Assembly (NCBI GenBank): GCA_046306195.1
Contig: JBKDXO010000126.1
Location: 11,289-75,288 of the forward strand
Source of the DNA: Planctomycetota bacterium
Lineage (GTDB): Bacteria; Planctomycetota; Planctomycetia; Pirellulales; Pirellulaceae
Direction: 5' to 3'
DNA: 64,000 nucleotides
Within the stretch, counting starts at the first letter, position 1. Every line of letters starts with the position of its first letter. The notes under the pieces are model-generated. The model was not told where the DNA came from, did no database searches, and saw only the letters and a program-made list of their open reading frames with translations. The position numbers and the translations under genes were made by a program. This document shows positions 1 through 64,000 of the stretch, in pieces.

Positions 1-1004
1 CCACGGGACCAGCCTTGCGTTGGGATTGGTCGAGTCAGGCGGAACGGATTTCGCCGTCCGGGAAAAAGCCGCTATTGCTTTCCATTCACTACGACACTGT
101 TTACGGCCCGCAGCATCCATTTCAGCGATGCAAGCGCGATGGCGACCTTAAGATGGTCGGTCCAGGTGTGATCGATGCCAAGGGCGGGATTGTTGTTCTA
201 CGCTATGCCGCGATTGCGGCAAGCCGCTTTCTTGGCAACACTTCGCTCCGATTCTCCGTGGTATTGACTCCTGATGAAGAGATCGGGTCCCCCGCATCGA
301 CCCAACTTTGGGCGCGAATTTGCAGCGAATTCGGTTTTGGGCTCCTTTTCGAACCGTCGATGTCGGATCGGTCGTTGGTCTCGACTCGCAAGGGGACTGG
401 AAATTTCGTATTCAAGATCGAAGGACGGGCAGCACACGCTGGTAGGAATTTTCAAGCGGGGCGCAATGCGATCGCACACGCAGCATCGTTGATTCGCGAC
501 CTGCATGAGCTGAACGGTGAACGCGAAAACGTAACGATCAACGTAGGTCGTATTCAAGGCGGAGGGGCGGTCAACGTCGTCCCAGACCTGGTCGTGCTGC
601 GGGTCAATGTGCGAGTCGCTAACGGCGATGATCAGGCTTGGGTCGAGGCTCGGGTACAGCAGATCGCGAAACGGTACGATGCTCCGGAAGCAGGCTACCG
701 AGTGCATCTGGAAGGAGGGATTCACTCGCCACCGAAACCACTTGATCCAAGCGCTATCCCGTGGATGCGCTGGGTTGAAGAGGAAGGGACCAAGATGGGG
801 ACAGCCATCCATTGGAAACCATCGGGTGGCGCTAGCGATGGGAACAAGCTTCAAGCCTTCGGACTTCCCAACATCGATACCTTGGGCCCGGATGGAGATG
901 GTCTTCACAGCGACCAGGAATGGGTGGACCTGGCGAGTTTGCCCAGGAAAGCTTGCCTGGTTTTTCGTCTGCTGGCGCGATACGCCGGCCATTCCGAGGT
1001 TTGA
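1..1004 (+). CDS. M20/M25/M40 family metallo-hydrolase (glutamate carboxypeptidase-like), 5' end outside window
   Basis: Motifs HYDTV, GPGVIDAKGG, DEEIGS, AAHAG, GGASDGN and HSDQE. The frame stays open to the left edge. Confidence 0.85.
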   Translation, partial: TGPALRWDWSSQAERISPSGKKPLLLSIHYDTVYGPQHPFQRCKRDGDLKMVGPGVIDAKGGIVVLRYAAIAASRFLGNTSLRFSVVLTPDEEIGSPASTQLWARICSEFGFGLLFEPSMSDRSLVSTRKGTGNFVFKIEGRAAHAGRNFQAGRNAIAHAASLIRDLHELNGERENVTINVGRIQGGGAVNVVPDLVVLRVNVRVANGDDQAWVEARVQQIAKRYDAPEAGYRVHLEGGIHSPPKPLDPSAIPWMRWVEEEGTKMGTAIHWKPSGGASDGNKLQAFGLPNIDTLGPDGDGLHSDQEWVDLASLPRKACLVFRLLARYAGHSEV

Positions 1005-1028
1005 TGATTGCTGGGGGCAAGCTTGGCT

Positions 1029-1910
1029 TTAGGGCGTTAAGTCTCCGAATGAACGACCGAGCGGTTCGATGGGGCAGGTCAACGCGCGCCGAGATGCCTC
1101 AATTTCATGCACGGTCCAGGAAATATCATTGTCTGGCAGAAGGTAGCGGGGGCCAGCAGGTTGCACCGGCGGAGAAGGGCCAACCAGCCCAAGAGCCTTT
1201 GCCCAAGAAAAAGCGAAATCTTCCCACTGGATGGTTTCCGGCTCAGGTGTAGGTACACAAAAGATCTTCAAGATATCTCGATTCTCGAAGGCGAACCTCG
1301 TATCCCCGACGCAGTCTGGCGAAGAACAAATATCGAACCGCAGCGATGGAAATATTTGGGACCGATCTGCATTCGCGACGACGGCACGTTCGAGCTCGAG
1401 TCGCGCTTCGAGGGAACTGCAAAAAACGGCGATCGTGGATTCCTTTGCATGTAGCAAATTGGCACGCAAGCCTTCGAGGGTCCATCCCGTCACCGGTTCG
1501 ACAGCATCGGCTGCGACCTCGAGTGCAGGCACGAGGACAAACGATCGCATGCACATTCGGGGATGCGGGATTTTCAGATGGGGTGTCCAAACGCGGAGAT
1601 CTTCGTAGAGCAGAATGTCGATGTCCAACCGCCGGGCTTCCCAACGATGCTGTCGTTGCCTCCCCAGATCCTTTTCAATCCGTTTCAGAATCTCCCAGAT
1701 TTCCCAGCAGGTGCGCTGCGTATCGATCTTTGCAACCGCATTGAGGAAATCCGATTGACCCGCAGGGCCGCCGACGGGCGGAGTGCGATAGAGGCGGCTC
1801 AGAATAACGTTTTCGTGTCCGAATGCGTCACGCAACATTCCAGACGCCGCCAACATCGTGTCGTAGCTGTTCCCGAGGTTGGCTCCGAGACTGATCAACA
1901 ATGTTGCCAT
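1029..1910 (-). CDS. folK: 2-amino-4-hydroxy-6-hydroxymethyldihydropteridine diphosphokinase with ~130-aa C-terminal extension
   Basis: ISLGANLG, YRTPPVGG, DFLNAV, RRLDIDIL and IPHPRM..RSFVLVP are HPPK signatures. Confidence 0.92.
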   Translation of the reverse strand: MATLLISLGANLGNSYDTMLAASGMLRDAFGHENVILSRLYRTPPVGGPAGQSDFLNAVAKIDTQRTCWEIWEILKRIEKDLGRQRQHRWEARRLDIDILLYEDLRVWTPHLKIPHPRMCMRSFVLVPALEVAADAVEPVTGWTLEGLRANLLHAKESTIAVFCSSLEARLELERAVVANADRSQIFPSLRFDICSSPDCVGDTRFAFENRDILKIFCVPTPEPETIQWEDFAFSWAKALGLVGPSPPVQPAGPRYLLPDNDISWTVHEIEASRRALTCPIEPLGRSFGDLTP

Positions 1911-1973
1911 GCGCCCCCACAGACTGCGAGCGAATTACGATTCAACGGTGGAGATGCAAGCACCGACACGCGA

Positions 1974-2693
1974 TCATTTCCGCTTCCGATCGAGGCTGTC
2001 GACGAACCAATGGACCGTTTCTTTGGTTTCAAATTTTTCGCAATCCTTGCGAGCATACACGATGTACTCCGACGGGATCGTCTGTCCGATATCTCGGAAT
2101 CGAAGGCGATAGGTGTAGCCCATCAATCCGGAATACTCGCCGTCAAGGCCGGCATACTCCCACTTTGCTTCCGCACCTCGCTTTGCGATCTCAACATGGA
2201 CGGGATCCGTTTCGACACCTTTTTTCAATTTCGAGACAGTCGCCTGGGGTGTTTCCCCTCCCTCGTTTTCATCACCCGGCCCTGGCCCCGGCCCCTGAGC
2301 TTTGTACCCAACCAGGTAGTGAACCTTTTCCCAGTCATTCGACGACAGGCTCTTCAAGTAAAGCTCGCTTACAACGCGGGCTTGCTGTTCATCTCCACTC
2401 GTTTCGAGCATTCGATCAAAAAAACCCGAGGCACCCGCAACCGTCCCGACGATGACCGCCAGCGAACCGATCAACCGAGAGAACCAGTTCAAATCCCATC
2501 GACTGGCCAACAGCAAGGTCAGTGCTCCGATCGCGGTCCCCAAGACCGCAAAGGGCAAAATTTGAACGTAATAGGTCGAAAAAAGGCCGACGAGCGAGCT
2601 GAACAGACCGGCGAGAGACAGCCAGGAAAAGGACTTTGACTCACCGATTTCGTCTCCTTCTCGTTGGAATTTCGATTCGACTACGGTCGACAT
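1974..2693 (-). CDS. Hypothetical membrane protein (about 3 N-terminal TM helices plus soluble domain)
   Basis: Hydrophobic stretches follow MSTVVESK (ATG at 2693, inside ORF 1974..2828). No family motif recognised. Confidence 0.6.
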   Translation of the reverse strand: MSTVVESKFQREGDEIGESKSFSWLSLAGLFSSLVGLFSTYYVQILPFAVLGTAIGALTLLLASRWDLNWFSRLIGSLAVIVGTVAGASGFFDRMLETSGDEQQARVVSELYLKSLSSNDWEKVHYLVGYKAQGPGPGPGDENEGGETPQATVSKLKKGVETDPVHVEIAKRGAEAKWEYAGLDGEYSGLMGYTYRLRFRDIGQTIPSEYIVYARKDCEKFETKETVHWFVDSLDRKRK

Positions 2694-2859
2694 GGGCCAA
2701 TCTCCAATTGCCTTGGGGAGCGAAGAACATTCAATCGCTGAGATACGATGAAAAGTGGAACTCGGTTCGACGCTTTGGTCGGCGATCGAGCGAATTGACT
2801 GGGGGAAAGCGTGATGGGCAACCACCACCCCCGAACAAGGAGGGAAATTCTGGGCCGAT

Positions 2860-3669
2860 TCACGGTTGAGAGCCTAATCGTTCCAACATTTCCCGCAGCA
2901 GTGGTTCACTCGCGGCGGCCACGACCTGACCTCCCCACGGATCGTACACTCCGCCATCATGGCCTGCCAGATAAACTCCTGCTTGCTCAGCGATCAAGGC
3001 TGCGGCGGCAGTATCCCAAACCCGAAGTTTCGAACCAAAATACGCATCCAAACGACCAGCTGCGACATAGCATAGGTTGAGTGCGGCGGACCCCAATCGG
3101 CGGACGCTCTGCGAATGGAGAAGAATCTCTAGAAAGTGCCCGATTTCCGGGGATTGCCGATGGAGCTGGGGTGGAAAACTGACTGCCACCAGGGCTTTCC
3201 GGAGAAATTGACAGGAACTCGGAGCCAGCCGACGCTCGCTGGGCCCGGGTGAACGAGCATTCGCCAGAAACGCTCCACGCCCAGCGATTGCATAAAAGAG
3301 TTCGTCGGACATGGGGTCCAAGATTACTCCCACGACCGGCTTGCGATGATGCATCAAGGCGATACTGACACAAAAGCTCCGAAGACCATGGGCATAGTTT
3401 GTGGTTCCGTCCAGAGGATCAACCACCCATTGCCAAGTAGAGGACGACGGCCCAATCGGAGAGGAACTCTCCTCGCCCAAGAATCCATATTCCGGGAATT
3501 GGTTCATCAAAATCGATTCGATGACTTGCTGCGCTGCTAAATCAGCTTCGGTAACCAAGTCGTTCGTTGATTTTTCCCAAACTTCGGCACGATCGAGCAT
3601 GTCTCGCAAAATCTCTCCCGCGGCATTTGCCGCTTCGATCGCTTTTGCGACGGCTTCCTCGCAATCCAT
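2860..3669 (-). CDS. suhB: Inositol monophosphatase family protein (SuhB-like)
   Basis: DLVTEAD, FLGEE, WVVDPLDGTTNY, RRLGSAALNLCYVAAGRLD and WDTAA motifs. Confidence 0.9.
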   Translation of the reverse strand: MDCEEAVAKAIEAANAAGEILRDMLDRAEVWEKSTNDLVTEADLAAQQVIESILMNQFPEYGFLGEESSSPIGPSSSTWQWVVDPLDGTTNYAHGLRSFCVSIALMHHRKPVVGVILDPMSDELFYAIAGRGAFLANARSPGPSERRLAPSSCQFLRKALVAVSFPPQLHRQSPEIGHFLEILLHSQSVRRLGSAALNLCYVAAGRLDAYFGSKLRVWDTAAAALIAEQAGVYLAGHDGGVYDPWGGQVVAAASEPLLREMLERLGSQP

Positions 3670-3757
3670 CTTTCCCCCTCAGACGACTTTGTGACCAACT
3701 CTCAGTCCTCCGCAAAACCCTCGTATCCTGAGCGGATTTCGGTATATTGGCAACATC

Positions 3758-4474
3758 GTGAATAGGATGGCGAGTCTCACTCCTCTTGGCAACCGCACTT
3801 ACTCCATGGCATGGAATCTTCGACTTCCCCACGCTCAGCTCGAAACGGGTACGGCAACGATTGACGTAGCGTTGGACTCGCCGTTTCGTTGTTCCGTTCA
3901 CGACGGCGGTTCCACCTCCACACGTGGCGAGCTGAGTTCTATCCTTAGTCTGGAGATCGTTCCGTCGGAAGAGGCGCTACCCCTGAACATCGACTTGATG
4001 CGATGCGCCGACGCCTATGTACGCGAACTGGATCTGATCGCCCTGTACCCGCAGGCGTATCCCTGGCCGTTTGGTTTCCAGGTCGATGTTCGATACCGTC
4101 CGGATCTGTCGTTAGGCGTTCGTGCACTGGAATTGTGGCTCAGTGTCTCGACGTCGATGCTCGAGTGCAAACCCAAGCTGCATCTCGTTCCTCGAAATCG
4201 ATTTCAGCCTTGTTCCCAACGCGAGATCGCGGTCGCTTCCCATGGTCGCGCGGCGTTGATCGTTCACCCGCTCGATCTCGCGGACTGCGAATCGATCGCT
4301 TCGAGCAATTCCCCCGACATAGCGCAATGGGATGTCTTCGGCGGTTTCATGGAGAAAGGCGTTATTCGACGTTCGCGGTTCCTGATCGTCTGGAGCGATA
4401 CCGAAGAAACAGTTAAGAAATGGGAACAAACGCTCGATTGGTTTGCTCAGTCTCCGTTGCCATTGACTGCTTGA
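3758..4474 (+). CDS. Hypothetical protein
   Basis: 238-aa ORF filling the gap between divergent suhB and the methyltransferase. The C-terminal FGGFMEKGVIRRSR segment looks conserved, but no function is recognised. Confidence 0.65.
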   Translation: MNRMASLTPLGNRTYSMAWNLRLPHAQLETGTATIDVALDSPFRCSVHDGGSTSTRGELSSILSLEIVPSEEALPLNIDLMRCADAYVRELDLIALYPQAYPWPFGFQVDVRYRPDLSLGVRALELWLSVSTSMLECKPKLHLVPRNRFQPCSQREIAVASHGRAALIVHPLDLADCESIASSNSPDIAQWDVFGGFMEKGVIRRSRFLIVWSDTEETVKKWEQTLDWFAQSPLPLTA

Positions 4475-4557
4475 CCCCGCGAACTAGAGTAGCAGACCGT
4501 GGCAGTCAGTCTAGGAACGCGTGAAACGGCCTGAGGGTCGTAGGTTGGGTATTTGTA

Positions 4558-5400
4558 GTGGAAGAAAACGGATTATCGACCAAGTCAACCCTTTCGCGGT
4601 CAACCTCTCGCTCAAAACCACCCCGCATCGATGAAGTCAACTGGTACGATCATCCGGAGTGGTACGAGTTTGGATTTCTCAAGGATACTCCACGAGAAGG
4701 CCGCTTTCTGGAGGATGCTTTCCGAAAACACGTCCCCTTTCCGGTGACAAACATCCTGGAAACCGGCTGTGGATCGGGGCGACTGGTTCGCGAGATGGCC
4801 AGGCGAGGATATCACACCACGGGACTGGATCTGAATACCAATGCGCTTGCCTTTTGCAGCGAACGCCTGCAGGCCGAACACCTGAGCGCCAAGCTCGTGC
4901 AGGGAAACATGGTCGACTTCGATTTCGACCAACCCTTTGACGCCGTCTTCAACGCAATCAACACGTTTCGACATCTGGAGACGGAGGCCGCGGCCGTAAA
5001 GCATCTGAAATGCGTCGCGAGGCACCTAAAGCCTGGTGGCATCTTCGTGCTTTCCCTCCACTTGGTCCCGCGCGGAGGAGATTTATGGGGAACAGAGCGA
5101 TGGGGGACCCGATCCCCAAACTTGAGCGTCTACTACTCGCTCACCGTGACCCACGTCGACCTGAAGAAACGTATCGAAGAGCTGAAAATTACGATGAACG
5201 TCAAGGATCGCGGCAAGCATTACCGCTTGAGCGACGTCATCCGGTTACGGCTGTACGATGTCGAGCAAATCAAGACGACCCTGAGCAAGATCAAGCAACT
5301 CAAGCTGGTCGGCGTGTATGACTTTTGGTTCAGTATTCGTCATCCGCGGAGACTGAGCCACTCGATTTGCGATACGGTACTTGTCCTGCAGCGGAACTAG
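4558..5400 (+). CDS. Class I SAM-dependent methyltransferase
   Basis: ILETGCGSGRL motif I, GLDLN, and QGNMVDF...FDAVF motifs. Confidence 0.88.
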   Translation: MEENGLSTKSTLSRSTSRSKPPRIDEVNWYDHPEWYEFGFLKDTPREGRFLEDAFRKHVPFPVTNILETGCGSGRLVREMARRGYHTTGLDLNTNALAFCSERLQAEHLSAKLVQGNMVDFDFDQPFDAVFNAINTFRHLETEAAAVKHLKCVARHLKPGGIFVLSLHLVPRGGDLWGTERWGTRSPNLSVYYSLTVTHVDLKKRIEELKITMNVKDRGKHYRLSDVIRLRLYDVEQIKTTLSKIKQLKLVGVYDFWFSIRHPRRLSHSICDTVLVLQRN

Positions 5401-6079
5401 CTCCATCAATCCAACGGCCCCAAGCCCGCTGTGTCATGTGATCGATGGAAAGGTAGAGGGCTACGGACGACAGACCACCGACAGGTCCGCCAGCCACACT
5501 ACCGGCGATTCCAGCAGCAATCGTACCGGCCGTCTTTCCAATGCGATCCGCTCGACGATGTTCGATCGAACAGCTTCGCGATGCTGCATAAGCGGACTGG
5601 CGAGCGACTTCACCGATCAATCCCGAGACCCCCGACGCTCGACTCATCACGCCTCTCGGCACACCGCTGGCTGCCATCACGGCAACCGCCTTGGTCGAAC
5701 AAACCACAGCTCCCACGAGCCCCGTTCGCAGGACACTCCCAATCACTCGATCCGCCTGATGGCTGACCGATTCCCCCGTCTTGCAGGCACGCGCGAAATG
5801 CTCGCAATTCCCCAAGGCCACGTGATAGCCTGTCAGCCCTATCGCTTGCGTTGCACGCTGCACGACCTCTTCGGGGGTAAACCCCGACTCGACGAGTTCT
5901 GCTCGCACCGGCTTTCCGTCCGCGAAGGAATCCCAAGACACCTGCTGAACTTGCATCCGCGTCGAATTCGGTACGGTCGCCAAGTGAATCACTGTGCCAT
6001 CCCCGAGATCGATTCCATAATGGCGGTACGGGAGAATCCCCCACACGCACGGAACCGAAATCATATCGCCACGAGCCAT
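5330..6079 (-). CDS. LRAT/NC-domain protein (NlpC/P60 permuted papain-like) with hydrophobic Gly-rich C-terminus
   Basis: HYGIDLGDGTVIH and YHVALGNCEHFA catalytic motifs. ATG at 6079 follows a purine-rich SD-like tract. The 3' end overlaps the methyltransferase. Confidence 0.85.
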   Translation of the reverse strand: MARGDMISVPCVWGILPYRHYGIDLGDGTVIHLATVPNSTRMQVQQVSWDSFADGKPVRAELVESGFTPEEVVQRATQAIGLTGYHVALGNCEHFARACKTGESVSHQADRVIGSVLRTGLVGAVVCSTKAVAVMAASGVPRGVMSRASGVSGLIGEVARQSAYAASRSCSIEHRRADRIGKTAGTIAAGIAGSVAGGPVGGLSSVALYLSIDHMTQRAWGRWIDGASSAAGQVPYRKSSGSVSADDEY

Positions 6080-6182
6080 TGCCCCCTCCCCTCTCGAACC
6101 ACAGCTGCTGGTCACACCGAAACCGATGGAATCCTAGGCAGTAACGGGTCAAAATCTAGGCGCACGAGACATCCGTCAACGA

Positions 6183-6213
6183 AAAAGCCGCTCGAGGATC
6201 GCAAGCGGCTTTT
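6183..6213 (-). terminator. Rho-independent terminator (possibly bidirectional)
   Basis: AAAAGCCGCT...AGCGGCTTTT 10-bp stem, with U5 on the minus strand and U4 on the plus strand. Confidence 0.7.
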
Positions 6214-6290
6214 GGTAAGAAGTAGGCATTCGCGTTCGCGAGGGAACGGGTAATCCAATCGTTCTGGCTGACGCGCTCCCAGGATCCTAC

Positions 6291-6545
6291 CGTGCTCGTG
6301 CTCAGTCCGCCGCGTCGGACGGTGCTCGTGCTCGTAGTCGATTGGCTCGCTTGCATGGTAGCGTTGCGATGTCCGGTACGTCTGGCAGACCACATTTCCT
6401 GGTATCGGAGGCCGTGATCCTGATCTTCATTGGCGTGTCCGGTCGCAAATTCCAGCCCGACCAGCGCGTCGACCGAGACCGCATGATACAATCGCATCAT
6501 CGATCGAGCACGAGCACCGCTGGACTGAGCAGGAGCACGAGCACG
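6291..6545. repeat. REP/MITE-like imperfect inverted repeat built from GAGCAC units
   Basis: Left arm cgtgctcgtgctcagtcc...cggtgctcgtgctcg (6291-6334) is the approximate reverse complement of right arm cgagcacgagcaccg...ggactgagcaggagcacgagcacg (6505-6545). The spacer is ~170 bp. Confidence 0.7.
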
Positions 6546-6639
6546 ACGAACAGCCAGAACAACACGATGCACCAAAGGTCTCGGTCGGCCGGGCTGAATT
6601 GCGTTGAGTTAACACCTCGACCTTGGTGATCGTCCCCAT

Positions 6640-6969
6640 TTATTGGAAGGACCGTCCGCACCCACACGACTTGACTGCGTTCGGGTTTTCGAACGTAAAA
6701 CCTTGTCGCTCGAGGCTACTGAACCAACCGAGGGTCGTCCCCTCCAGAAGCAACGCACTCTTTCGGTCGATCACTACCGCCACCCCATTTTGCTCAACGC
6801 GGGTGTCCTTCGCCTCATCAAACTTATCGTCGAAATTCAACGAATACTCAAAACCGCTACAGCCCCCGGCGACGACCCCGACACGAACGAAAGTCTCGTC
6901 TCCGAACTGCGCTTCCGAATGGGCCCGTTTCAGCTGATCAGCAGCTTCGGGCGTAACGTTGATCGCCAT
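6640..6969 (-). CDS. HesB/IscA family iron-sulfur cluster assembly accessory protein
   Basis: GGCSGFEYSL and FENPNAVKSCGCGRSF with three conserved Cys. Start MAINVT at 6969. Confidence 0.93.
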   Translation of the reverse strand: MAINVTPEAADQLKRAHSEAQFGDETFVRVGVVAGGCSGFEYSLNFDDKFDEAKDTRVEQNGVAVVIDRKSALLLEGTTLGWFSSLERQGFTFENPNAVKSCGCGRSFQ

Positions 6970-7012
6970 ACTCAACCTCATGGTTCGATTAATGGTTATG
7001 AAAATGCTTGGA

Positions 7013-7044
7013 TGGCCCCGAGGAGCCGTGGCCCCGAGGAGCCG
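7013..7044. repeat. Perfect 16-bp tandem duplication (intergenic)
   Basis: tggccccgaggagccg occurs twice, head to tail. Confidence 0.9.
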
Positions 7045-7231
7045 AGCAAGCTGGTTTTCCAAGCTCTCTCGAACATGGTATGCAGGGTAGGGAGTGGATG
7101 GCAAGCCAAAATTGCCTTTGCAAGAACAGTCCAGCTGGTTATTCTTAGGAGCAATTCCACCCCCCCGAGACGGAATTCGGTGCGGTTGAAGTGGTTCACG
7201 GTTCGAATTTGCAAGGAAATGACGGAAAATC

Positions 7232-7330
7232 ATGGTAAAACCCCATCGAAAACTCAAAAAAGCAAACCACGGTCAGCGGGCAGCCAACAGCAAGGCTCGC
7301 AAGGCGAAACGACGCAAGGTTCGTACGTAA
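7232..7330 (+). CDS. Small basic protein (32 aa), ribosomal protein bL37-like
   Basis: Hand translation gives MVKPHRKLKKANHGQRAANSKARKAKRRKVRT*. It has a KANHGxR motif, very high K/R content and a purine-rich tract upstream. It is below the ORF-track length cutoff. Confidence 0.7.
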   Translation: MVKPHRKLKKANHGQRAANSKARKAKRRKVRT

Positions 7331-7397
7331 CGCGTTCCGGGAAGCGCCTTTTCCTCCCTAGAACGGGTTCGCCCCCTCAAGCTCAGGATACCGCCCC

Positions 7398-7919
7398 ATG
7401 GCCATCAGAGACTTCATCGTGGACCCAGACACGATTGATTTCAGCAAGGTCGTCGCGGATATCGAGGAAATTCGAAAGTACAACCCGCAGCGGTTCGAGA
7501 TGGAACAGCTGACGGCGATCGTGTACGAGGACCCCGTGCGGGTAGCGTGCGTCGGCTACAAGGACGTTTCCGAAGACGAATTCTGGGTTCGGGGGCACAT
7601 GCCCGGCATGCCTCTCATGCCGGGGGTAGTCATGCTCGAGGCCGTAGCTCAGGTTTGCTGTTACTGCTCGCACAAAAACAAGCTTCTCGGGGACGCCTTG
7701 GTTGGTTTCGGGGGTCTGGAGGATGTCCGCTTTCGTGAACCGGTCGTTCCTGGGGATCGTTTGATTGTGATGTGCGAGCTGCTAAAGCTCAGAAAGCCCT
7801 ACCTGCTCGTTTGTCGATTCCAGGGAATCGTCGAACGCAACATCGTGGTCGATGGTCAACTCAAGGGGATCCCGATCCCGGTCGATATGCTTGCCCAGCG
7901 AGAGCGAGTCCGCGGTTAA
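7398..7919 (+). CDS. fabZ: 3-hydroxyacyl-ACP dehydratase (FabZ/FabA family)
   Basis: GHMPGMPLMPGVVMLEAVAQ and VRFREPVVPGD hot-dog fold motifs. Confidence 0.88.
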   Translation: MAIRDFIVDPDTIDFSKVVADIEEIRKYNPQRFEMEQLTAIVYEDPVRVACVGYKDVSEDEFWVRGHMPGMPLMPGVVMLEAVAQVCCYCSHKNKLLGDALVGFGGLEDVRFREPVVPGDRLIVMCELLKLRKPYLLVCRFQGIVERNIVVDGQLKGIPIPVDMLAQRERVRG

Positions 7920-7943
7920 GGGTTCGCGGTCACCACTCCGCCG

Positions 7944-8720
7944 TCAGGGCTTTGCGGCTGAGTCTGGTTTTGTGGGTATGGGCGTTGCACGCACCCGCGA
8001 CGGAACTCCGTAGATGTCGTTCTTCGACTGGCTCGCTAGTGGCTGAGCAAGCTCCACGCCTGCGATCGCAGCAAGCACGAGTGTGACCACGAAGTAGATC
8101 GAGTAATGGAGAAAGGATTGTCCGACCTCCAGTTCGCATGCTCCCACGGATACGGCAACTCCTAGGCCGAACATTACGGCTAAGAAGATCGCCAGTTGAA
8201 TCGGTTCGATCTCGGCCAGGGTGCGATTTCCGAAGTAATAAGCCAACAGTGTATACACTCCCCATGTTGCCGCGAAAACCGCAGCGCAAGTGCCCAATCG
8301 GATCCAGCGTTCTTTCCCGATGTATCCACCCAGTTCATCATCCTTGAAGAACGTATAGCCCATGGAAGTCAGGGGGTATGCGAGGGCGATTGCGGCACTG
8401 ACTAAAATCCAGGTCGGAGGCGATTGGGATGTCGCTCGCAAGAAAATCGCACCGATCAAGCAGCAGGCTGCGATCGCGCAAGCCAAAATGATTTGCCACG
8501 TTGATGGATCGAATTCGACGCGTCGGATCGGCTTCAGGACCGGTCGTCCGCTCGAGTCCTTCGGTCCCTGCGTTTCCGGGGCGTGAATGACCACTTCCTG
8601 GGTTTTGTCCGGGACCGTGATCACCTGTTTGCATTTGGGGCATGGCCCCTGCTTGCCGGCGAACTTGTCGCTGACCGAAAATCGTGCGAGACAACCTGGG
8701 CAGGTAACTGGGATTGGCAT
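7944..8720 (-). CDS. Membrane protein with N-terminal zinc ribbon
   Basis: CPGC...CPKC at the N-terminus, followed by 5-6 hydrophobic segments. Confidence 0.75.
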   Translation of the reverse strand: MPIPVTCPGCLARFSVSDKFAGKQGPCPKCKQVITVPDKTQEVVIHAPETQGPKDSSGRPVLKPIRRVEFDPSTWQIILACAIAACCLIGAIFLRATSQSPPTWILVSAAIALAYPLTSMGYTFFKDDELGGYIGKERWIRLGTCAAVFAATWGVYTLLAYYFGNRTLAEIEPIQLAIFLAVMFGLGVAVSVGACELEVGQSFLHYSIYFVVTLVLAAIAGVELAQPLASQSKNDIYGVPSRVRATPIPTKPDSAAKP

Positions 8721-8824
8721 GGCGGTCCGAGACGAATTGGGTACGTTCGTGAGATCCGATCTATTGTAATCAAACTGGAATTCGCCAGGTCAACCCGCGA
8801 CCCGATCGCAACGAGAAAGAGTTT

Positions 8825-9304
8825 ATGAATGGAAAGAAACCGTTGGTAAACGTCGTCCTATTTCAACCCGAAATTCCTCAAAACACGGGAAACATTGGAA
8901 GGACCTGCGTCGCATTGGAAGCCAAGTTGTGGATTGTCCGTCCCACTGGATTTCGGCTTGACGATCGCGCACTGGAACGGGCCGGCTTGGACTATTGGGA
9001 ACACTTGGATTGGGAGGTCGTGGATTCCTGGGAGTGCATGGTGGACCGAATGGACCTCCAACGCACTTGGTTCTTCACGAAATTCGCGCAGCGACTGTAC
9101 ACCGACGTCGAGTACCAGGCAGGCGACTGGCTCGTGTATGGGTCGGAGACCAGCGGGCTTCCGGAGAGTATTCGGACGGCGAACGCCTCCCGCTGCTTGC
9201 GGTTGCCGATGACTGGCCCGGTGCGCAGTCTGAACCTATCGGTTGCGGCAGGAGTGGGCATGTATGAAGTCGTTCGGCAGTGCGGGCCGAAGCAAGATGG
9301 CTGA
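8825..9304 (+). CDS. trmL: tRNA (cytidine(34)-2'-O)-methyltransferase (SPOUT)
   Basis: [30 protein letters not shown] and VRSLNLS. Confidence 0.93.
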
Positions 9305-9431
9305 CTATCGGGTGGCGCATGGTCCGTTCTATTCGGATGATTTCAATCCGCTATGATGTCGGAGCGATTGGGTTGATACTCTCCAAAACCCGATCTCAGG
9401 ATGACATTCAGGTTCTATCGGATGGTCCCCT

Positions 9432-12400
9432 ATGAGTATCCGCGTCGCACTGCATCACGAGACGACCTATCGCTACGATCGCTTGGTGGGCCTGGGGCCG
9501 CAGATTGTGCGGCTGCGGCCGGCACCCCATTGCCGAACGAAAATCTGCAGCTACTCGATGCGAGTGATCCCGGAGCAACACTTCTGCAATTGGCAACAAG
9601 ACCCGCAAGGCAACTACCTGGCCCGCCTTGTGTTCCCCAAGCAGACGCGGTCCCTTTCGATTGAAGTCGACTTGGTCGCCGAAATGACGGCGATCAATCC
9701 GTTCGATTTTTTCCTGGAGCCTTACGCGGAGTCATTTCCGTTCCGGTACGAGGATTGGCTCCTCAAGGAACTCGCTCCTTTCCTGCATACGATGCATGCT
9801 GGCCCCCGCTTGAAAGCCTGGGTTGCGTCGGTCGATCGCTCGCCGAAACCGACCATCCAAGCAATCACCGACTTGAACCGACGTCTCCACGGCGAAATCA
9901 AATACGAAATTCGCATGGAGCCCGGCGTCCAAACACCGGAGGAGACGCTGGAACGCCAAAACGGTTCTTGTCGAGATTCGGCTTGGCTGCTTGTGCAGAT
10001 TTTCCGACATCTCGGAGTCGCGGCGCGGTTTGCTTCCGGATACTTGATCCAACTGGCACCGGATGTCAAAGCGATCGACGGACCAAGCGGTCCCGACGAG
10101 GATTTCACCGATTTGCATGCCTGGGCTGAAATCTATTTGCCAGGCGCAGGTTGGGTGGGGCTCGATCCGACAAGTGGCTTGCTGTGTGGCGAGGGGCATT
10201 TGCCGTTGGCCTGCACTCCGGAACCGTCGAGCGCGGCCCCGATTAGCGGCACGGTCGACCAAGCGGAATGCGAATTCCATTTTTCGATGGCTCTCGACCG
10301 AATCCAAGAGGATCCACGATCCACCAAACCCTACAGCGAGGAACAGTGGCATCGGATCGACGGCCTGGGCCGGACGGTCGATCAGCAACTCGAGACCGAC
10401 GACGCGCGACTGACGTTTGGTGGAGAGCCGACATTCGTCTCGATGGACGACATGCAAGGAGAGGAATGGAACCAAGCGGCGGTGGGTCCGACCAAGCGGC
10501 AGTTGTCTGGCGAGTTGATCAAACGGTTGCGACAACGTTTCGGCCCAGGCGGGCTACTGCATTACGGACAGGGAAAATGGTACCCAGGAGAGTCCCTACC
10601 TCGCTGGGCCTTGACCTGCCTGTGGCGACTCGACGGCGAACCGATCTGGCAGGACGACCAGTGGATCGCTGATGAATCGAGGAATTACGGATTCACGTTC
10701 GTACAGGCACGGTCCTTTACCGAAAAATTGGCTTCGCATTTGGGTGTCGACCCTCGATGGATGATGCCTGCCTATGAAGACATTTACTACTACATCTGGA
10801 GAGAACAACGTTTGCCGATCAACGTCGCTCCGTGGGATCCGAAACTCGAGGATCCCGAGGAGCGAGCAAGGCTGGCACGCGTGTTTCAGCGAGGCTTGAA
10901 CCAACCGGTCGGAGTTGTGCTGCCGATTCAGCGACAATGGTGGCAAGGGAGCCGAACCTGGCAGAGTGGGCCCTGGCCCGTTCGTCCCGAGAGACTCTTT
11001 CTCTTGCCGGGGGATTCCTCGATCGGCTTGCGGCTTCCCTTGGACACGTTACCGTGGACCTCCGTTGACGGGGCGGGGATGGTTATTCCTCAGGATCCCT
11101 TCGCAATGCGCCCTTCACTCCCCTCGAACGCAGAAATTCGCCAACAGTTCGGCGCTCGTTCCTCGCGTCCGACCGGCGCTGTGAAACAAGGTCAGCCGAG
11201 TTCCATGGCGATCTCTCCGGACGAGATTCCCGACCACCTCTCGAGCGCATCCCGAGGATCCGATGCGGGATCCGACGGGGTTGTGCGGACTGCCCTGTGC
11301 GTCGAGCCTCGCGACGGCCGTATTTATGTCTTCATGCCCCCCACGGAGCTGCTCGAAGATTACTTGGAGTTGACCGCAGCCATCGAATGGACTGCGAAAG
11401 AACTGAGGATGCCCGTCGTTCTCGAGGGGTATCTGCCCCCTCGCGATCATCGCGTCCAGATGATCAAAGTCACGCCCGACCCTGGCGTCATCGAGGTAAA
11501 CGTTCACCCGAGCCGCAGTTGGAAGGATTTGGTTGCCAACACCCAGGGGTTGTATGAGGACGCGCGTCAATGCCGATTGGCCACGGAAAAGTTCGATCTC
11601 GACGGAAAGCACACGGGCACCGGAGGAGGCAATCATATCGTCATGGGTGGGCCGACCCCTTGGGATTCCCCATTCCTTCGCCGCCCCGACTTGCTGCGCA
11701 GCATCATTTCATTTTGGAACAACCACCCTTCCCTCTCCTATTTCTTCAGCAATCGTTTTATCGGACCAACGAGTCAAGCTCCGCGGGCGGACGAAGGACG
11801 GCGCGATGCGATCTACGAATTGCAGACCGCGCTCGAATTGATCCCCGATCGCGGTTCCGATCTGGCACCCTGGGTCGTCGATCGCTTGCTGCGCAACTTG
11901 CTCATCGACTTGACCGGGAACACCCATCGCACCGAAATCTGCATCGACAAACTCTACTCGCCAGATAGCTCCACTGGCCGCTTGGGACTCGTCGAACTGC
12001 GCGGTTTTGAAATGCCTCCGCACGCGCAAATGAGCCTCGTGACTCAGCTGCTGGTCCGTTGCCTGATCGCTTGTTTTTGGAGAAACCCCTATCGCGAGCC
12101 GTTGGTTCGATGGGACACCGCGATCCACGACCGATTCATGCTCCCGCATTTCCTGCTCCGCGACTTGAAATCCGTTTTGTTTCATTTGCAAGAAGACGGC
12201 TGGGCTTGGGAGGAAAACTGGTTCGCACCCCATTACGAATTCCGTTTCCCATTCATCGGCGAAGTTGCTTACTTCGGCGCATCGATTTGTTTACGCTCGG
12301 CGATTGAACCTTGGTATGTGCTGGGCGAGGAGCCCGGGGGTGGCGGCACCGTCCGCTTCGTCGACAGCAGCGTGGAGCGGGTAGAAGTCAAGGTGCAGGG

Positions 12401-12788
12401 GCTCGACATCGAACGGCACAAGGTTCTATGCAACCGGCGAATCCTGCCCCTGCAACCGACCGGAGACCCCGACAGCTATGTGGCAGGCGTTCGATATCGC
12501 GCTTGGTGGCCCCCTTCTTGCCTTCATCCAACCATTCCTTTGCACACACCGCTGGTCTTCGACCTATGGGACGTCCGGGCGGGCAGAACCTTGGGCGGAT
12601 GCACTTACCACGTCGCCCATCCGGGCGGTCGAAATTATGAGACCTTTCCTGTCAACGCACTGGAGGCGGAGGGGCGACGGGTCGCAAGATTCTTCCCATA
12701 CGGCCATACGCCAGGCAGCCTGACCCCTGTGATTCCCCGCCCGAATCCCGAATTTCCCAGCACGTTGGATTTACGGCGAGAGTCTTGA
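9432..12788 (+). CDS. Transglutaminase-like protein with DUF2126 (putative amidoligase) C-terminal domain
   Basis: GSCRDSAWLL, ARFASGYLIQL and DLHAWAEIYLPGAGWVGLDPTSG triad, followed by GGEPTFVS, HTGTGGGNH and HRTEICIDKLYSPD. Confidence 0.9.
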   Translation: MSIRVALHHETTYRYDRLVGLGPQIVRLRPAPHCRTKICSYSMRVIPEQHFCNWQQDPQGNYLARLVFPKQTRSLSIEVDLVAEMTAINPFDFFLEPYAESFPFRYEDWLLKELAPFLHTMHAGPRLKAWVASVDRSPKPTIQAITDLNRRLHGEIKYEIRMEPGVQTPEETLERQNGSCRDSAWLLVQIFRHLGVAARFASGYLIQLAPDVKAIDGPSGPDEDFTDLHAWAEIYLPGAGWVGLDPTSGLLCGEGHLPLACTPEPSSAAPISGTVDQAECEFHFSMALDRIQEDPRSTKPYSEEQWHRIDGLGRTVDQQLETDDARLTFGGEPTFVSMDDMQGEEWNQAAVGPTKRQLSGELIKRLRQRFGPGGLLHYGQGKWYPGESLPRWALTCLWRLDGEPIWQDDQWIADESRNYGFTFVQARSFTEKLASHLGVDPRWMMPAYEDIYYYIWREQRLPINVAPWDPKLEDPEERARLARVFQRGLNQPVGVVLPIQRQWWQGSRTWQSGPWPVRPERLFLLPGDSSIGLRLPLDTLPWTSVDGAGMVIPQDPFAMRPSLPSNAEIRQQFGARSSRPTGAVKQGQPSSMAISPDEIPDHLSSASRGSDAGSDGVVRTALCVEPRDGRIYVFMPPTELLEDYLELTAAIEWTAKELRMPVVLEGYLPPRDHRVQMIKVTPDPGVIEVNVHPSRSWKDLVANTQGLYEDARQCRLATEKFDLDGKHTGTGGGNHIVMGGPTPWDSPFLRRPDLLRSIISFWNNHPSLSYFFSNRFIGPTSQAPRADEGRRDAIYELQTALELIPDRGSDLAPWVVDRLLRNLLIDLTGNTHRTEICIDKLYSPDSSTGRLGLVELRGFEMPPHAQMSLVTQLLVRCLIACFWRNPYREPLVRWDTAIHDRFMLPHFLLRDLKSVLFHLQEDGWAWEENWFAPHYEFRFPFIGEVAYFGASICLRSAIEPWYVLGEEPGGGGTVRFVDSSVERVEVKVQGLDIERHKVLCNRRILPLQPTGDPDSYVAGVRYRAWWPPSCLHPTIPLHTPLVFDLWDVRAGRTLGGCTYHVAHPGGRNYETFPVNALEAEGRRVARFFPYGHTPGSLTPVIPRPNPEFPSTLDLRRES

Positions 12789-12956
12789 CAGTCTCGCGAC
12801 CCGCCGATCGCTCTTTGGATCGACTACCGCAACAGGATGGGGTGGGTTACCATGGGGCGAGTATTCACGGCCATGGTATCGGACCATCTGGCACGTGGTG
12901 TCTTTGGCCAGGCAACCAGACTTTGGATCGTGAATCGGGAACCGTCGCGAATTCGG

Positions 12957-13964
12957 ATGCATAGGGATCAGAACAGGCCTCATTTGGTGGACCGATTTGG
13001 GCGTTCCCATACGTCACTACGGATTTCGGTGACCGACGCATGCAACATCCGATGTCGTTACTGCATGCCTGCGCATGTTCAAGGATTCATGCCTCTCGAT
13101 CACCTGATGCCTTTCGACGCGATTGAACGGGTGGTTCGCGTACTAGCAAGCGCCGGGGTACGAAAGGTGCGATTGACCGGGGGGGAACCCCTCATGCGCC
13201 CCGCTCTTCACGAACTCGTGGAGCGAGTGTCGAGTATCGCTGGCCTTGAACAGATCGCGATCACAACCAATGGCATGCTGCTCGCTGATTCGATGTCGAA
13301 ACTCGTCTCAGCCGGATTGACCCACATCAACATCTCACTCGACACCTTGCGGGAAGAAGCATTCCAGCGATTGTCACGCCGAAATGGTCTCGATCGTGTC
13401 ATGGCCGGTATTGATGCGGCAGTTGCAAGCGGCTTGCCGGTTCGACTGAATGCGGTCCTGCTGCGAGACATCAACCTGGACGATTGCGTTCCTCTCGTCG
13501 AATTTGCGATTGAGCGAGGAGTTACAATTCGCTTCATCGAGTTCATGCCGTTGGATGCGGACCGAGGTTGGAGCCAATCACAGGTTGTGTCTGGAGGGGA
13601 GCTTAAGGCACGTTTGGAATCCGTTTTCGGGCCGATGCGGCCGCGATCGCACGCCGATCCATCCCAACCCTCGAGAGACTACGATTTCCTCAACCGATCT
13701 GGCACTGTCGGCTTTATCGACCCGGTATCCGAGCCGTTCTGCGGCAACTGCAATCGATTGAGGTTGACGGCCGATGGCAAGTTTCGAAACTGCCTATTTG
13801 GCCGTGAAGAGTGGGACGTCCTGTCCTTGCTTCGACGCAATGCATCGGACGAAGAGATTCATGATCTCGCCCGGCAGTGTGTGCTAGCCAAGTATCCGTC
13901 CCACGGCATCTCGGAGGCTGGATTCCAACCACCCGAACGAGCCATGTACCAAATTGGCGGATGA
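12957..13964 (+). CDS. moaA: GTP 3',8-cyclase (radical SAM, molybdenum cofactor biosynthesis)
   Basis: LRISVTDACNIRCRYCMP, VRLTGGEP, FCGNCNRLRLTADG and C-terminal MYQIGG. Confidence 0.95.
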   Translation: MHRDQNRPHLVDRFGRSHTSLRISVTDACNIRCRYCMPAHVQGFMPLDHLMPFDAIERVVRVLASAGVRKVRLTGGEPLMRPALHELVERVSSIAGLEQIAITTNGMLLADSMSKLVSAGLTHINISLDTLREEAFQRLSRRNGLDRVMAGIDAAVASGLPVRLNAVLLRDINLDDCVPLVEFAIERGVTIRFIEFMPLDADRGWSQSQVVSGGELKARLESVFGPMRPRSHADPSQPSRDYDFLNRSGTVGFIDPVSEPFCGNCNRLRLTADGKFRNCLFGREEWDVLSLLRRNASDEEIHDLARQCVLAKYPSHGISEAGFQPPERAMYQIGG

Positions 13965-14004
13965 ATGCGCCTGCAGTTTCAATCATCAAGAAAGCGACCG
14001 TGGA

Positions 14005-15024
14005 ATGACCCGTTTTGACGTATGCGGTTTAGGGAATGCGATCGTCGACATTTTTGCGGAAGTCGACGATGCTGAGTTCGCAAGCCTCGGCTTTGAACGC
14101 GGCACGATGCGACTGGTCGATCCAGACGAACAGCAACGCCTGTTGCTTCGTTTCTCGGATCGCAATCACGATCTCCGATTAGTCAGCGGCGGGTCGGTGG
14201 CCAACTCCATCATCGCCCTTTCGCAACTGGGTGGAACCGGGGCTTTCATAGGATGCGTCGGAGACGACCGCTATGGACTTCATTATGCGGAAGAGTTCCA
14301 GGATCTCCGAATCCACATGGGCAACCCGGTAATCGTTTCTCAAACGACAGGAACGAGCGTGGTGTTGATCACCCCCGACGCGGAACGCACGATGCGGACT
14401 AGCCTGGCGGTTTCCAGCCATCTTTGCGACCGGCACGTGGACGAGGACCGCATTCGCCATTCGACATGGTTGTTTGTCGAAGGCTATGTATTTGCCAACC
14501 CCGACACGGGACAACACGCGATTAGAAAGGCGATTGAAATCGCCAAAAAACATGGGACCAAAGTCGCAGTCACCTGCTCAGAAGCTTTCATACCGGAAGT
14601 CTTCGGGGACCCGTTTCACGAAGCGCTCAAATCGACCGACTTGCTGTTCTGCAACGCTCCCGAAGCGATGGCTGTGACTCGTAAGCCAACGAGCATAGAC
14701 GCGTTTCAAGCCCTGCGAAGCTTGGTTCCACATTGCGTCGTTACCGATGGCGGAAACGGAGCGTTTGTCCGCTACGAAGGCGACGAATTGCATGTGCCTG
14801 CGTTTCCTTGCCAACCCAAAGACTTGACGGGTGCCGGAGACATGTTCGCTGGTGGATTCCTATATGGCATTACCCACGGTTTTGCTCCTGCTGTCGCCGC
14901 ACGGGGAGCGAACTTCATGGCATCCAAAGTAATCAGTCAAGTCGGAGCGCGTTTGCAAGAGCCGGCGAGTCCGCTGTGGGAAGAGGGAGTAGAAACCCAA
15001 CGCGCGGATGATGTTGGAGGCTAA
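14005..15024 (+). CDS. PfkB family sugar/adenosine kinase
   Basis: GLGNAIVD, GGSVANS and DLTGAGDMFAGGFLYG (PfkB signature). Confidence 0.9.
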   Translation: MTRFDVCGLGNAIVDIFAEVDDAEFASLGFERGTMRLVDPDEQQRLLLRFSDRNHDLRLVSGGSVANSIIALSQLGGTGAFIGCVGDDRYGLHYAEEFQDLRIHMGNPVIVSQTTGTSVVLITPDAERTMRTSLAVSSHLCDRHVDEDRIRHSTWLFVEGYVFANPDTGQHAIRKAIEIAKKHGTKVAVTCSEAFIPEVFGDPFHEALKSTDLLFCNAPEAMAVTRKPTSIDAFQALRSLVPHCVVTDGGNGAFVRYEGDELHVPAFPCQPKDLTGAGDMFAGGFLYGITHGFAPAVAARGANFMASKVISQVGARLQEPASPLWEEGVETQRADDVGG

Positions 15025-15047
15025 TGCCGCCAGAGCTTAACTGGAGT

Positions 15048-15698
15048 TCAAACGATGTTGTTATGCACGGCCCATATGGCTGCCTGCGAACGATCGTTCA
15101 CGCCCACCTTGCCAAGAATGTTTTGGATATGCTCTTTGACCGTCTCGTAGCTGATACCAAGTCCGCTCGCGATCTCCTTGTTGGTACCACCCTTGATAAG
15201 GTGCGTGAGGATATCTTTCTCTCGAAATGTAAGGGGCACGGGATAGCCCTCCCCTAATACAGTCGACGTGCTCGACGATGTTAATCTCCGCAAATCATCG
15301 CGCGACCAAGCACTCTGGCCATCGGCGGCCTCGCGGATCCGTTGAACAATCGTGACGTATGGGTCGCTATACAAAATGACCCCGAGCACTCCGAGCGATA
15401 CGGCCCGCACCAATACCGCAGGATTCTCGTGCAGCGCAAACAGCAAGATGGATTGGTCATCGTCGATGTTCCTGATGGACTGGATCAAATCGATCGGTCC
15501 ACTTCCATCGACATGGGCATCCATGATCACAACGTCATAATTCGACTTGGCAATTTGCTGCAGTGCCGATTTTGGTTCGCGGGCATAAAACACCAAATCG
15601 GGATCTGATGTTTTTGACAGACTACGAAAGCCCAACCAATCCACCTCACAACATCCCACCAAAAGGACCGAAGTAGGCATGAACATCTCCGGAGACAA
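15048..15698 (-). CDS. NarL/FixJ family response regulator (LuxR HTH) with atypical receiver
   Basis: LTFREKDIL..GGTNKEIASGLGISYETVKEHIQNILGK HTH. The receiver has DVVIMD. Confidence 0.85.
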   Translation of the reverse strand: MSPEMFMPTSVLLVGCCEVDWLGFRSLSKTSDPDLVFYAREPKSALQQIAKSNYDVVIMDAHVDGSGPIDLIQSIRNIDDDQSILLFALHENPAVLVRAVSLGVLGVILYSDPYVTIVQRIREAADGQSAWSRDDLRRLTSSSTSTVLGEGYPVPLTFREKDILTHLIKGGTNKEIASGLGISYETVKEHIQNILGKVGVNDRSQAAIWAVHNNIV

Positions 15699-15761
15699 AT
15701 GGATTTCGAGCGAATGAACGGGTCCGAGTATATCAGACCGGGGCTCGACTGTCCGCCCGGC

Positions 15762-18700
15762 TTAGGGCCTATCCCCTGTATCTTGGAGGATCGAAGCCAG
15801 CTCGTACGGGCGGAATTTTACCGATTTTCCATCGGAATCGTCGTGAACCAGGAGCACGAAACGATCGAGCCGATTGGCCAGGGAGGAATCGATCAATTGA
15901 TTCGAGTCGGCAGTTGACATTTGCATGAGAATACGGATTTCGATGTCGCGCAGGGCGTTTCGGGGCAACCACCGGCTCAGCGTGGTCGAGGTGTCCGACC
16001 AGATACAAACGTGAATTCCCAGCGAGGGGCCGTCAGACAGCAATTTCACGAGCAACGCGTCTGGACTCAACTCTCCTTCCTGACTCGAAAACGAGAATTC
16101 ATCGCTACGTCGAAATTCGCGAAACCGGGATAGATTCAGAATGAAAATGACCAGCGGGGGATGCAACTCATCGGGCGCGGCACTTCTTTTGTCCCACTCG
16201 GATTGAATCTCCTGCAGCGCCAGCTCCAAAGATCGGACAGGTTGAACGGAAACACGCTCCGGCTGGCTTCGCGCCCAGTCGACGGATTCGGAGATTCGAA
16301 TCTCTTCGGCCGGGCTACCGTCTAGGACCAAGAAGCGAGTTTTTTGATGATTCGTTGGATCGGAAACGACGGAAGTGCGAATCCAGCTGGCGAGCAGACC
16401 AGCAACCAAAACCCCATCATTTCCGACGATCATTACGTTGCGACCGGCGGCGGAGGGCAGGGCACGGAGTACTGGCGGCTCGATCGAGACACTCTCGCCG
16501 AGCACCCAGGGAGCTTGCGAACGAAATGCAGGAGGCATGCTTTTCAACAAATCCCGAATGCTGCTCTCTTCCCACCGCGAAGGTTTATGACCTTCGAATA
16601 CCACCCGTTTTCCGATTGGATTGATCGTGGGTATCGCTTTCCACTCCGTCGGAGAGAGGGTTCTGAGCCAACGCGTCTGCTCCGGCTTCTCCAGGAAGGA
16701 AACCTGAAAGTTATGATTTCCTTCGATTCGACCACCCGCGTCGTTATAGATGCCCTGGCCAGAGTGCCGCAGACGCTCGGCCGCGTTATTGTCTTCACTG
16801 AGAATCAACATGGCATCCGAGCTGTCGCATTGCAAAGCGATACGGACCGCCATCTGTGCCAGAGTCGTGCGAGGAAGCGAATATGATCCACCGAGCGTCT
16901 GCGAGGCGAGCACCAAATGCATGCCGAACGAACGGCCTTGACGCACCAATCGATCGACCAGCAAGGATGCCTGCTGCGAAAGCTTGTCGTCCTCCACGAA
17001 GAGTTCCTGAAACTCATCGATGACGATCAGGATCCGCGGCAGTACGACCTCTGGATATTTGCGCTTGAGGCTCGGAATATCCTGAACTCCCCATTCCCGA
17101 AAGGCTTCGCCGCGGGCGGTGAGAATGCGATCAAGATACTCCAGCACGCTGAGTCCAAATTCCCTGCGACTCTCAATACCTAGAATATCTGCGTGAGGTA
17201 GTTGCTCCTGGGCATATACCTGAAACTCCACCCCTTTCTTAAAATCCAGCAGAACCATGCGGAGTTCTTCTGGACTGTAACGCAAGGCTGCACTGGTGAT
17301 CATGGTATGAAGCAAGGACGATTTCCCCGAACCCGTTTTGCCCGCAATCAACACATGCTGAGCCGTCCCACTTCCAAGACTCAAAGACTGGGGACGCCCC
17401 GACTCCGAGATCCCAATAGGGATTTCCAGACCATCGGCCGAAGAAACGCGCGAACGGATTGGCTCTGTGGGCGCGATAGAAGAGAAAGGGACGATTCGCT
17501 TTCCGATACCACGAGCAGCGTTCAGTTGATGCTCCATGATCGCATGCAACTCCGAATCACTCGGTATCTCCGCGAATGCCAACGAGGAATCATCGAAGCC
17601 TGAATTCACAAGCGACCTCGTTTTTGGGTTGCTTCGGAGTTGGATGAGCATTCCATGCTCCCGCAGCTTTGCTGGATCAGCAAAGGAAGGCCACTTCATG
17701 TTGTCCGCAAGATGGAGAATCAGCCCAACGCCACACCGCGATCCAGAGGCTAGCAGAGAGCAGAGCGATTGCCACGAGTGTTCGTCCAGACCTAGAGGAA
17801 ACCCGGACCACACCATCAAGCGATACGGGATAGCCATCGGACCTGCATGACGGTTGTAATCGGCCAGCGTGCGAAAACGATTCCTCAAGCTTTGCTGAAT
17901 CACATCCTCGACGTGCCGTGCATTCAATTCCAATTGATGGGCGATATGCACGGGTTGCGTCCATGCACGGTGATTGACCAACTGCGGATCGACATCCGCC
18001 AGATGCATCATCCATGAAAACTCTTTTCCAAGTCCCTCGGGATCGATCACCGTGACTTGCATCGCTCCAGCGGGTAGCGACGTGATAGCGCGCAGCACCA
18101 ATTGCCGAACGACACCCTGGGCTTCCGCGCTCGATTCCGGGTCGGAGTCAATCACCAAGCTCCCATGGTGCAAAAGATCGAACAGGATGGGGAACTGCTC
18201 TCCCCGGATGGCTTCGGAATTGATTCCAGCCAACGAAGCATCTTTGACAAAGCACGCATCGACTCCGATGCTCCCGACCGGCCAGGCAAGCGATTGCCTT
18301 CTTCGAGGCCAATTTCCGTGACTCATTTCCGGGGAATCCCAAGGAGGAAACGCAGCAGCGATCGCCTCACGCTGCTCGCGCACTCGGCTCGTAACTTTTT
18401 TTATGCCCTTTTGCCAGCGATGGGTCGCTCGCTCGAGGGAAGCATCGAAAATCTTTCGCAGGGAAGCCAATTCACGCGCATGATTTTGGTCGAATGCCTT
18501 TCGTTCTTCCGCTTGCGTGGTCCGTTTGGCGGCAAGGGATTGAGATTCCCGTTGGTCAACACGTTCCATTTCGCTTCGTCTTGATGCAGCGAACTGGTGC
18601 CGATTTCGAGCTGCTTCCTCCGCGATCTTTTTCTTGGTCTGCTGATGTTCCGAGTCGATGACAGAGAGTCTCTGTCGATGCCCCTCGGTCAAGACCTGAA

Positions 18701-19697
18701 GCTCTTGGTTCCCTTCGGCATCGATCTTGGCGAAGGCATTTTGGAAATTTTGTTCAGTCAATTTCCGGCCGCGTTTCAAAAGCGTCTCACTTTCTTTTTC
18801 CAGCTCGACGATCGGAGGAAACAGCTTCTTCAGTGCTCGGGACAGCAAGGGCATGGAACCGAGTGATACGACTGTGGGAACGATGATCGCGGCCGAAAGT
18901 CCTGCGACACTCCAAATCAGCGCTGGAAACTTCATCGCGAAAGCGACTCCGGCTGCCCCCGCTCCGGACAGGATCCCCAACCCAACAAGAAGTGGATAGC
19001 CAACCAGACGCAGAGCGGAATGACGTTGAAGGTCGTCAATTCCTTGAAACATTCGCTGCTTGGTGCTTTCGAACGACTTAGCTACCCCGTCGAGCGTCTC
19101 GATCGCAGCGATCTCGCCATCCCGCTCAGGAGTACCATGTGACGTCCAAGAGGCAAGGGTTGGGCTACCCGATTTTAGACCAATCCACTCTCGCACTTCC
19201 TGCATGCGTTGACCAAGCCCCCGAGATTCACGCTCGATTTTCGCCAGGGCGGAATCGCGCGATTTGGTGGCTTGCTCTTTGGCCAACTCCATTCTTTTTT
19301 TCAGTTGATGCCGAGACTGATCAAACGCATTCAACTCCGCGGCCCGAGCGTTCTTGTACGCGACTCTTTCTTGAGCCAATGCCTCCTTTTCCCGGTTCAG
19401 ACTGCGTAGCGTATTGAGTTCCGCCGTCTCCAGTTGGGTATCGAGTTGCACATCCCAATGCGTTACGGATTGCTCGATTTCTCGTTGTTGTGCCTGGATC
19501 CAATCCCGCAAATACTCTCGGTGCTTCTGTTCGCAAGACTCGATCTTTTGCTGCAAATCCTCGTATCCGGTCGAATGGGTTTCGTTAAGAACACGCCATC
19601 GCCCGCTGAGCCCGCGAACTCGTCGACGGTTATCTAGAAACAAATCTCGATCACCAGCCAAAATATCGCATGGATCGACTACGGAAGGAGAGTGCAT
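15762..19697 (-). CDS. FtsK/SpoIIIE-domain ATPase, EssC/EccC-like, with coiled coils and a TM hairpin
   Basis: One intact P-loop (HVLIAGKTGSGKS, ILIVIDEFQELF, GRSFGMHLVLASQ) lies between two degenerate P-loop-like domains. Two TM segments near aa 250-300. The start may be 19742. Confidence 0.85.
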   Translation of the reverse strand: MHSPSVVDPCDILAGDRDLFLDNRRRVRGLSGRWRVLNETHSTGYEDLQQKIESCEQKHREYLRDWIQAQQREIEQSVTHWDVQLDTQLETAELNTLRSLNREKEALAQERVAYKNARAAELNAFDQSRHQLKKRMELAKEQATKSRDSALAKIERESRGLGQRMQEVREWIGLKSGSPTLASWTSHGTPERDGEIAAIETLDGVAKSFESTKQRMFQGIDDLQRHSALRLVGYPLLVGLGILSGAGAAGVAFAMKFPALIWSVAGLSAAIIVPTVVSLGSMPLLSRALKKLFPPIVELEKESETLLKRGRKLTEQNFQNAFAKIDAEGNQELQVLTEGHRQRLSVIDSEHQQTKKKIAEEAARNRHQFAASRRSEMERVDQRESQSLAAKRTTQAEERKAFDQNHARELASLRKIFDASLERATHRWQKGIKKVTSRVREQREAIAAAFPPWDSPEMSHGNWPRRRQSLAWPVGSIGVDACFVKDASLAGINSEAIRGEQFPILFDLLHHGSLVIDSDPESSAEAQGVVRQLVLRAITSLPAGAMQVTVIDPEGLGKEFSWMMHLADVDPQLVNHRAWTQPVHIAHQLELNARHVEDVIQQSLRNRFRTLADYNRHAGPMAIPYRLMVWSGFPLGLDEHSWQSLCSLLASGSRCGVGLILHLADNMKWPSFADPAKLREHGMLIQLRSNPKTRSLVNSGFDDSSLAFAEIPSDSELHAIMEHQLNAARGIGKRIVPFSSIAPTEPIRSRVSSADGLEIPIGISESGRPQSLSLGSGTAQHVLIAGKTGSGKSSLLHTMITSAALRYSPEELRMVLLDFKKGVEFQVYAQEQLPHADILGIESRREFGLSVLEYLDRILTARGEAFREWGVQDIPSLKRKYPEVVLPRILIVIDEFQELFVEDDKLSQQASLLVDRLVRQGRSFGMHLVLASQTLGGSYSLPRTTLAQMAVRIALQCDSSDAMLILSEDNNAAERLRHSGQGIYNDAGGRIEGNHNFQVSFLEKPEQTRWLRTLSPTEWKAIPTINPIGKRVVFEGHKPSRWEESSIRDLLKSMPPAFRSQAPWVLGESVSIEPPVLRALPSAAGRNVMIVGNDGVLVAGLLASWIRTSVVSDPTNHQKTRFLVLDGSPAEEIRISESVDWARSQPERVSVQPVRSLELALQEIQSEWDKRSAAPDELHPPLVIFILNLSRFREFRRSDEFSFSSQEGELSPDALLVKLLSDGPSLGIHVCIWSDTSTTLSRWLPRNALRDIEIRILMQMSTADSNQLIDSSLANRLDRFVLLVHDDSDGKSVKFRPYELASILQDTGDRP

Positions 19698-19785
19698 AAG
19701 GTGTTTCCCGTCGCACGAGTAACCAGCGCGGATAGAATACACCGTCGATTATACGTGAGCTTCGCGTTCAACACACGACGCAGAC

Positions 19786-20799
19786 TTACGGCTTCGGGGC
19801 CATCGCCGTGAACATTTCGCGAGACATTTGGATTGCCGCTGGTCCCACGAGAACAACGAAAACCCCAGGGAAAATGAACATGACCAGAGGGAAAATCAAC
19901 TTGACTGCCGTCTTCGCAGCTTTCTCTTCCGCGAGCTGCTGTCGCTTGATCCGCATCGAATCGCTCTGCACACGCAGGGCTTGGGCGACTCCCGTACCGA
20001 ACTTGTCAGCTTGAATCAGCAGCGATGACAAGGTCCGGAGATCCTCGACGCCGGTCCGGGTTCCCAAGTCCTGAAGTACCGCCTGTCGGGGTCGCCCCAT
20101 TTGAAGCTGCAGCGTGCTGAGTTGCAGTTCTTCAACAAGCGTTGGATAAATCACCTTCATCTCGTCAGACACTTTGCGGATCGCTTGGTCCAAGCCGAGT
20201 CCAGCCTCGACGCTCACAACGAGCAAATCGAGACAGTCGGGTAATGCGAGGATAATTTCCTTTCTCCGTTTGGACCCCAAGAAGCTCAGGATGAATTCAG
20301 GAAGAAAGAATCCGATTCCCAATCCGAGGAAAGCACGAAGGAGAAGGGTTCCTGAAAATCCCGCGGTGAATAGCCCAACACCACCTCCGAGCACGAGACC
20401 GATCAGGGCGACCATGACTTTCATCGCCAAGAAGTAGTTCGGTGCACTCTCGGACCGGAGACCGGCCTCCGATAACCGTTGACGCAGCTTGCCTACTTCT
20501 TCGTTCGTTTTCGGCTGCAAATGCTTCGAAAGAGCGGGAGACGCGGTCTCGAGAATATGGTTGAGGAACTCGGACGTTGCTTCTTTGCGAGACCTCGACT
20601 TGCCGCGGAGCCTGTCGCTCAGCACGTCGAGCCGCATTTCTGCATTGCTTCGCTCGTCTTTCTGAGACATTTCCACCGCGAACCACGCAAGGGCCATGAC
20701 TCCGATGAAAACAGCGGCCATGACCGCATAGTTGGCGAGATTCACAGCCAAAAGGATCGGCTGAAATTGTTCGACTACAAACACGAGTGATGCGTCCAT
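19786..20799 (-). CDS. tadC: Tad/type II secretion F-family platform protein TadC
   Basis: LPDCLDLLVVSVEAGLGLDQA, LIQADKFGTGVAQALR and AEEKAAKTAVKLIFP. Confidence 0.92.
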   Translation of the reverse strand: MDASLVFVVEQFQPILLAVNLANYAVMAAVFIGVMALAWFAVEMSQKDERSNAEMRLDVLSDRLRGKSRSRKEATSEFLNHILETASPALSKHLQPKTNEEVGKLRQRLSEAGLRSESAPNYFLAMKVMVALIGLVLGGGVGLFTAGFSGTLLLRAFLGLGIGFFLPEFILSFLGSKRRKEIILALPDCLDLLVVSVEAGLGLDQAIRKVSDEMKVIYPTLVEELQLSTLQLQMGRPRQAVLQDLGTRTGVEDLRTLSSLLIQADKFGTGVAQALRVQSDSMRIKRQQLAEEKAAKTAVKLIFPLVMFIFPGVFVVLVGPAAIQMSREMFTAMAPKP

Positions 20800-20806
20800 C
20801 CGAGTG

Positions 20807-21766
20807 TCAGACCTTGATATCTATAATCTTTTTGATGGTCCATGCGCCGATCAACTGCAGCACAATTGTTCCTCCGAGCATCCATTTGCCCATTGGATCC
20901 GTGAAAAGCTTCATGACGTAATCCCTGTTCGTGAAGAACATCATGAGAAACAGACCGGGTGGCAACGCCAGAAGGACGATACCAGACAGACGGCCTTCCC
21001 CAGTCAATGCTTGTATCTGCCCCGCCAACCGGAATCTCGCTCGAATCAAATGGCTAATCTTGTCCAAAATCTCAGCGAGGTCGCCCCCAGTTTGACGTTG
21101 CAAAATGACCGCAGTTGCGAAGAACCGCAAGTCGAGGTTGGGAATGCGAGTCGCCATGCTCTCCAACGATTGCTCAAGCGTGACGCCGAGGTTCTGCTCC
21201 TCGAAGCATCGTCCGAATTCCCGCGCCAATGGATTGGCCATTTCCTTTGAAATAAGCCCAAACCCAGCCCCGAGCGAGTGACCGGCTTTCAACGAGCGAC
21301 CAAGCATCTCGAGGGCGTCCGGTAATTGGGCATTAAATCTCGCAATCCGCTTCTTCCCCTTCCACTTCAAATAGAAGATCGGGAGATAGAACATCATGGC
21401 ACCAGCAGCCGGTGCGAAGAACGGCGATATCGGAGCAAGCAAACAAGCGGCGGTGGTGACAGCTCCGAGCCCGACGCAGATCAGCACCAATTTCTCTACC
21501 GAAAGCTTCGAATCCGCCAGCTCCAGAAGACGAGTGATATTGAACTTTTCCGACACCCATTTTCCAAACCCCGACGAGATTGGTTGCAATCCCCCGCGGA
21601 GAATCGTGTTGGAACTGTCGACGCGAGTCGACGTCACGTTGGTTTGCGTCAAAGTCGCCAATCGAGCTTCAACTGCATGGTGCGGTTCGGCTCGTAAAGC
21701 CACCAACGCGGAACCAACCAACGCAGCGACACTCGCGCCAGCAAATAATGCGATTATGATTTCCAT
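20807..21766 (-). CDS. tadB: Tad/type II secretion F-family platform protein TadB
   Basis: QLPDALEMLGRSLKAGHS, QRQTGGDLAEILD and ALTGEGRLSG. Confidence 0.92.
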   Translation of the reverse strand: MEIIIALFAGASVAALVGSALVALRAEPHHAVEARLATLTQTNVTSTRVDSSNTILRGGLQPISSGFGKWVSEKFNITRLLELADSKLSVEKLVLICVGLGAVTTAACLLAPISPFFAPAAGAMMFYLPIFYLKWKGKKRIARFNAQLPDALEMLGRSLKAGHSLGAGFGLISKEMANPLAREFGRCFEEQNLGVTLEQSLESMATRIPNLDLRFFATAVILQRQTGGDLAEILDKISHLIRARFRLAGQIQALTGEGRLSGIVLLALPPGLFLMMFFTNRDYVMKLFTDPMGKWMLGGTIVLQLIGAWTIKKIIDIKV

Positions 21767-21774
21767 GGGTGTGC

Positions 21775-23085
21775 CTAAGCCTTCATCATGATCCGTTGTC
21801 GGAATGCGCTCGAGGGAAGTCGAACTCCTGCGGCCTCAAGCCTTGCCATGAAGCTCGGGCGGACTCCTGTCGCTTCAAAGTAGCCATGAGCTTTACCGTT
21901 CTCGTCAACGCCTTCCTGGATAAATCGGTAGATATCCTGCAGGACAACCGTATCCTGCTCCAATCCTTGCACTTCGGTGATGTTCAAAACCCTACGCGGT
22001 CCACCCTGCAAGCGATTGGCTTGAATGATCAGATCGACAGCGCCGGCGATTTGCTGCCGAATCGCTTTGACTGGCAACTCGAACCCAGCCATCATGACGA
22101 GCGTCTCCAAACGGGCGATCGCATCGCGGGGCGAGTTGGAGTGAATCGTGGTCATCGAGCCATCGTGGCCGGTATTCATGGCTTGAAGCATGTCCAAGGT
22201 CTCCGGACCACGACACTCACCAATAATAATGCGCTCAGGACGCATTCGAAGCGCGTTTCGAACCAAATCCGTGGCGGTAACAGCACCGGAGCCTTCGATG
22301 TTGGCCGGTCGAGTCTCCAAGCGAACCACGTGCTCCTGCTGCAATTGCAGTTCCGCAGCATCTTCGATCGTGATGACGCGCTGGTCGTTCTGGATAAAGC
22401 TACTGAGCGTGTTGAGGAGCGTCGTTTTGCCCGAACCTGTACCTCCGCTGATGATTACATTCAATCGAGCCTTGATACACCCTTCGAGCAACATCACCAT
22501 CTCTGGGGTGAAGGCCTTGAAATTCAGCAGACCTTCCAACGCCAAGGGAGTTGAACCAAATCGACGAATTGAGACGGCGGCTCCGTCCAGAGCGAGCGGA
22601 GGAATAATCGCATTGACGCGGGACCCATCCTCTAGCCGCGCGTCCACCATGGGACATGTTTCGTCGACCCGCCGACCAACGCGCGAGACGATGCGATCGA
22701 TGATCTGCATCAAATGCTTGTTGTCGCGGAATTCAACTTCCGTCTTCTCTAGCCTTCCTCGCCGTTCGACATAAATACTCTTCGGACCATTGATCAAAAT
22801 ATCGCTGATCGAAGCGTCTTTCAAAAGCATTTCCAAGGGACCGAGACCTAGCGTTTCGTCGAGAACCTCTTCGACCAGACGATCGCGCTCAGCCCGGTTT
22901 AGATACGTGTTGTCGCTGTCGCATAGATGCTCGACAACCATACGGATCTCGCGACGGAATGACTCCCCCTTGAGATCGCCAACCCGGGACAAATCCAGCT
23001 TGTCAACGAGCCGCTGATGGATGCGGCGCTTGGTGTTATCGAATTCAGCTTGCTTCGACTGTTCAGTACGCTGTATCAGATTCAC
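21775..23085 (-). CDS. cpaF: CpaF/TadA pilus assembly ATPase
   Basis: ISGGTGSGKTTLLN, ITIEDAAEL, RMRPERIIIGECRG and MNTGHDGSMTTIH. Confidence 0.95.
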   Translation of the reverse strand: MNLIQRTEQSKQAEFDNTKRRIHQRLVDKLDLSRVGDLKGESFRREIRMVVEHLCDSDNTYLNRAERDRLVEEVLDETLGLGPLEMLLKDASISDILINGPKSIYVERRGRLEKTEVEFRDNKHLMQIIDRIVSRVGRRVDETCPMVDARLEDGSRVNAIIPPLALDGAAVSIRRFGSTPLALEGLLNFKAFTPEMVMLLEGCIKARLNVIISGGTGSGKTTLLNTLSSFIQNDQRVITIEDAAELQLQQEHVVRLETRPANIEGSGAVTATDLVRNALRMRPERIIIGECRGPETLDMLQAMNTGHDGSMTTIHSNSPRDAIARLETLVMMAGFELPVKAIRQQIAGAVDLIIQANRLQGGPRRVLNITEVQGLEQDTVVLQDIYRFIQEGVDENGKAHGYFEATGVRPSFMARLEAAGVRLPSSAFRQRIMMKA

Positions 23086-23197
23086 AGAAGCACACCTTTC
23101 CAGGAACGAGAACCTACGACGAGCCCAGTTTTCGATCCACGGACAACCTTACCACGAAAATCGCGTCGTGCGGAAAAGTCTCGCTATTTTCGCGCGA

Positions 23198-23854
23198 TCA
23201 GAGGCTCAACAGCCCCTCGAGCAGGTCGGTCGGATGATCGTAGACCGCGCGAGCACCGCTTTCGAGCAGTTCCTCGCGCGTTCGAAAACCCCATGCCACC
23301 CCCATCGCGAAAAAACCGGCCGCGACCGCAGTTTTCATGTCGGTGTTCGTATCACCCGCATAAGCGATACGATCCGCATCGATTGCCATGGCTCTCGCGA
23401 TCCATAACGCACTGGCAGGGTCAGGCTTCTTCGGAAATCGCTCCGAATGACCAACAACGACCGAAAAGCAAACGGTCGGAAAGAAGTAAGCGACACAACG
23501 CTTGGTAAACGCCTCCGGTTTATTCGACAGGACCGCCATAGGCATCCCTGCTGCAACCAGCGAATTTAAGAGATCCGGGATCCCTTCGTAGGGCTTAGAA
23601 CATTTATTCCAATGTGCTTCGTAATGCCTGACGAAACTGGCTGTGCAAGAGGCATGGAGCAGTTCATCGCGGCTCGTATCCGGCATGATCCTTTCCATCA
23701 GTACACCAACACCGTCGCCAACCAGCGATCGGTACTGGTCCACCGGCAGCGGGTCCCGATGGTTTTCGACCAGGACCGCGTTCGCCGCGTGAGCGATATC
23801 CGCTAGGGAATCGATCAAGGTTCCGTCCAAATCGAAAATAACGGCATCAAACAT
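23198..23854 (-). CDS. HAD-superfamily hydrolase (phosphoglycolate phosphatase-like)
   Basis: FDLDGTLIDS, VLSNK, KKPDP and YAGDTNTD motifs I-IV. Confidence 0.9.
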   Translation of the reverse strand: MFDAVIFDLDGTLIDSLADIAHAANAVLVENHRDPLPVDQYRSLVGDGVGVLMERIMPDTSRDELLHASCTASFVRHYEAHWNKCSKPYEGIPDLLNSLVAAGMPMAVLSNKPEAFTKRCVAYFFPTVCFSVVVGHSERFPKKPDPASALWIARAMAIDADRIAYAGDTNTDMKTAVAAGFFAMGVAWGFRTREELLESGARAVYDHPTDLLEGLLSL

Positions 23855-25115
23855 TCTTCGACTCCGCGTCCCCTGACTCCGCTGACTTCCCCGACTCAGT
23901 TTCCCCGAACTCCTCGTTCTCGACCTCCAATTCATCCGACTCCTCCGTCTCCAGCGTCCATTGCCGAATCACCATCGTGGCGTAGCAACCGCGCGGAAGC
24001 TCAAAACCGAGAACCCAATCGCTGGTTCCAGAAACGTCGTTGCTGGGCTCCCAGCGCCAGCTCAATTCGTTGGGGATCAACCGGATCGCACGCACGCCCT
24101 TCGAGAAAAAGGTATCACGGGGATATTTGAAACGCATCTCCCGCACCGTCATTTCCAAGGTACGCAAGACCTCCTCGAGGGCAGGCAGCGTTCCTTCGGG
24201 CCATGCATGAATCCGCGCCGATGGCAGAGGGATCGAACCGGCTGCCAACTCGCCCCAGACCCGGTCTGCTTTCGTATCCAATCCCTCTGGAACCGCCAAT
24301 TCACCGCACTTCGACGACATCCATCGAACGCGCGATGCTCCGAGCCGATCCACCATCAAACCTGACAGCCAGCGATTCCATACCCAACTTTGAAACGCCG
24401 CTGCATAGATACCCCGCAGATCCTGCCGAACCAATGCCAGAGCGCGCTTAAAATCGTTAGGATGATCGACGAGATACGTTACGATGCTCCGTCGGTGCGA
24501 CCGGTCCAAACGCTCCTTGCAGGCCACCCAGTCTCCCCAACAACGCCTCAGGATCTCTTTTTGCTCCTTCTCGCGAGGTCGATCGTGGGTGTTGGGCTCG
24601 GCGAGCGCGAGATACAACGCTCGTTCATAGTTGCCCTTGCACCACGCAACACCGATCAGCTCGCCGGAGATGCCGATCGATCCAAATCGCTGGTCATCGA
24701 AATAATTGACGATGCCGTGTTGGCTCGCGAGTGAAATGCGAGACTCATATTGGAGTCGCTTCGGTTCAGAAATGGCGCGTAGACGGATCTCAAACCGATT
24801 GCTTCGGATGTCCGAGGCGACAAAGGGCCGGGCAATCTGGCCTTGATATTCCAGGCAAAACGATCGCTCCTCGATGTCGGAACGAGGTCCGTTTTGGATG
24901 CTGACGTACTGGGTCGTCACGGCATGTCGATCCTTCATGCCTCCGTAGGAAATCCTTTGCCTAGGGAGGTTCCAAGTCCGAAGAATCGCCTGGACAGCCT
25001 CGGGGGTTCCCAGCCCTCGCTTGCTCAGACGATACAAAGCGTGCCCACCGCGGCCCATTTGAATATCGCTCAGCTCGTCGACACGAAAGTCTTCCGGTGC
25101 ACTTTTTAGCTTCAT
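23847..25115 (-). CDS. truD: tRNA pseudouridine(13) synthase
   Basis: PEDFRVDE, YGGMKDRHAVTTQ, NYFDDQRFG and FELPRGCYATM. Confidence 0.92.
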   Translation of the reverse strand: MKLKSAPEDFRVDELSDIQMGRGGHALYRLSKRGLGTPEAVQAILRTWNLPRQRISYGGMKDRHAVTTQYVSIQNGPRSDIEERSFCLEYQGQIARPFVASDIRSNRFEIRLRAISEPKRLQYESRISLASQHGIVNYFDDQRFGSIGISGELIGVAWCKGNYERALYLALAEPNTHDRPREKEQKEILRRCWGDWVACKERLDRSHRRSIVTYLVDHPNDFKRALALVRQDLRGIYAAAFQSWVWNRWLSGLMVDRLGASRVRWMSSKCGELAVPEGLDTKADRVWGELAAGSIPLPSARIHAWPEGTLPALEEVLRTLEMTVREMRFKYPRDTFFSKGVRAIRLIPNELSWRWEPSNDVSGTSDWVLGFELPRGCYATMVIRQWTLETEESDELEVENEEFGETESGKSAESGDAESKNV

Positions 25116-25137
25116 CGACTGGTCGACCTTTGCTTGT

Positions 25138-26103
25138 TCAGCCGCGAAGCCCGCAAGCAGTTTGAGCTCGATGCAACACTGCGGAAGCGACTTCCCGAGC
25201 GCGGCGAGCTCCATCCTCCAAGGTCTTTTTCACTGCATCTTGATCCCGGACCAGTTGTTGGCGTTTCTGCCGAAGAGGCTCCAAAAATGCATCCGCGGCC
25301 TCGGCGAGTCGCTTTTTGATTTCTCCGTATCCAAATCCACCCCGCAGATACATCGCCCGCACTTCCTCGCGCTGTTCGGTAGTCGCGAATAACGAATAGA
25401 GTTGATAAAGATGGTCGCTCTCTGGGTCCTTGGCGTCCTCCATGGGACGTGAATCGGTGCTGATGCGCATGATTTTCTTTCGCAATTCCTTGGCATCCTC
25501 GAATAGCGCAAGTGTGTTGTCGTAGCTCTTGCTCATCTTCTGGCCATCGGTCCCAGGGACCTTCGCTGTCTCCTGAAGAACCCGCGCCGACGGCACCACA
25601 AAAGTATCTCGGTAGTGATGGTTAAAGCTGCCCGCCAAATCGCGACAGACCTCGATGTGCTGGATCTGATCCTCGCCTACAGGAACACATTGGGAATCGT
25701 AAGCCAAAATATCCGCGGCCATTAATACCGGATAGGAAAACAACCCCGCGTCCGCCTTGATGCCCCTGGCCATCTTGTCCTTGTACGCGACACAACGCTC
25801 GAGCAAACCCATGGGGGTTCCCGTCATCAATAGCCAGTACAACTCTGATACCTCGGGAACGTGCGATTGAACAAACAAGGTTGCTCGTTGTGGATCCAAG
25901 CCCAAGGCCAGCAAGTCCAGCGCGGCGTCCCATACGTTCGCTTTCAATTGACCGGGATCACGCACGGTGGTCAGGGCATGCAGATCTGCAATAAAGTAAA
26001 AGCCATCGTTCTCTTCCTGCAACTCGATGTACTGCTTGATCGCGCCAAAGTAATTGCCCCAATGAAATCGACCCGTAGGTTGGATGCCACTCAATACTCG
26101 CAT
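25138..26103 (-). CDS. trpS: Tryptophan--tRNA ligase
   Basis: [34 protein letters not shown] and KMSKS. Confidence 0.97.
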
Positions 26104-26118
26104 AATGCCATCGACTGT

Positions 26119-27066
26119 CTAATTGGATTGGATTTGCAACGATCTCACGACGTCTTGGACTCGATCTTTCCCTAGGAATCGAAGCGCCCCGGGGAGCGCA
26201 TTGAGGATCTCCGTCGACACCAAGGGATTGTAGTAGTTTGCTGTTCCGATCTGCACCGCCGAAGCTCCCGCAACCAGAAACTCCATCACGTCATCGATAG
26301 TTGCGATTCCCCCAACACCGACGATCGGAACCTCGCAACTTCGCGCTACCTGGTGCACGCAACGCAGCGCGATGGGCTTGATGGCGGGACCGCTCAGCCC
26401 CCCAACAACAGTCGCCAACATCGGCTTGCGTTTGCGCCAATCGATCGCCATGCCCAACACGGTATTGATGCACGTCACCGCGTCGGTCCCCGCGTCCCAA
26501 GCCGCCTTGGCGATGGAGGAAATGCTGGTCACGTTCGGCGTCAGCTTGGTCAAAATCGGGGCTTCGATCACTTTTCGAACCCCCGACACCACGCGAGCAC
26601 ACGCCGCGGGGTCGGTCCCAAAGTCGATTCCACCGGTGACATTCGGGCACGAGATATTCAACTCTATAGCGAACAATCCCAACGGAGCCAGGCGTTCCGC
26701 GAGATAGACAAAGTCCTCCTCGGACTTCCCAGCAACGCTAACGATAATGTCCGCCGACAACTCTTTCAGATACGGCCAATGGTGGTCAACAAAATAATCG
26801 ATACCGTCGTTGTCGAGTCCGATCGCATTGAGAAGCCCAGCCGATGTCTCGACCGTACGCCATGGGGCATTGCCGGGTCTCGGACTTCGCGTGATCGTCT
26901 TAGGGAGAATTCCTCCAAGGCGAGTCAGGTCTACGATCCCCGACATCTCTTTGGCGTATCCGAAGGTGCCGCTGGCAACAAGGATTGGATTCTTTAAGCG
27001 CAAGCGCCCGAGCTGGACGCTAAGGTCCAGCACCTCTTGCACGTCGGGATGAGGCTGAGAACTCAT
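26119..27066 (-). CDS. pyrD: Dihydroorotate dehydrogenase family 1B catalytic subunit
   Basis: KNPILVASGTFG, ELNISCPNV, KLTPNVT and GGLSGPAIKP. Confidence 0.93.
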   Translation of the reverse strand: MSSQPHPDVQEVLDLSVQLGRLRLKNPILVASGTFGYAKEMSGIVDLTRLGGILPKTITRSPRPGNAPWRTVETSAGLLNAIGLDNDGIDYFVDHHWPYLKELSADIIVSVAGKSEEDFVYLAERLAPLGLFAIELNISCPNVTGGIDFGTDPAACARVVSGVRKVIEAPILTKLTPNVTSISSIAKAAWDAGTDAVTCINTVLGMAIDWRKRKPMLATVVGGLSGPAIKPIALRCVHQVARSCEVPIVGVGGIATIDDVMEFLVAGASAVQIGTANYYNPLVSTEILNALPGALRFLGKDRVQDVVRSLQIQSN

Positions 27067-28223
27067 TGCACCAAATGCGAACCCTTCCCAAGGCGTTTGG
27101 CGATCGCTTCGGCCGGCAACGGAATCACCGTTGCGTTTGCCATCAGGTCGGTGGATAGGATGTCTGCGGGGTCGTCCACTTCATCGGATGCCTGGTATTG
27201 CACGATGTACGCTCCAACCTGAAGGTAGTTTTCGTGGAATACGGGGGGCCAAAAGTCCTCCGCGCGATGGGCGAGGGTGCGAGCCAGCAATCGCGTTGCC
27301 CTGCCAGAGAATCCGCTCAGCACCATGTCGAGGCGACCGAGGGACTCCCTAAAGATATAGAAGACGAGCGCTGCATCCTTCCCTTTCGAAGACCCACCTG
27401 CAAAGGTCCACGTGCCGTCAGCCTGCTCATAATAAAGACCAGGCTCATCGCATTTCTCCGACTTGCTCAAGCACATGCCCGCCGAACAAGCGGGCGGATG
27501 AGGATCACGATCGCGATACCGGAGGAAGAATGGTAGCGAACGATCGCTTGCCCTCTGCACGTTATCTTGCGATGTGAAGGGTTTGCACGAGAAAGCATTC
27601 GCCAACACCAAGTCAACGGCCGGATTACTCTTGACCGACCCCAAGCAGACCAACGCCTTGTCCCCATTGATATCTGAAAAATCCTGGAACACCGTCTCGG
27701 CGCGCAATTGGACTTGATCCTCGCTCATGGTCCCGGGACTCCAGACCAGGGACTGTCTCAAGTGTTCGATGTGCGGAACTTCCTTGCCCCCGCTTCGCTT
27801 CCCGGAAAGGGCCTTGGCGGTTCCCCCCAAGGTCGAAACTCCATTGAGCACTTCCCCCGCAAGCACGCTGTCGGAGGCGACAATCCAGGCCGTGTCGGCG
27901 TTGTCATGATCGGGTGGCTTCCGCACTCCGACGCAAATTTCCAGCCGTGAACGTCGGGCGAGCAGTTCCCAAAAGTTTTCGGGAGTCACCGCAAACAACG
28001 CACCCGGCAATTCTTCAGCGCGAGCGTATCCGTGTTCGATCAAGTAATCGCATAGACGCGACAACGCCTCTAAGGGGATATACTTGGCTTCGTTTTTGAG
28101 CAGAGCAGCTACTTGATGCCGGTCCAGCCCCGTGTACTCGACGATCGCTTTAATCGTGCCGGGACGCTTTTTACGATCCGGAGTGTGGCCGAGCAACTCT
28201 GCGAGTCGAAAGGCATATCGCAT
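27063..28223 (-). CDS. Cro/C1-like HTH protein with large uncharacterised C-terminal domain
   Basis: N-terminal TIKAIVEYTGLDRHQVAALLKNEAKYIPLEALSRLCDYL resembles an XRE/HTH_26 fold. The stop overlaps the pyrD start (ATGA). Confidence 0.7.
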   Translation of the reverse strand: MRYAFRLAELLGHTPDRKKRPGTIKAIVEYTGLDRHQVAALLKNEAKYIPLEALSRLCDYLIEHGYARAEELPGALFAVTPENFWELLARRSRLEICVGVRKPPDHDNADTAWIVASDSVLAGEVLNGVSTLGGTAKALSGKRSGGKEVPHIEHLRQSLVWSPGTMSEDQVQLRAETVFQDFSDINGDKALVCLGSVKSNPAVDLVLANAFSCKPFTSQDNVQRASDRSLPFFLRYRDRDPHPPACSAGMCLSKSEKCDEPGLYYEQADGTWTFAGGSSKGKDAALVFYIFRESLGRLDMVLSGFSGRATRLLARTLAHRAEDFWPPVFHENYLQVGAYIVQYQASDEVDDPADILSTDLMANATVIPLPAEAIAKRLGKGSHLVQ

Positions 28224-28422
28224 GGTGAATTGTCAATCTTGTGGGCCAAAGTAAAAACACGCCTACCGAAGAACCCGTTCTTCAGCCTTGGATACGATAC
28301 CAAAATAGACTCGACCGCCGATCCCGAGATCTTGAATTTTTGAAATGGTTCCGAGTTTTTCCATTTTCTAGAACGGCCTGCCTTTCGCCAAGTTCACGCT
28401 GCGGGCAGAGCGATCTGGGTTC

Positions 28423-28977
28423 TCATCGCGTTTGCGTTTGCGATCTGAGAATGGGAAACCGGAACTCCATCAACGCCCACGAGCCAAACAGGATACCGCA
28501 GTAGGTCAAATCCCCCAACACGGTCCATTGGAAGAAAGGGATCGCCGCCGCATAGCACGCCATAAGCCCCGCAAGACTCTTCTCGTACATCGTCGACGAG
28601 AACCAGACGGCGAGGTTACTAAGGGTGAAAAACATGACCGAAGACGTCAGCGAAAGCCCAATGATCCGCCCCGGTTGCGTTCGATGATCCTTAAACAGTA
28701 GCCCGAGCGCTCCGATCAACATCATCAACAAGTAGATCACCCACATACCTTGATGCATTCCCCATGACTGGGAGTACCCCATTCGGTATGCCGCTTCGAT
28801 CGCCACGTCGGAAACCAACATGGCCACGACTGGGAAAAGCAATGCTGACCAAGCCCGTTGAAACCGCATGGCTCCGAACAATGCCATCGCCGCGATGGGG
28901 GCAAAGTTGGGAGGGTGCGGCACGGCACGGGTCAACGCCGCAATTGCCAAAAAAGTGAGGATGGTTGTGGTTCTCAT
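28423..28977 (-). CDS. DUF6580-like putative transporter (ECF S-component/BtuM-like)
   Basis: PHPPNFAPIAAMALFGA, FFTLSNLAVW and CYAAAIPFF..TVLGDL, with ~6 TM segments in 184 aa. Confidence 0.75.
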   Translation of the reverse strand: MRTTTILTFLAIAALTRAVPHPPNFAPIAAMALFGAMRFQRAWSALLFPVVAMLVSDVAIEAAYRMGYSQSWGMHQGMWVIYLLMMLIGALGLLFKDHRTQPGRIIGLSLTSSVMFFTLSNLAVWFSSTMYEKSLAGLMACYAAAIPFFQWTVLGDLTYCGILFGSWALMEFRFPILRSQTQTR

Positions 28978-28989
28978 ATTCCGTACCTC

Positions 28990-29796
28990 TTAATTGCTGG
29001 TTCTGTAAACTGGTCCCGATACATCATCCCCCCAACTCTTCACGGTCAGGTATCCAATCTTTTGTTTCGCAGCCAAGTCTTTGGCCGATTGAGGCCAATG
29101 CCCCGGCGGAGGAGCGGTGCTCAATCGCATCGACTCCACGTGCCCGTCCAAGAAACATACCATGGCCAACTCACCGGCATGACGGGCATGGGTTCCCGGC
29201 GCGGTGAAGAGTTCGAAGTCGTCCGGACCTTGGATGTAAAAATTTTCGGTCGCTTTCAAGTTCGGATCTCCCGCCCAGGGCAATTGGATTCTGGCGGCGT
29301 CGGAGAACATGATCATCCTGGTGGTGCCGACCTGGGCGAAATCCGCCATGCGGCGTTGAACGACGCGAGGTGCATAGCTGGGAGGAGGATACATCGTGGT
29401 CCCAAGGTTCTGATTGTAGCCATACCCCCCGGTTTCCCCACCATACAACAAGTCGATGCCGGTCATATCCGGGCAGCGGATGATCGCTCCGTTGCGCTCA
29501 TAGAACGGCGCGAGAATCCCGTTCTCTTTCGCCACCAAGTTGGTCGCATAGTCCACTTCACCGAACCATGCCTGCGACTTCGGATACCCGGGAAGGGCGG
29601 CGCACGGGAATTTTCGATGGACATCATGAAACATCATGACCGCAACCCCCAACTGGCGAATGTTGCTAGAACATTCGATGCGACGAGCCGCACCCCGGGC
29701 CGCCTGAACCGCAGGCAACAGCAACCCAACCATGACCGCGATAATCGCGATCACAACCAGCAGTTCAACCAACGTGAACCCTCTTCGATCACTCAT
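28990..29796 (-). CDS. DUF1559 prepilin-type N-terminal cleavage/methylation domain protein
   Basis: RRG|[32 protein letters not shown] at the N-terminus and RH..(x)..FLDGHV at the C-terminus. Confidence 0.92.
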
Positions 29797-29899
29797 CCGA
29801 CATCATACCTCTTAGCGGGCACAGGAAGCCGTTCGGATGTCCGCTACAACATGCCGGACGGGGCACTAGGACCGTAGTGCCTCGTAAGTTTCACAAGCG

Positions 29900-29990
29900 T
29901 TCAAGAGGTCCGACTTTACGGTGCCGACCGCGTCCAGGTTTTTCACCTGAGTTCCCTTGAAAGCTTCTCGATTCGCTCTGTTTGATTCTC
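29900..29990 (-). promoter_or_regulatory. Probable cobalamin (B12) riboswitch, compact form
   Basis: Minus strand reads ttcAAGGGAActcaGGTGaaaaaCCtggACGcggtcgGCACCGTAAAGTCGGAcctcttgaa. It shows a B12-core-like GGGAA, a T-loop hairpin, AC.G..GC.AC.GT and AAG.C.G elements, with ttcaag/cttgaa closing. It lies in the leader of a vitamin-transporter-like operon. Confidence 0.6.
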
Positions 29991-30061
29991 CATTGCGTTG
30001 TTCCATTGGATCGCTACGCGAGCACATCCGACTGTCGAGCACCAGATGATACCAGAATTCC

Positions 30062-31099
30062 TTAACCGCCGATCCAACGCGCGTAAATTTTTCTCGCGAC
30101 GTCCGGATTTTCGGTTCCATGGACTATGCCTCTCCCGTCTGGAAAAACGGTGATGCGATAGGAGTCGACAGAATACCGAACCAGGAACGGAGTCTCGATA
30201 ACCTCGCCGGTTTTGCGGAGCCGTTCGGCGAGCAACGCTAGATCGACCCGGCGTCCTTCGGGGGCCTGGATTTGCACGGCATTTTTCCCACACAGCACGC
30301 GAACGTCCGACGCGCTAGCGCCGCTTAGAAACTCAAAACGCCTCGCAACACAGGTAGGGCAATCGAGCGTGCGCTGCAGCGCCAAGTTTCTCACCTCGCC
30401 GGTCCATAACTCAAAAACGGTTAAGGGACTGGTCGCGCTTGAAGCCGCTCCCGTTTCCGGTTGCACTAACCACTTCATACCGAGCAACGCCTGCCAACTG
30501 GCGATCACTCCCACGGCCGGTCCAAGAACTCCAACGCTGTCGCAGGTCTGCAAACTTTCCAAGGGAGGAACTTCGGGAAGCAAACAACGGAAGCAAGCGG
30601 ACCTCCCAGGCGCTACCAACATGGCTTGGCCCGAAGCGCCGATGATCCCAGCATGCACCCACGGGATGCCGAAAGAAACACTGGCATCGTTGACCAGGTA
30701 TCGGGTCTCAAAGTTGTCGGTACCGTCGAAGATCAAATCGACGCCACGGAGCAGACTGTCTGCGTTGCGATGGGTCAGATCGCACACCATTGGCTCAAGA
30801 TGAATCGTTGGATCGATACTGGCCAAATGGTTTGCGGCCGCAACTGCCTTTGGAAGATGGTACTCGGCGTCGTGAAGCGTGTAGAGCGCCTGGCGCGGCA
30901 AATTATCGAGTTCGACCCAGTCACGGTCGATCAAGCGGATCCAGCCGATGCCGCAACGAGCGAGTCGTTCTGCGATGGTAGACCCCAGCGCCCCGAGTCC
31001 GACGATCGCGACTTTGCTACCCGCGAGCCGCTCCTGACCTGGCATGCCGATCGCGGGATATGCGATCTGTCTCCGAAAGCGTTCGAGCGCGACATCCAT
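30062..31099 (-). CDS. ThiF/MoeB family adenylyltransferase
   Basis: VGLGALGS, IDRDWVELDNLPRQ, DGTDNFETRYLVND, CFRC, CDSVGVLGP and CPTC. Confidence 0.9.
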   Translation of the reverse strand: MDVALERFRRQIAYPAIGMPGQERLAGSKVAIVGLGALGSTIAERLARCGIGWIRLIDRDWVELDNLPRQALYTLHDAEYHLPKAVAAANHLASIDPTIHLEPMVCDLTHRNADSLLRGVDLIFDGTDNFETRYLVNDASVSFGIPWVHAGIIGASGQAMLVAPGRSACFRCLLPEVPPLESLQTCDSVGVLGPAVGVIASWQALLGMKWLVQPETGAASSATSPLTVFELWTGEVRNLALQRTLDCPTCVARRFEFLSGASASDVRVLCGKNAVQIQAPEGRRVDLALLAERLRKTGEVIETPFLVRYSVDSYRITVFPDGRGIVHGTENPDVARKIYARWIGG

Positions 31100-31133
31100 G
31101 GGGAGATACTTTCGAGGATGGAGCGGCGCTCGC

Positions 31134-32012
31134 CTAACCGCGACGACGGAGTGCCTCCGACACGGCTTGCCCCATTTCGGCAGGCGAGGGAGCAACAACG
31201 ATCCCTGCCGCTTCCAGGGCCGATACTTTTTCGGCTGCCGTCCCTTTCCCACCGGTGATGATCGCTCCGGCGTGGCCCATCCGTTTTCCTGGCGGAGCGG
31301 TTCGGCCGGCGATGAAGGCTGCGACCGGTTTGGTGACGTGGTTCTTGACGTACTCGGCAGCCTTCTCTTCTGCATCTCCACCGATCTCACCGATCATGAG
31401 AATGACCTCGGTTTGATCATCTTTCTCAAATCGCTCGAAGACATCGATGAAGGAGGTGCCAACGATCGGATCTCCGCCGAGCCCAACGCACGTCGATTGC
31501 CCGAGCTTGAGATTGGAAGTTTGCCAGACCGCTTCGTACGTCAAGGTACCGCTTCGCGACATGATTCCGACCTTGCCAGGTTGGTGGATGTAGCCTGGCA
31601 TAATACCGATCTTGCATTGTCCAGGAGTGATGACCCCTGGGCAGTTTGGTCCGATCAAAACCGACTTGCTCCGTTTGACAACGTCGTAAACATGGACCAT
31701 GTCGATTACCGGGACACCCTCGGTGATCGCGCAGATGACTTCGATGCCTGCGTCGACTGCCTCGAGAATCGCGTCCGCCGTAAACGGCGGTGGAACGAAG
31801 ATCATTGTTGCATTTGCACCGGTTTTCTGGACTGCTTCTTCGACCGTATCGAAGACGGGGAGTCCCTCAACCAATTCCCCGGATTTGCCGGGAGTTACCC
31901 CCCCAACCATCTTGGTGCCGTATTCTTTGCATCCCTTGGTGTGGAACGCTCCGGCTTTCCCCGTGATCCCTTGGCAGATGACCCGGGTGTCGCTGTTGAC
32001 GAAAATGCTCAT
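31134..32012 (-). CDS. sucD: Succinate--CoA ligase subunit alpha
   Basis: [23 protein letters not shown] and GKRMGHAGA (phospho-His). Confidence 0.97.
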
Positions 32013-32044
32013 GGAATAGCTACTCGAATGGAGTGATGGTGAGA

Positions 32045-33229
32045 TCAAGCGATGGACGCGACCACTTTTTTGGCCGCATCGGTCAGGTCGTCGGCGGAGA
32101 TGATGGCCAGCCCGCTTTCGCGGAGCATCCTCTTCCCTTCTTCGACTTCGGTTCCCTCGAGGCGAACGACCAAGGGGACTTCGAAGCCAACTTCCTTGGA
32201 TGCATCGATGATGGCCTGTGCAATTGTGGTGCAGCGAGCGATCCCGCCGAAAATATTGACGAGAATCGCCTTCACATTGGGATCGGCCAAGATGATACGA
32301 AACGCCTCAGTCACTTGCTGCGTATTCGCACCACCCCCGACATCGAGGAAATTTGCTGGGGCCCCGCCGTGGTACTTGATGATGTCCATCGTGGCCATCG
32401 CAAGTCCCGCTCCGTTGACCAGGCAGCCGATGTTCCCGTCGAGTTTCACAAAACTCAAGCCGCTGTCTGCTGCGCGGAGTTCCGCGGGCTCTTCTTCATG
32501 AATGTCTCGCAGTTCCTTGAGATCCGGATGACGGAACATAGCGTTGTCGTCAAAAGTGATCTTGGCATCGAGGGCGATCATCTGATTGTCTTCCGTGATC
32601 ACCAACGGATTGATCTCGGCCATCGAACAGTCGAGCCGAACAAACAACTCGCACAGTTTCCGCATGAAGAAATCTGCACTCTTGGCCGCGCTCCCTTGAA
32701 TGTTTAACTTCTTGCACAGCTTTCGAACCTGGAACGGCATCAGTCCATGGCTAGGGTCGAAGTGTTCGCGGAGGATTTTCTCCGGCGTCTCGGCCGCGAC
32801 CTTTTCGATTTCAACACCACCTTCGCTGCTGACCATCAGCAGCGGCAGCTTGGACGCTCGATCGACCACAACCGCCAAATACAACTCGCGTGCGATCTTG
32901 CACCCTTGTTCGAGGTAGACCTGGTTGACTTGCGAACCGGCAGCCCCGGTCTGCACCGTGACCAGCCGATTGCCGATCATGTTTTTCGCAGCGGCGACCG
33001 CCTCGTCCGCGCTGCGGACCAGCTGCACCCCACGCTGGGCGGGAACCTCGACAAAGGTTCCTTTGCCTCGGCCTCCGGCATGCAACTGGGCTTTGATCAC
33101 CGCGAGTTCGCCCCCCAATTTTCGATAGGCATCGCCAGCCTCGTCGGCGGTTCGAGCCACAAAGCCCTGTAGAATCGGCACTTGGAAGGAGCGAAACAGC
33201 TCCTTCGCTTGATATTCATGTATTTTCAT
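32045..33229 (-). CDS. sucC: Succinate--CoA ligase subunit beta
   Basis: [34 protein letters not shown] and ANFLDVGGG. Confidence 0.97.
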
Positions 33230-33516
33230 CGCGTCGCCCAAGGTCCTCCAAGAAAGCCATCGCCCCGAATGGACGCGGATTATCGGAGGCATGGGAAACA
33301 TGGTCAAGCCGTCCGCGTTCCTACCTCACGTGCATTCCAATGCTTTTCCAGTGAAAGGTTGCTTCTCTCCGAATATCTGGATTTCCCGTACCAGAATCGC
33401 GATCGCCATGATCCATTCGGAAGATCCCTTCGTGAGATGACCGCCCTCGACTATAATTCGATCGTTAAACACGCCTGCCTGCCCCCCATTTCCGTCCCCC
33501 ATAGGTCAAGAAACTT

Positions 33517-35172
33517 ATGCGTACTCACCTCACCTCCGCATCGCTCGCAACAATTCTCGGGATCCTGATCAACTCTCCCGGCTTGGGGCAAACATACGAT
33601 GCGACTGCAGTGGCAAATCAGGGGATCAGCAAACTGAAGGTCAAGCCGACCGACTGGCCGCAGTGGGGTGGATCCCCGGAACGAAACAACGTTCCCGAAA
33701 CAGGTCCGATGCCAACAGCCTTCGACGTCAAATCCGGCAAGAACATTCGATGGTCGGCTCCGCTCGGATCAGAAACCTACGGCAATCCAGTCGTCGCGAA
33801 CGGCAAGGTCTATGTTGGGACCAACAACGGAAACGCCTATGTCGCGAGGTACCCCGCCACCGTCGACCTCGGCTGCTTGATCTGTTTTGACGAAGAGACC
33901 GGGAAATTCCTCTGGCAACACAGCAGCGAGAAACTACCGACCGGTCGCGTTCACGATTGGCCAAACCAGGGCATCTGCTGCGCTCCACTGGTCGATGGCG
34001 ACCGCGTTTGGTACGTAACCAGCCGCGGCGAGGTCGCATGTGTCGACGCCGAAGGTTTCCTCGATGGAGAGAATGACGGTCCGTTCACCAAGGAGCCGAA
34101 CGAGAACAAAGACGAAGCCGATGTCGTTTGGAAAGTCGACATGATGGCCCAACTGGGCGTATCGCAGCACAACATGTGCAGCTGCTCGGTAACTTGTGCG
34201 GGGGACCTTCTGTTCGTGAACACCTCCAATGGCGTTGACGACGGCCACATCACGGTCCCCGAAGAGAAAGCCCCCAGCTTTATCTGCCTCAACCGTTTCA
34301 CCGGAGAAGTTCTCTGGACCGATAACACGCCTGGCGCGAACATTCTGCATGGACAATGGTCGTCCCCGGCCTATGGGGTCCTCAACGGGGTCGAACAGGT
34401 GATCTTTGGCGGAGGCGACGGATGGCTGTACAGCTTTGACGCGCGTGGGGATGCCGGCAAAGCCAAGATGCTTTGGAAGTTTGACTGCAATCCCAAAGAT
34501 TCCGTCTACAAGCTCTACGGGGCAACCCGCAACCACATCATCGCAACCCCAGTCATCTACGACGGACTGATCTACGTCGCCGTCGGCGAAGACCCTGAGC
34601 ACGGCGAAGGAGGTGGGCACCTGTGGTGCATCAGCCCGGACAAGCAAGGGGATATCAGCCCGACCCTCGTGTACAACTCGAAGGATCCCACGAAAGTTAT
34701 TCCGCCCAAGCGGAAGCAAGCGTTGGTCGCCGCCGAAGGGGATCTCGAGCGGGACAACCCCAACTCCGCGGCCGTCTGGCACTACATCGGGAACGACCCC
34801 AACGACTTCGAACAAACCATGCACCGCACCTGCGGAACGGTCGCCATCAAGAACGATCTCCTGTTCATTGCCGACTTCTCCGGCGTAGTTCATTGCCTCG
34901 ATGTGAAGACTGGCAAATCGCACTGGACTCACGACATGCTCGCAGCATCGTGGGCTTCCCCCCTGATCGCTGACGGCAAGGTCTACATCGGGGACGAAGA
35001 TGGCGACATCTCGATCTTCGAGTTGTCCGCGGACAAGAACCTCATCGCGGAGATCAATGTTGGGTCAGCTGTCTACACGACGCCGATCACCGCAAACGGC
35101 CGTATCTACATCGCCAACCGAAACCGCCTCTTCTGCATCGAAGAAGGAAAGACCTCCGAGGGAGTGGATTGA
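33517..35172 (+). CDS. Secreted PQQ-binding-like (BamB-like) beta-propeller protein
   Basis: Signal-peptide-like N-terminus, DWPQWGG and repeated CxD..TG...W blade motifs. Confidence 0.85.
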   Translation: MRTHLTSASLATILGILINSPGLGQTYDATAVANQGISKLKVKPTDWPQWGGSPERNNVPETGPMPTAFDVKSGKNIRWSAPLGSETYGNPVVANGKVYVGTNNGNAYVARYPATVDLGCLICFDEETGKFLWQHSSEKLPTGRVHDWPNQGICCAPLVDGDRVWYVTSRGEVACVDAEGFLDGENDGPFTKEPNENKDEADVVWKVDMMAQLGVSQHNMCSCSVTCAGDLLFVNTSNGVDDGHITVPEEKAPSFICLNRFTGEVLWTDNTPGANILHGQWSSPAYGVLNGVEQVIFGGGDGWLYSFDARGDAGKAKMLWKFDCNPKDSVYKLYGATRNHIIATPVIYDGLIYVAVGEDPEHGEGGGHLWCISPDKQGDISPTLVYNSKDPTKVIPPKRKQALVAAEGDLERDNPNSAAVWHYIGNDPNDFEQTMHRTCGTVAIKNDLLFIADFSGVVHCLDVKTGKSHWTHDMLAASWASPLIADGKVYIGDEDGDISIFELSADKNLIAEINVGSAVYTTPITANGRIYIANRNRLFCIEEGKTSEGVD

Positions 35173-35184
35173 CACCTCCTTTGA

Positions 35185-35720
35185 GGCAGAGCGGGACGCG
35201 TCGTCATCACCGGACGCGCCGACTTGATCCGAGAGATTTTCGGGAATGATCCCGCCAATTACGATCCGTTCGCAACCGGTGCGCTGGTGCCGATCCTCGG
35301 CGAGGGCTCCATGCTCACGATGGGTGGAGAAACGCATCGGCGGGAACGCAAACTGGTCATGCCCATGTTTCACGGCGATCGTATGCGTGCCTACGGTTCC
35401 GCGATGCAAGAGGTCGCGCTCGAGAAAGTGAATCAATACCTCGACCGCGGTCTACCCCGACCCGGATGCATTCCGTCCCGAACGATTCCTCGAACGGAAC
35501 TATTCGCCGTTTGAATACCTGCCGTTCAGCGGAGGACACCGGCGGTGCATCGGCGCTGCGTTTGCCGCTTACGAGATGGCGCGCTTACGAGATGGCGATT
35601 GTCCTCGGGACGCTCCTCAGCGAGCACCGATGGGACCTGGTGAATGCCGAACCGGTCGTCCCCAAACGCCGCAATCTGACGATGGGCCCATCGTCCATCG
35701 TTGCAATTCGCAAAGTGTAG
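35185..35720 (+). pseudogene. Cytochrome P450 remnant (5'-truncated, large internal deletion, two frameshifts)
   Basis: Fragment 1: GETHRRERKLVMPMFHG. After a junction near 35450 a new frame reads [12 protein letters not shown]...[14 protein letters not shown] 16-bp duplication then shifts to [11 protein letters not shown]...GP*. Confidence 0.85.
35566..35597. repeat. Perfect 16-bp tandem duplication inside the P450 remnant
   Basis: cgcttacgagatggcg occurs twice, head to tail. Confidence 0.9.
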
Positions 35721-35939
35721 CATCGGCTACAATCGACTCGTTTTTTTAGATCGTAGGATTACGAGACCCATCCCATCTCGGTTTGCGAGATGCCGAGGGC
35801 GAACAACGGGAGCTATTCCCCGTACCTACCCAACCCGAACTCTCGATTTCCTGTTCGTCTTTGCTACAATCCGCCGGAGTCTCACGGAGCGACGACTTCC
35901 CGTCCGACCAACTTCACTCTCATTGAATTTTGCCTGGAT

Positions 35940-37190
35940 ATGCTGCCACTAGCACGGTTCTCGTTTGGGGTCGGCGACCGTTTCGGTCACCAAGCTGCGG
36001 CGCAACTTCAAGCGTTTCAGCAACTGGAACAAGATGGATGCCTTGTGATTCCGGTTTGGAACAAGTCGAATCGCGAACACACCTTCATCGGGTCAGAACC
36101 GTCAAACGTGCGTATCGCTGCCGAGCAGGCTGTTCACCAGTGTGGCTGGAATCATGCTTGGCACGTTGACGCGGACCACATCCGTTTGGAGACCGTCGAC
36201 AGGTTTATCGAGCCGAGCGATTTTTTTACGATCGATGTGGCCGATTCGATTGGAACTCCGGCGACGGATGCCGATTTGGAGTCTTTTGTCGCGCGTCACC
36301 CAGAACTGCACTCGCACGTGGCATTGCCTGGGATTGCAAATCCTCTCCCGTTGTCCAAAGACATTCTGCGTTCAATCGCCCGCAACTACCTGCGCGCCGT
36401 CAAGGAGGCGGGGCAAATCTTTCGCCACATCCAATCCCGCAAAGGGGCGGACGGCTTCATCGCGGAAGTCTCCATGGACGAAACCGACCAGCCGCAAACG
36501 CCCCAGGATCTGCTTGTGATCTTGGTCGCGATGGCGGACGAGGGGCTCGCGCTCCAAACCATTGCGCCCAAGTTCACTGGTCGGTTCAATAAGGGTGTTG
36601 ATTACGTCGGTGATTTGGAGCAGTTCGAACGGGAATTCCTCGACGATCTATCGGTGATTGAGCACGCGATCCAAGCGTACGGTTTGCCTTCGAACCTCAA
36701 GCTAAGTGTTCACAGTGGCAGCGACAAGTTTTCGCTCTATCCGATCATTCGCCGCGCGATCGCCGCACGCGGCGCTGGGTTGCATATCAAGACCGCAGGA
36801 ACCACTTGGCTCGAGGAATTGATCGGCCTGGCCGAATCAGGACCAGAGGGAGCGGACTTCGTCCGCGAGATTTATCTTGCGGCCCGGGAAAAAATGGATG
36901 TGCTGACCGCTCCGTACGCAACGGTAATCGACATCGCGCCCTCGCAGCTACCGACCCCCAACGCGGTATCCCATTGGGAAGGAAGCGATTGGGTCGGGGC
37001 CCTGAGGCACGACCGACATCATTCCGGATTCAATCCGAGTCTCAGGCAATTGCTCCATGTCTCCTTCAAGCTAGCGGCGCTGGCTGGCCCTCGCTACATG
37101 TCGCTTCTCGAGGCGCACGCGGATGTGATCGCTCGGAATGTAAAAGAGAATCTCTTCGAGCGGCACATGAAGCCGCTGTTCTTGGGATAG
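35940..37190 (+). CDS. uxaE: Tagaturonate/fructuronate epimerase (UxaE family)
   Basis: SFGVGDRFG, PVWNKSNREH, HVDADHI, EVSMDET, KLSVHSGSDKFSLY and HIKTAGTTWLEE. Confidence 0.85.
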   Translation: MLPLARFSFGVGDRFGHQAAAQLQAFQQLEQDGCLVIPVWNKSNREHTFIGSEPSNVRIAAEQAVHQCGWNHAWHVDADHIRLETVDRFIEPSDFFTIDVADSIGTPATDADLESFVARHPELHSHVALPGIANPLPLSKDILRSIARNYLRAVKEAGQIFRHIQSRKGADGFIAEVSMDETDQPQTPQDLLVILVAMADEGLALQTIAPKFTGRFNKGVDYVGDLEQFEREFLDDLSVIEHAIQAYGLPSNLKLSVHSGSDKFSLYPIIRRAIAARGAGLHIKTAGTTWLEELIGLAESGPEGADFVREIYLAAREKMDVLTAPYATVIDIAPSQLPTPNAVSHWEGSDWVGALRHDRHHSGFNPSLRQLLHVSFKLAALAGPRYMSLLEAHADVIARNVKENLFERHMKPLFLG

Positions 37191-37224
37191 AAGCGAACAG
37201 GACACGAGCCGCCTCAAACCACGA

Positions 37225-38730
37225 TCACACGTGCGGCAAGGCGTTGTTTGCCAATCGTTCCGCGGCTGCTGTCCAAGATTCTGGGTTCTGCGGTTCAAAG
37301 ACCTCGAGCACGCTCGAGGCACGCATCCATTTGCGGACCGAGGGGATCGACTCGAAACGCTGCATGCCTAGGAACTGCGATATAACATTGCCCAGTGCGG
37401 TTGCCTCGACCGGCCCGGCAATTACACGACGATTGCAAGCATCAGCGGTCATCTGGCAGAGCAATTGATTCTTGACTCCACCACCGACGACGTGAATGGT
37501 TTCCAAGGGGTAACCGAGGAGATCCTCGAGCCACTGCAGGCAGACTCGGTATCGGAGGGCGAGGCATTCGAGGGTCGCCCGGGCAACAGCTCCGTCGCTA
37601 TCAGGCATTCGCTGGCCGGTTTTGTTCATGTAGTCTAGGATCGCATCGAGCATATCGTCCGGTGCTACGAACATAGGATGCTCCAAATCGATCCAATGCT
37701 GCAGCGGCTTGGCTTCGGCGGCGAGCGTAGTGAGAGTCGTCCAATCATACGGTTTGCCGCGACGTTGCCACGACGCGCGGCACTGTTGGAACGGCCAAAG
37801 CCCCGCGATGTTCTTCAGCAGTCGCACACTTCCCTGCGCTCCCCCTTCGTTGGTAAAGTTGTAACGCTGCGCTTTTTCATTGAGGATCGGTCGATCCAGT
37901 TCCACTCCCATCAGCGACCACGTACCGCTGCTGATGTAGCACCAATTCGGTTTGCTCAGGGAGAATCCTTCGGCAGGGACCGCTAGGACAGCGGCTCCGG
38001 TGTCGTGGGTCGCCGGAACCACCACCCGAGTTCGCTCGTCCAGGCCGGTGCGCGTCCGAACCAGGCCGCGAACGCTCCCCAAATCAGTCCCCGGTTGGAC
38101 CGGCTCCGAAAAGAGTTTTCTGGGAATCTCGAGGGCGTCTAGGATGCGAGTGGACCAACCGCCTGCTCCAGGGCGTAGCAATTGCGTCGTGCTCGCGTTG
38201 GTGAATTCATTCACCATGCTCCCCGTCAGCAACCAATGGAAGAAATCGGGGATCATCAGGAATCGCTCGGCGATATCGAGCAGCGGCGACGATTCTTCAC
38301 GCATGGCAAAGAGTTGGTATGCCGTGTTGATTTCCATGAACTGGATTCCCGTCTCGGCGAAGATCTCAGAGCGTGAAATGCGATCGAAGGCTCGCTGCAA
38401 CTTGCCTCGCGTTCGGGGATCCCGATAACAGAAAGCAGGGCCAACCAAATCCTCATTGCGATCGAGCAGTACGTAGTCCACCCCCCAGGTATCGACCCCA
38501 ATGCTCGCGATCCGGTTGGGATATTGCTCTGCCGCTATGGTCAGCCCCCGCTCGATGTGTTGCCAGAGTTGGAGCAGGTTCCAATGCAAACGCCGACCGA
38601 TCGGTATCGGCGAGTTCTCGAATCGATGCACATCGTGCAGTTGGATTTGGTCCCCGCGCAATTCGGCGGCGATCACACGGCCACTCGATGCGCCCAAGTC
38701 GATTGCGAGGGCAATATCTTGATGATCCAT
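37225..38730 (-). CDS. rhaB: Rhamnulokinase family (FGGY) kinase
   Basis: AIDLGASSGRV, DTWGVDY, PATHDTGAAV, ISSGTWSLMG, RLLKNIAGLW and GPVEATALGN. Confidence 0.88.
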   Translation of the reverse strand: MDHQDIALAIDLGASSGRVIAAELRGDQIQLHDVHRFENSPIPIGRRLHWNLLQLWQHIERGLTIAAEQYPNRIASIGVDTWGVDYVLLDRNEDLVGPAFCYRDPRTRGKLQRAFDRISRSEIFAETGIQFMEINTAYQLFAMREESSPLLDIAERFLMIPDFFHWLLTGSMVNEFTNASTTQLLRPGAGGWSTRILDALEIPRKLFSEPVQPGTDLGSVRGLVRTRTGLDERTRVVVPATHDTGAAVLAVPAEGFSLSKPNWCYISSGTWSLMGVELDRPILNEKAQRYNFTNEGGAQGSVRLLKNIAGLWPFQQCRASWQRRGKPYDWTTLTTLAAEAKPLQHWIDLEHPMFVAPDDMLDAILDYMNKTGQRMPDSDGAVARATLECLALRYRVCLQWLEDLLGYPLETIHVVGGGVKNQLLCQMTADACNRRVIAGPVEATALGNVISQFLGMQRFESIPSVRKWMRASSVLEVFEPQNPESWTAAAERLANNALPHV

Positions 38731-38769
38731 TGTTTTCTTGCGGTTAAAAAGGTCAGGGGGATCGGTCTC

Positions 38770-41244
38770 TTAGCGGTGCCTCGGGTTCGATCCTCGAGTA
38801 GCTTGGGACCGAACGGCCGCCTCGAGCTGCGCGATGGCTTCACGAATCCGAGCGTTTTGCTCCGGGCTTTCACTTTGGCTAGTTCCGAATCTTCGCGAAT
38901 AGAAGGGATCGGAAAGATCGCGATCATCGATCGCAATACCGGCCAATCGAAGCTGGCTTGCCGATGCATTCAGGAACTCTCGCGGTGTTTGGTGAGGCTG
39001 TCGTTGAAATCCTAGTTTTTGAAGAAGCTTGGCCGCTCGCTCATAGAAATCGACTCGAGATTTCGCATAGAGCAATTGCCTTTTTCTTCGTGTCGCATCG
39101 GACCAGCCGCCTCCGAATGCCCAGGACAGTCCACGCCATCCCGCGATCGACAAAACGCCGATGAGGAAAACAGCGATCGCAATGCGAGCAGAGAACCAAC
39201 GATCGGGGGAGAGGAAACCTGCGATAAAGCGACTGGACTGCAACTGGGCAAAGAACGACTGGATCTGTTGCCAAAACGTCGCGTAGGGACCACTGCTCGA
39301 CTCGGCGAACAGGGAAAACATCGAACCCTGTTTGCTCTTGTCCATATTCATAACCATTTCGGTCCAAAAATCCTGCACGGCATCGAAGGTCTGCATGTTC
39401 GAGACACGAAACCCTGTTCCTGCGTTGGAGCCATCGACCGCGGGAGTTGGATCCAAACGAAGCCAAATCCCTTTGGTTGCCCACTTTGGGAAAGCAGCAT
39501 TGTTTCTCTCGATGTATCCACTCTGCTCAATCTCTTGGAGGGTGAAATAAGCTTCGACCCAAACATGAGCATGGTTCTGCAACACCTGAAAATAACTTCC
39601 GTAGTCGTTGTATTCGCTCGGTCGGAAGCCGACGACCAACCGAGTCGGGGTTCCATTGGCTCGCAATAGCAGGGCAAGGGCGCTAGCAAAGAACTGGCAA
39701 TGCCCGCTCTTCTTATTGATTAGGAAGTCAGCGATCGGATCAAGGGATCGATCTACCGGCCCCGTCAACGACAGGGAGTACTTGAACTCACCGCTATTGG
39801 CGAGGAAGCGTTCGAGATAAAGCGCCTTTTCGATTTTTGTGTTGAACGGCCTGCCAGCAAGTGAAAACATCCGGTCCATTTCCGGAATCGTAACATCGAG
39901 CGACCGCGGGAATCGAGTTGCTTCCCCAAGGTACTGCGAACCTGTTTCGCTCAATTTCCGATCCAGTGAATCCGAGAACTCGATCAGGAGCGGCGAGTCC
40001 TGTCCCGCGCGGAAAGCATAAGTCAAGAAAGAGTAGGACCGCTTTTGAGCGGTTTGCATCGTGGCAGTTTCCCTGGGGTCAACAATACGCCAGTCGTCTC
40101 GCACCACTCGAAAAGGGGATTTACCCTCGTTTGCTAAGGGAGGTATCGCAGAAACAACCTCGCCAAACGATTCTTTCTCTGTGATTTGCACAATCACCTT
40201 GTCCCGTGTCGACACGATCTCCGATTTCAGATCGAGCGGCGAGGGAATGTCGGTGAATGCTCCCATGTTCGGGTAGCCCATCGGGAAGTCCGCCGGTTCC
40301 CAGAAACCATGAAGCGGTCCGTCAACGTAACGAAACACGGTGGTAGCTCGGACATAGGGCGGCTGATTGGGCCGGTAGGCGCGGCCATCCGAGGCGTTTC
40401 GGAAAGCTAGACGAAACGCTGGCGCATCGTTTTGCAGTAACTGACCCATGTATTGCAGAGATATCTGCTCGTTGAACCCAATCTTGTTTCCGGCCCAACC
40501 GTAGCGATCTCCGTCAAAAGTATCGCTATGCAATCTCGGCAGGACGTAGAAATAGGAAACCGAAAAAAATAGCGTCGCCAAGGTGGTCGGCAGAATGCCA
40601 TTTCGCCACCGCAACCGTGTCGCATTTGCGCCCGCCACTTGGCTCCCAGGATTGACGACTGTCGCCAAGGTAAGGCCCGAACTGCGGTTCGTGATCGATT
40701 GCTCCTTGCCCAACCAATGAAGCAGCCTCGCCCAAAGTCCAGTCGATTCGGAAATCGATTCGTTATGGCGGAGGATCGAGGAGAATTGGGCTAGCCCCAT
40801 CAAGGCGGCGCATCCAATCGCAAGAGCTGGCAACAGTAGGAATGCGTACAGCACGTTGTCATTGACCAACGCAGCGACCACCAATTCCAGCAATAAAAAA
40901 ACTCCCCATTGCTCGAAGACCTGTTTCGATTTCTTCTGAAACATCAAGGGCAACTGAACGTAAACCAACAAATTGCCAACCGACAGCAAGCGATTCTCGT
41001 CGACGTTGCTGAGAAATCCGTAGATCGCAACGCACGCTCCAGCGATCATCGCGATGTACACCAAGACCCGATGCAGAAAAAACCATCCGAGGATGTCGGT
41101 GTAAATAATCGAAAGGAACGAACAAACACCGACCAGGAGCGGCAGGTTCCAGGAGCCCTGGCCTAAACCAATCAAGCCTGCAGCGATGGTCGCAAACAAA
41201 CCGAAAAACGTCGTCAGTCGGCGAAAACTGATCTGTTGATTCAT
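38770..41244 (-). CDS. TgpA-type membrane transglutaminase-like protein (DUF3488 + TGase + DUF4129-like)
   Basis: About 6 N-terminal TM segments, GHCQFFASALALLLR, HAHVWVEAY and WLRLDPTP. Confidence 0.88.
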   Translation of the reverse strand: MNQQISFRRLTTFFGLFATIAAGLIGLGQGSWNLPLLVGVCSFLSIIYTDILGWFFLHRVLVYIAMIAGACVAIYGFLSNVDENRLLSVGNLLVYVQLPLMFQKKSKQVFEQWGVFLLLELVVAALVNDNVLYAFLLLPALAIGCAALMGLAQFSSILRHNESISESTGLWARLLHWLGKEQSITNRSSGLTLATVVNPGSQVAGANATRLRWRNGILPTTLATLFFSVSYFYVLPRLHSDTFDGDRYGWAGNKIGFNEQISLQYMGQLLQNDAPAFRLAFRNASDGRAYRPNQPPYVRATTVFRYVDGPLHGFWEPADFPMGYPNMGAFTDIPSPLDLKSEIVSTRDKVIVQITEKESFGEVVSAIPPLANEGKSPFRVVRDDWRIVDPRETATMQTAQKRSYSFLTYAFRAGQDSPLLIEFSDSLDRKLSETGSQYLGEATRFPRSLDVTIPEMDRMFSLAGRPFNTKIEKALYLERFLANSGEFKYSLSLTGPVDRSLDPIADFLINKKSGHCQFFASALALLLRANGTPTRLVVGFRPSEYNDYGSYFQVLQNHAHVWVEAYFTLQEIEQSGYIERNNAAFPKWATKGIWLRLDPTPAVDGSNAGTGFRVSNMQTFDAVQDFWTEMVMNMDKSKQGSMFSLFAESSSGPYATFWQQIQSFFAQLQSSRFIAGFLSPDRWFSARIAIAVFLIGVLSIAGWRGLSWAFGGGWSDATRRKRQLLYAKSRVDFYERAAKLLQKLGFQRQPHQTPREFLNASASQLRLAGIAIDDRDLSDPFYSRRFGTSQSESPEQNARIREAIAQLEAAVRSQATRGSNPRHR

Positions 41245-42527
41245 GGCGAGTCCTTTCCTCCCAACAGAGCCTCTTTCACAGTCCGAGTCACCCAAAGCAA
41301 CGACCCCAGCAGGACCAACACGCCGGCGAGGAACATGAGATAGATGTTCAGCGGCACGAAAAAGATCGCAACCACATCCCATACTCGTGCCCAATCAAGC
41401 ATCAGATAGGCAGTCGCCGCCGCCAAAAATGGGCCAAAAAAAATCTTCGTGTCGCGAGTCACTATCCAGTACACAATCACCAGCGCAATGCCGAACAAAG
41501 GCGCGAGGAAAAACGCAACCAGAACGATCTGCCAGCCGAAGTGGGCACCGACCATCGCCATCAACGTCACGTCGCCGAACCCCAATGCTTCGCGCCGCAA
41601 GACGCCTCCCGCCACAATGCGAAACGACCATACCAGCAGGCCACCCAACCCAATCCCAAGCAACCCGGAGAACAACTGCCGCCAACGGTCCGGCGACAAA
41701 CCAAAATAAGCCGCTCCAATCAATGCGGTACCGACCAGCAGCAGTCCGAGGATCATCGGCAAGTTCGGGCTTCGCCAAAATCCAACCCAGCCGTACTCCA
41801 ACGCCTTGCGAAATCCTCGCCGCGCTATCCAACGCAAGTTACCCAGCGACAAGCACCAGACACACCAAACCAAACAACCAATCCACAAACTCGCCCCGCC
41901 CAGTCCCGTCTGATCCCACGCGGAATCCCACATGTCGGGCGAATTGGCATGCATCGGAGCAAGGATCTTCAGTAACCCCGGCGCGTCCGACTCGGGAACC
42001 TCCCAAAGACACCAGCCAGGCAGGAATGCGGAAGCCACGAGTCCGATGCAGGTCCCCGGAACCGTGATGACATCGGGAATCGTTCGTTCGTCGATGTCGA
42101 TGAATGACGCCACCGTCAACAACGCCAGCACGACACTGTACGCCAGGAATTGAATGTGCAGCTCCCACGGTGTAACGCCGCCACCCCCCGCAGCGATTCC
42201 TTCCGCCGGTATTCGAATCGCTAGCGGAATGGTCAACCCATCCATCATCGCGCGATAGAGAAGCACGAGAAGGACGGGGACGAGGATCTCGAGCAGCATC
42301 GGTCGAATCCAAAACGCGCGTCCCCATGCTGTCGATTCGCTCCTCCGAAACCACCACCCGAGAACAGGGGTGTAAGCAATCAGATTGCGAGGAGCGATGC
42401 CCGCCGGGGGCCGCTGCCACGGGGAAATCGAACGGGGAAAAAAGGCCCACGCATAAATCGCGTAATTGATAAACACTCCCAGGAACAATCCAGCGACAAA
42501 GACAACTAGCTCGATCGCGCTTTTCAC
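41241..42527 (-). CDS. Prepilin peptidase (A24 family)
   Basis: GVFINYAIY, FIDIDERTIPD and GFGDVTLMAMVGAHFGW catalytic Asp motifs, plus FGPFLA. The stop overlaps the downstream start. Confidence 0.85.
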   Translation of the reverse strand: MKSAIELVVFVAGLFLGVFINYAIYAWAFFPRSISPWQRPPAGIAPRNLIAYTPVLGWWFRRSESTAWGRAFWIRPMLLEILVPVLLVLLYRAMMDGLTIPLAIRIPAEGIAAGGGGVTPWELHIQFLAYSVVLALLTVASFIDIDERTIPDVITVPGTCIGLVASAFLPGWCLWEVPESDAPGLLKILAPMHANSPDMWDSAWDQTGLGGASLWIGCLVWCVWCLSLGNLRWIARRGFRKALEYGWVGFWRSPNLPMILGLLLVGTALIGAAYFGLSPDRWRQLFSGLLGIGLGGLLVWSFRIVAGGVLRREALGFGDVTLMAMVGAHFGWQIVLVAFFLAPLFGIALVIVYWIVTRDTKIFFGPFLAAATAYLMLDWARVWDVVAIFFVPLNIYLMFLAGVLVLLGSLLWVTRTVKEALLGGKDSP

Positions 42528-42551
42528 GCCTGACTCCTGGTGGTCCGCCGC

Positions 42552-43103
42552 TTAAGTATTCCGTTCCGAATCCCGATAGCTAGAAGCATACCAGTCCGCA
42601 ATGGCCTGCGCAAGCTCGCTTGGTGTCCGCCCTACGGTTTCCAGCTCCCAATCGCAAAGCGTTTTGTAAATCGGGGTTCGGGTCGCTAACACATGCTCAA
42701 TCTCCCGGATCGGATCTTCGCCGGTCAAGCTGGGCCGGGAGAAACCACGGCACGAATCGGCCGAAAGACGTTGAGCCAGGATGTTCGGGTCCGCACGTAA
42801 CCATACGATACGGCCTGAGCTTCGAAGCAGTTCACGATTTGCGACCCGAAGAACCGCTCCGCCACCCAAAGAAACCACCGACGACGGTTCCCGTGGTAAC
42901 CGTTCGATGGCGAGAGTTTCCAAATCTCGAAAGGCTTCTTCGCCTTCGCTGGCGAAAATTTCAGGGATCGATCGATGAGCGTACTGCTCGATCCATGCGT
43001 CGGTATCGAGAAAAGGACGTTTTAGCGCTGCGGCTAAGATCGCACCGATCGTACTCTTGCCGCTGCCTCGATACCCGATCAGGAAAAGATGGGAGCCGGT
43101 CAT
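42552..43103 (-). CDS. aroK: Shikimate kinase
   Basis: LIGYRGSGKSTIG, DTD, FRDLE and LGGGAV. Confidence 0.92.
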   Translation of the reverse strand: MTGSHLFLIGYRGSGKSTIGAILAAALKRPFLDTDAWIEQYAHRSIPEIFASEGEEAFRDLETLAIERLPREPSSVVSLGGGAVLRVANRELLRSSGRIVWLRADPNILAQRLSADSCRGFSRPSLTGEDPIREIEHVLATRTPIYKTLCDWELETVGRTPSELAQAIADWYASSYRDSERNT

Positions 43104-43134
43104 GGCCGTACCGAGCCCGTCAGAGCTGTACGGC

Positions 43135-43449
43135 TTACGACTGAATCGCCTTGATCATGACGCGAGTGAACTTTTGACGGTGTCCGGTGCGGACATCGTA
43201 GTTCTTGCGTCTTCGGAACTTTTGGACGAACAATTTGGGCCCCTGCTCCAGTCCCACGACTTCGGCTTGAACCTTAGCGCCAGCCACGGTGGGCTGGCCC
43301 AATTTCAAACCGTTCTCGCCGCCGACCGCCAAGACGCGATCGAATTCAATGGCATCCCCGGTCTCGGCCGTATCGCGATAATCGATGTCCAAAAGGAGAC
43401 CTTCGGTGACTTTGTATTGGCGTCCGCCGTCGCATATGATCGCGTACAT
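43135..43449 (-). CDS. rplU: 50S ribosomal protein L21
   Basis: MYAII..GGRQYKV and KFRRRKNY..RTGHRQ. Confidence 0.96.
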   Translation of the reverse strand: MYAIICDGGRQYKVTEGLLLDIDYRDTAETGDAIEFDRVLAVGGENGLKLGQPTVAGAKVQAEVVGLEQGPKLFVQKFRRRKNYDVRTGHRQKFTRVMIKAIQS

Positions 43450-43597
43450 GTCGAGAAATCAACTGAATTCAAGGGGATTCGGAATCATTGACCACTGGCT
43501 GAGGAGTCTAGCCCGGACAGCGCGGATCGTCGAGTCCAAATGCGGAATTCCCGGGTAGACCTAGTGGGTCTTGGGCCCAGGTCGTACATTTCCCAAT

Positions 43598-45703
43598 ATG
43601 GATGCCCTCAATCGAGCTCAACAGGAAGCCGTCAGCACCCTCGCCGGCCCTTTGCTGGTACTGGCCGGAGCTGGCACAGGAAAAACCCGTGTGGTGACGT
43701 TCCGGGTTGCCAACCTGATCCGTCATGGAACACGGCCGGATCGGATTTTGGCCGTGACTTTTACCAACAAAGCCTCCCTGGAAATGCAGGAGCGGATCGC
43801 GGCTCAGCTAAAACTGCCCAAACGTCCATCGCGGGGCAAGGCAACCCCGCCTCGCCCCCAAATCGGGACGTTTCATTCCCACTGCGTACAAATCCTGAAA
43901 CGGCACGCCAGCCTCCTGGACTATCCAGAGAAATTCAGCATTTTTGACCGCAGCGATTCGGAAAGTGTCGCCCGGACGGTCCTTCGCGAAATCCGCGTCC
44001 ACGAAAATGTCCTCGGGCCAGCGGATCTCCTGGCGATCATCAGCGGTTGGAAGAACGCGGGAATTCGTCCCGAACAAGCCGATGGAGCGGCCACCAGCGA
44101 CAAAGAACATCTGGCGGCCGCCGCGTTTCGACGATACCAACGTTCCTTGAAGCTCCAAGCGGCCTTCGACTTCGACGACTTGCTCGTCTACGCCGAGCAA
44201 CTCCTGGTCGACGATCCAAACGTTCGCAAGCAGGAAGCCGGACGCTACGATCACGTCCTCGTGGACGAATACCAGGATACGAATGGCTCGCAGTACCGGA
44301 TCATCCGAGCTTTGGCTGGCGAGCATCGAAACCTGTGCGTTGTGGGAGACGACGACCAATCGATTTACGGCTGGCGTGGAGCCGAAGTCCGACACAACTT
44401 GAATTTTCGCACCGACTGGCCCGAGGCGCAGGTCGTTCGCTTGGAAGAGAACTACCGATCCACCGATGCGATTCTCGCCATGGCCAACCGCCTGATCGCC
44501 TTCAACCAGAAACGCCATGATAAAGTTCTTCGGGCAGCGAGGCCGAACGGCCAACCTCCCCGCGTGCTGCAGTTTCCGAGCGACAATGACGAAGCAAAGG
44601 GAGTCGTCCAGGAAATCGCTGAGCGATTGAAAAAGGATCGCGCGGCATCCCCCGGCGATTTCGCGATCCTGTTCCGAACGAACGAACAACCCCGCCTGTT
44701 CGAACTGGAACTGCGCAACCAAAAGATTCCTTACACCATCACGGGAACCCAGTCCTTCTTCGATCGCAAGGAAGTTCGCGACCTGCTCGCCTTTCTTCGC
44801 TGGATCGATCAACCGGATGACGAACTATCGTTGCTGCGAATCATCAACATCCCGCCGAGAGGCATGGGGGCAAGCAGTGTTGACAAGCTGATGAAGAACG
44901 CTGTCGATACGTCGCAATCCATCTGGCGTGTCATGAACGACCCGGCGATCGTCGGCCAACTGCCACTACCAGCCCAGCGCGGTGCTTCTGCCCTCATCCA
45001 GTTACGCGGCAAATATGCACAGCTTTTCTCCCGCCAAGCCACCCCAGAATCGTCCGACATCCCGCCCCCCGGCGAGATCCCCTGGGAGGATTCTGAACAA
45101 GAAGATGCACCCAAGTCATCATTGACGCTGACATCCGCTTTGGAGAGCCTCATCGGCGACATCCGTTATCGGGAGGAGATCCAGCGGTTGTACCAGGACG
45201 CAGACGAAGCGGTCATGCGGGTCAATTCGATCGAAGGAGTGATCAATGCGATGGCTCAGTATGAAATGGCCAATCCGCAGGGTACGCTCGGAGATTTCCT
45301 GAGCAGCGTTGCCCTCTCAGGAAAAGAATTCGGCAGCGAAAGCGATAAATCCAAAACCTCCAATTCGGTTTCGCTGATGACTTATCACAGCGCCAAAGGA
45401 TTGGAGTTCTCGATCGTTTACATGGTAGGCATGGAAGAGGGGGTATTGCCGCACCGCAGATCCATTGTGGACACCGCCGACGGTGTCGATGAAGAACGCA
45501 GGTTGTGCTATGTCGGTGTCACGCGTGCCCAAGACGAATTGAGCCTCACCCTCCCCATGAGCAGGATGAAATGGGGAAAACCGCGCCCCACCTTCCCCAG
45601 CCGATTCCTCTACGAACTAACGGGCCAAGGCGATAATCCCAATCGCGCCAAAGCCATCCAGGCCGCCGCCGAGGACGCGCGGAAATCGATGCGAACCAGA
45701 TGA
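43598..45703 (+). CDS. UvrD/PcrA/Rep family ATP-dependent DNA helicase
   Basis: LAGAGTGKT, LVDEYQDTN, VVGDDDQSIYGWRGA, LEENYRS, MTYHSAKGLEF and EERRLCYVGVTRA. Confidence 0.95.
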   Translation: MDALNRAQQEAVSTLAGPLLVLAGAGTGKTRVVTFRVANLIRHGTRPDRILAVTFTNKASLEMQERIAAQLKLPKRPSRGKATPPRPQIGTFHSHCVQILKRHASLLDYPEKFSIFDRSDSESVARTVLREIRVHENVLGPADLLAIISGWKNAGIRPEQADGAATSDKEHLAAAAFRRYQRSLKLQAAFDFDDLLVYAEQLLVDDPNVRKQEAGRYDHVLVDEYQDTNGSQYRIIRALAGEHRNLCVVGDDDQSIYGWRGAEVRHNLNFRTDWPEAQVVRLEENYRSTDAILAMANRLIAFNQKRHDKVLRAARPNGQPPRVLQFPSDNDEAKGVVQEIAERLKKDRAASPGDFAILFRTNEQPRLFELELRNQKIPYTITGTQSFFDRKEVRDLLAFLRWIDQPDDELSLLRIINIPPRGMGASSVDKLMKNAVDTSQSIWRVMNDPAIVGQLPLPAQRGASALIQLRGKYAQLFSRQATPESSDIPPPGEIPWEDSEQEDAPKSSLTLTSALESLIGDIRYREEIQRLYQDADEAVMRVNSIEGVINAMAQYEMANPQGTLGDFLSSVALSGKEFGSESDKSKTSNSVSLMTYHSAKGLEFSIVYMVGMEEGVLPHRRSIVDTADGVDEERRLCYVGVTRAQDELSLTLPMSRMKWGKPRPTFPSRFLYELTGQGDNPNRAKAIQAAAEDARKSMRTR

Positions 45704-45725
45704 TCGGTCGCAAAGTCGCTCAATC

Positions 45726-47063
45726 TCAGCCTCCTGCAATATCAAACGCGTAGATCAGTTCCTGGTCTCGGATAAAAAGCGTTCGGTTAGCGATGATCGG
45801 GTGTGCCCAGATGGCACCGCGCCCACGCTCTGCCGAAGTCTGCTCCGGCAGTTTGACTTGCCCCCTTTCCGTCCATCCCTCCTTGGAGGGTTCGACCAAG
45901 TAGCAGGTTCCGTCCGCATCGTCGTAGCAGTAGAGCAGACCGTCGGCCATAGCGATCGAGCCAGACCGACCGTTCCCTACTTTCTTGGACCAGAGCACTT
46001 CGCCGGATTTCCAATCCTGCGCCATCCAGACACCACGCAAGGCATTGCTGAATCCAAAGATCGTTCCTGCGTGCAACACGCATCCTCCGTGATGATTTTC
46101 CATGCTCTCTTTGTCGAAGTGGTAAACCACCTCCATGTCTACTTTCCCGCCTTGACCGGTGAGTTTCAGAAGCGTGTTGCCCGCTTTGTACGCGCTGGAA
46201 TGGTACACTTCGTTGCCTTGCAGGATCGGAGTCGGAATGACCGCGACGCCATTTCCGGTGGTGGGGCTAGTGAATTGGTGCGCGCCGGTCTCGGCATGGA
46301 ATCCAACCAAACCTTTCTTGCCAGCCGTCACGTAGAGGGGGACTCCAGCAACGTTGGTTTTCATGACGGAGACATACTGGGCTCCATCGCTGAAACCCGT
46401 GCTCTTCAAGAGGACTTCGCCCGTCTTTTTGTCAAACGCCACCAGGAAGTTATCGCCGCCGGGTGTAGCGACGACCCGGTTCCCATCGATCAAAACCGAT
46501 TCGCTGTATCCCCATTGTGGAACCTTGCCCCCAAGATCGTTCACAAAGTGGACGCCCCAAACCCGGGTGCCATCGCTGGCCTTGAGGCATGCCAGTTCAC
46601 CGAGATCGCTCAGGACATAGACGAGTTCCCCGTCGACTGTCGGGCTACTCCGCGGACCACCTCCCCACTCCGTGGAGTAGTCCCCTTTTTGCGAGCCACG
46701 GTCGATGCGTTGCACCCACCGCTCCTCACCGGTGGCGGCATCCACACAAATGGCAACGCAATCGTCACCTCGTTGGCCGAGGGTATAGATGCGGCCATTG
46801 CTTACGGAAACCGAGGAATATCCCAGCCCTGCGGTCTTGTAGCTCCACTTGAGTTTTGGGCCACCTTCGGGCCAGCTCTTCAGCAACCTTTGGGGAGCAG
46901 CCTGGCCGTCGCGAACCGGACCTCGCCATTGGGGCCAGTCGGTTTCGTCGGCCGAGACGAGCGAAGACATCGCTGCCGAGGCCAGTAGCAACACCGCTCC
47001 AGCCTTGGTGGTGCGGAGGAAACAACGGCGACATCCCAAAGCAAAGCTGAAAGTGCTCAACAT
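45726..47063 (-). CDS. Secreted PQQ-binding-like beta-propeller protein
   Basis: Signal peptide, DWPQWRGP.RDG and C-terminal WAHPIIANRTLFIRDQ. Confidence 0.87.
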   Translation of the reverse strand: MLSTFSFALGCRRCFLRTTKAGAVLLLASAAMSSLVSADETDWPQWRGPVRDGQAAPQRLLKSWPEGGPKLKWSYKTAGLGYSSVSVSNGRIYTLGQRGDDCVAICVDAATGEERWVQRIDRGSQKGDYSTEWGGGPRSSPTVDGELVYVLSDLGELACLKASDGTRVWGVHFVNDLGGKVPQWGYSESVLIDGNRVVATPGGDNFLVAFDKKTGEVLLKSTGFSDGAQYVSVMKTNVAGVPLYVTAGKKGLVGFHAETGAHQFTSPTTGNGVAVIPTPILQGNEVYHSSAYKAGNTLLKLTGQGGKVDMEVVYHFDKESMENHHGGCVLHAGTIFGFSNALRGVWMAQDWKSGEVLWSKKVGNGRSGSIAMADGLLYCYDDADGTCYLVEPSKEGWTERGQVKLPEQTSAERGRGAIWAHPIIANRTLFIRDQELIYAFDIAGG

Positions 47064-47236
47064 GTTTGTTCTTGCAGTAAAGTAGGTGGGTGAGGACCCA
47101 GCACAGGAACGCTGGATCACATCGGGAGCAGATCATTATGGTAAAGGATTTCACCGATTGATCAGCCCCTGATCCGCAAATCCGAGCGAGCTTCCACCAA
47201 ATACCCGCAGCTACGAGACGGAACAACGGGGCGGTT

Positions 47237-47268
47237 CTACTCGTCTTTGTTTTTACTCGTCTTTGTTT
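47237..47268. repeat. 16-bp-period tandem duplication of the FHA gene 3' end (15/16 identical)
   Basis: Minus strand reads aaacaaagacgagtaA aaacaaagacgagtaG, so the stop codon is duplicated (TAA then TAG). Confidence 0.85.
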
Positions 47269-47675
47269 GCGCCCCGATCGTCTTTACCGCGACGATCCAA
47301 TCCGGCGCGTTCCATCAAGGAGGATCGCAACGACAATTCGATTTGATCATCGTCCGCGGGAGGCGGGCCCATCGCCCCGAGCGATTCCGGATTGTAACGG
47401 ATCTCAAACTGGTGCTTGGCAATCGAAATGATTACCCCGGGATCGCACCGCTTCCGAGTCACTCGATACCCGTTTACCTTGGTCCCGTTGCGGCTGTCGA
47501 GGTCCTTCACGAACCAGTACCCTTGCTCCAGGGTCAAGCGACAATGCTGTCCGGAAACGTTCGAGAATCGCAGCACGATATCGCAATTCTCGCGGCGTCC
47601 GACGAGAATTCTCTCTTTTTTCAGAGGGATATCTTCACCACCGCCAGTGGGTACCAGGAAACCGAAGTCGGGCAT
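47253..47675 (-). CDS. FHA domain protein
   Basis: VGRRENCDI, VSGQHC and DLDSRNGTKVNG. Confidence 0.9.
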   Translation of the reverse strand: MPDFGFLVPTGGGEDIPLKKERILVGRRENCDIVLRFSNVSGQHCRLTLEQGYWFVKDLDSRNGTKVNGYRVTRKRCDPGVIISIAKHQFEIRYNPESLGAMGPPPADDDQIELSLRSSLMERAGLDRRGKDDRGANKDE

Positions 47676-47893
47676 ACACTACCTCGTCGGAAAGGCGACT
47701 GGACGCGGCAAGCTTTTGGGAATCGCGAGCATCCTCCTGGGCATACCGATCCTCGCGGGGACAGTGGTCTCGCAATTCCGCCTTTATTTACGTACATTCA
47801 CTGTACGTCAGCACTTGGCGAGCGTCAATTGTTCGTGTCGAAACAGAGTGCCGGTTCGCTGCTCGTATTTTCCTTAGGTTCGGAGGGTCCCTG

Positions 47894-48307
47894 ATGCCCA
47901 AGATTACGGTCGTTTTCGGCCTCATGCTCCTCGCATTGACCATCGTCACATTGATCCTGACGGGCTTTCCGCCCAAGAGCATCAGCGTGTTTATCCCTAG
48001 TTTCGTTGGAATCCCGCTCCTGCTGTTGGGACTGTTTGCTGTCGCACGGCCCGGGGCCAGAAAACATGCGATGCATGCAGCGGCAGCCTTTGGATTGCTT
48101 GGGGGAATCGCCGCGCTCGGGAGAGGGATTCCCCAGGCCTTGAAAATCGTAAGAGGCGAGGAGGTCGACATCCTCCCGGTCTCGATGGTTTGGGCAATGA
48201 TCATCATTTGCCTGACCTTTGTCTTCGTTTGCGTGGAATCGTTCATTTCCGCACGGAAGGCTAGGTTGAAACAAGGGGATACACCTGAAAGTCCCCAAGG
48301 GCATTAG
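47894..48307 (+). CDS. Small 4-TM hypothetical membrane protein
   Basis: Four hydrophobic segments and RKHAMHAA. Its stop is 1 bp before the ABC gene start. Confidence 0.7.
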   Translation: MPKITVVFGLMLLALTIVTLILTGFPPKSISVFIPSFVGIPLLLLGLFAVARPGARKHAMHAAAAFGLLGGIAALGRGIPQALKIVRGEEVDILPVSMVWAMIIICLTFVFVCVESFISARKARLKQGDTPESPQGH

Positions 48308-48308
48308 C

Positions 48309-50606
48309 ATGGCGAGCCCGTCGAGCGGTCCCGCAAACGACGAATCCAATGGCCTGCCGACAGCTTGGCAATCGCGTTGGAGCTCCGGCGGCCAAGGGCA
48401 ATTGCGGCCTGGCGAGCGCGTCTTGGCTTGGTTCGATCCGGATGTTACCGATCGACTTCGATTCGGTCACGGCCTCATCGTCCTGACCGACCAAAGCTTG
48501 ATCGTCGCCGACGTCACCGAACAATTGCCGGACAAGCCGCAATGGCAACGCTTTGAACTCGGGCCCACCACCGAACTTCGCAAAGTGGATCGAGGCGGTA
48601 TCGGAGTACTCGAGTTCGCTGCTCCCGATCGGTTGCTAGGCGCTTGGCGATACACTCGCTCGAAAGCCAATGGTTCGGTCTCATTCGTTTCGGCATGGAA
48701 GCGGTCACGTTCGGGAAACATGGACGCTGCCGGTTCGGTCTGTCCTTCCTGTGGCGGCCCCATGCAGGAAGGGCAATCTCTGTGCACAAACTGTGCACCC
48801 GTCCCCGTGCCCGATACGAGGAAGTCACTGCTTCGATTGACTCGGTTCGCAAAACCCCGCGCGGGGATGATCGCGCTCGGTTTTTTTCTGACGGTACTGA
48901 GCACCTCGGCCGCGATGATCCCACCGCTGCTGACCAAACCGTTGATGGACGACGTGTTGATTCCCTACCAGAACGGAAGCCCAGCCGATTTCGGTCTCGT
49001 GCCTTGGCTGCTGGGCGGAATGATTCTCGCCGCGTTGTTGAGCTGGGCGTTGAGTTGGGCCAAGAGCTATTGCCTGGCCACCGCCTCGGAATGGATCAGC
49101 GCCGATTTGCGCAATGCGACGTACGAGCATTTGCAGAAACTGTCCCTCGAATTCTTTGGCGGCAAACGGACCGGGGATCTGATCTCCCGAGTCAGCAGCG
49201 ATACGCAGCGAATTTGCGATTTCCTATCGATCAATGCGGTCGATTTCGCAACCGATATGGTGATGATTGTCATCACAGCGGCTTTGCTGATTTGGCTCGA
49301 TCCGATGATGGCCCTGGTGGGGCTCCTCCCGTTTCCACTGATCGCCTGGATTGTGTCTCGCGTTCAAGCCCGGCTGCGAGCGGGGTTCGCACGCGGGAGC
49401 TCGGCCTGGGCAGAAATGGTCAATGTTCTCGCTGACACCATTCCGGGAATCCGGGTCGTCAAAGCGTTCGCGCAAGAGCAACGGGAAATCGATCGCTTCC
49501 AACAACGCAACGATCAGGTCCTGCAAGCGAACGACCGGGTCAATCGATTGTGGGCTGCCTTCGCACCCATCATCACCTTTCTGACCGACATCGGATTGCT
49601 GATCATCTACGGCTTTGGAGCCTACCAAGTCTACCGCCGTGGTCTCACCGTCGGAGAATTGTCGGTCTTCATCATGTGGATTTCCCGTTTGTATCTCAGG
49701 CTGGACGACATGAGTCGCCTGCTTGCCAATGCGCAGCGAACCGCTGCCGCGACCCATCGCATCTTCGAAATCCTCGATCGTGTCCCGAGCGTTGCCGAAG
49801 CCAAACAACCCATACAACCCAGCAGGCTCCAAGGCAAAATCGAAATCCGAAACATCACGTTCCGATACGGCTCGAGGCAAGTCATCCATGACGTCGATCT
49901 GACGGTCGAGCCTGGGGAAATGATTGGTTTGGTAGGCCCGAGCGGCGCCGGCAAGAGCACGCTCGTCAATCTTGTCTGCCGCTTTTACGATGTTGCCACC
50001 GGCGCGATTGTGGTCGATGGGACAGACATCCGGAACTATCCGATCTCCGCCTATCGAAGCAACATCGGCATCGTTCTGCAAGAACCCTTTCTCTTCTTCG
50101 GTTCGATCGCGGAGAACATCGCCTACGGTCGGCCCACCGCGACCCGCGAACAGATCATCGCTTCGGCACGCGCCGCCAAAGCGCATGACTTCATCTTAAA
50201 GCTCCCCGATGGCTACGACTCGATCGTTGGCGAACGCGGACAATCCCTGTCGGGAGGTGAGCGTCAACGTATCTCCATCGCGCGAGCCTTGCTCACCGAT
50301 CCGCGGATCCTCATCCTCGACGAAGCCACCTCGGCGGTCGACACGGAAACCGAACGAGAGATTCAAGAAGCGCTCGATGTCCTGGTCCAAGGTCGAACCA
50401 CTATCGCGATCGCGCACCGGATCAGCACGCTCCGCAAGGCCAATCGCATCGTTGTCCTCGAGAAAGGCCGCATCACCGAAATCGGCAATCACGATGCCCT
50501 CATCGCGCTTCGAGGCACTTACTATCGGCTCCATCTCGCGCAGCAACAGATGCAAGCAGGAGAAGCGATCGATGCCCTTTGGAGCAACCCAGCCGAAGCC
50601 CAGTAG
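48309..50606 (+). CDS. ABC exporter, fused permease + ATPase, with N-terminal soluble extension and zinc ribbon
   Basis: GPSGAGKST, LSGGERQR and ILDEATS. TM domain with KRTGDLISR. N-terminal CPSC...CTNC. Confidence 0.92.
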   Translation: MASPSSGPANDESNGLPTAWQSRWSSGGQGQLRPGERVLAWFDPDVTDRLRFGHGLIVLTDQSLIVADVTEQLPDKPQWQRFELGPTTELRKVDRGGIGVLEFAAPDRLLGAWRYTRSKANGSVSFVSAWKRSRSGNMDAAGSVCPSCGGPMQEGQSLCTNCAPVPVPDTRKSLLRLTRFAKPRAGMIALGFFLTVLSTSAAMIPPLLTKPLMDDVLIPYQNGSPADFGLVPWLLGGMILAALLSWALSWAKSYCLATASEWISADLRNATYEHLQKLSLEFFGGKRTGDLISRVSSDTQRICDFLSINAVDFATDMVMIVITAALLIWLDPMMALVGLLPFPLIAWIVSRVQARLRAGFARGSSAWAEMVNVLADTIPGIRVVKAFAQEQREIDRFQQRNDQVLQANDRVNRLWAAFAPIITFLTDIGLLIIYGFGAYQVYRRGLTVGELSVFIMWISRLYLRLDDMSRLLANAQRTAAATHRIFEILDRVPSVAEAKQPIQPSRLQGKIEIRNITFRYGSRQVIHDVDLTVEPGEMIGLVGPSGAGKSTLVNLVCRFYDVATGAIVVDGTDIRNYPISAYRSNIGIVLQEPFLFFGSIAENIAYGRPTATREQIIASARAAKAHDFILKLPDGYDSIVGERGQSLSGGERQRISIARALLTDPRILILDEATSAVDTETEREIQEALDVLVQGRTTIAIAHRISTLRKANRIVVLEKGRITEIGNHDALIALRGTYYRLHLAQQQMQAGEAIDALWSNPAEAQ

Positions 50607-51365
50607 GTGAATGGAGTCGCCATGCATGTCGCTTTTTCACGCACCGATCATCGGCCATGGCCAGCCCCCAAGAATGCCTGGTCCTGGCGACAAAGCTGGA
50701 AGGATCTGCTGTTTGCCCATTGGCCGATACCTGCCGATGTCGTCCAGACGATCGTACCGAAAGGGCTCACGGTCCAACAATTCGACGGAACATCATGGAT
50801 TGGCGTCGTCCCATTTCGGATGTCCGGGGTGATGCGCCGCCCATTTCCCAACCTCCCTTGGATTTCGGCCTTCCCCGAACTCAATGTGCGCCTCTATGTC
50901 GAGCGCGACGGGAAACCCGGTGTGTGGTTCCTCAGTCTCGACGCCTCCAATCCGCTGGCAGTCTGGGGAGCGCGGCGATGGTTTCACCTGCCGTACTACC
51001 AAGCGGACATGCTTCACCAAGAAAGTCCCGAAGGCATCCGATTCACGTCGCACCGTCGCGGGACCCAGGGAAAGGTCGCCTTCCAGGGTGTGTACCGTCC
51101 CACGTCGGAAGTCTACGAATCCAAGCCCGGCACCCTCGCCCACTTCCTCACCGAACGTTATTGCCTGTACGCTACCCGGCCTGACGGAACGCTCTGCCGT
51201 GGCGAAGTGCACCATTTGCCATGGCCTCTGCAGGACGCCGAAGCAGACCTGGACTCAGCAGGCCTTCTCGCCCCTCTGGGACTCGAAACCGTCGGGGAAC
51301 CCCTTCTCCATTTCTCCCGTGGTGTCGACGTTGTCGTCTGGTCCCTCGAGCGACTGGCTCGTTAA
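50607..51365 (+). CDS. YqjF/DUF2071 family protein
   Basis: QSWKDLLFAHWP, FPELNVRLYV, GVWFLSLDA and FLTERYCLY. Confidence 0.85.
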   Translation: MNGVAMHVAFSRTDHRPWPAPKNAWSWRQSWKDLLFAHWPIPADVVQTIVPKGLTVQQFDGTSWIGVVPFRMSGVMRRPFPNLPWISAFPELNVRLYVERDGKPGVWFLSLDASNPLAVWGARRWFHLPYYQADMLHQESPEGIRFTSHRRGTQGKVAFQGVYRPTSEVYESKPGTLAHFLTERYCLYATRPDGTLCRGEVHHLPWPLQDAEADLDSAGLLAPLGLETVGEPLLHFSRGVDVVVWSLERLAR

Positions 51366-51782
51366 GCACCCCCAAGCCGAGCGGTCTTGGGGGGCCCGCG
51401 CTCACGCGTCTGGTCTTAGAAAACCAGAAACGACCGCCCCCCTCGCCATTCGATAGGCACAACACTCTCACCGAGGGCTGGCGTCGCGGGGTGCGCTGTT
51501 TTGACGCATTGCAAAATCGTCAAACGACTGGCCCAGATGGACGGATTCGCTAAAACTCTCGGTCATATCGGAAGAACTTGCGATCGCTGGGGATTTCGAT
51601 AAGAGGTGAATGGTCGCCACCTCCAGCAATGGCAATCCAGCTTCCGTTAAAGTGGTTCAAAAGCCCGATAAAAAGCCCGAAGGGGTTCTTCGCCGACTTG
51701 AACTGCCCCGGGAATCGGATTACCCTACTGCCTCGTCCGATGATGTACGTCGTCCCCCTCGAAAGAATCTTGGAAACGATCG

Positions 51783-54287
51783 ATGAATAATTTGAGTTGG
51801 CTCAGGATAGCAGCCTCACGTGGATGGATTGTTTGTCTCGCACTTTTGCTCGTTCTCGGGGGTCTGACCCCGGATTTCGCCTTCGGGGCGGACGGCGTGC
51901 ACGGGGAGGCGGACTTGGTCCTGCCGGACCTCTCCAAGGTTCAATTTTTCGGGATGCCGGGTACGTACCTGCTCTATGGAGGGTTGTTGGTTTGTTTGGC
52001 TGGTTTAGCGTTTGGAATGATGATCTTCGGCCAGCTCAAGCGGATGGACGTCCACAGTAGCATGCTGGAGGTCTCCGAGCTGATTTACGAAACTTGCAAA
52101 ACCTACTTGATTACCCAAGGCAAATTTCTTGCCATGCTGTGGGCGATCATTGCGGTAGTGATTGTGATGTACTTTGGCTGGCTCGAAGGCAAGCCAGCGG
52201 CAACCGTTGGGACGATTGTCCTATTTAGCGTTGTCGGAATTCTCGGCAGCTACCTGGTGGCGTGGTTCGGCATTCGGGTAAACACCTTTGCGAATTCGCG
52301 GACAGCTCATGCGAGTTTGCTCGGCAAACCTTACCCGGTTTACGCGATCCCGCTCAAGGCAGGGATGAGTATTGGGATGATGTTGATCAGCGTTGAGTTG
52401 CTGATGATGTTGTGCATTTTGGTGTTTCTACCGCGAGAAATTGCTGGTGCGTGCTTCATCGGATTCGCGATCGGAGAAAGCCTTGGTGCGGCCGCGTTGC
52501 GTATCGCGGGCGGGATCTTTACCAAGATTGCCGACATCGGCTCGGATTTGATGAAGATCGTCTTCAAGATTAAGGAAGACGATGCTCGCAACCCAGGAGT
52601 GATTGCGGACTGTACAGGGGACAACGCAGGTGATTCCGTCGGTCCTAGCGCCGACGGGTTCGAGACGTACGGAGTCACAGGTGTTGCACTGATCACCTTC
52701 ATTTTGTTGGCCATCAATGAGAAATCAGCCGGTGCCAATTTTGAGCAGATTCAGGTCCAGCTTTTGATTTGGCTTTTCGTGATGCGTGCAATGATGATCA
52801 TTGCTTCGGTCGCTGCGTACTACCTGAATGAGAAGTGGACCGAATCGCAATATGCGAACGCGACGAAGATGGATTTCGAGCATCCGCTGACCCGGTTGGT
52901 CTGGGTTACAAGCGTTATCTCCATCGCACTGACCTATTTGGTTTCACGGCTGTTGATCCCCGATCTAGGTGGAAACTCAAATCTGTGGTGGCAATTGTCG
53001 ACAATCATTTCCTGCGGCACATTGGCAGGAGCGATTATTCCTGAGTTGGTCAAGGTATTCACCTCCACCTCTTCGGGTCACGTCAAAGAAGTTGTCACTT
53101 CAAGCCGCGAAGGTGGTGCATCCCTGAACATTCTCTCGGGCTTGGTCGCTGGCAACTACTCTTGCTTATGGCTCGGAGCAAGCATCGTCGGTTTGATGGC
53201 GATTGCATACAAAATCACCGATTTAGGAGGCTCCACCGGCTTAGGCGGATTGATGGTAGCCAAAGAAGTATTCGCTTTTGGATTGGTGGCTTTCGGATTT
53301 CTTGGGATGGGTCCTGTCACCATCGCCGTCGATTCCTACGGGCCGGTGACCGACAACGCACAGAGCGTTTACGAATTGTCGTTGATCGAACAAGTGCCCG
53401 GAATTGAATCCGAACTGAAGTCCAAGTTCGGTATCGATGCGAACTTTGAATCCGCCAAGCACTTGTTGGAGGAAAACGATGGCGCCGGAAACACGTTCAA
53501 AGCGACAGCCAAACCCGTACTGATCGGCACGGCGGTCGTTGGAGCGACGACGATGATTTTCTCAATCATTATGCAGTTGACCAATAGCCTCACCGAAAAC
53601 ATCGACAAGCTATCTCTGCTGAATGCTCCCTTCGTCCTCGGACTCGTGACCGGTGGTTCGATCATCTATTGGTTCACCGGGGCTTCGATACAAGCGGTAA
53701 CCACTGGGGCTTACCGAGCGGTCGAATACATCAAGGCGAACATCAAGCTCGATGGCGTCACCAAAGCGAGCGTTGAGGACAGCAAGAAGGTGGTTGAGAT
53801 CTGCACGCAGTATGCGCAAAAAGGCATGTTCAACATCTTCATGGCCGTCTTCTTTGTCACGCTGGCATTCGCCTTCGTCGATCCCTACTTCTTTGTTGGA
53901 TACTTGTTCTCGATCGCTATCTTCGGTCTCTACCAAGCGATTTTCATGGCCAATGCCGGGGGAGCTTGGGACAATGCGAAGAAGATCGTAGAAGTTGAGC
54001 TCAAGATGAAGGGAACGCCCCTTCACGATGCTACCGTCGTAGGTGACACCGTAGGCGATCCATTCAAGGATACTTCGAGCGTCGCCCTGAACCCGGTCAT
54101 CAAGTTCACCACGCTCTTCGGATTGCTAGCCGTTGCACTCGCGGTGAAGATCAGCGATCCCAATGGCCCCAACGGTGCAAACGGAGCGAATATCGCCCTG
54201 GCATGTGCGGTCGCCTTCCTCGCGATCGCTACCTTTTTCCTGTGGAATTCGTTCTACGGGATGCGAATTCGCAAGACGGAAGCTTGA
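51783..54287 (+). CDS. hppA: Membrane-bound pyrophosphatase, K+-independent H+-pumping type
   Basis: GGIFTKIADIGSD, DDARNPGVIADCTGDNAGD, DSYGPVTDNA, GNTFKA (Lys at the K+-dependence site) and GDTVGDPFKDTS. Confidence 0.95.
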   Translation: MNNLSWLRIAASRGWIVCLALLLVLGGLTPDFAFGADGVHGEADLVLPDLSKVQFFGMPGTYLLYGGLLVCLAGLAFGMMIFGQLKRMDVHSSMLEVSELIYETCKTYLITQGKFLAMLWAIIAVVIVMYFGWLEGKPAATVGTIVLFSVVGILGSYLVAWFGIRVNTFANSRTAHASLLGKPYPVYAIPLKAGMSIGMMLISVELLMMLCILVFLPREIAGACFIGFAIGESLGAAALRIAGGIFTKIADIGSDLMKIVFKIKEDDARNPGVIADCTGDNAGDSVGPSADGFETYGVTGVALITFILLAINEKSAGANFEQIQVQLLIWLFVMRAMMIIASVAAYYLNEKWTESQYANATKMDFEHPLTRLVWVTSVISIALTYLVSRLLIPDLGGNSNLWWQLSTIISCGTLAGAIIPELVKVFTSTSSGHVKEVVTSSREGGASLNILSGLVAGNYSCLWLGASIVGLMAIAYKITDLGGSTGLGGLMVAKEVFAFGLVAFGFLGMGPVTIAVDSYGPVTDNAQSVYELSLIEQVPGIESELKSKFGIDANFESAKHLLEENDGAGNTFKATAKPVLIGTAVVGATTMIFSIIMQLTNSLTENIDKLSLLNAPFVLGLVTGGSIIYWFTGASIQAVTTGAYRAVEYIKANIKLDGVTKASVEDSKKVVEICTQYAQKGMFNIFMAVFFVTLAFAFVDPYFFVGYLFSIAIFGLYQAIFMANAGGAWDNAKKIVEVELKMKGTPLHDATVVGDTVGDPFKDTSSVALNPVIKFTTLFGLLAVALAVKISDPNGPNGANGANIALACAVAFLAIATFFLWNSFYGMRIRKTEA

Positions 54288-54313
54288 GCGGCCGCGAACC
54301 GTTACCAAAAGTC

Positions 54314-54347
54314 AAAGGCATCGTCCTCCGCGGGACGATGCCTTTTT
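54314..54347 (+). terminator. Rho-independent terminator between convergent hppA and dinB-family genes
   Basis: aaaggcatcgtcc-tccgcg-ggacgatgccttt 13-bp stem followed by further T residues. Confidence 0.85.
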
Positions 54348-54371
54348 ACTTTGGATCTCGAATACTCGAGA

Positions 54372-54887
54372 CTACTGGGTATCGATGACAGACTGCGTTG
54401 GCTCGACCGGCGAGCGACCTCGAACTCTCCGCCAGGCGGATAACTGCCCCAGGTGAGAGGCGAAGTGGGTGGTCATCAAGTGGGCTAGAACATGCCCGTT
54501 TGTCTTGAGCGGACTGGTGGCCAAGAAGGGGACGGAATGGGCCGCCTCGCAGTGGGTCTGTTCCATGGCTTGGCATCGCTCTCGCACGTTTTCGAATCCA
54601 GAAACAATTTTCGCCACGAGTTCTGCCTTGCTCGGCTTCTCGGCGGGGCACTGACCGCTTTCCGTTCCTCTCGCGAAATTGCGATGCCAATCTTTCGAGC
54701 ATTGAAACCTCGCCCCTGTCAACCGAAGAGCATAGTCGGTGTATACGGCGAGATGCCCTAGCGTCCACCGCGGAGGATTGAAACCCGCGCACGGCTGATC
54801 GTCCAGCTCCGAATCGTCGATGTCCGCCACCAGCATCTGCAGGTAATCCACCATGAACCGATTCAGCACGCATTCGTTCTCAAACAC
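54372..54887 (-). CDS. DinB/YfiT family protein
   Basis: NPPRWTLGHL and HFASHLGQLSAWRR..G His triad. GTG start assumed at 54887. Confidence 0.85.
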   Translation of the reverse strand: MFENECVLNRFMVDYLQMLVADIDDSELDDQPCAGFNPPRWTLGHLAVYTDYALRLTGARFQCSKDWHRNFARGTESGQCPAEKPSKAELVAKIVSGFENVRERCQAMEQTHCEAAHSVPFLATSPLKTNGHVLAHLMTTHFASHLGQLSAWRRVRGRSPVEPTQSVIDTQ

Positions 54888-54934
54888 AGAATCTCTCCCG
54901 ACTCTATTTCGGCGCACCTATTTGTTAATTTCCG

Positions 54935-55849
54935 TCAAGCCAAATTGGATTGTACCCGAACGCGGCGTCGAAATGGGAAGCGATCGAGGTCGATAAACGC
55001 GAGAAGCCCCAGCATCATCACCCACTGGAAAAGGAAGAGGTTCATGGAAACCTCAATCCCGAGATGCAGTGCGATACCCGCCAGCACCGCATAGTTTCGA
55101 ATCGGGCGAACCCAAAGTGCAACCGGGAGAGCAAACTCCACGAGCAACGTCCCCCAGGTTGCTGCGGGACTAATCCAGGGCAAATCGAAGAATTCGCCGG
55201 GAATCAAACGTCCGTAATTGTCCTGCATTTTGGAAACAATCCAAACTGCAGAACCATTCCACCACGTATTTCCTTGCATTTTGCAAAGGGCTGTCGATGC
55301 ATAGATCGCTGTCATCTCGATTTGAATCAATCGCAGCCCCCACGCGGATTCCTTGCGGAGAGTACCCTCGGAACGATCGGCCCGCCTGCGATTCCAGCAT
55401 GACCAAGCGCAGTCCAGAGGAAGCCATACCATCAGGAACGCCCACAGACGAAACACCGCATCTTCACCATCATGGATAAAGGTGTTGCGGTTTTGGAACG
55501 AAACCAACCAGATAAAAATTGCCGCCGCTTGAATGCGCGACGCGATTCCGAGCAACATGAGCATCGCGTGACCCGCCATCAATCCGAGTCCGATCTTCGC
55601 GGTGATCGCTGTAGCCGGAAGCACAAAAAAGAGTGACCATCGGTTGTCACCAATCGATCGCTTTGCAGACTCCGTCGTCAGAACGCCCGCATCCGCGAAC
55701 CAATATCCTGCATCGTTCCAGAGGACTCCGACCTGGATGAGGATCAGGATCGCAAAACCAATCCGAAAAATCGGGACGATCCTCGGATCGCAGCCTTGGA
55801 ACAGAAAGCGATCGATCTGATCGAATGGGTACTTCCACCATCGCATCAT
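54935..55849 (-). CDS. HTTM-domain membrane protein (SdpB-like)
   Basis: RIGFAIL, DGEDAVFR, IYASTALCKMQG..WWNGSA and GIALHLGI..MNLFLFQWVM. Confidence 0.85.
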   Translation of the reverse strand: MMRWWKYPFDQIDRFLFQGCDPRIVPIFRIGFAILILIQVGVLWNDAGYWFADAGVLTTESAKRSIGDNRWSLFFVLPATAITAKIGLGLMAGHAMLMLLGIASRIQAAAIFIWLVSFQNRNTFIHDGEDAVFRLWAFLMVWLPLDCAWSCWNRRRADRSEGTLRKESAWGLRLIQIEMTAIYASTALCKMQGNTWWNGSAVWIVSKMQDNYGRLIPGEFFDLPWISPAATWGTLLVEFALPVALWVRPIRNYAVLAGIALHLGIEVSMNLFLFQWVMMLGLLAFIDLDRFPFRRRVRVQSNLA

Positions 55850-56436
55850 GGCTCGTAGTCGCGCCGCACCAGGAACTCGATGTTTTTTCCCCACACGATA
55901 TCTGCATGTCTTGGGCGCGGTTCGTCCGGCGCGAGAATCATGCGCTGCAGATGATGGTACAATCCGACCCGACGAATGGGAGGTTGGATGGGATCAGACA
56001 TCAGAGGTTCGTCATCCTCCGCCCATCGAATGGTAGGAATCGCTTGCTCGCGTTCGGGTATCGATCGTTGCAGATAGTCCGCCAGATCCTTGCTGGCGTC
56101 AGGGTTTCGGACGACGCGTTGGTCGTAATTGAGGTGCCGGAACCGATAAAATTTTTCCCAAACTGACGCTTTCGCCCAATCCGTAGAGGTCCAGACTGCG
56201 GTGTTGCCACTGGCATCGAGAATTTCCCCCACCACAATCCCTTCGCGAATGAGCGGGTTAGGTGCGAATAGCGGCCAGTCCCCCTGCTGCAAGCCTAGCC
56301 AACCCAAGGCTCGATTGACGTCGGACCGGATGGGAATCTTTATCCCCCAGGATTCCGGGAACGCATCGATGGCCACTGCAACGGTAAAGACAAACACAAA
56401 ACAAGGGATGCCGATTCGTCGCGCAATCGTGTTCAT
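55846..56436 (-). CDS. SdpA/DUF5819-like partner of the HTTM protein
   Basis: N-terminal TM segment, then QGDWPLFAPNP. The stop overlaps the HTTM start (ATGA). Confidence 0.65.
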   Translation of the reverse strand: MNTIARRIGIPCFVFVFTVAVAIDAFPESWGIKIPIRSDVNRALGWLGLQQGDWPLFAPNPLIREGIVVGEILDASGNTAVWTSTDWAKASVWEKFYRFRHLNYDQRVVRNPDASKDLADYLQRSIPEREQAIPTIRWAEDDEPLMSDPIQPPIRRVGLYHHLQRMILAPDEPRPRHADIVWGKNIEFLVRRDYEP

Positions 56437-56683
56437 GGAACCGCCTTACGTTGGTTTGTCATGATCATGATCGGGAATGTATTTTCTCCAGGATTGCAGA
56501 GGGTTTGACCATCGCGTCGCGTTTCCGGTTATCTACTGTACCCCGCCCGAATCCTCCGCCATCGATGAGTATCGATTTCCCGTTACAATCTGCCCGATCG
56601 GATTTCCCGATTTATGCATCGACGCGATTATGATGGCGTTATCTGCATTACGCTCGATCCCAGGTTCGACGAGAAACGCACTG

Positions 56684-57844
56684 ATGTTTTCCGCTTGGCG
56701 CGATGCGCGACTTGACCGCAATGAGATCGCTGGTTCCCTCGGGGACCTCGGAACGTTTCTGCCTCTTTTGGTCGGAATGACTTCCCAAAATGGCCTGAAC
56801 TTCGCATCCGCTCTGTTCTTCGCCGGGCTCTTCAACGTGGTTACCGGCCTGGTGTATTCGATACCTATGGCGGTCCAGCCGATGAAGGCGATTGCCGCAG
56901 TTGCTCTGACCGAAGGGCTGACCACTCCTCAAATTTTGGCGGCAGGCGCCACCGTGAGTTTCTTTGTACTGATTCTCGCCGTGACCGGTGGTATCGATTG
57001 GTTGAATCGCTGGATTCCCAAGAGTGTCGTGCGAGGATTGCAGCTCGCGCTCGGGCTAAATCTGTTGATGAAAGGACTGCAGATGGTCGCGGGAACCAAG
57101 GTCTGGTTCGCCGCTGACGGGATGATGACCGGGCTGATCTCGGGCGTCTTGGTACTGGTACTTTTTCACTCGAGGCGGATCCCTGTCGCGTTGCTTCTCT
57201 TCATGCTCGGCCTATCGATCGCGTTTGCGACCCATCCCGAATTGCTTCCAGGGATCGGGATAGATGTCACACTTCCCCAGTGGACGGTGATTGCCTGGTC
57301 CGATTTTCAGACCGCGTTTACGAAAGCGGCGTTGCCTCAAATTCCGCTGACGACACTCAATTCCGTCGTTGCTGTCTGTGCATTATCCGCCGATCTGTTC
57401 CCTGGGCGGTCTGCCACCCCGCGATCGGTGGCAATCTCTGTGGGGTTGATGAACCTGATATCTTGCTGGTTTGGTGCAATGCCGATGTGCCATGGGGCTG
57501 GGGGATTGGCAGGCCAGTACCGGTTCGGAGCGCGTACCAACGGGTCCATCTTGTTCCTTGGGATCGCAAAAATGTTTCTGGCGATCTTCTTTGGCTCGTC
57601 GCTGATGCTGCTGTGCGCCGCATTCCCATTGAGTGTTCTCGGAATCCTCCTGATGTTTTCCGGATGCGAATTGGCAATTGTTACCCGCGATCAAGTCCAC
57701 CGCCCCGAGGCGTTCATCATGCTCCTCACGGCAGGCGCCTGCATGGGACTCAACAACATCGCAGTCGGCTTTCTGATCGGCCTGTCGGTTGCCACATGCC
57801 TCCGGATGGGATGGTTCCGCGTCGAAGACAATTCGGCAAGTTGA
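56684..57844 (+). CDS. MOT1-family putative molybdate/sulfate transporter
   Basis: EIAGSLGDLGTFLPL, PMAVQPMKAIAAVA, QIPLTTLNSV and MPMCHGAGGLAGQYRFGAR. Confidence 0.88.
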   Translation: MFSAWRDARLDRNEIAGSLGDLGTFLPLLVGMTSQNGLNFASALFFAGLFNVVTGLVYSIPMAVQPMKAIAAVALTEGLTTPQILAAGATVSFFVLILAVTGGIDWLNRWIPKSVVRGLQLALGLNLLMKGLQMVAGTKVWFAADGMMTGLISGVLVLVLFHSRRIPVALLLFMLGLSIAFATHPELLPGIGIDVTLPQWTVIAWSDFQTAFTKAALPQIPLTTLNSVVAVCALSADLFPGRSATPRSVAISVGLMNLISCWFGAMPMCHGAGGLAGQYRFGARTNGSILFLGIAKMFLAIFFGSSLMLLCAAFPLSVLGILLMFSGCELAIVTRDQVHRPEAFIMLLTAGACMGLNNIAVGFLIGLSVATCLRMGWFRVEDNSAS

Positions 57845-57860
57845 TTGCGACACTGGCCGC

Positions 57861-59036
57861 CTAGAGTTCGGCGCGAACGGCTCTCGTGAGGGCTTCGATC
57901 TCTTCCTCGTTGTTGTAAACATGCGTCGAGATTCGCAGATACTGAAAGCCCCCTAGTTCGACGAGGTTGACTTCGATCCGATAATGATCCCACAGCGCTT
58001 GCCGAAGAGCGTTCCCGTCGATACTCGCGGGCAACACAAAGGAAGTCAATCCTCCCCGAAGGATGGGATTTTCAGGGGTGATGCATTCCATGCCGCCCAC
58101 TCCATCGAGCGACTTGCGGACCTGTTCTCCCAACGCGTGCAACCGTTCTTGTCGCGCAGCATCGGGAATCGTTTCATGGAAATCACAACACAAGTGAATG
58201 ACGCGCCACGGCGTTAGATCCCGTGTTCCCTCCATCTCAAATTGCCGAATCCAAGGTGTCGACCCAAATTCGTTCGGTTCGTGTGGCCGCGATCGATCAT
58301 CCTGGTACGCCCAACTCACTTGCCAAGGTTCCAGGTGTTCCTCCATTCCTTTTTCAACGAAGAGGAACGCGGCTCCCACGGGCGTCAAAAACCATTTGTG
58401 GAGATTCGCGGCATAAAAGTGTGCACCCAAGTGATTCAAATTCAAGGCCAGCATGCCGGGGCCGTGGGCGCCATCGACAAACACGAGAATACCTCGACGA
58501 CGAGCCCGGGCGATGATCTCCTCGATCGGCAGGATGTGCCCTGTGCTGTACAGGACATGACTCAAATAAAGCAGTCGGGTATGGGCCGTCATTTGCGACT
58601 CAATCGCCTGGACATAGTCCCTAGGGTTCGCACTACGTATCGGAAGCGTGGCAGATCTCACATGCCAGCCTCGCCGCTGGCTCGCGCGATCCCATGCCAT
58701 TCGCATCGCCCCATACTCGTGATCCGACACCAGGATTTCCGAACCAGCGGGCAGATCAACCGACAAACAAAAAGTATTGATCGCATGCGAGACATTGGTG
58801 AAGAAAATCAGACGGTCCGGCGCGGTGCCCAGGTGCACCGCTAGACGCACCCGCGATATCCATAATTCCTCCCAAGGCTCTCGCCACGCCGCTCGGGTCG
58901 GATTGTGATGCAATTCCTCGCGAAGCGCTGCTGCCCGATGGTGTACCAATTTCGGGGCGAGCCCCGATGTCCCGGTATTCAGATAGATCTGCGTTGGATC
59001 CATCTCGATGCTATCACGAATGCATTTCCAGTCCAC
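57861..59036 (-). CDS. Class V PLP-dependent aminotransferase (isopenicillin-N epimerase/cysteine desulfurase-like)
   Basis: YLNTGTSG, DHEYGA, VDGAHGPG and NLHKW (PLP Lys). Start uncertain. Confidence 0.87.
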   Translation of the reverse strand: MDWKCIRDSIEMDPTQIYLNTGTSGLAPKLVHHRAAALREELHHNPTRAAWREPWEELWISRVRLAVHLGTAPDRLIFFTNVSHAINTFCLSVDLPAGSEILVSDHEYGAMRMAWDRASQRRGWHVRSATLPIRSANPRDYVQAIESQMTAHTRLLYLSHVLYSTGHILPIEEIIARARRRGILVFVDGAHGPGMLALNLNHLGAHFYAANLHKWFLTPVGAAFLFVEKGMEEHLEPWQVSWAYQDDRSRPHEPNEFGSTPWIRQFEMEGTRDLTPWRVIHLCCDFHETIPDAARQERLHALGEQVRKSLDGVGGMECITPENPILRGGLTSFVLPASIDGNALRQALWDHYRIEVNLVELGGFQYLRISTHVYNNEEEIEALTRAVRAEL

Positions 59037-59071
59037 GTTGCTATCTCGCACTCTTTCGATTCGACGCAGCT

Positions 59072-60820
59072 CTATTTCCCCGACCCCGCGATGCGTTCCT
59101 GGGCCCACTGGGCAGCATACCCCAGCGGATGGTCTGGCTTCCCGCCGTATTGATCGATGAACTGCTGGCTATCTCGAAACGCGAATTCACCCAGCGCGAG
59201 CATGCAGGCAAAGCGAACCAAGTAATTCTCCGGATTCTCGGGAGGCAGGTCGGCGATCCGGTCTCGGAGTTCGGCGCGCAAGTTCGAATCATCAACATCT
59301 TTCTTGATCTGCCCGATCGACCAAATCGCGGACGCTCTCGCAAGATTAGTCATCCGGAACTCATTTTTGGGGATGTATTTCCTCAGTACGCCGTAACCTG
59401 GCGCGTGCCGATGCTTTCCTAAGGCTTCCAGCAGGAAACTGAGCTTGATCACCTCGTGCTTTTCCTGATTCCTGCTCCCCTGTTCCAGGACATCGGTCAT
59501 TTCGGTGGCGTAAGCGAGGATCCGATCGAGGACCGATCCGGGCTCGCACAAATCGCGCAGCGCCCATGCCGCATGCAGTTGGATGCTGGGGTGCGGATGA
59601 TCGAGCAATGGCAGCAACCGTTCGCATTTCGACGGATCGAAGATTTCGACAGCGAGTACGATCGCTTGCTGGAGGCTTTGAGGGTCGTTATCCATCCAGA
59701 CCCTCGCGATCGATACATCGACGGCTTCGCGATGATTCGGTGCGAACTCGAGGAGCAAACTCCTCGCTGCTCGTTGCAATTCCGGATCATTGTCGCGCAG
59801 AATGGAACTGGCGAGATCGATACCTTTGATCGGATCTCCTGCGGCTGCGATTTGAAGGGCCAAGCGTCGGAAGTGAACATCCGGGTCTTTGCTCCATCGG
59901 TCAACCCATTCCTGGGACATCTCTGGAGAGTGGCGCGCAATCCAGGTCGCGGCAAGACGTTTTGCAGGCGAGCCACCCGCTTCTAAGACACGTTTTGCTA
60001 CCGTAGCAGCGTCACCATCGGTATGATTTTTTACCAATGCGACCGCGACGAGATCGCGATCGGGAAGGTTCGAGTCCAGATACTTGATCGCCAGTGGCGT
60101 CAAACCGTCAGGAAGAAGATTTCCCAGCGCGGTCGCCGACAGGATACGTTCTTCGATCGATGCGGATTCCGACTCGAGAATCTCGGTCATGATCGACTGA
60201 TCGTCGGCCGTCCCACACATCCCCAATCCTTCCAGCGCCAGGCGCGTAGCGGCAGCAGAGGACGAACGGTCTCTTGCAACTTGGCGCCACGATTCGATTG
60301 CGACCGCGTTTTTCCAGCGAATCAATGCCTGCTGCACCCACAACTGTGCCTCCGGGTCATCGCGAGACAACTCCCAAATCTCCCTTGCATGTGAGCCGTC
60401 ATCGACAGCGCAAGCGGCTGAAATCATCGCGCGGCGCACGAGCACCGATTCTTCGGCAGGATTCCATGCTCCCAAAATTGCTTGGATCGTCCGAGTCTTG
60501 TCCGGATATCCTGGTCGATCGACATGCATGCTGAGAAGTCTCGCGGTATCTAGCCGTTCCTGCGTTTCCGGGGAGTGAAGTCGCTCGAGATCGATTGCTG
60601 GACTGGGCGGAACGCGCGGCGGAGTCCAAATGTCCCCGAGATCGGGGCGCACCTCCCAGAGATGCTGCAACGGTTGAGTCCCTTGCCCGAACAAACTCGC
60701 ATTCGGCACACCAAGAAACCAGGCGAACATTCCGAGTGTCAGAGCCCCACTCAGTCTCCATCCGGGATTGTTTTTCAAGAAGCTGTTGCGATTTGAGGAC
60801 ATGGCAAGGTGCATCGTCAT
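59072..60820 (-). CDS. HEAT/armadillo-repeat protein, probably membrane-anchored or exported
   Basis: N-terminal hydrophobic segment, then repeated motifs such as RLALEGLG, RILSATALG, QLHAAWAL and CMLALGE. Confidence 0.75.
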   Translation of the reverse strand: MTMHLAMSSNRNSFLKNNPGWRLSGALTLGMFAWFLGVPNASLFGQGTQPLQHLWEVRPDLGDIWTPPRVPPSPAIDLERLHSPETQERLDTARLLSMHVDRPGYPDKTRTIQAILGAWNPAEESVLVRRAMISAACAVDDGSHAREIWELSRDDPEAQLWVQQALIRWKNAVAIESWRQVARDRSSSAAATRLALEGLGMCGTADDQSIMTEILESESASIEERILSATALGNLLPDGLTPLAIKYLDSNLPDRDLVAVALVKNHTDGDAATVAKRVLEAGGSPAKRLAATWIARHSPEMSQEWVDRWSKDPDVHFRRLALQIAAAGDPIKGIDLASSILRDNDPELQRAARSLLLEFAPNHREAVDVSIARVWMDNDPQSLQQAIVLAVEIFDPSKCERLLPLLDHPHPSIQLHAAWALRDLCEPGSVLDRILAYATEMTDVLEQGSRNQEKHEVIKLSFLLEALGKHRHAPGYGVLRKYIPKNEFRMTNLARASAIWSIGQIKKDVDDSNLRAELRDRIADLPPENPENYLVRFACMLALGEFAFRDSQQFIDQYGGKPDHPLGYAAQWAQERIAGSGK

Positions 60821-62485
60821 TCAATCAGGCTGGGTCAATCGCAACATACGAATCAGGAGCATCGCACTCGCCACGGCGCAAACCGCTGCGCCGACATACC
60901 AGCCACGTGGAGTCAGATCGTAGGAATCGAAACCAGGCGCATTGATCTCGGACAGTGCGGTCGCGGCCGGGTTCAGCAAAAGTGCATTCTCCACGAGGAC
61001 AGGCCCGAACGGACTCCCCCGAAACACCCAAATCAACATCGTTCCAGCAAACAGAACCAAAATCACCGTGTAGCTTGTGGCCGTAGCGACCGAAGTCGAT
61101 TTCGAAAACGCGCTCACGCATACACTGATGCAGGTAATCATAGCGGTCGCGACCCCAAGAGACACCAAAACGTTCGCAACCTGCCCGCTAACCGACGGCT
61201 GCACATACGCCATCGTGACATAGCCAGGCAGTGTTGCGCCGAGCAGCAAAAGCAGCGTTAGGGCAACGCTCAACACTTTGCCCGTCAGGATTCGCCAAGC
61301 CGAGATGGGAGCCGCCCGCAACAACTGCCATCCTCCACTCTCGATCTCCGACGCGATTGCATTGGCTCCCAGGCTAGGCCCCAAAAGCAGCAGCAACCCG
61401 ATTTGCATGATGACCAGCGAGGCAGCGATCCGATCGACTCCCCAAGTGACTGTACCGGTCGTTGCGATCACCGCCAAAACGAGCGAAGCAATCGCACAGA
61501 CCGAAACCAATCGCAGCAACCAATGCAACCGACCAAATCGCCGCGTGCGAAAATCTTTGACCATCACCGGATTGAGCCAGGGAGGAATGCTCGCTTTCCG
61601 TCGTTTGGGATCGACCAGAAACAAGATTCGACGCCACCAGGATAACCTCTCGGACTCGAGCACCTTTCCAACTGGTCTAGCGCGATCCAAGAGAATGGGA
61701 TCCAATCTTCGAATCGTCGAGATCGACAATACCGCCGCGATCACCACCGAAACGAGTACGAATTGCAACCATCCCGACTCAAACCCCAACGCTCGGGAGT
61801 AGCCCTGAAAATCGGTGATACTCTGCAATGCGGGGATCGGTGACAGGGTGGTTATAGCCTGGATGACCATTCCCTCGATTCCGGTCCGGCTACCGACCAG
61901 TACGCTCGGCCCGATCGACAACAAGGACAAACAGAGGATGGCTGCGTAAGTCGACCGCAAACTCGCTTCGGTCGAACTCGAACGAGCGCTGATCCATAAT
62001 CCGATTGCTGAATACTGGAGAGTCATGCCAAACAAAATAAGCAGCAACGGAAAGATATGCCCGACGATCGATACACCACCCATTGCATAGCATGCGAACA
62101 TCGACGGCAAACTCACGGAAAACAGGATGCATCCCAGCAGAAGATTCCCCAGCAATTTACCGACGAAAACTTGCGTGGTTGAAGTTGGCGAGTTCAGCAG
62201 CAGCATCAAGGTGCCTCGTCGTCGTTCTCCGACGATCGCAGTGGCTGGAAACGCGGGAACCAAAACCATGACCGCGCTCGCGATGGCAAACGCGACGGGG
62301 CGAAAAATCTGCATCGCTCCTTGGCTCGCCAGATCGATGGTTGCATCGCTAGGCCAACGCAAAACCACCAGGCAACACGACACCACCGCGATGGAGATCG
62401 CAGCGAGCACGGTCTTAATGCCGCGCAGGCTCCCAAGCAATTCCTTTCGCAAGATCGGATTTTGCAATACCAAAGAGTCGGTCAC
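60821..62485 (-). CDS. ABC-2 type permease (tandem duplicated permease domains)
   Basis: NPILRKEL...IVGERRRGTLMLL...GKL and a second unit NPVMVKDF...IASEIESGGWQLL...GKV. Confidence 0.85.
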   Translation of the reverse strand: MTDSLVLQNPILRKELLGSLRGIKTVLAAISIAVVSCCLVVLRWPSDATIDLASQGAMQIFRPVAFAIASAVMVLVPAFPATAIVGERRRGTLMLLLNSPTSTTQVFVGKLLGNLLLGCILFSVSLPSMFACYAMGGVSIVGHIFPLLLILFGMTLQYSAIGLWISARSSSTEASLRSTYAAILCLSLLSIGPSVLVGSRTGIEGMVIQAITTLSPIPALQSITDFQGYSRALGFESGWLQFVLVSVVIAAVLSISTIRRLDPILLDRARPVGKVLESERLSWWRRILFLVDPKRRKASIPPWLNPVMVKDFRTRRFGRLHWLLRLVSVCAIASLVLAVIATTGTVTWGVDRIAASLVIMQIGLLLLLGPSLGANAIASEIESGGWQLLRAAPISAWRILTGKVLSVALTLLLLLGATLPGYVTMAYVQPSVSGQVANVLVSLGVATAMITCISVCVSAFSKSTSVATATSYTVILVLFAGTMLIWVFRGSPFGPVLVENALLLNPAATALSEINAPGFDSYDLTPRGWYVGAAVCAVASAMLLIRMLRLTQPD

Positions 62486-63462
62486 ATCGAATCATTGGGG
62501 CTAGAGGAATCGTTCGCAGAGGCCACGGTGAGGAACGCATCTTCCAAATCGCTCGCCATCTCGCGGAATTGAGATACTGCGACCCCTGACTGAACCAGTT
62601 GTTGCAGTACCTTCGCCATTTCCAACTCCGACCGAGATGTCGGAAACCGCAGAGTTCGTTCTGCCTCACTCGTGTGAATTGACTCGGAGTTCTCCAGGAG
62701 CGATGTCAAGGTTTTTTTTGCGATTGCGAGTTGAGCCTCGTGGGCCAATTGCACTTCGTAGCTTCGTTGCGGGCACAAGCGTTCCATCACGGAGTCCAAG
62801 GTTCCAAAGGCTCTCAGTTTCCCGCCCGTCATAATCGCGACCATATTGCAGATACGGGCAAGTTCGGGCAGGATGTGGCTCGTCACGATCAAGGTTTTGC
62901 CGGCCGCTGCCAAATTCAAGAGCAATTCCCGCATCTCAATGCGAGCTTTCGGATCCAAGCCATTCGCAGGCTCGTCGAGAATCAGCACCTCGGGGTCATG
63001 CAGCAAAGTGCGAGCGATTCCGACTCGTTGCTGCATGCCATGGCTAAGGCTTTCGACGTACTTGTCTCTCATCGAAGCCGTGTGCGTGATGTTGAGAACT
63101 TCCTCAATCCGGTCGCGGCGCTTCGCAGGCGCCATGCGAAAGATGGCACCAAAGAAATCAAGATATTCGTGCACTCGCATATTGTCGTACGAACCAAATC
63201 GATCCGGCATGTAGCCGACCAATTGCTTGATGCGAGATGCATTTCTGCTGCAATCCACTCCGGCGATCGCAGCGGAGCCTGTTGTCGGCTTGGACAACCC
63301 CACAAGGATCTTGATCGTTGTCGTTTTCCCAGCGCCATTGGGACCGATGAAACCCAGAATCTGGCCTCGCTCTACCTGAATCGAAAGCTGGTCCAAGGCC
63401 GTGAAATCACCATAGCGTTTGGTCAATTGATTGGTTTCAACTACAACATCAGGCATTTTCAT
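62482..63462 (-). CDS. ABC transporter ATP-binding protein
   Basis: GPNGAGKTT, LSHGMQQR and ILDEPANGLDP. The stop overlaps the permease start. Confidence 0.93.
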   Translation of the reverse strand: MKMPDVVVETNQLTKRYGDFTALDQLSIQVERGQILGFIGPNGAGKTTTIKILVGLSKPTTGSAAIAGVDCSRNASRIKQLVGYMPDRFGSYDNMRVHEYLDFFGAIFRMAPAKRRDRIEEVLNITHTASMRDKYVESLSHGMQQRVGIARTLLHDPEVLILDEPANGLDPKARIEMRELLLNLAAAGKTLIVTSHILPELARICNMVAIMTGGKLRAFGTLDSVMERLCPQRSYEVQLAHEAQLAIAKKTLTSLLENSESIHTSEAERTLRFPTSRSELEMAKVLQQLVQSGVAVSQFREMASDLEDAFLTVASANDSSSPNDSM

Positions 63463-63470
63463 CAAGCCGA

Positions 63471-64000
63471 TCAGGGAGGGACGATTACGTTCGTCTGTGG
63501 GACATTCCAAGGATGCTTGGGAAGCACTGTACCGCGAACCGAAAGACGCAAATGCCCAATGCGCCACGGAAGCGAACCGCCGACCACTCGGTCTTTCGAA
63601 ACGTCGATTCGCAGCACGATTTTTCCGTTCCTCGCAGCTCGCAGTACCTCTGGCGTCTCCAGTGTAGCTTTCCAGGGGATCGAGGGTGCATCGAGGGATA
63701 CCAGTTCAATCGGCTCCGTGCGATCGGGATGCACCAAGGACAAACGGACCTGGCGTCTGGGCGCTTCGACATCCCAGTCGATTTGAATCGATTTAGGATC
63801 CAAGGGAACCACCTCGTCCGGAAGCACAAACAACACATTGGTCTCCGCCGCGCTGGACGATTGCGCGATCCATTTTCCGACACCTTCCATGAATAGCGGA
63901 GCCGATTCTCCCAACGCCGCATTGCGGATCGTGATGCAAGGATAGGGTACGAACACTTCATCACCAGCGTTCGCTCTTTGCAATACCAGGGGCATCGAAA
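63471..64000 (-). CDS. Hypothetical protein, C-terminal part only (5' end outside window)
   Basis: Open frame running to the right edge and ending just before the ABC ATPase start, on the same strand. Confidence 0.6.
   Translation of the reverse strand, partial: SMPLVLQRANAGDEVFVPYPCITIRNAALGESAPLFMEGVGKWIAQSSSAAETNVLFVLPDEVVPLDPKSIQIDWDVEAPRRQVRLSLVHPDRTEPIELVSLDAPSIPWKATLETPEVLRAARNGKIVLRIDVSKDRVVGGSLPWRIGHLRLSVRGTVLPKHPWNVPQTNVIVPP

What the first reader, a model, noticed from the sequence alone, without database searches (positions are those of the whole stretch)
7232..7330. Unannotated 32-aa ORF resembling ribosomal protein bL37
MVKPHRKLKKANHGQRAANSKARKAKRRKVRT is absent from the ORF track. 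From memory, its KANHGxR core matches the C-terminal motif of bL37, a tiny 50S protein identified in mycobacterial ribosome structures and usually linked to Actinobacteria. Here the motif is central and followed by a basic tail. If real, this would be a variant ribosomal component in a planctomycete-like lineage that standard gene callers miss. A nucleoid-binding basic peptide is an alternative.
Basis: partly seen in the sequence, partly recalled or inferred. Interest (0 to 1): 0.7.

Follow-up and report, generated by a model that had tools for sequence, protein, structure and literature searches.

The report
Planctomycete ribosomal protein bL37 gene
The 32-codon ORF is a real, strongly conserved and transcribed gene for the planctomycete form of the tiny large-subunit ribosomal protein bL37. 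NCBI already names this family, so the call is correct but not new.

Summary
The ORF at 7232-7330 (+) exists as described. ATG 7232 is the first start after an in-frame TGA at 7220-7222. It matches NCBIfam NF047429.1 "ribo_Plancto_bL37" over its full length (62.3 bits, cutoff 40, E 3.9e-17). One-residue variants in its 90% cluster are named "50S ribosomal protein bL37" in GenBank Pirellula and Pirellulaceae records.

A degenerate-motif scan found 120 genome loci, 118 labelled Planctomycetota. Nearly all have an ATG exactly 8 codons before KKANHG and a stop 32-35 codons after the start. Outside the scanned motif, pN/pS is 0.40 in frame, against 1.3-1.4 in the shifted frames.

Metatranscriptome contigs cover the ORF and run into the downstream FabA-like gene.

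A family profile hits mycobacterial bL37 chains (E 0.002-0.08) through KxxRKxxKANHGxRP. The architecture differs: the motif is central and followed by a 14-residue basic tail.

No planctomycete ribosome structure or paper was found, so presence in the 50S is inferred, not shown.

Verdict: observation confirmed, interpretation supported, already known in databases. Noticed in passing: the profile also hits Tetrahymena mitoribosomal mL102 (E 4.5e-6).

The parts
7232..7330 (+). Coding sequence of the 32-aa planctomycete-type bL37 (ATG to TAA)
   Evidence: sequence. (NF047429.1, 62.3 bits, positions 1-32 of 32). (conserved start and stop across the family). (purifying selection in this frame). (covered by metatranscriptome contigs).
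7259..7279 (+). Codons 10-16, KANHGQR: the motif shared with actinobacterial bL37 and Tetrahymena mL102
   Evidence: K9 K10 A11 N12 H13 G14 R16 are invariant in alignment A1. They align to KANHGKRP of 7kgb_v, 5o60_3 and 6dzi_3, and to KKANHGARP of 6z1p_AQ.
7286..7327 (+). Codons 19-32, the basic C-terminal tail NSKARKAKRRKVRT, which the 24-aa actinobacterial bL37 lacks
   Evidence: Conserved family-wide, with R23, K26, R27 and T32 at 90% or more. It aligns with mL102 residues up to 87. The isolated peptide is predicted helical.
7118..7145 (+). Putative sigma-70-like promoter: TTGCAA (7118-7123), 16-nt spacer, TATTCT (7140-7145); inferred transcription start near 7152
   Evidence: The block is conserved in upstream alignments of close relatives. 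RNA contigs start at 7171 or later and none covers 7011-7170. This is an inference; the consensus scan did not report it.
7213..7219 (+). Purine-rich Shine-Dalgarno-like stretch AAGGAAA, 12 nt before the ATG
   Evidence: Read. Relatives also carry purine-rich GGA/AGGAG stretches upstream of the ATG. Weak evidence.
7332..7347 (+). Small hairpin GCGTTCCGGGAAGCGC followed by CTTTTCC, directly after the stop codon; possibly a leaky terminator or RNA-stabilising element
   Evidence: terminator-like site, but 3 were found against 1.8 expected, so it is not significant alone. RNA contigs read through it.
7398..7919 (+). Downstream FabA/FabZ-like dehydratase gene, co-transcribed with the bL37 gene
   Evidence: Pfam PF07977, E 2e-22. 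RNA contigs bridge 7171-7460, 7266-7409, 7270-7458 and 7279-7532. A FabZ-like gene lies downstream in 70 of 103 loci with enough flank.

Best explanation
This is the gene for the planctomycete form of large-subunit ribosomal protein bL37. It has its own promoter in the divergent intergenic region shared with iscA, and it is transcribed together with the downstream FabA-like gene. The 32-residue, very basic product (14 K/R) is inferred to insert into 23S rRNA. The likely site is the pocket that actinobacterial bL37 occupies beneath the tip of 5S rRNA, formed by H39, H40, the H41/H42 junction, H72 and H89 next to the peptidyl-transferase centre. There it would act as a cation-like brace for rRNA tertiary structure. 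The invariant KKANHGxR(P) stretch would be the element that recognises the pocket. The extra C-terminal basic tail, absent from the 24-aa actinobacterial protein, would lie along neighbouring rRNA backbone.

Shown here: it is a real gene, under purifying selection, transcribed, a member of the curated family, and significantly similar to structure-determined bL37. Inferred: residence in the 50S subunit, the binding pocket, and the role of the tail.
For: Family membership: NF047429.1, 62.3 bits against a cutoff of 40, full length; all 50 aligned relatives hit it.

Database naming: one-residue variants in the same 90% cluster are named '50S ribosomal protein bL37' in Pirellula and Pirellulaceae records. 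More distant relatives in Blastopirellula, Bremerella and Neorhodopirellula carry the same name.

Homology to solved bL37: the profile of A1 hits M. tuberculosis 7kgb_v (E 0.0021), 7sfr_v (0.0051), M. smegmatis 5o60_3 (0.034) and 6dzi_3 (0.082). All align profile positions 3-17/18 to KRDRK[YH]SKANHGKRP.

A second ribosome-embedded relative: Tetrahymena mL102, E 4.5e-6. It is described as sitting between the central protuberance and the L7/L12 stalk (PMC7326499).

Conservation: 120 motif hits in genomes, 118 labelled Planctomycetota, across Pirellulales, Planctomycetales and Ca. Kuenenia. Start and stop are fixed.

Selection: nine DNA versions of the identical peptide differ at 28 columns, 27 at codon position 3 and one a synonymous CGA/AGA change. 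In 117 loci chosen only through codons 9-19, the other codons give pS 0.744, pN 0.299 and a ratio of 0.40, against 1.40 and 1.31 in the shifted frames.

Translation-related neighbours: L13-S9-IF1 lie directly upstream in Neorhodopirellula and Allorhodopirellula. The tRNA methyltransferase TrmB lies downstream in 51 of 103 loci.

Transcription: RNA contigs from several lake and freshwater metatranscriptomes cover the ORF.

Pocket description: PMC5876184, PMC10085706.
Against: No planctomycete ribosome structure or proteomic detection was found. A PDB sequence search gives no planctomycete chain, and no paper holds both 'bL37' and 'Planctomyc'.

The window peptide scores only 14.9 bits on the actinobacterial model, whose cutoff is 30.

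The architecture differs from the solved protein. There are 8 rather than about 13 residues before the motif, with Pro4 among them, and 14 extra residues after it. The N-terminal helix that contacts H89 in mycobacteria is therefore not obviously present.

The window's lineage has Ala at position 17, where 102 of 111 family sequences have Pro.

Short K/R-rich peptides can give inflated similarity scores.

Metatranscriptome contigs can contain DNA carry-over and have no strand information (notes).

The NCBIfam name is a curator's judgement, not an experiment.
Confidence: 0.8

Rival explanations
1. A free basic peptide that is not a stoichiometric ribosome component. It could be a nucleoid- or RNA-associated polycation, or a secreted antimicrobial peptide of the kind proposed as a second role for C. 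acnes bL37.
For: The composition is extremely basic, with 14 K/R in 32 residues. C. acnes bL37 peptide inhibited Gram-positive bacteria in disk assays (PMC10085706). No experiment places the planctomycete peptide in ribosomes.
Against: The specific invariant motif KKANHGxR is shared with two proteins seen inside ribosome structures, bL37 and mL102. A generic polycation would not need it. There is no signal peptide or export gene nearby. It is adjacent to L13-S9-IF1 in some genera. Selection on nearly every residue is tight.
Confidence: 0.1
2. A regulatory upstream ORF (leader peptide) whose translation controls the downstream FabA-like/TrmB genes, with the peptide product itself unimportant.
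For: It is small and lies 67 nt upstream of the FabA-like gene, with which it is co-transcribed. The pairing is conserved in 70 of 103 loci. A small hairpin follows the stop codon.
Against: Leader peptides are not usually conserved residue by residue across a phylum. Here 11 columns are invariant and pN/pS is 0.40, against about 1.35 out of frame. The gene persists with the same sequence where the downstream gene differs: L013, and the Planctomycetales-type 'MAKT' loci, 15 of 15 without FabZ-like or TrmB downstream. It also has sequence homology to bL37.
Confidence: 0.04
3. A chance ORF in an intergenic region with no product.
For: ORFs of 20-40 codons are abundant: 85 in 5 kb.
Against: HMM E 3.9e-17. 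Start and stop are conserved in 118 of 120 loci. Variation is confined to third positions. In-frame pN/pS is well below that of the other frames. RNA covers the ORF.
Confidence: 0.01

Closest known systems
NCBIfam NF047429.1 'ribo_Plancto_bL37' (equivalog; 50S ribosomal protein bL37, Planctomycetota form)
   Same: Full-length match, positions 1-32 of 32, at 62.3 bits against a cutoff of 40. Same length, same invariant residues and same phylum. One-residue variants in the same 90% cluster carry this name in GenBank.
   Different: The differences are minor. The Pirellula clade, including the window, has Q15 and A17 (GQRAAN) where the family consensus is G[KARS]RPAN.
Actinobacterial bL37 (M. smegmatis, M. 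tuberculosis and C. acnes; e.g. PDB 5O60 chain 3, 7KGB chain v, 8CRX chain V; NCBIfam NF047428.1)
   Same: They share K..RK..KANHGxR(P); 10 of 15 aligned positions are identical to the family consensus. Both are tiny, very basic, stand-alone genes often missed by gene callers. The inferred binding pocket next to H89 and the 5S tip is the same.
   Different: The actinobacterial protein is 24 aa, with a helix of about 13 residues before the motif and only 2 residues after it (PMC5876184). The window peptide is 32 aa, with 8 residues before the motif and a 14-residue tail after the RxA. The window peptie scores below the curated cutoff of the actinobacterial model, 14.9 against 30 bits. Published papers describe bL37 as Actinobacteria-specific.
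mL102 of the Tetrahymena thermophila mitoribosome (PDB 6Z1P chain AQ, 109 aa)
   Same: It is the best PDB hit of the family profile: E 4.5e-6, with RPPKKANHGARPCSSVMRRLKKK aligned to profile positions 6-28. Both the motif and the basic tail align. [quoted passage not shown]
   Different: It is a 109-aa eukaryotic mitoribosomal protein with additional N- and C-terminal parts. The source paper does not mention bL37. Whether it occupies the bL37 pocket was not checked here. In plants the name mL102 denotes an unrelated PPR protein.
N-terminal extension of uL30 in Borreliella burgdorferi (and mL63 in mammalian mitoribosomes)
   Same: It is reported to fill the same rRNA pocket as bL37 (PMC10618245). 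This shows the pocket is filled by different basic helical peptides in different lineages.
   Different: It is part of a larger protein, not a stand-alone gene. No sequence similarity to it was found here. Whether planctomycete uL30 is of the short type was not tested.

Membership tests
Planctomycetota-type bL37 (NCBIfam NF047429.1) | Whole-protein HMM score at or above the curated cutoff (40 bits), aligned end to end | tested here: met
   62.3 bits, E 3.9e-17, residues 1-32 on profile positions 1-32 of 32.
Planctomycetota-type bL37 (NCBIfam NF047429.1) | A 32-35 codon stand-alone ORF with Met exactly 8 codons before KKANHG and the conserved residues K3, K9, K10, A11, N12, H13, G14, R16, A18, R27 | tested here: met
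   The window sequence has all of them. The same layout holds in 118 of 120 genome loci.
Planctomycetota-type bL37 (NCBIfam NF047429.1) | Encoded in a Planctomycetota genome | tested here: met
   The identical peptide occurs in Pirellulaceae bacterium SH501 (CP197422.1) and in Pirellula sp. MAGs. The window's gene order LRAT, IscA, bL37, FabA-like matches L008/L104.
Planctomycetota-type bL37 (NCBIfam NF047429.1) | The product is a component of the 50S subunit | not testable with these tools
   There is no planctomycete ribosome chain in the PDB by sequence and no paper.
Actinobacterial bL37 (structure-defined; NCBIfam NF047428.1) | HMM score at or above the curated cutoff (30 bits) | tested here: not met
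   14.9 bits, E 0.022, with only residues 6-16 aligned to profile positions 11-21 of 24. 39 of 50 family members hit the model, best E 1.2e-5.
Actinobacterial bL37 (structure-defined; NCBIfam NF047428.1) | KANHGKRP motif | tested here: inconclusive
   KANHGQR is present, but position 17 is Ala in the window. It is Pro in 102 of 111 family sequences.
Actinobacterial bL37 (structure-defined; NCBIfam NF047428.1) | About 24 residues: an N-terminal helix of about 13 residues, then a C-terminal loop that ends the protein | tested here: not met
   The window peptide is 32 residues, with 8 residues including Pro4 before the motif and a 14-residue tail after the RxA. The actinobacterial description comes from PMC5876184.
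Actinobacterial bL37 (structure-defined; NCBIfam NF047428.1) | Buried in the pocket formed by H39, H40, H41/H42, H72 and H89 beneath the 5S rRNA tip | not testable with these tools
   This needs a ribosome structure or an RNA-protein model. AF2 on the peptide alone gives one helix, residues 6-31, at pLDDT 88, which says nothing about the bound state.
mL102 (Tetrahymena mitoribosome) | 109-aa mitoribosomal protein of ciliates | tested here: not met
   Only a 23-residue stretch aligns, at E 4.5e-6. This is a relative of the motif, not a member.

The most novel reading that the evidence does not exclude
bL37 is not an Actinobacteria-specific addition, as the published papers state. It would be one branch of an older and wider family of KANHGxRP peptides that fill the rRNA pocket beside H89. 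A long-tailed form would be shared by Planctomycetota (Pirellulales, Planctomycetales and anammox Kuenenia) and by the ciliate mitoribosomal protein mL102. In this form the C-terminal basic tail, not an N-terminal helix, would be the main rRNA- or A-site-facing element. That would give planctomycete ribosomes a distinct feature close to the peptidyl-transferase centre.
Probability: 0.3. Interest if true: 0.5.

Novelty: already known. Interest (0 to 1): 0.25.

Why it matters
For annotation, it confirms that a 99-nt gene many pipelines miss or over-extend is real and should be called as bL37.

For biology, the open literature still treats bL37 as specific to Actinobacteria. The data here show a well-conserved counterpart across Planctomycetota, with a different layout: the motif is central and followed by a basic tail. 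There is also an unremarked likeness to a ciliate mitoribosomal protein.

The bL37 pocket borders H89 and the peptidyl-transferase centre. A lineage-specific occupant there could affect antibiotic binding and ribosome assembly in a phylum whose ribosome has not been solved. None of this is new to NCBI's curators, so the finding is a confirmation rather than a discovery.

Tried and rejected
I worked around this with a 40-aa over-extended cluster member, P0006, with a search against all cluster representatives, and with a degenerate DNA motif scan.

Searches that gave nothing useful:
- Pfam has no model for the peptide; only sub-threshold noise appeared.
- Single-sequence phmmer against the PDB gave only a weak mL102 hit. 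The profile search was needed.
- Rfam found nothing in the whole window at gathering thresholds, so there is no known RNA element or ribosomal-protein leader here.
- The consensus promoter scan found no + strand promoter. The proposed one comes from conservation.
- Literature searches for bL37 in Planctomycetes, or for a planctomycete ribosome structure, found nothing relevant.

AF2 on the isolated peptide gives a single confident helix. I reject this as evidence for the bound conformation, because the motif is a loop in the mycobacterial structures.

I did not run a second large profile search for relatives in other phyla. At that database size, bL37-like scores of about 20 bits could not reach a usable E-value.

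The zero non-synonymous changes are partly by construction, since those loci were selected for an identical peptide. I therefore repeated the test on loci selected only through codons 9-19.

Full report
**The observation**

The + strand at 7232-7330 reads ATG...TAA and translates to MVKPHRKLKKANHGQRAANSKARKAKRRKVRT. Nine bases upstream there is an in-frame TGA (7220-7222), so ATG 7232 is the only possible start. An ORF of this size is not evidence on its own: the same 5 kb holds 85 ORFs of at least 20 codons. The neighbours are:
- an IscA/HesB-type Fe-S assembly gene on the opposite strand (6640-6969; PF01521, E 2.7e-18);
- a FabA/FabZ-like dehydratase 67 nt downstream on the same strand (7398-7919; PF07977, E 2e-22).

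**What it is**

The peptide matches NCBIfam NF047429.1, 'ribo_Plancto_bL37', an equivalog model described as '50S ribosomal protein bL37'. The match runs end to end (positions 1-32 of 32) at 62.3 bits against a curated cutoff of 40, E 3.9e-17. It matches the actinobacterial model NF047428.1 only weakly (14.9 bits, cutoff 30), through residues 6-16. Pfam has nothing.

The exact sequence is in the public protein collection on 180 contigs. One-residue variants in its 90% cluster are named '50S ribosomal protein bL37' in Pirellula sp. and Pirellulaceae records. More distant relatives carry the same name in Blastopirellula, Bremerella, Neorhodopirellula lusitana and Pirellulales MAGs. Older records call them hypothetical. 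The family and this member are therefore already recognised by NCBI.

**Is it a real gene?**

A phmmer search of 1.84 billion cluster representatives gave 127 hits at E<=1e-3. In almost all of them the match covers query residues 1-32 and ends at the C-terminus of a longer predicted protein. The upstream part of those proteins is unrelated from one hit to the next. Gene callers, in other words, over-extend a conserved 32-codon unit.

The family consensus is M[AT]KPHRxLKKANHGxRPAN[SA]KAR[KR]AKR[KR]x[VI][RK]T. In a 50-sequence alignment, M1, K3, K9, K10, A11, N12, H13, G14, R16, A18 and R27 are invariant.

- 118 are labelled Planctomycetota. They include Pirellulales (Rhodopirellula baltica, Thermogutta, Mariniblastus), Planctomycetales (Planctomicrobium, Gimesia, Fuerstiella) and the anammox genus Ca. 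Kuenenia.
- In 118 of the 120 loci a start codon (117 ATG, one GTG) lies exactly 8 codons before KKANHG, and the stop falls 32-35 codons after the start.

**Selection**

Eight different contigs encode the identical peptide. Together with the window, their DNA differs at 28 of 99 columns. Of these, 27 are third codon positions and one is a synonymous CGA/AGA change, while the flanks are unalignable without gaps. Those loci were chosen for an identical protein, so I repeated the test on 117 loci chosen only through codons 9-19. For codons 2-8 and 20-32:

| Reading frame | pS | pN | pN/pS |
|---|---|---|---|
| Annotated frame | 0.744 (saturated) | 0.299 | 0.40 |
| Shifted +1 | 0.305 | 0.426 | 1.40 |
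| Shifted +2 | 0.309 | 0.406 | 1.31 |

Mean column entropy by codon position is 0.89, 0.65 and 1.59. The frame is under purifying selection.

**Expression**

Contigs assembled from lake and freshwater metatranscriptomes lie on the region:
- one of 289 nt covers 7171-7460, that is the whole ORF and the start of the FabA-like gene;
- others cover 7266-7409, 7270-7458, 7279-7532 and 7330-7510;
- one run covers iscA (6639-7010);
- none covers 7011-7170.

This fits two divergent transcripts leaving the intergenic region, and co-transcription of the bL37 gene with the FabA-like gene. The caveats are that contigs carry no strand and can include DNA carry-over.

Upstream alignments of close relatives show a conserved block. 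It reads as a + strand promoter: TTGCAA 7118-7123, a 16-nt spacer, TATTCT 7140-7145, with an inferred start near 7152. Back to back with it is a − strand promoter for iscA. This is an inference. Rfam finds no known RNA element in the window.

**Context in relatives**

The gene order bL37, FabA-like, TrmB (tRNA m7G methyltransferase, PF02390) is widespread. Among 103 loci with at least 1.5 kb of downstream sequence:
- 70 have the FabA-like gene downstream, 51 have TrmB, 40 have both and 81 have at least one;
- the 15 loci with the Planctomycetales-type N-terminus (MAKT...) have neither.

The peptide is therefore conserved independently of its neighbours. In Neorhodopirellula and Allorhodopirellula the gene directly follows rplM (L13), rpsI (S9) and infA (IF-1).

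**Relation to structure-defined bL37**

[quoted passage not shown] It is buried in a pocket formed by H39, H40, the H41/H42 junction, H72 and H89 near the peptidyl-transferase centre, and was described as restricted to high-G+C Actinobacteria (PMC5876184). C. acnes has it too, contacting the 5S tip (PMC10085706). In Borrelia an N-terminal extension of uL30 fills the same pocket (PMC10618245).

A profile of the planctomycete family hits the following PDB chains, always aligning profile positions 3-17/18 with KRDRK[YH]SKANHGKRP:

| PDB chain | Source | E-value |
|---|---|---|
| 7kgb_v | M. tuberculosis bL37 | 0.0021 |
| 7sfr_v | 22-residue chain deposited as 'peptide' | 0.0051 |
| 5o60_3 | M. 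smegmatis bL37 | 0.034 |
| 6dzi_3 | 23-residue bL37 chain | 0.082 |
| 8crx_V | C. acnes bL37 (below significance) | 3.1 |

In addition, 39 of 50 family members hit the mycobacterial NCBIfam model, best E 1.2e-5. The homology is therefore supported. The layout differs, however. The planctomycete protein has 8 residues before the motif, including a proline, and a conserved 14-residue basic tail after it. The mycobacterial protein ends two residues after the motif.

**How it most likely works**

By homology, the peptide is a 50S component buried in 23S rRNA next to H89. The invariant KKANHGxR(P) stretch would be the pocket-recognising element, and the K/R-rich flanks would neutralise backbone phosphates. 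The tail probably lies along adjacent rRNA.

[quoted passage not shown] That is the general neighbourhood of the bL37 pocket. I could not inspect the coordinates, so this is a lead, not a result.

AF2 on the isolated peptide predicts a single helix, residues 6-31 (pLDDT 88). This shows helical propensity only.

**Rivals**

- A free polycationic peptide, nucleoid-associated or antimicrobial, cannot be excluded without biochemistry. It does not explain an invariant motif shared with two ribosome-embedded proteins.
- A leader-peptide role is contradicted by residue-level conservation and by persistence of the gene where the downstream genes differ.
- A chance ORF is excluded.

**Comparison and novelty**

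The ORF meets every sequence-level criterion of the Planctomycetota bL37 family. It fails the curated threshold and the length and layout criteria of the actinobacterial model. It is best described as the planctomycete branch of the bL37 family. A curated model with this name exists and near-identical proteins are already so named in GenBank, so the finding is already known. What is missing in public knowledge is experimental proof and any published description.

**Verdict**

Novelty is low, and interest is modest at 0.25. The main residual value is the mismatch between the 'Actinobacteria-specific' literature and the phylum-wide planctomycete family, together with the mL102 likeness.

Noticed in passing
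PDB 6z1p chain AQ residues 65-87, against window 7247-7315: The planctomycete bL37 profile hits Tetrahymena mitoribosomal protein mL102 (RPPKKANHGARPCSSVMRRLKKK) at E 4.5e-6, better than it hits mycobacterial bL37. The paper describing mL102 does not mention bL37. mL102 may contain a bL37-like module.
   Followed up: partly
L009-L012, L014-L135; window 7232-7919: The gene order bL37, FabA/FabZ-like dehydratase, TrmB (tRNA m7G methyltransferase) recurs across Pirellulales, Thermoguttaceae and Ca. Kuenenia: 81 of 103 loci have at least one of the two downstream. In Neorhodopirellula and Allorhodopirellula, L13-S9-IF1 lie directly upstream. Why a fatty-acid-type dehydratase is tied to a ribosomal protein gene is unexplained.
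   Followed up: partly
window 7075-7145: The intergenic region between iscA (-) and the bL37 gene (+) holds a block conserved among Pirellula relatives. It includes the near-palindrome GGCAAGCCAAAATTGCC (7100-7116). It reads as two back-to-back promoters: on the - strand TTGCCA, 18 nt, TACCAT; on the + strand TTGCAA, 16 nt, TATTCT. The palindrome could also be an operator.
   Followed up: partly
window 7332-7347: A small G+C-rich hairpin with a T-rich tail lies directly after the bL37 stop codon. RNA contigs read through it. It may be a leaky terminator that sets the bL37 to FabA-like expression ratio. Its conservation was not examined.
   Followed up: no
window 7274-7285 (codons 15-18): The window and its closest relatives (the Pirellula clade) carry GQRAAN, with Ala17. 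102 of 111 family sequences have Pro17, the residue shared with actinobacterial bL37 (KRP). This is a clade-specific change inside the core motif.
   Followed up: partly
L057 (JBLMWR010000224.1) and L094 (CAZIGZ010000100.1): Two MAGs labelled Deltaproteobacteria and Chitinophaga carry a full-length planctomycete-type bL37 gene. The contigs are probably mis-binned or the MAGs mislabelled, rather than this being a true occurrence outside the phylum.
   Followed up: no
L084 (JBBWWE010000031.1), around 1889-1985 in the orientation of the match: A divergent copy, ASRNNRKVKKANHGKRPANRNRRAAKSAKFKN, lacks a start codon at the canonical position and has a different tail. It may be a divergent subfamily or a differently initiated gene.
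   Followed up: no
Protein cluster (P0009): A 311-aa membrane-protein-like sequence (P0009, Logan) is listed in the same 90% cluster as the 32-aa peptide, although it lacks the motif. This looks like a clustering artefact.
   Followed up: no
window 7944-8720 (-): A 258-aa ORF has an N-terminal CPGC...CPKC zinc-ribbon-like pair followed by several hydrophobic segments. It has no Pfam match. A 260-aa ORF sits at the same position in L008.
   Followed up: no
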